NCBI GenBank assembly: GCA_964106645.2
Contig: OZ067044.1
Direction: 5' to 3' (one strand)
Source of the DNA: Podarcis pityusensis
Lineage: Eukaryota
Length of the DNA stretch: 64,000 bases
Of this stretch, positions 1 through 64,000 are shown piece after piece. Made by a program: the position numbers and the translations under genes. The notes below the pieces were generated by a model. It saw only the letters and a program-made list of their open reading frames with translations, made no database searches and was not told where the DNA came from. The number at the start of each line of letters is the position of its first letter. Positions within the stretch are counted from its first letter, which is position 1.

Positions 1-17
1 GATTTGCCACTGCATCT
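1..17 (-). other. CABYR: Candidate start of the CABYR terminal (3' UTR) exon, running off the window edge
   Basis: Minus-strand acceptor tgtccctttttcag| (AG at 19-18) with branch-point-like CTTAAT about 30 nt upstream. Would pair with the unmatched AGG|GTAAGT donor at 876-875. Confidence 0.5.
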
Positions 18-202
18 CTGAAAAAGGGACACACTCACCAAACCAATTAAGATGTAAATGGCATCAGCACCCTCATACAGCTCAGAGCACTATGTCCTTG
101 GAAACAGGGTCCCAGGTGCATAACTGGGCAGGGAAGACATATGCACAACACAGTGCTCCATGTGCCATTACCCGCTCTACGCACTAAGCCACTCTCTCCA
201 TG

Positions 203-297
203 CACTACAAGTCCCATCGTCCCTGGCCATGCTTGCTGAGGCTGGTGGGAGTTGTAGTTCAGCAACATCTGGAGGGCCAAAGGTTTCTTTACACCTG
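203..297. mobile_element. Palindromic squamate MITE fragment (actacaa-tccca / tgggagttgtagt family); related copies at about 5455-5584, 18071-18194, 32325-32457 and 57460-57585
   Basis: Shared motifs ccctccagatgtt / aacatctggaggg and ggccatgc across the copies. Confidence 0.65.
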
Positions 298-704
298 CAT
301 CAAATCCTTTTCTGAATACAAAAGTCCTACCAATGAATTGCGGGGCAAGGTGGAGGGTATTCAATTTCCAAACTTTTAACTTTTCTGCCAAACAGTCAAA
401 GAACAGAATTTAAGTTTCATAAAAAAACAGAAGCTAAGCACAAACTTTTGCATCAGAGCCATCACCTGGGAATACATTCCACTGAAATCAGTAGGATTTG
501 AGTTCCAAGTTGAAAGCTTATGGTCATTGCCAACTGAGGTGTGTGCAGAGAATTCCAACATTATTTTAGTGTCCCGTTTTCAGCAGCTCACAACCCTTAA
601 AAAATAAACTACTTGTCTACTCTTTATTTTTCACTGTTCCCAATATGAAAATGGTACAGCTTCTTCTCTAGAGGGAAATGCATAAAATAAATTTGGGGTT
701 AGGG

Positions 705-728
705 ACACACACACACACACACACACAC
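705..728. repeat. (AC)n microsatellite
   Basis: Directly visible. Confidence 0.9.
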
Positions 729-883
729 CCACCCCGCCGGTTTGCAACCTTGGAAGAAAACTTTCTGATCCCAGAATGGCTGCAGCATATTAGAAATGTA
801 GCCCACTACAGAATACATCTCTACAACCAACCAACCAACCATTAAAAAAATAAACAAAGTGAACTGATCTACTTACCCTTTTG

Positions 884-1518
884 CTATTCTGTCCTGCGCA
901 CAGAGGCAGTAGTAAATGTGATCTCTCCTGCTATACCATAGCTGCCTGCAAAGGGTGCTTTATCCCCAGCTCCTGAGCCCTTCTTCCCATTCATCACATC
1001 TTCCAGTGGTATGGCAACTGAAAGAAAAACTGGAGTTGGAGGCCTGCCGCTATCCTGTGTGGAGTTAAAATTGGGATTGGCCATTTTCGGATCTGCTGCC
1101 CTGGCAACTGGTACGGGTATTGTAGCGAACCTCCTCACAGTCCCGCCAGTATCCTGCTGTGCAAGGACAGCATGGCCAGGGATGGGTTTCCAGTCCTGTT
1201 TATTCTGAACAGAAGAGCCCACTAAAATGAAAGGTGGTGCATTTCCCTTCTTCCCTTCTTCCATCATCACATAAGTTGGAGAGGACACTTGTGGTGGTTG
1301 GCCTTGTTGTAGCATCTGCGGCTGTAGATACTGCGGCTGGTCCTTACCACTAGATATGAATAGGGTTGCCTGGGGAACAGGAGCACCAGTTCCAACAGGT
1401 GGAAGGGGTGGTGGAGGTGGTGGTGACTTGCGACCTTGTTGATGCATATCAGTTAGACAATAGAGAGTCCACACATTAGAATATGGTGGTGGTTGTCCTG
1501 GTTCGCTTGTTGCCATGG
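884..1518 (-). CDS. CABYR: CABYR coding region B exon (AMATSEPGQ...TTASVRRTE*); exon extends to 877
   Basis: Acceptor ttttatag|CC ATG (AG at 1520-1519), phase 1. TAG at 886-884. Strong similarity to recalled human CR-B. Confidence 0.93.
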
Positions 1519-4500
1519 CTATAAAATAAAAATTTAAAGAAAATTTGCTGGCATGAAAGACCATCTAGTAGGATGTACGAACTGCAGTCACATTGCATAG
1601 CCTTACCCACAACTTTATGCCACAGAGAAAGGATGTTACAGAGAGGAGAGAATCCCTGAAGGCAAAAGGGAGGACCTTGGCATGGCTGAAATGGAGAACA
1701 GCAGAAGAACCGGTTCTCATAATTTTCGAAATAAATCCAAAGTATCAGATTCACAACTTTGGGGGGCAATTTGTGTCATTAGGTACTTCTGTTGGTTGTA
1801 AGGATACTGTTTTCGTATGGGTGACCCAAAGATAATGGGTTGAAAGTGTCTCCTCGACCACAAGTCCTGTCCAGCCATGCCAACCCTTTGTGTTCCTCTA
1901 ACCCCTGTCCCCTTCGGCATTCTCTCTTCTGTAAGATGCTTCCAGACCTTACCTACCTATACCTCTCTAATGGGAAGTGACTCTAGGGAATAGTGCGCCA
2001 TCACAGGGCACACCAAGGCCATGGGAAAGGTGCTAGGAGAGCTTCTCCAGCTCGAGAACAGGAGTGGGCTACACACTTCTCACGGAGGGAGAGCAGAGAA
2101 TGAGAGGAAACAGTGTCGCCATGGGAAGCCAATCCTCCAGCTGCAGCAAGATCTGCAGTTCTCAGCAAGAAGCGATTAGTCCCCTCTCTGTCAACAATCT
2201 GGAGAAGACCAGACCTAATGGGACAGCCCAGGCAACCACCACCATTTCTTTTAAATGCAAAAACCTAAGCAGTGCCATGGCTGAGCATCTGAATACTAGT
2301 TCGTTTTTTAAAAAACACAACCTGAAGCCACAGTCACCCACATCACTTTCTGTTAACCGCTGTGAGCATGTGTGTAATTTTGATTCAAGATGCATAGTCT
2401 ATTGTGAGAGGGGCTAATCATGGTTTAAAGAAGGGCCAAAAGGCATTGGCCTAACTCCCCGCTGAATGTCATCCTGCTCCTGCCCAGTCTGCTTGTAGGA
2501 AATGATACAAGACTTGAGCAGAAAATTGGGGCAGCTGGCATTCATGCAAGGTACGTTTTGGGGCCTACTCACAATCAACCATGCACCTGGAAAAAAACAG
2601 AGGCAAAAATTCCAGACATGCACATTCCAGTTAGGTGCTGTGGGCTCTGTAACTCCCTAAAAGCAAAAGTGACCAATCACTTATCTCAACATTGCACTGC
2701 CATAGATACTTGCATTTAAATAATTAAAGCTCCAGTCATCAAGGCACTGTACCAGCACAAGGCCTTTGGGGTCACAACCACACCATTCATTTAAAGCACA
2801 TGGCTTCCCCCACAAAGTCCTGGGAATTGTAGTTTAAGGGTGCTGGGGGCTCTGTGAGAGGTAAACTGCAGTTCCCAGTATGCTTTGTTGGGGGAGCCAT
2901 GTGCTTTTAATGTACAGTGTGGGTGTGACCTCAGTCTCAGCTGAGCTATGGGCACAAGTGCATTTGAGGAGATGGAGCCATCTGTTGATTATGGAGCAAT
3001 AATATCACTACAACATGGAATAGGCAGCTTTCAGAAATATCTTGACTTTCTTACCTGACATAATAAAACCTGGATCAGCTGAACTCAGTTCCTCTGCAGT
3101 ATCCATCCTGTCAGGGTCACATTCTGCATCATCTGCAGATGGATCTAGAATACTAGCAAACTGACCTGCATTCTGCGAAGCCATCAGCGGATTAAAGAGA
3201 CATGCTACAGTGTCTACGAAAGGAATTACTATCTGCTGCGGAAACTGCTCTACATACGGTGGTGGTTGGGGCTCTCCACCAGCATTGGGATCATCATCAC
3301 ACATGGGGGTGAGCTGTATGTCTGATGTGAGCTCAATTTCACTTGAACAAGATTCAGCCTGCAATGGGTCTTTATCAGGAGGAGGAGGTGGTGGTGGTGG
3401 CGGGGGCGGCTGTTCTTCCAGCAAGGGGTCTGAGGAATCTGGATCTGCTAAGTCGGCAGGTGGCTGCTCAGCCTGACTGCCTGAGGTAACTACCTCCCCA
3501 GGAGCAGAGGTGTGACTTTGAGTGGCGGACCCAGCCCTGAGAGAGTGTACAGAAGCTGCAGGGGTAGCAGATTCTGCTTCTGCTTCTGCAGGGGCAGCAG
3601 GCTCTGCTTCTGCTTCTGCAGGCGCAGCTGGCTCTGCTTCTGCGGGGGCAGGCTCTGGTTCTGCGGGGGCAGGTTCCGGTTCCGCAGGGGCAGGTTCCGG
3701 TTCCGCGGGGGCAGGTTCCGGTTCTGCGGGGGCAGGCGGTTCCTCTTCTGCAGGGGCAGGCGCTACTTCCGATGGGGCAGGGGCAGGTTCCGGTGCGGGT
3801 GAGGGTGGCGGGGCCTCTGTGACTGAAGCAGCAAGATTCTCTACACTTTGGGATGAGGTAGGGAGCGTCTGCACTGAGACCGCCACATCCTTCAGTTCAG
3901 CTTCGGAAGAAACAGGTTCAACTTTACCTAGCATCTGGGATGCCAGCTGGGCTGGATCGGCCGGGACATAGGCGAGCCCAGCTCCCTTTTCGTCCCCAGC
4001 CCTGTCTACAAACTCGTCCACGGTCGATGGGTACTGGGTTGTCTTGGTGCACTGTTCACGGCGTGGTTCTTCACTTATCTGGTCCTCTTCTGTGTCAGTC
4101 GATTTCTCCTTCCGTTTCGGTTCGTCACTCATCGGAGCCGTCGTGTCCACCTCTGGCCTATACGCATCTCCCACGTCAGCCCTTTTGCGGGGCACCTGTG
4201 CCGCTCCTGCTGTCCCTTCTGCCCATCCTTCCACTGCAGGGTGAACAGGAAACAAGGTTAAACAGCTTTCTCCTCAAAGCGCTTTCTCTCTCTCTTTCTC
4301 TCTAAGCCACCAACTTGCAGTTGCTTAAAACCACCAACTTCCAAGTCCAGTTTGAAAAGCTTAACACTTATTTATTAATTGCTGGGAGACTCAATGAATG
4401 GCTAACATGGAGCTTGTGAAATGTTGAGGTTGTTCCATACATTCAACTGTCATATAGTGTCCACTTGTCATTTCAAGGCTGCACAATAGGAGCCGGTTTT

Positions 4501-7181
4501 CTGCAATTCCCCAAAGACTGGATTTTTAAAATACTTTCACTTTATACTTTAAATGCTGAACAGTAAATGTCATAATGACCTAGACAACATTAATCCCTTT
4601 CCATAAAACCACTTATTTCCTTTGAAGAGGGGTTACAGCTCAGTGACAGAGCAAGTGTTTTTTAAAACCTCTTCCTGTAATAGCTCATGATCTGTGATTT
4701 TTATTTTTAATATGGTTTCAATTGTACAGATGTAATTGTTACAAACCACTTTGCTATTTTTTATTTAATTTTCATATGCAAGTGTTTTTTTATGAACAAA
4801 TACATATACAAGGTCCGCTGTTTGCTCCAGTCCAGGCAGGACTGGGAAAGACCTCTATTCAAAACCCTGGGAAGTTGCTACTACAGTACTAATCAAGTAT
4901 CAACAATACTGAGGTAGATACTGGCCTGATTCAGTATTAGGCAGCTGTGTTCTTTATGGAAGGTGTCTGCTGAGCACCACTTTCTATAAACCCCAGGTTC
5001 CTACAAATCATAAGTGGATCCTTTCTACTTCAAACAATTCATCTGCTTCTGGACTATTACCAAATAGTGGTAATGGGCCTTATGGACCTGACCTGATCTC
5101 AAGTCCGAATAACCCTAAATAGCCACTATGAGGCGGCTGCCCCCCTGTGGCCACATGTCCATTTGGCAAGTTGCATGTGCACTATTCACTCCTTGTTTTC
5201 CTCTCGCATCCACTCAGCAGCCTAATTTAGAAAGCAGGGGAGACCTTTTCGTTGTTGCTATTGTTAAACAACTGGGCATCAGAATCCTCATGGATCTGCT
5301 GTGAATCACTCAAGAGATCTACCTTCTGGCCACCTCTGCCTTACAACATAGATCAGGGACATATTTGGGGACAGGGTATTTTGTGACTGCATGAATAAAC
5401 TTCCCCAACCTGCAGCTACTTATTTGTTGCATATTTTCCACAAAAATACAAGTCAACTTTGTGGGGCCTTCCAATGTTGCTGGGCTAGAACTTCCACCAT
5501 CCTTGACTGTTGGCCATGCTGTCTGAGGCTGGTGGGGGTTGTATCAAAACAACCTCTGGAAGGCCACAACTTCCACCGTCCCTGACTGCTGACCCAAACA
5601 GTGTCTCTTCAAATTGCCATTTAACAGGGGATCTATCTAAATCCAATTTAGCTGCCTCAGTTATAATCCCTTTTTGAGGGAGACAAAATAACACATTGCA
5701 GTAGTTCTGTGATCCTGTTTACAGGGGCGAAACGAGGCTTTATTTCACCCAGGTCAAACACCCAGTTTGGCACACACACCATGTGCATTTGTGTACACAC
5801 ACAGAGGCTGGAAACCTCAATGGTGCCCCTCTGAAGGCTTCACCCAGGGGGGAAAAAACTGGCTAGGTCCCCCCCCCCCAAATAGCAACGGCTCTGCTGT
5901 GTAGCATATTTTAAAAGGCATGAGATTCCAGGACTCAGGCTATGATATAAGTGGAAGACTGATGTGGCAGAAAAGGGGTTTCTATTGCTACAATTGATAA
6001 CAACAACTGTTACTCCTGCTACTAACAATACGGTTCAATAGTCTTTAAACAGAGATATCAAGTCTTTTTAACCCAAAATGATGATTCTAATACAAAAACT
6101 GCAGGCTACCATTTAAAAAGAAATACAGTTTGCACAATGCCTGTCAATATATTCTATATACTGTCTAAAGTTTATTCATACATACAATTCCTAGTGATTT
6201 AAAAACACATGTGCTAAAACACAAGATTGCTGATTTCCTCCCAATACAAGGAAGGACAATCTTTACTGCAATTAAAAGGTTAACAATCAATTTTTTGCTT
6301 GATTTGGCACTTTTCGTATTTAATTCAGTAACACTTAAGTAGGGTTTCTTATTTAATTTTCCTGGTGATATTTAATTTTCCAGGGTGAAAAGCACCCTTC
6401 CCAAGCTGCATTTTCTGGTATGGGGCGAGTTTCTGTTGGAAAATGGGATGAGGAGGCGAGCCCCTTTTCCCCCATGCCAAGTTTCCACTTCAAATAGCAC
6501 CCTCAGTGGCTGCAGTGTATTTCTTTTAAAAAGAGGGAGGGAAGGCAGGAATGATCCACACCATAAAGTGCATTCAATGCACACTTAAAGCAGACTGCTT
6601 TCCCCAAAGAATTTCAGGAACTGTAGTCCCCCCAACCTACAATTCCCAGGACCCTTAACAAACTACCACTCCCAGGATGCTTTGGGGGAAGTCATGTCCT
6701 TTAACTGTGTGTTGGCTGTGCTTTAAATGTATGGCATGCATCTGCCTGTGCTAGTTCTTGCCCCAAGAACTATTGCTTTGCTGCTCATGTCTTACCTCTA
6801 GTCATATGAAACTCTCTCACCAGGTCTTTAATGTCTAAATTAGGGTGGTCTGGAAAGAAAAGGTGGGAAAAGCTAATTAATTTTAATTCAGGGTATCAGA
6901 TTTTACAAAGGCTTGAGGGGGTGGTTTGCTGACAATTTATAAATTGGAGCCATTGCGGCAGTACTGTTAGTCCAAAATGTCACTGAATTGCTCTATAAAC
7001 TAGTATTTAACTTAAAAAAGAAGAAAAGCAAACCTTCTCGGAAAAGTATCAGTTCCCTGAAATACACAGCAGCAAATTCAGTAATGTTAGAGGGACTGGC
7101 TTTCAGAACTGCTCTGCTCACTCCCTCAAGTAGAGTCTTGAGGCCATAAGGAACCACCATCCTGGGCTTTGTGGTATGCAT
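884..7181 (-). CDS. CABYR: CABYR spliced CDS span. Long form join(7181-7034, 6849-6796, 4233-3055, 1518-884) = 671 aa; short form using the internal donor at 3928 = 380 aa
   Basis: N-terminal RIIa-type D/D domain (KPRMVVPYGLKTLLEGVSRAVLK) and motifs EKSTDTEED, AYVPADPAQLASQMLG, EQFPQQIVIPFVD, MATSEPGQPPP, PPFILVGS, PVFLSVA, GSYGIAGE match recalled human CABYR. GT-AG junctions are phase-compatible. Position downstream of TTC39C matches human synteny. Confidence 0.95.
2770..2930. mobile_element. Palindromic MITE; related copy at 6544-6746
   Basis: Inverted ends ggtcac..cacac / gtgtgggtgtgacc and internal inverted aaagcacatggcttcccc / ggggagccatgtgcttt. Confidence 0.7.
3055..4233 (-). CDS. CABYR: CABYR exon 4 (coding region A), long form; alternative internal donor at 3928
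   Basis: Acceptor cctgcag|TG GAA GGA TGG (VEGW; human VEKW). Internal donor CTAG|gtaaag (GT 3927-3926) and distal donor TCAG|gtaaga (GT 3054-3053) are both phase 1. Confidence 0.9.
3572..3800 (-). repeat. Coding minisatellite in CABYR CR-A: 21-nt units (PAPAEPE) and 30-nt units (PAAPAEAEAE)
   Basis: Four 21-nt units at 3638-3721, two 30-nt units at 3572-3631, plus degenerate flanking units. Confidence 0.9.
4626..4947 (+). mobile_element. Diverged tRNA-derived squamate SINE (Squam3-like), interrupted by an AT-rich insert
   Basis: Head ggggttacagctcagtgacagagca; body gggaaagacctct...aaaccctgg...acaatactgag...tcagtattaggcagct. Confidence 0.55.
6796..6849 (-). CDS. CABYR: CABYR 54-nt exon (DHPNLDIKDLVREFHMTR)
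   Basis: Flanked by ttttctttccag| and AGAG|gtaaga. Matches recalled human DIKDLVKQFH; phase 1-1. Confidence 0.93.
7034..7181 (-). CDS. CABYR: CABYR first coding exon, RIIa D/D domain (MHTTKPRMVV...ILFRE); exon probably begins at 7216
   Basis: ATG at 7181-7179 (ACAATG). Acceptor tttctttacag| at 7218-7217; donor GAAG|gtttgc at 7033-7032. Confidence 0.93.
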
Positions 7182-8189
7182 TGTTGCCACTTGAAGACAA
7201 TACTGCAATTTCACAACTGTAAAGAAAGGAAACTGGATGAAAAGAGACACTGGTGTTTTCTACAATCTACACAACTACTTTCTACCCACAAGCCACATGG
7301 AAGGTATTACTCAGTGATTTTTGGGGCCTCTAGTGGACAGTAATGAGGAAGTTTAGCATGTGTAGACTTCTTATGGGAATTTTTGGAGGGGAAGCCATGT
7401 TAGGCTGCAATCCACACCTCCCTCTTTGCTCAGTTCACACTGCTAACTACTTGCACCCCCAAGGGTAGCTGTAGAATGATGTCATTTTGTGCATTTATAT
7501 TCTGCCTATTAGGGCAAACCCTCCCAAGGCAGCTAACAAAAATCAATACAAGATAGCATTTCAAGAGGTGTTCGACTTCTGCAGCAAAAACAACAGAAGT
7601 TGCTTCCAAACCTGTTTACTGAGCATTCCTATTGATTTGTTTGCACGTTTGTGCGAAGGGTTACACACCTCACTTTCCAAGGTATTTTCCCATCACTCTC
7701 CGAATCACAAAAAGCACCACCTGAATTTGCAAGTATGCACTTGAATCACACCTGTAAATAGCAACAGGTGGAAGATGTCCAGGGACTCTTATAATGCCTT
7801 ACAGATTAACAAATTTAATAGTGAATCAGCTTCTATCATGTGCATGGAGTGTTATACTGAGTTACATAATACATATGGGAATTTTTGGGGGGATGGGGGT
7901 GTAAAAAGTGAGGTCAGCAAGGGAAATAAAATGCAGAAAGTATTAATTATGCACATTCACGAAACAGTTAAGTACATCCTTATCACCACACCTGCATTGT
8001 ATTTCCAGCTATATTTCTACTCAGACCTAAATATGTGTGTGTATCTACACAAACACACACACACATATATGAATCTGATGAAGTGGACAAAGTGGTCCAC
8101 GAAGTTTATGCCATAATAAGACACAAATAGCAGAGAAATGTGCTGGGAGTCTTCCCTGTGGGGAGGGTAACCACAACTGAAATAAAGCA

Positions 8190-8810
8190 TCCAGCCGTAG
8201 TAGGGCGCCGCTCCCGAGACCTCGGGCCCGGACTCCGACGCCCTTCCCTGCACGCCCCTCGCCCAGCTTCGCGGCCCTGCACGCAGGAAGCCGCCCCTCG
8301 CTCGGCTCCTTGTTTGCTCCCCATCCAACCCGCTCGTTCTGCTCATCAGCCACAAGGTGGCTCCCTCGCTCGCCAAACCGCCGCTGGCTCGAAAGCTGCC
8401 CGACCTTTCTTTAAAAAATACTTCGCTAGTCGGCTGCGCCAAAGCTCCCGCCTCGCCCCTTGCCGGAGCCTCCTCTGGAGCGGCGAAGAAGACCGGCGGA
8501 CCTTTTATATCGAGATGCTCCTGGTGGGCGGGGCTAGAGCGCACGCATTTGTGAGGTCACAAAGGCCGAGTTAGACCAGCGCTAAGGAAAGGGCGGGGAC
8601 GATGGCCCTGACGTTCGCCAGGCCTACTCTAGATATACGCGCGAAGCCCCTCAGCGCGGCCAACTCGGAGTGAGCGCGCGCCTCCCTGAAACAGGCGCGA
8701 AGGGGGTTAGGGCGTCAGGGGTCCAGCTGCAGTTATTACACGGCCGTTACATAAACGCGTGTCATTATTACAATAAAAAACCCGCCAGTAGCTCCACACG
8801 TGACGAGTTA
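8190..8810. promoter_or_regulatory. CpG island, probable CABYR promoter and non-coding exon 1 region
   Basis: Abrupt GC- and CpG-rich segment about 1 kb upstream of the first coding exon. Contains GC boxes (GGGCGGGG near 8526 and at 8591), half-CRE sites and MYB-like sites. Confidence 0.75.
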
Positions 8811-9280
8811 TCTAGTGTAGAGAATTAATATGCCCCTCCCTGTTTGCATTTCCAGGTGAAACTGACCTGGCTGCGCTCGTTTACCTGTTTTTTAAAAACT
8901 GTTTTGTCTGAAAATATGGTTTACAATCTGTAACACATGCTTCTCCCACCCTTATAAAATGTATCTTCATACTGCTGTCAAATGTTAGATTGCACACTCA
9001 TGAAGACACATACCTCTCTCCTTCCAGTATTTTGGAGGTGCTTTATAAATAAGCAGCAACAAAATGGATGCCTGCATACATACAAATTGACAACATACAC
9101 GAGGCATGCGAAAATGAGTACGAGAGACATGTCTCTTAAATGTTTGACTTTTCAAATCCACTTGCAATGTGTCAAGAAATGCTATATAGCACTGAAAAGC
9201 TCAGCTATTCAGCATTAAGTTCTCCCCTAGCTCCCTTAAATCTGTATAATTTCACTGCTTGAGCGCCTTCCAAGGGCCAT

Positions 9281-9580
9281 AGGTAAAGGTAAAGAGACCC
9301 CGGACCATTAGGTCCAGTCGTGGCCGACTCTGTGGTTGCGGCGCTCATCTCGCTTTATTGGCCAAGGGAGCCGGCATACAGCTTCCGGGTCATGTGGCCA
9401 GCATGACTAAGCCGCTTCTGGCAAACCAGAGCTGCACACGGAAACACCGTTGACCTTCCCGCCAGACGTGCTTTCGAACTGCTAGGTTGGCAGGAGCAGG
9501 GACCGAGCAACGGGAGCTCACCCCTTGTTGCGGGGATTTGAACCGCCGACCTTCTGATCAGCAAGTCCTAGGCTCTGTGG
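9281..9580 (-). mobile_element. Sauria SINE with an internal deletion
   Basis: Reversed (ACCTTT)n tail aggtaaaggtaaag; core cgggtcatgtggccagcatgact. Homologous to the 58995 copy but lacks the gatagataaataggt segment. Confidence 0.88.
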
Positions 9581-10953
9581 TAACAAATTAACGAGTTGCA
9601 TGCAAGTCAACAGGGGACAGTTGGCATCCGCTTCTGTGAGTATAGCTATATGATGCATGTGCTTTCCGAACATTTATTTGCTACAATGACTTCTGTGTGC
9701 ACCTGAAAATAATGTATGTGAAGAGATCCTGAAACACAGCAGGCACAGATCTTCACTGGGGAGTTCATGTAAGCTTTTGAGGCTTCACAGTGTTCTGGTT
9801 TTTGTTATGTATTTTCTGATTTTGAACATTGTGGACCAATTCTCTGTAACTCAGGACTTTAGGGGAATGTAAAAGACAAGTGTGGGAATGAATGCAGGTG
9901 GACTCTTGGCAAAGCTAGTAGTCAAGTGAGTAAGCAATTGAGTATAGGCAGATAAAAGGTTTTCAAAGCCTGCATATGCATGGAAAGCCGAAGTAGAACT
10001 TTGCAGATCTGGAATTATTCAAACACTCAGGTAATTAATACAAGTGTATTTTGTTTCCTTTTTTTAATGCTAATGTTTTCAAAATGCTGGGATCTATTCA
10101 GGCATTTCCCTATCTTATGTTTGAGCTAAGGCTTGAAAGCACTGAACTATCTGCAGGTCTGTACTACAGATTAAACCGTATACAACTGAGATGACCACCT
10201 AAACAAAGATGATGAATACCTAAACAAAGTGATTTTTGAAAAATTCTCAAACTGAAGTAGCGAACATTGTGCATAGTCTAATGGATTTTATGCAACCATT
10301 ACACTGGAAGAGATCGAAGGCCATCTAAACTTAACCAAGCACACAAAGACCATTCACCCACTTGGCACAACACAGATCAACCTGTGGCACAATTCAGCTC
10401 ACAAAACAAACTCCAAGGCCTCCAGGCAACTTAATCTAGAGGAAAATCCCTTCCAAATGTAAATCATACCCAGTTCATACCATGTAAAATTTATCCAAGT
10501 TATGCCGCATGAATTATTGTGAGTGTGACTTATGCTCCAAAGCTTCCAGTCTAATTGTAGCAGTCTTGGCACTCCAATAGAAAAAGAAGGGAACCAGTTT
10601 CCAATGCAATGGTTCACATGTGAGAGATGTGAAATTGTACAATTTCATTGATAAATATTATTGTATCATATTATAAGCCCAGGACACTCCATTTTCTCTC
10701 AGCTAGGCTAGCCAAAAAAATTAACTCAATATAAATTTTCTTTTGATTTCCACATTTTGTTCAATTTAACTAATTGCTCCTCTATTCCATTAACTCTGCT
10801 GTTATTTGCTGTGCAACAATTGTCCCTTTCACATTTGTTTGATCAAGCAACCCTCCAGGCTAAGCCAGTGATGTAATCTATGCAGGTGCTGAGGGAATAC
10901 AACAGGATGGCATTTAAAAAACAGAGGTCAAGTCAGGAAAATGTTCTACAGAT

Positions 10954-11006
10954 TTTATTTAAGAACCAATGTGGTAAATATAAGAAACAAGCATTGAAAG
11001 TTTATT
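10954..11006 (-). terminator. Candidate TTC39C polyadenylation signals (two AATAAA), implying a 3' UTR of about 4.1 kb
   Basis: Minus-strand AATAAA at 11006-11001 and 10959-10954 with U/GU-rich downstream sequence. No transposon recognised in 11-15 kb. Other AATAAA hexamers exist near 12.7 kb, so the true end is uncertain. Confidence 0.45.
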
Positions 11007-12306
11007 GGCAGAACATAAAGTGTTTGGCTCCAGGGGGGTGGGGGGAGTGAATACATCTTTTAAGGAAAACATTTTTTAAAAATGGTAAACAAGTACAGAT
11101 TTTGCATGGGAAACATGTCTTTGCAGCACACATGGAATACTGTTGTCTAAGCCACAACTGAGACCCAGTTCATAGGTTGAATTATGCTTACACAAGACAT
11201 GGGCAGTGCATCAACTGAGTGGCATGAGTACTATTAAACAGCTGGGTTTCCCTACAGTAGACACAGGGGAAACTAAAAGGAAAGAATCACACACCCTTGT
11301 AACCAGGTATATTTAGGGAAAACCAGCAATTTTAAGTGCATGCTCACCATTCAACCAACATCTGCACATGTATTCTGTATGCTGATATTTCTATGCAAGT
11401 ATGAATCAGTTCTGAGCTGAATATGGTAGAAGTACTCAATCTGCAAAACCTGGAGAAACTAAAACATGAAGAACAAACATTCAGGTTCCGGCGGCAACCC
11501 AGAACATTTTAGCCTTTGTTCTCACTGTGATAAACCAATCTGAGCTGTACACAGAAAACTAGGTGTTAGGAAGAAGGATTCTAGGTTAGAAACTTCTTTT
11601 CCTGAGAAGCTAGTCTTCTAGGTGGAGGTGTTGTGGTTGTTAAATACAGAGGAACATTTAATCCTGTGAGCCCACTTCTGCAGACTTTCTTGAAAGAAGC
11701 CAAGCACAGGCCTACCACCTCAGAGGAGAACTAAGCCTAAAGACCCAGCCTAGATATGACCCTAATTTGAATAGAGCAGAAGGGGAATTTAATCCTTTCT
11801 CTCATCAAAATTCCTTCTGCCCAGAATGGAAAAAGGTAACAAGCCCTAGTATTTATTCTCCCAAGTGCTTGTGTGTATTGATTAAGCACCACCCTCCTTC
11901 CAACTCTGATCAAATTAATGCTCTTGCAACTGCATTAAACAAAAGCTATTGGGAAACCCTCCACATGTCTCCTGCACCACATCAAATTTGGCCATAAGTT
12001 ACACCATTCACTTTGATAAACATCCAGGTATCCTTGAAAAACTATGCATATTTATCACTAGAAGGCTACTTAACTGAAGGGTAATTACAAAGAAGGGAAA
12101 ACCCTCAAATCTTGTTCTTAATTTTACTCAGCAGAAATATTTTTTAAAGTACAAGTTCTGTAAATTAAAGACATTTATAGCACACCAAAGTAAACAATCT
12201 AAAGTGACATGTAAAAATTCAAGTTATTCACTTGAAGGACGTCATAATGCAATAAGGTATCAACAACAACAAAAATATACCAGACCTGGTAAATTCTTAA
12301 TAATAT

Positions 12307-12312
<6 letters not shown>

Positions 12313-12355
<43 letters not shown>
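12313..12355. repeat. (TA)n microsatellite in the putative TTC39C 3' UTR
   Basis: Directly visible. Confidence 0.95.
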
Positions 12356-12359
<4 letters not shown>

Positions 12360-15101
12360 CCAATGAGATGCTTACTCTGTTATTGCTATTAGACCATGCC
12401 TCCGAGCTATAAAGTATAAAAACTTATTCCAATTACATAAAATACAGCTGAGATTATTCTCATCACTGGCATAATCTAATATAAAAATACCTTTGACATT
12501 TACAAGATAGAGGTTTCTTCTATGTGTGCACAAGAGGGGTGGGAGTGGGGGAAATACATGGATGGCACTGAGCCGCTGTCAACATACAAGGCGAGATTAC
12601 TTTGCTTGCAGGATTAGCACATCTCAAAACAGACCTGGCGACAGCAATAGGCCCATGATCAGGTCACTACTGTTTTATTTATCATCTAGACACTTGTGAG
12701 GAGCCCCTCCTATGAACCCATCATGCCAATGCAAAAGTCTTCTAACTTTAATAGCTTTGCTCAGGCATTTATTGGTGTGTAATCCTCAAGTCATGTAAGA
12801 TGGCACAGGTGTACTTAAAACAGTTAACTTCTACAAGAGTCTAAGATGCTGAGCTAGTTTAATTTACTAATTCGTGTCTAAAGAAAAACTGCAGATAAGG
12901 TAAAGTGCTTACACCAATTTTAAAAAAACCTAGCAGAAAAATTGTGTGTGTGAGAGAGAGATTCATAAGCAATCAGGGGTCAAAAATGCTTTCACATAGG
13001 CATATAGCTCCCAACCCACTATGTGTTTTAAGTTTTGTTAAATTTTGTAGCTTTAGAATGGCTGCTCCTGTTTCATGAGCTCAACACTGATAGCTTATCC
13101 TCCAATCCCATGACCATGCAGGGATGAGGATGCTGCTACTGTGCTTGATACCCATTGATTCTCTATGACCACCAAGGGTGAAACAATCTTGTTGTAAGGC
13201 AACTGCAGTTTGTTGCTTGAGCGCTGCTAATTTCCCAATCCCCTTGCCCTTCCAAGGAATGTACTGCAAGGATCCCAACAGGTTTTTGGTTTTTTTTAAT
13301 CTCCAAGCCAAGAAACAGAATGGCAAATCCTGCCATTTAAAGCAAACAAAAGAGCAAACATCCCATGTCTACAAAATGAAACCAAAGCAGATAAGCTGTC
13401 AATCCATTGAGAAATGGGACTCCTCCAAAGCAATAAATAAATAATAACAAAGAAATATTCACAGCATATAGTGTTACTAAAAAGTAAAGGTGTAGTTACA
13501 TCTTTTAAACATTCAACTTCTCTTTTTAGAAGGCAGCAGGTTCAGCTGTCGTGAAGTGCTTTTTACTGGCCAAAGGGAGAGTAGGGCAATCTGACCCACA
13601 GCTCCAGTCAATACTTGGCAGCTCCGGTTGGGGAATGCTCTATATGCACTGCACCACACGGAGTATCAGCGAGAGCTGGAGGTGAAATGTGGAGCCCCCT
13701 GCTTATATTTATCTCCACGTGTTCACCAGAAGCATGGCAAGGTCTGAATCAGGGCCAAAAAATTTGTACTCTCCATATGCCAAGAAAGTGTTGGAGCCAG
13801 TCAGTCAGGTAAAGTACAAACAATGTAAGCATTTTTCAGAGTGTGCCAGAATAAAAGTTTATAGCTAGATACCAGGAGTGAAAGTAAGGCTCTAACCACT
13901 TTGAAAGAAAAAGGTACTTCAGTTCTACAAAGTTACTCAATTCCCAAGTATTTAGGAAAACTGCTATTCCAAAAATTGGTGTTTGAGTTGTTTTTGATTT
14001 TTTTAAAAAAACACTTACTTGTTAAAAATAAAACACTAAAACAAACTGGAATAAAGATAAGTGACATCATAGGTCTGGACTGCCACATGGCAAGTCCCAT
14101 TATATTTAACATATGAGTGATAATTTGTAAACACCTTGTTAACAGCAAAGCTACTAGGCAACAGTACCATTTAAAACAGATAAAAAATGTCTGTAACACA
14201 ATTATTAAGGGTTTGAAAAATAAACATTTGGCTGAAAAATAGAAGTTTCTAAATCTTCACACAATTTAACATAAATATAGGAGTAGGCTCTGTTACACAT
14301 GCATTTGGATGATCAATATAACTTAAATGAGCAGGTTTGCTGTGCTGTGAGTGAGCCAGGCTTGATTCTTTCCAGGCCTGCTCTGTTTTTGTTGGCCTCT
14401 GAATAAAATAATATCTATTTCTGCCTATTTACAGTTTCAAACAATTAATTACACAGTACTGTTTCAACGAACAGTTGGTATCCCTCTTCAAAAGAACAAA
14501 TAACCTATCCAAAATGAGAGAAAAAAGCTTTTTGCAGAAACTGAGCCAATGTTGTTATAGAAGTCAAAGTGTGCTTATTGTAGGCTCATTTGTACAATCA
14601 CAAGCTAAATATGTTCCACTTGTCTAAGAACAAACAAAAAAGACACACCTCAAAAGCAAAGGCTTCCAAACCTGGAGAAGTCCTCTAGCACAAACCCCAC
14701 AGAATCCCAGAGTAGAGATATGAAGACAAGTGGGAGGTGGGGGCTGGAATAATTGAGTAACAACTGCCTCTCCACGACCTAACCCAATTTTCCAGTCCCC
14801 ATCGCCCCAGGCCTTCACATATCTATCCCAGGAGTTAGGCAACTTCTAGCTCCCACTCACTCAATTAGGACTTGTGCAAGAGAAATTGCTACTGGATTAG
14901 GCCGTAGGACACTTAATATTTTTTGGCTAATTTTGCCCTTAACCATTGAAGATGGTAATGTTTTTCTGCCACCAACTCTAGATGTCATTGAAAAGGTGTC
15001 TCTGGCACTGGTGGTTGTTTTCAGTAGAGAAGCTGGTCCTCCTAACAGTTTTGCTCTGAGTGCAGAAACAGGGAGAAGAAAGAGTTGAGGCATCCTGCCC
15101 A

Positions 15102-51000
<35,899 letters not shown>

Positions 51001-52557
51001 GTGGCTTCTTTAACAAACCGAAAAAAGAGGAAAAAGAAGGGGGGGGGAGGTTTTGGAGAGGGGGTGTGTGTAAGCTTTCTATTAAGTCCGCCACCTCTAA
51101 GCATCGAGAGGGCTGAAGGGTGCATCTGATGCAGTGCTTTGTTTCCAGCAGTGGCAGAACAGCTGCCTCTGTTAAAGTCTCCAGGCACCTGGTCTTCAAA
51201 GATAGGCTGCTGCTGAATGTGGAGGTTCCATCATCTAACCATCCTAGTTAACAGAGCTACATAGCCCAGTCCTCTCCGGTGCATGTTTGCTCAGAAGTAA
51301 GTTACACCGATTTCAACATACGTATATGTGCTTGTTTCCAAGCTTTTAAGTCCTGCCTCTCGGTCATAAGTGTGGTGAGCTAACAACATAAAAACCGGGG
51401 TGGGGGGGAATCGATGTTAAATTCGTCAGTGGGCCATTTCTCTCTGGTTGGTGTTCTTAAGACTGCAGCAGTAAAGGATTATTGTTATTTAGTACAGTAC
51501 TTACAAAGTGCCTAAAAATTTCCAAGCACTGTACTAAAATAGATGTATTAAACTATAAGATAGTTCCTGCCAGCAGTTGAAATGTGATACTCTGCACAAT
51601 TGAACTATATTTTCAAACATTCTGTCAAATGTCCATTTAAAAAAACCTTTATGTGTGTTTTGATTTAGCTGTAATTTCTCCTTAGAGTGAACAAATCATG
51701 ATAACGCTGCTATGACTGTGTGTGTGCTGTGCCTATATAGCAATTTATCAAGTGTCTCCATAATATATATGGTTTTCTGAAGCAAAAAACCCAGGAGACT
51801 TGAAATAAAAATGCCAGAGATGCCACGGTGTAATATGTTACAATTATATTTCTGTCTGCATTGCTGCAGTAGTGAATATGAGAAGTTGAAGCTGTGTTTT
51901 TACTTTATATTCCCCTTGTCATAGAAGCCCTGCCTCCTAATACCAGGTGTCTGACAGCAGCAGGAAAAGTACTCTAAACATGTTCAAGGAGGTTGCCCTC
52001 CCTCTCGTTATTCTTTCAAGGACATACCCTGGACTCCAAAGCAGATTGTGAGGCCAAGCCTTGGCCCAAATTCAGTGTAAACATGTGACTGCAGTTTAAC
52101 AGAAAATGAAACAGGAAAGGGCACATTTTCCTCCTAATGGCAATGGATTGAATCCAAACTGAAATCCTGTGCATCCTTACCTGGGAATAAGTTTCAATGA
52201 ACTTAAGGGGCTTGCATCTAAGTAGACAAGTAAAGGCTATTGCTGATGAACAAGCACACAGTTTTAAAATCTTGAATGTTTATTGACGCAGCTGTCATTT
52301 AAGCTGCAAGAAGCCACACACAAGGATAATCATGCAGAAACTACTGGATTAAAAATAAAATGAAATACCAAGTATAAATTTCCAATTATGTAGGACTAAA
52401 GATTGTGGGCAGCAGGGGAAGGGGAGGCCACCTGCTCAATGTCAAAACTGACCATGACACTCAGGTTGGAGGTGAGTGGTGTCAGGCCCACAACCTGCAG
52501 GGGCCCCATTGCCAAACCCCAGAATCTCTTGTCCTTCTTCCTTGCTGTTGCTGTTTG

Positions 52558-53095
52558 TTTATGCCCCAAAGAGGACCTTAAGGTCCATAAATAACAAAAT
52601 TTTGGGGGTCCTGAGCCTCAAGGAAGTTGATACCAATCTAACTAGGGCCAGGGCCTTTTCAGCACTGGCCCCGACTTAGTGGAACTCTCTGACACAAGAG
52701 ACCAGGGCCCTGCGGGATTTGACATCTTTCCGCAGGGCCTGCAAGATGGAGCTGTTCCGGCTAGCCTTCGGCTTGGACTCACTCTGACCCCTTATATGGG
52801 ATTTGGTATATAATTTTTCTCTTGGCTTTTTTGCTGGCTCATGTAGGACCAGCATGGATAGCTGTCTCAGGTGAATATCTGATGTTTCCTCCCTTTATGG
52901 TCTTGATTTATGGGCTACTACTAAAATGAGGCTGCATTTTAAGCTGTATTTTAAGCCGTATTTTAATTAACTGTCCCCCCCTTTTTTCTATTATGTTTTA
53001 TTGTAATTTATATTTGGTGTTAGCCGCCCTGAGCCCGGCCCTGGCTGAGAAGGGCAGGGTATAAATAAAAATTTATATTATTATTGTTGTTGTTG
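52558..53095 (+). mobile_element. L2-like LINE 3' fragment
   Basis: YAPKRTLRS...RARAFSALAPT*WNSL remnant; tail gccgccctgagccc...gggtataaataaaa. Confidence 0.8.
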
Positions 53096-53139
53096 TTTGT
53101 CCTCTTAAATGCAAGTTGTAACTAAGGGAAGAAGATGCG

Positions 53140-53283
53140 CATAGAATCATAGAATTGTAGAGTTGGAAGGAACCACAAGAGTCATCTAGTCCGACTCCCA
53201 CAATGCAGAAATGTTTTGCCCAGCATGGGGCTTGAATGCACAACCCTGAGATTAAGAGTCTTATGTTCTACTGACTGAGCTAC
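53140..53283 (-). mobile_element. tRNA-Lys-derived SINE with a CR1-type 3' tail
   Basis: Minus-strand head gtagctcagtcagtagaacataagactcttaatctcagggtt; tail ccttccaactctacaattctatgattctatg (CR1 ATTCTRTG repeats). Confidence 0.8.
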
Positions 53284-54629
53284 GAAGGCTTAATATCCTA
53301 GTTCCCACTAATATCGTTCTTAACAGGGACAGTTCTGAGTTTAAGGAGCAGCTAGGAATTAAGTACACACAGGTATATGGCTAGAGCTTTCTGGATTTTC
53401 TGGTGCATGTATACTGTCTGCTGTTGCTTGTCAGTGCATGAGTGTATTCAACATACTTCACCTGGACTCCTCATCCTGCTGCAAGAGACATAGCATTAAC
53501 ATTTAAAAACTGATCCTAAGCACTGTACTGCCAAGTTGTTTTGCCTGCTAGTGACTGCTTTACAGTCAAGCAAGAAAAGGATTTCAGACAGTAAGGATTG
53601 TGGTATTAGAATTCAGCAACAAAAATCTTGCAAATCTGGCTAAAAGATGGCTGAGCACCTTGCAAAGCCTTGCTTTCCGCAGAAGCCATTTAAAAGAACC
53701 CATTTATTTACCAGAATCGATGCTGCTAAAAATATTCCAAACCTGCCTGAAATAGATTGTAGGGCTTCACTTATTACTGAAATTTAAAAGTCCTTGTATC
53801 AAAAATGTTACAGCTCTTCGGCATATGAGTCCTTACTTTAAGTGATTGTTATCTGACAGCACAGGCTGTGCTCTGGCTAATCAAAAATGGTCTCATTTTT
53901 TTTTTAATGCACGAGTTTACAATTCTTTTAGTTGGCCAGGATAGAAGTTAAATCTAAAGAAGAGGTGGTTCTTTTCTATGTAGGTTCATATTTAAACACT
54001 CAAGCAATCTTCCTATCATTCAGCCCAAATTGGAGAGAGACAACCGTGATTCTTCTAAAATGTGCCACCTAAAGTGATATACTCCCTTGCCTAACAGTAG
54101 AGCTGGCAGTTTCTACTGAAAGCAAATAACAATTTCCCAGTTGTATCAAATCCTTGTATGTGATGTTCGGCCTATTCCTATGCATGTTTTCTCAGAATTA
54201 AGTACCACTGAATTTAGCCATGAGACTTTAGCCATTTAAAATTTCAGATAACGTACAGACTGGTTGCAAGTGAAATCTGCAACAAAATTTTGCAGTGGGG
54301 TGTGTTTCCTTTCAGAATTCCAGTCACACGGATACCCCTTTCTCTCTGGTTTTCTGGTCCTTATCTCCAACAGTCCATCAGCATTCTATGGTCACTGAGC
54401 ACACCCAGTCATCACTGGGCTGTTCTGCAGGGTTCCCTAGTATCCTGTTCATAAGACATGTAGATTTGATATATGTTGAGACAGACGGATCAGGCCCCTG
54501 GTTGCATTGAACGACTTGCACAGTATGTTCAGAGAACAGGCCAAACACATTTGGGTTTCGTTGGGACATGATCCTGCACACACCCACACACACCCCACCC
54601 TGCAAACATTTGGTATATATGCCATGTGA

Positions 54630-54800
54630 GCCATATTCACCCATGAAGCTCACAGGTTGACCTGGGGCTAGTCCCTGTCAGCCTAACCTACCTCACAGGG
54701 TTGTTGTGAAGATAAATGAGGGGAGGGTTAGAATCATGAAAAGTACCTTGAGTTCCTTAGAGGAAATGTGGTATATAAACATAATGGAATAAACAAACAG
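54630..54800 (+). mobile_element. MIR/CORE-SINE fragment
   Basis: CORE-like motif cctacctcacagggttgttgtgaagataaa. Confidence 0.7.
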
Positions 54801-55729
54801 ATGAAATGTAATCTGAAAACAGACAGCCCCGATGTATTTCTTACATTTAGGTTTGCCTTCATAACCACTACTCTTCATGTGGTTTGCAATTTAGCCGAAC
54901 AAAAATCATGGAGATAGCAAATAAGTACCTAAGTCCTGTGTGTTATCTGTGGAGTTCCAGAACCATGCTCTTTAGTTAACTCTGTTTGGCCCACTTAGAA
55001 TCAAGTTATGCCAAATGCTTAGGAAGATTTGTGGTGTTGAAAACTGTATTTCCACTACATTAAAGCAAACATGATGTACTTCAAACAGCAGTGATCAGGC
55101 AATTTTACTGCTGCTGTTAGTGTTACAGCCTGTTCTTAATAGTTTTATAGTCCTTTTCCTGCATTAATAAAGTGCATTTAATCTCTTTACTATGGAACAT
55201 CAAGAGATCAGCGATGCTGCAGGGTTGCTTGCAGGCAAAGTCTGTTGCATAGTGATAAAGACTGTAGGTTACACACAGGGCACTGATTTGCAGGACTTCA
55301 GTTTTAAAAAAGTTGATGTGAACAGAATAAAACTGGATTGGTAGTGGTAGGGCTGTGCAGCTTTTTTTAAAGAAGATCCCAGAATTGTTGAGCTTTTTAA
55401 GGGAAACCTAACCCCAAAATAGTGATTTGAAGCTTTCTGAGCTGTTTCCGATGCTTTTTCTATCACATTGCCATACATCTGGGTTTACCTACTAACACAG
55501 TCAGACACTTAAAAAGCCCATTGTGGCTGGAAAGCAAAATATAAATATAATTTATTAAGTAATGGGCAATATTTGCCTAGTCCTGTTAAATGCGGGGTGG
55601 TGGGGTGGTGGCTATGATTGGCTGCACCTCTTGCGGATTAAACTGCATCCTTCAAAAAGAGGATGGGAACTTTATTTGGCTTTCTAAGTCCTCATGATGG
55701 CAAAGGCTTTCAAGCTTAGCTTACTGCTG

Positions 55730-56125
55730 GTCCTCAGAGCTCACAACCAGAGTTCGCAACCAGACCTCACAAACAGGGACAAGGATTGCAGAAGGAGACT
55801 GAAGAGAGCGAGCTTGCGTCTTCTGGAGCCTGAGTGTGTGTGTGTGTCTGATTGCTTTGTGGGAACACAGGATCTGAGGGGGAGGCGTTACAGCTAAGAG
55901 GAAGCCAACTGAGAGGGGAGTTAGCAACCAGCAGCAGTCAAACTTAGCTCAGTGCAGATCCTGGGAGCTTGCGAACAGACCTCACAAACAGGTGCATTTG
56001 TGAGGGCGTTTAGCGGGAGAGTTTAAGGGGGAGGACCAGAGTTCTGTCTCTTGGTGTGTACAGGACCAGAGACATGGAGGGCGAGGGAACTGCTGCAGTG
56101 ACCTATAACACCTGTGCCATGTTTG
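55730..56125 (+). mobile_element. Probable CR1 LINE 5' UTR and ORF1 start
   Basis: 17-bp repeat cagacctcacaaacagg at 55761 and 55976. ATG at 56074 gives MEGEGTAAVTYNTCAMF, resembling the CR1 ORF1 VxCxxCxMF start. Confidence 0.55.
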
Positions 56126-57609
56126 GATGATGACTCAAATGCTCCTATACTTACTTACATGGGAGTAAGTCCCACTGAACTCAATAGGACTTTGGGGGGA
56201 CAAGGATTGCACCATCAGTGAACTGTGAGGCACCCATAGAAATATTGACATTGTGCAAATGAAGGTCAACATGAGCACAAACATCCCCATCCTCTTCGAT
56301 GTAAAGGAATGTATCATGTATACAGTGCGCATTTGACTCATTTCCCAGTCTTGAGGGTTATGGTGCAGCCTTCCTTCCATGCACTTCCATGGGGCCCTGT
56401 GTCTAGGCAGATTATTTCAGTAATGAAATAATGAAATCAAGGCACAGAAGGGCCTTTCAGCCCCTAAATCAATCCATTCAAGATTAGTCCATGCTGGTAA
56501 AATTATTATCATATGACAGCCTTGCTTAGGCATGTGTGTGCGCGCACACACAAAGAACATTGTATTCTCTCAGACCAGTTATGATGTCTATATACTGCAT
56601 TGAGAATCAAAGGCAGTATGCTTCTGAACACCAGCTGCTGAGGAACAATAATGGGAGGCAGCTATTGGCCTCATGTCTTCTGTGGGAAGAGGATGATGGA
56701 CCAAATAGGCCTTTGGTCTGATCCATCATGACTCTTAATGTTAGTCACCCCTAGAGACAGTCTTTAAAATAAATGAATGAATGAATAGGTACACAAATTG
56801 GGTGGCAGGGAATCAGTTTTCAATAACATGTCAGCATTGGGTGTGTGTGAAATAAATCAAAATATTCATTACTGCTATTCTCAACACATATTATCAATAT
56901 AAAATTTCTACAAGTTAAGCCACTCATAGCTGCAGTACAGAAACTGATTGCTGAATAACCCTGAGAACATAACAAAATGTACTTGAGTAACATCGTGAAG
57001 TGCAATACAGGGAAGTCTATTCCACCTTCAGTACCTGTTTTGGTTTGATGTACAAATACCTAACATCTTTGCCCTCAAGGTAATTTCAGTAAAGTGAAGT
57101 TTAAGCAAGGGTTTTAGTCTATAATTAACTAGCTCTTATTTTGCTGTCCTTTCCGGAATAGCTAGTTTCTCTGGTGAACATAGTAATAATGCTAGAGCTG
57201 TTAACCTTTCCAGAGATTGCATTACATTTGATCCTTTATGGCAATAATCCTTCACTTGAACTCCACGGGAATTACTTCTGGGTAGGCATATATAGGAATG
57301 GACTGATTTGGTCCCCCAGCTATCACCTTGTGTTCCTTGTGACTGACAGTGCCTCTGACTCACTGACATTATGCACAAAACGCTGTACTTAAGTCCAGGC
57401 ACAACCAATCACAGTGAGTGAGTAACTCTAAATCACTTGTAACATACATTTTACTGTTCAGTTTGGAAACTTATTGCCCTCCAGATGTTGGACTACAGCT
57501 CCCATCATGCTTGACTGTGGCCCAGTTGACTAGGGCTGATGGGAGTTGGAATCGAACATCACCATTGGAGGAGGAATAGTTTTCTCATCTACCTTAGTGT
57601 TTCCATTCT

Positions 57610-57965
57610 CAAGGGGGCTTCAGCTAAGGCTGAACAATGAATAAAACAGTAAAATTAATTGGTAATTCAAAACAAATTGTATAACAATCAAACAGTAGAA
57701 TATGGGTTTAAAATCCAAGTCAACGAAAAAATCCTCACCTAGAACTAGAAAGTGATCAAATAGGTACTGGGTGAGCTTCCCTGGGGGGAGCATTCCATAG
57801 GGTGGATGCCACAATCAAGAAGTCTCTCTCCCCACGGTCACTGCCTGCACCTCCAGAGGCAGAAGAGCCAGAAAAAGGCCTCAAAGGATGACTGTAATGT
57901 AGTCACAGGTTATTGTGAAAGCAGAAGGGCATTCAGATACCCAGATCCAAAGCCATAGGGTTAAA
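57610..57965 (-). mobile_element. Diverged L2-like LINE 3' fragment
   Basis: Minus strand reads tatggaatgctccccc (LWNA.P) preceded by ggctttggatctggg. Confidence 0.5.
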
Positions 57966-58994
57966 CACTCAGCAAACTATCATGGCAGCTTTCAACTGAA
58001 ACACACAAACACCCCACCCAAAATTCTGATTACAAATCTATGTCATGTCCAGTTTGGCCCTAGTAATAAATGAGGGCTCACACAATATTGACTCTGGAAA
58101 GAGATTGTACATACTGTACTGGGGAGAGTGTTTGTTTCTAACATCTGATATAGCATCCCTGAGAAATACAGTTTTGTAATCTGAAAGGTTTTGCCACATG
58201 TGCTTGGGAAAATAAATGACTGTAATATGTGTTTTAGGAGTGGGATTGATAAAAGTCTTTGTTTCCCTTTGTATGCCTGAACATGAAGGACTCTTCCTCA
58301 ATTAAGTGTATTAAATGTGTGCATTCAAGCACAATAATTTTCATGTACGTTCAAGTGACAGCATTATCCATGGGCAACAGCTGGGTTAGGGCTCTTAATG
58401 CTTAGATAAGCTTTAGTCAAAGGCCTTCATGCCTTCCCTTCATTCTCAAGACACTGGAGGTCACAATGCTGGCTTCTTTGTTTTTCTAAGGAAAAGCCAA
58501 TTCACGAAGCTGAAACTGGAAGAGAACTGTTTGTGTTTATGTGTGCTTGATCCTTTCCCCTCTTGATATCTGTCGGCTTAAAATAATCCCCAAGTCACTT
58601 TCCTATCCACAGGGGGAAGGATATGGAGACACCTTATATTTTCCTTTTCAGGGGGAAAAAGCAGCTGAAGGAAAATAGTAAAGCAGCCTCATCCTGATAG
58701 CTGTCCAATTCCAACGTCTTGTTTCATTCTGCATTTATTTCAAAGGGGAGGCTGTGACAGGGGATCTGCCTGCCATCCTTTTTCAAATGTTAAATTAAAT
58801 ATGGGGAACCTGTGGCCCTCTTGTTGCTGGATTCCTGCTCCCATCACCCCAGCCAAGATTTATCTCAGTCCATTTAATATCTGTATGTGGAGTGGTACCA
58901 TCTTGTCCTTTGCCTCAGCCAGCAAAGTATCTTGGGGCTGTCCTAGGCAGGAGTATGTGAGCTGGAATTAGGGGGAACATAGAGCAGCTATTCA

Positions 58995-59348
58995 GGGACA
59001 CAGGTGACGCTGTGGTCTAAACCACAGAGCTTAGGGCTTGCCGATAGGAAAGTCGGCGGTTCGAATCCCTGCAACGGGGTGAGCTCCCATTGCTCGGTCC
59101 CAGCTCCTGTCAACCTAGCAGTTCGAAAGCATGTCAAAGTGCAAGTAGATAAATAGGTGCCGCTCCAGCAGGAAGGTAAATGGCGTTTCCGTGCACTGCT
59201 CTGGTTTCGCCAGAAGCTGCTTAGTCATGCTGGCCACATGACCCGGAAAAACTGTGGACAAACGCCTGCTCCCTCGGCCTATAGAGCAAGATGAGCGCCG
59301 CAACCCCAGAGTTGTTCACGACTGGACTTAACTGTCAGGGGTCCTTTA
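58995..59348 (+). mobile_element. Near full-length Sauria SINE
   Basis: tRNA-like head with B box ggttcgaatcc; core catgctggccacatgacccgg; ends caggggtccttta. Confidence 0.9.
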
Positions 59349-59396
59349 CAGTGGTACCTTGGGTTACAGACGCTTCAGGTTACAGACTCCGCTAAC
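59349..59396 (+). mobile_element. Left-end fragment of a Tc1/mariner (pogo/Tigger-like) MITE at the SINE tail
   Basis: TA|cagtggtaccttgggttacagacgcttcaggttacagactccgctaac matches the left end of the 36866 element. Confidence 0.8.
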
Positions 59397-61632
59397 ACTC
59401 CTCTTTAATTGTTTCTTGTAGAGAAAGGGATTAACAAGGGGCTTAAGGCAAGTTTCCAGTTCACTGCTGCACCCCTTTTAGAAAAAAAAAGTTGGCACAG
59501 CCTGTAAAACAGATTGCTAAAGAATCTAGCAGAGGTTCCTTTCAGGAGGTAATACTAATCTACTAAAACAGGGGTGTACAGGTGATGAGCATACCTTGTC
59601 CAACTTCTGCAGCCTGCATGGTTTTTTTTCCCACCTGCACCAGGCTTTTGTCATGTTGATGAATTATTGTATTATGAGTGCAGAGAGGCAGTATGTCAAC
59701 ATGCTATGGTAGGGCAAATGAATAATGAGATCTTAAGCAAAAGGTGAATAAGTAGGGAGTGGTGCTTGTAAATGGAAACAGGATATGCTTCCTTTAATAC
59801 TGCTGCGTTACAACACAGCAAAAAGAGTGTTGACACTATGCTCCAACAAAGCCACTATTACAGTTTCTGATGGTGCCACTTAACTCTCATGAAAAGCTGT
59901 CTTTCCTGGATTAGTACAGCAGCTCTGATGATGGTATTCACGGTAGGTGTATTAGGGGCTTGTCATCTTGTGTAACCGCTTGCTTAGATCCATAGGCTGC
60001 CTCATGCCAGGGGCTCAGGGAGGATACTCAGAGAGTCATCCATCTGGAAGGGCCAGAAGACCATTAGTTCAATGCAACCGTACAACAGGGCAAAACCAAT
60101 TACAGTGGTCACTTCCTCTTTCAGCTTACCAAAGGTTAGGTCTTACCACAGCAGCATCCAATGGTTTGTTGAAATATGCTGTTGAATTACCATGCTTTGG
60201 CTTATCTGTACACATGTTAAACTGGCACTGCTTTCTTGCGGGCTATAGAGGGGATCTGCAGGGAAATGGACTAGAGGAGGCATGGAAAAATAATAGGATA
60301 GATAATTACTAGTCACAGCTGCAAATAGGCACTTGTTTAATGGTGCACTATGCACACAAAAATGTGACTATCCCTTTTTTTTAGGAACTGGATGCTTCCC
60401 TATATATTATGCAAAGTGAAACAAGCAGAAAGAGAAGGCAAGGTTAGAAAGCAAGTTGTATGGGTGGCATTGCTGTGACTCCTTTTGCTCTCGACAAACA
60501 TGACTTGTGAACCATGTGGTTGAACTTCAGTGCTATTGAGCAAACGAGGAAATGGTTTGTGGAAGTAAAGTATGAATGCTAACACTAATCCAAGCCACAG
60601 AGCTGATAATGAGCAGCAAGTTTTTCTATGGGAGTTTTTTTTGGAGCTAACAGGACCAGGATGAGGAAATTAAGAAGTGGGCAAAAGGAGGAAACCTCCC
60701 AAATGTTACTGGCCAGGTAACAGGACGGTTAATTACTTTTATGGTTTTATTAATTTATAGACAGGGTTGTACCTCTTTCAACTTACTATCAAAACAATAC
60801 ATATCCTATTGGGTGCCACAGTGATAGGAGGTGCTAATATTCTAGTGATGAAGGGATTCTTAGCAAAGTCCAAGTATCTATGACCAATGAGTGGTATCCA
60901 ACTAAGTCGGCGTACGTCCACTGAAACAAATGGAATTATTTTAGTTACAGATAGGTAGCCGGAATTATGGAATTCCAACATGGAATTATGTTATTCATAA
61001 TTATTTAAGTCCACTCCTTTCAATGGGTCTACCGTGAGAATGACTGGAAATACACTGATTCCTTCATCCCTACATTATACAGGTGTAAGCTGGCTGCCAG
61101 CATGGCAGGACCATAGGATTACTAAACTGGTTTCTGAAATGTATGTGTTTCTCATAAGAAACATCATCTTCTTTAAAATATGAAATTGATGGTAGAATTG
61201 AGTGTATCATTGCAGGTATTTCTTAATTGTTATTTTTTTAAGTGGGCTGGTATAAAGGTAAAAAAGGTGGAAGGAAACCCTGAAAAAAATGGCAGTCTAA
61301 GATGTAGATAAATCATGAACCAGTTGAATTTTCTAGACGTGTGAAAGAATACCTCTGGTTGCAGATCTTGCAGTCTCCAGACTGAAACACTCACGGAAGA
61401 TCAAACTACCTTCATTTTCTCCACACACACAAAAGGGCACAGCATTTTTCTCACTTCTGTTATTATGGGAGGAAATTATACCACATAGAGATATTTTATG
61501 CATATTAAGTAAAAGATAGTGGGCTGAAACTTATTGTCCTTATTCAGCCAAATTATTTTGATTTAAGTTGTTCAAAATAGTGCCATGTGTAAATACAATA
61601 AACATACAGATTTTTTTTTTAAGCAAATTGCA

Positions 61633-61638
61633 TTTATT
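61633..61638 (-). terminator. Likely LAMA3 polyadenylation signal AATAAA (3' UTR about 0.53 kb)
   Basis: Minus-strand AATAAA about 520 nt past the stop, followed by GU/U-rich tgtatgtttattgt. Confidence 0.6.
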
Positions 61639-62155
61639 TGGCCAGAGAACTCTTAAAACTGTAACTTCTTGGATTCCATTCTTTTAAAGTGCTTCATATT
61701 CAGGTTTATATTATTTTTGTCAAATGCACACTTATAAGAAAGATCTGGTTCAGCAACCCAACATAATTGTATATTTTTATAAAATTCTGCCAACGAGGTC
61801 AGATTCTGGTTGTAATCCAAAGATTTTTCATTTCTAATATGTCAATACAAGTGTTTTAGTTATGCACACCTGTGGCTGAGAACAGAGTCTCACCTGATTG
61901 TATTATGTACAACAGCATTTTGTATTTCACGTGGCTTTATCATATAGAATGAATTGTACACAGCAAAAGCCAAACAAAATATCAAAGCATCTAACAATGG
62001 TGGCCCAGACCACAATTCTGAAAAATATATACATCCTTAAACCATGTTAGAAATAAGTGGCAAGAATAACACACAGTTTAGAAGAGATGAAAACATATTG
62101 TGGCATTCATACAGTACATTAAGTAGATTTCATCCTGAGGAGATACATGGGGAAT

Positions 62156-62301
62156 TTAATTGACAGGGCACCCTTGCAAGCTGACAACACCATGAACATC
62201 TGAAATTTTGCTCACTAAAACAGGTTTGTCATTAATTGAAACACCCTTCAGACAGCCAAGGAACACGTCCTGAACAGGAAGCCACGGTGTTGCCAAATTT
62301 A
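62156..62301 (-). CDS. LAMA3: LAMA3 last coding exon (VNLATPWLPVQDVFLGCLKGVSINDKPVLVSKISDVHGVVSLQGCPVN*)
   Basis: Acceptor ctctttacag|. Laminin alpha C-terminal signatures FxGC and VSLxGCP; TAA at 62158-62156. Confidence 0.92.
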
Positions 62302-63228
62302 CTGTAAAGAGAAAGGATAAAGATAAGTTGAATACAGCACATTGCGGTTTGGTACAGAATTGTAGAAACTGCAGTTTTTCTTTATCAGTAGAAGTGGAAT
62401 GAAATCAGTATATGCCTATTCCTATTCAAAATAAACTTCTTTCTTTAGTGTAATATATAATGGCTATTAAAAATTACTTGGAATTCATCTATGTTTTGCA
62501 ACAAATGTTAACATTTTACAAAGGCTCTCTTTCCAGTCCCACTGATTGGACAGCTTTATAAAGATTAATACAGAACTCTCTAGTCAAGTATCTTCTCTTG
62601 CCCCCTCCCCTTCTACCTAAACTCGCTGGCTGTGGTCCTGTTCCTATCTATTTTCTTCCTGACTGGCCTCTTGGCTTGACAATGCTATATTCCCTTGCAA
62701 GCATCAAGCTCCCATGGAACTGGCTGGAACTTTGAAGTTCTTTGTTGGGATGACTTGTGTGTCTCCTCCAAAATCTTGGAAATGCGTCATTTGCCCCTGG
62801 AGGGAAGCCACAACTGACACCAATGATGATCAGCTTCACTTCTGATATAAATAGCAGCTTTCTTAAGGTAAGGCCACTTGTCATTGGGGATAGCTGGGGT
62901 AGGGGGAAAGATTAAACCTTTTCTTCCTCCTTCTGTGGTCCTGCTGCTTTTGTCCCCATGGCTACTATTTACACTTTTTAAAAAATAATAATTGCATTTT
63001 CATTTCATTAATGTGCATGTTATCTGCATTAATGTAATTAACTTCTCATCTAGTTTGGCCTTCAAAGAGAAAGGCTTATTCATAAGGAATGAGAAAGAGA
63101 TTCTACTTTCTTTTGACCGAATGCGTTTTTTCCAGATAGAAGGTTGTCACATTCATTACATACATTTCTTTAAAAAATAATAAAAAAGTTAGCAGTACTG
63201 AAAGATTAACCAGAAAGAGTCTTCCTAC

Positions 63229-63348
63229 CTGGAACTCTCCCAAAATAAAGTGGTTGAGCATGGCTGGTGGAGAGCATAGCTGATGGTCCAGTGGTGGAGT
63301 TAATCTTTGCATCTACTTCGAGGTACACAATGTTCTGTTTCCGAGTTA
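63229..63348 (-). CDS. LAMA3: LAMA3 penultimate exon, LG5 domain (xTRKQNIVYLEVDAKINSTTGPSAMLSTSHAQPLYFGRVP)
   Basis: Flanked by tttatag| and CAG|gtagga; 120 nt, phase 1-1. Aligns to recalled human VTIKQHILHLELD...QEPLHLGGAP. Synteny agrees. Not in the ORF track. Confidence 0.88.
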
Positions 63349-64000
63349 CTATAAACAATCACATGAATCACATGCCTTTCATTAAGACATTCCTCAGTTT
63401 CAGTCACAGTAATACTTCACTTATATCCTTTCTCCTTGGATTGATCGATCTATCTATGAATGAAAATCTTTCCTCACCTACAATTCCAAGACACCTATTC
63501 TAGACAAATACAATATGTCTGGAGGTAGCCATGTTTAAATATTAGCCTGGTGGTGGTTGCTAGCCCTTTTCTCCCTGAATTACCTCTCCCCATGCAGCTT
63601 TTACCCCAAACCTGTTCACCTTGCAACCGTAGGTCTGAAAACCCTGGGGGGGGGGGGAACAGCTGGGGGTGGGAGGATCTAAGGAAAATAGGCTAGAATA
63701 GCTACATATTACAGCTGTAGTGTAATATGTAGTTTGGAATGGAGGAATGTTATTTGCAGTACTGTATAGTTTATTTCATTGTTATTCCAGTGAGAAAAGC
63801 ACGTGGGAAAGCTGATACAGAGAAAAAGAGCAAATATGACTCCACCAATCCACCGTCTAATGTTACTTAATAGATCTGTTAACCGAAGCAGTAAATCACC
63901 TTGCTTTAGAACAATCCTGCTGTAGTCCCACTGAAATCTATGGGGTTACTCTTAGATTATTCTGAACTAATTTACAGATTGTGTTCATAACACGTGTATA

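Follow-up and report, generated by a model that had tools for sequence, protein, structure and literature searches.

Probable paired alternative splicing of CABYR in the lizard Podarcis pityusensis and probable repeated truncation of its coding region A in mammals

Introduction

The CABYR gene of the lizard Podarcis pityusensis probably gives rise, by paired alternative splicing, to two main predicted proteins of 380 and 504 amino acids, with a 671-amino-acid protein that joins coding regions A and B (CR-A and CR-B) as a likely minor product; under the same reading, the stop-free frame between the two regions is ancestral, and the truncations that separate them in mammals arose repeatedly. The gene is single-copy and lies on the minus strand of a 64,000-nucleotide stretch of DNA (GenBank assembly GCA_964106645.2, contig OZ067044.1), which is referred to as the window and to which all positions relate.

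CABYR has been described on the basis of its human and mouse layout, which has two coding regions. In mouse, the gene is needed for the integrity of the fibrous sheath and for sperm motility (as cited in the accessible parts of PMC11276731 and PMC9502204), and the protein has been shown in the testis and sperm of a salamander, according to the accessible part of one paper. Two main mouse forms are described in the accessible part of Li et al. (2010; PMC3398308), one of 80 kDa and pI 4 that contains CR-A only and a neutral one of 50 kDa that contains CR-A and CR-B; the two heterodimerize, the RIIa domain binds AKAP3 and AKAP4, and two stop codons, TGA TGA, stand between CR-A and CR-B. The assignment of the 80-kDa form as A-only is based in that study on antibodies, together with mass spectrometry that its authors cite without showing. 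No literature on CABYR in reptiles, on the evolution of its isoforms or on the origin of its stops was found in searches that covered subscription papers thinly and main texts rather than supplements.

Identity and Exon Structure of the Gene

Residues 12–44 of the predicted protein form an RIIa (R2D2) domain (Pfam PF02197, E 2.7e-10, 40.2 bits against a cut-off of 22.4), and Pfam gave no match in CR-B or exon 4. CABYR clusters were the sole matches in the ESM Atlas, with scores below 0.8; the predicted 380-amino-acid isoform is identical at 379 of 380 residues to a public Podarcis CABYR isoform, and the agreement with mammalian CABYR is 54–58% over CR-B. A search of the species' own genome returned one locus only, which excludes a retrocopy. 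The upstream neighbour is TTC39C, since a fusion model from Podarcis has a "repeat 39C" portion that aligns to 50556–15141 (minus strand), and TTC39C presumably stands next to CABYR in human as well. Two submitter models of Podarcis lilfordi (929 and 986 amino acids) fuse this upstream TTC39C-like gene to CABYR via exon 1, over 50556–8406 (minus strand), and are likely annotation artefacts.

All exons are on the minus strand. Exon 1 (8405..8468) is non-coding and its 5′-end is undefined; the joint 8405^7216 was seen in the runs X1 and X5 described below, and an X5 contig spans 8468–8405. Exon 2 (7034..7216), supported by contig joints and the Pfam match, contains the ATG at 7181 and encodes the RIIa (AKAP-docking) domain. 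Exon 3 (6796..6849, 54 nucleotides), bounded by the joints 7034^6849 and 6796^4233, supplies 18 codons directly after this domain and is left out of some public models of relatives, including some from Zootoca, Varanus and ratites. Exon 4 is divided by an internal donor at 3928 (phase 1) into a proximal part (3928..4233) and a distal part (3055..3927), the latter ending at the distal donor 3055 (phase 1) and encoding the distal CR-A, in which acidic Pro/Ala/Glu repeats are followed by a conserved, Cys-bearing end and in which D and E make up 19–20% of the residues and K and R 2%. The Pro/Ala/Glu tract (3480–3800, minus strand) differs in length among reptiles, and marsupial, shrew, hummingbird and caecilian CABYR models are far longer (823–1175 amino acids).

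Exon 5 comprises a core of 167 codons behind the acceptor at 1518 (1018..1518), which encodes the proline-rich CR-B, and a tail (877..1017) that follows an internal acceptor at 1017 (phase 1), encodes 44 amino acids and is common to both main isoforms, with its stop codon at 886–884 and a donor after 877; use of the acceptor 1017 removes the core in frame. Exon 6, which belongs to the 3′-untranslated region, lies approximately 4.5 kb to the left of the window. The idea that the donor 3055 corresponds to the mammalian internal donor was dropped, as that role belongs to 3928, whereas 3055 is the counterpart of the mammalian exon end.

The Open Frame Between CR-A and CR-B

When the coding exons at 7181–7034, 6849–6796, 4233–3055 and 1518–884 (minus strand) are joined, they form 2016 nucleotides encoding 671 amino acids with one terminal stop; all three coding joints are in phase 1, and the junction 3055^1518 translates as GFIMS-A-MATSEPGQ. 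Exon joining, phases and translation thus confirm, at the level of DNA, the original prediction that CR-A runs into CR-B in frame with no intervening stop. The open 392-codon exon and GT-AG sites common to its orthologues would not be expected to arise by chance. Separation of CR-A from CR-B by one or more stop codons, as described in mouse and human, is found neither in the lizard nor in the models of many mammals, and the separating stop is a lineage-specific feature.

The 504-amino-acid isoform needs an open frame at the donor 3055 and the 380-amino-acid isoform one at the acceptor 1518, and all four splice sites are in phase 1, so that the fused frame would be open as a by-product; with each end used by one of the two isoforms, the missing stop needs no fused protein to explain it.

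Splice Joints in RNA Contigs

Eight of the 24 listed sequencing runs were examined: two runs of raw RNA reads and six contig sets taken, as a guess, to be RNA. The six contig runs, for which the tissue is not given, show many differences from the window, as relatives or other populations would, and the three deep runs all come from one study. The contigs behave as spliced RNA, in that the joints 8405^7216, 7034^6849 and 6796^4233 are all GT-AG.

Two joints downstream of these define the main isoforms. The joint 3055^1017 was present in five of the eight runs (X1, X2, X3, X8 and X12; three studies and three coded organisms), and 3928^1518 was present in six (X1, X2, X3, X5 and X8, together with two raw reads in X21; four studies). 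Contig depths for the pair ranged from 218 to 1211 in the three deep runs, although depth was not used for ranking the isoforms. The original prediction had claimed the splice 3055^1518 and proposed a check for its junction reads, having overlooked the internal donor 3928 and the internal acceptor 1017; neither 3055^1518 nor the converse combination 3928^1017 was found among the joints listed for the eight runs, a listing that was complete for one set of runs and lacked a single joint row for the other. In X3, X8 and X12, a single contig without a branch leads from exon 4 via 3055 into 1017, and in X1, X2 and X3 the contig of the exon 5 core begins at 1521. In terms of the contig graph, an end at 1521 would fit entry from the donor 3928 and from the intron, which share TAG, and not entry from the donor 3055, which shares AG only. 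The two raw-read runs, X21 and X23, had too few matching reads to decide between the joints (29 and 19, most of them in repeats). The lack of 3055^1518 in the contigs is soft evidence, because rare variants tend to vanish during contig assembly; in X5, where depth was low, even the connection to the long exon 4 is missing.

The original prediction named disregard of the donor 3055 as one way in which an A-only form could arise, a proposal that the contigs do not support. Reading past this donor without splicing leads to TAG TGA at 3010–3005 and a protein of 475 amino acids, and these stops (3005..3010, minus strand) are met only when intron 4 is retained. Such retention was seen in X1, X2 and X3 at low contig depths of 10.7 and 11.8 (whole intron) and 33.6 (part of the intron), and the joint actually seen at this donor is 3055^1017. 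No cassette exon carrying a stop was found in intron 4 among the joints listed for the eight runs.

The region 860–4240 contains 22 pairs of inverted repeats, none of which plausibly links a donor region with its partner acceptor and the longest of which sits within intron 4, and no mechanism based on RNA structure is therefore claimed. A 51-nucleotide inverted repeat at 2767–2933 in intron 4 is part of a common interspersed repeat that also occurs near 6640–6730, and it gives rise to spurious joints. The translation of the intron stretch 1519–1560 (minus strand) is almost identical to part of an entry that clusters with CABYR of the Komodo dragon, a likeness that suggests a conserved acceptor region, which may steer splice choice.

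Predicted Products

With the joint 3928^1518, the short exon 4 would be combined with the whole of CR-B to give the 380-amino-acid form (computed pI 5.86). With 3055^1017, the whole of exon 4 would be combined with the tail: 167 codons are removed in frame, and the computed product of 504 amino acids (pI 4.16) consists of the RIIa domain, the entire acidic CR-A and the 44-amino-acid tail. In size and pI, the two computed products parallel the neutral 50-kDa and the pI 4 80-kDa mouse forms, respectively. The fused 671-amino-acid form would likely be minor in the lizard. Coupling of donor to acceptor through a splicing factor or exon definition is our guess as to how the pairing might be achieved. 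Both predicted proteins keep the RIIa domain and, by analogy with mouse, would dimerize and dock on AKAP3 and AKAP4 in the sperm fibrous sheath; calcium binding by the long acidic form would likewise be predicted by analogy.

Isoforms in Public Models of Other Sauropsids

Seventeen public proteins from sauropsids (lizards, snakes, geckos, turtles and crocodilians) represent a form with the long CR-A plus the tail, as against none of 157 mammalian proteins, as classified by a rough motif script that sorted 208 of 360 proteins and misfiled a few; another comparison, of 94 mammalian models, likewise showed none. The same rough sort assigned 28 sauropsid proteins to a fused form with the long CR-A plus the full CR-B (Rhineura, Pogona, Liasis, a gecko, turtles, crocodilians and ratites), which makes it probable that certain species use the fused splice, or that it is used at a low level. 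Among lacertids, no fused protein was found in the best 120 of 221 matches or in the 27 matches of a second search (cluster representatives only), and the sole lacertid among those 27 representatives has the long-plus-tail form. The Komodo dragon RefSeq-type models seen, numbered X1–X5, have lengths of 508, 490, 484, 483 and 405 amino acids, and none is fused. The Podarcis 380-amino-acid model is numbered X4/X5, which implies that longer Podarcis models exist. An emu model and the snake, tortoise and crocodilian entries end by running into the intron.

It is conceivable that all donor–acceptor combinations are used and that the fused protein is a substantial, functional isoform that was lost from the contigs by simplification. 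The sites at 3055 and 1518 are consensus GT-AG and in frame, fused models exist in the 28 sauropsid proteins and in many mammals, and the mouse form I cDNA contains CR-A followed by CR-B (Li et al., 2010; PMC3398308, accessible part), so that the equivalent of the fused splice is used in mouse. A substantial isoform sits poorly, however, with the absence of 3055^1518 in runs in which the other two joints are so deeply represented, with the Komodo dragon models and, more weakly given that cluster representatives are involved, with the lacertid matches. We consider it rather unlikely, and paired splicing with a minor fused product remains the preferred reading.

Origin of the Stop in Mammals

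The end of exon 4 is homologous across amniotes: the motif EQG plus four residues precedes the joint in turtle and mammals, and reading into the intron continues with GKK in a snake, a tortoise, a crocodilian, several mammals and the window. Stop-free long models were found in amphibians (a caecilian, a newt and two frogs, in which homology of the joint is not established), in birds (ratites and neognaths) and in mammals (bilby, armadillo, sloth, manatee, tenrec, shrew, moles, bats, most carnivores, rhinoceros, camel, and baleen and sperm whales). In the tailed frog Ascaphus, the models P0381 and P0386 point to a second CABYR-like gene, on a contig of the same length. The model of the squirrel monkey is open and in frame; it fits what we take to be the case in human, namely that the CR-A stop is in frame with CR-B. 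As read from these models, the stop-free frame is the ancestral state, and it would be older than amniotes if the amphibian models are right. Of the earlier inference about ancestry, the open frame stands, on amphibian, reptile, bird, marsupial and placental models; the accompanying proposal that mammals gained one leaky stop does not, as many mammals have no stop and others have different stops and frameshifts.

Mammalian truncations were read from public protein models, not from DNA alignments, in a comparison of mammals other than monotremes. CR-A is truncated just before the Q of EQG in simians and elephants, before a W in horses, and at two other places in a dolphin and a porpoise. The last residues are altered to EQV in Glires, DKV in strepsirrhines, DEV in hedgehog and SNEV in ruminants, and alterations also occur in badger, colugo and pig. 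According to the protein models, nonsense changes are present in simians, elephants and horses, and frameshifts in rodents, ruminants, pig and badger. The tail was recovered as a shifted reading of the open-frame peptide at 7 of 8 residues in a rodent entry, 8 of 11 in a ruminant entry and 11 of 11 in badger, each equalled by 0 of 60 shuffles; the pig tail (5 of 5 residues) was marginal, with 5 of 60 shuffles, and for the short tails of strepsirrhines, hedgehog, colugo and gerbil a shifted reading did not beat the shuffles. Fused models of beluga, pilot whale and a beaked whale use a donor further upstream in exon 4, which bypasses the dolphin and porpoise stop region.

Stop-free relatives exist for every truncated group: elephants have the manatee, horses the rhinoceros, ruminants and pig the camel and whales, badger the mink, and hedgehog the moles. 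Parsimony by hand therefore gives 8–11 separate events, namely 8 if a single event is assigned to all Euarchontoglires and 11 if simians, strepsirrhines, colugo and Glires each had their own. This count omits models that end at the Q before the G of the motif (pig Ensembl-type, peccary and blue whale), which are probable model ends. Approximately 8–11 mammalian lineages thus likely truncated CR-A independently near the end of exon 4, through nonsense changes or one-base frameshifts. Stop-free mammals have models that leave out exon 5 and terminate in a short peptide encoded by exon 6, among them the curated dog protein of 498 amino acids.

Stop-Codon Read-Through

The original prediction referred to the attribution of a large mouse form to read-through and, in its full version, proposed that the lizard makes the fused protein, with an A-only form through intron retention, and that mammals gained one leaky stop. 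In the accessible part of Li et al. (2010; PMC3398308), the large form is CR-A only; the coordinates given place CR-A at nucleotides 73–1431 and the start of CR-B at 1443 or 1449, a remainder of 2 modulo 3, so CR-B would be out of frame with CR-A and read-through alone could not fuse them. This deduction is ours, not that of the cited study, and assumes that both numberings refer to one cDNA. Because the full-length mouse cDNA carries both regions, the A-only form there is produced by the stop rather than by splicing, and selection may thus have had a part. Neither "readthrough" nor "read-through" occurs in the accessible text of Li et al. (2010), and no literature on CABYR and read-through was found by title; a statement to that effect may stand in the primary papers of 2002–2005.

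That version is in keeping with a real and ancestral open frame, with the low-depth retained-intron contigs and with the emu, snake, tortoise and crocodilian models that end inside the intron, but it is opposed by the many stop-free mammals, by the differences among stops in place and kind, and by the frame and the A-only nature of the mouse form; we hold it to be very improbable as a whole, and its mammalian part is contradicted already. Nor is it at all probable that the joints or the lineage-specific truncations are artefacts of a retrocopy, mis-assembly or annotation errors: the joint 3055^1017 was flagged "between: not known" with a short side of 26–30 nucleotides, truncations in single genomes (colugo, hedgehog) could be assembly indels, and a Q is the unusual last residue of certain Ensembl-type models (pig, peccary, blue whale), but the genome has one locus, the joints are GT-AG, in frame and match independent squamate, turtle and crocodilian models, and in simians, Glires, ruminants, equids, elephants and strepsirrhines the truncations recur in many species of the group.

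Significance and Comparison with Known Systems

Under paired splicing with an ancestral open frame, the tail isoform was apparently lost in mammals, and the end of exon 4 may then have tolerated, or favored, stops; truncation there would fix the A-only product genetically. Drift, with the frame of the junction no longer needed, and selection, with the fused protein harmful, both fit the mammalian stops. We tentatively raise the possibility, in which we have less than even confidence, that amniotes keep the acidic CR-A and the CR-B core on separate molecules by selection, which would have acted through paired splicing in reptiles, through skipping of exon 5 in stop-free mammals, and through approximately 8–11 independent stops or frameshifts in the last codons of exon 4, those of simians and rodents among them. 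The human and mouse layout would then be a convergent adaptive truncation of an essential sperm-tail protein rather than a design common to mammals or based on read-through.

CABYR and every isoform discussed here are already in public annotation, and no new kind of system is involved; the evolutionary pattern of the isoforms and stops is apparently undescribed. Should the human and mouse layout prove to be derived and convergent, with a frameshift in mouse, read-through would not be a general explanation and the human and mouse stops would not be homologous. The conserved element would then be the pair of products, one with a long acidic CR-A that lacks the CR-B core and one in which a short CR-A is combined with that core. 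The gene offers a small, well-defined case in which to study how a reproductive gene is truncated repeatedly, by selection or drift, and how the choice of 5′ and 3′ splice sites is coupled.

Sauropsid models and those of stop-free mammals (dog, cats, bats and armadillo) share the lack of a stop at the end of exon 4 and a set of fused, short and long-without-core isoforms; CR-B is dropped by skipping of exon 5 in stop-free mammals, whereas an internal acceptor is used in sauropsids. Mouse CABYR resembles that of the lizard in its N-terminal RIIa domain, in having a long acidic product without the CR-B core and a shorter, neutral product with a short CR-A plus CR-B, and in the same internal donor, which gives approximately 380 amino acids in rodent models. 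It differs in that the mouse CR-A ends at TGA TGA with CR-B in another frame, whereas the lizard has no stop, drops the CR-B core through an internal acceptor and keeps a 44-amino-acid tail. Primates likewise have a long CR-A form, of approximately 487 amino acids, and forms of 221–222 amino acids made via an internal acceptor in exon 5; unlike in the lizard, CR-A of simians ends at the Q of the EQG motif, and the internal acceptor of primates, located a few codons beyond that of the lizard, is used together with the short donor, which is the opposite pairing.

Genes with programmed stop-codon read-through have an open, conserved coding stretch after the stop. CABYR resembles them in that species with a stop have such a stretch beyond it. 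It differs in that no stop is conserved with in-frame coding after it: the lizard has none, mammalian stops vary in position and type by lineage, and CR-A ends in a frameshift in mouse and other Glires, ruminants and badger. The conservation of CR-B is accounted for in CABYR by the short spliced isoform.
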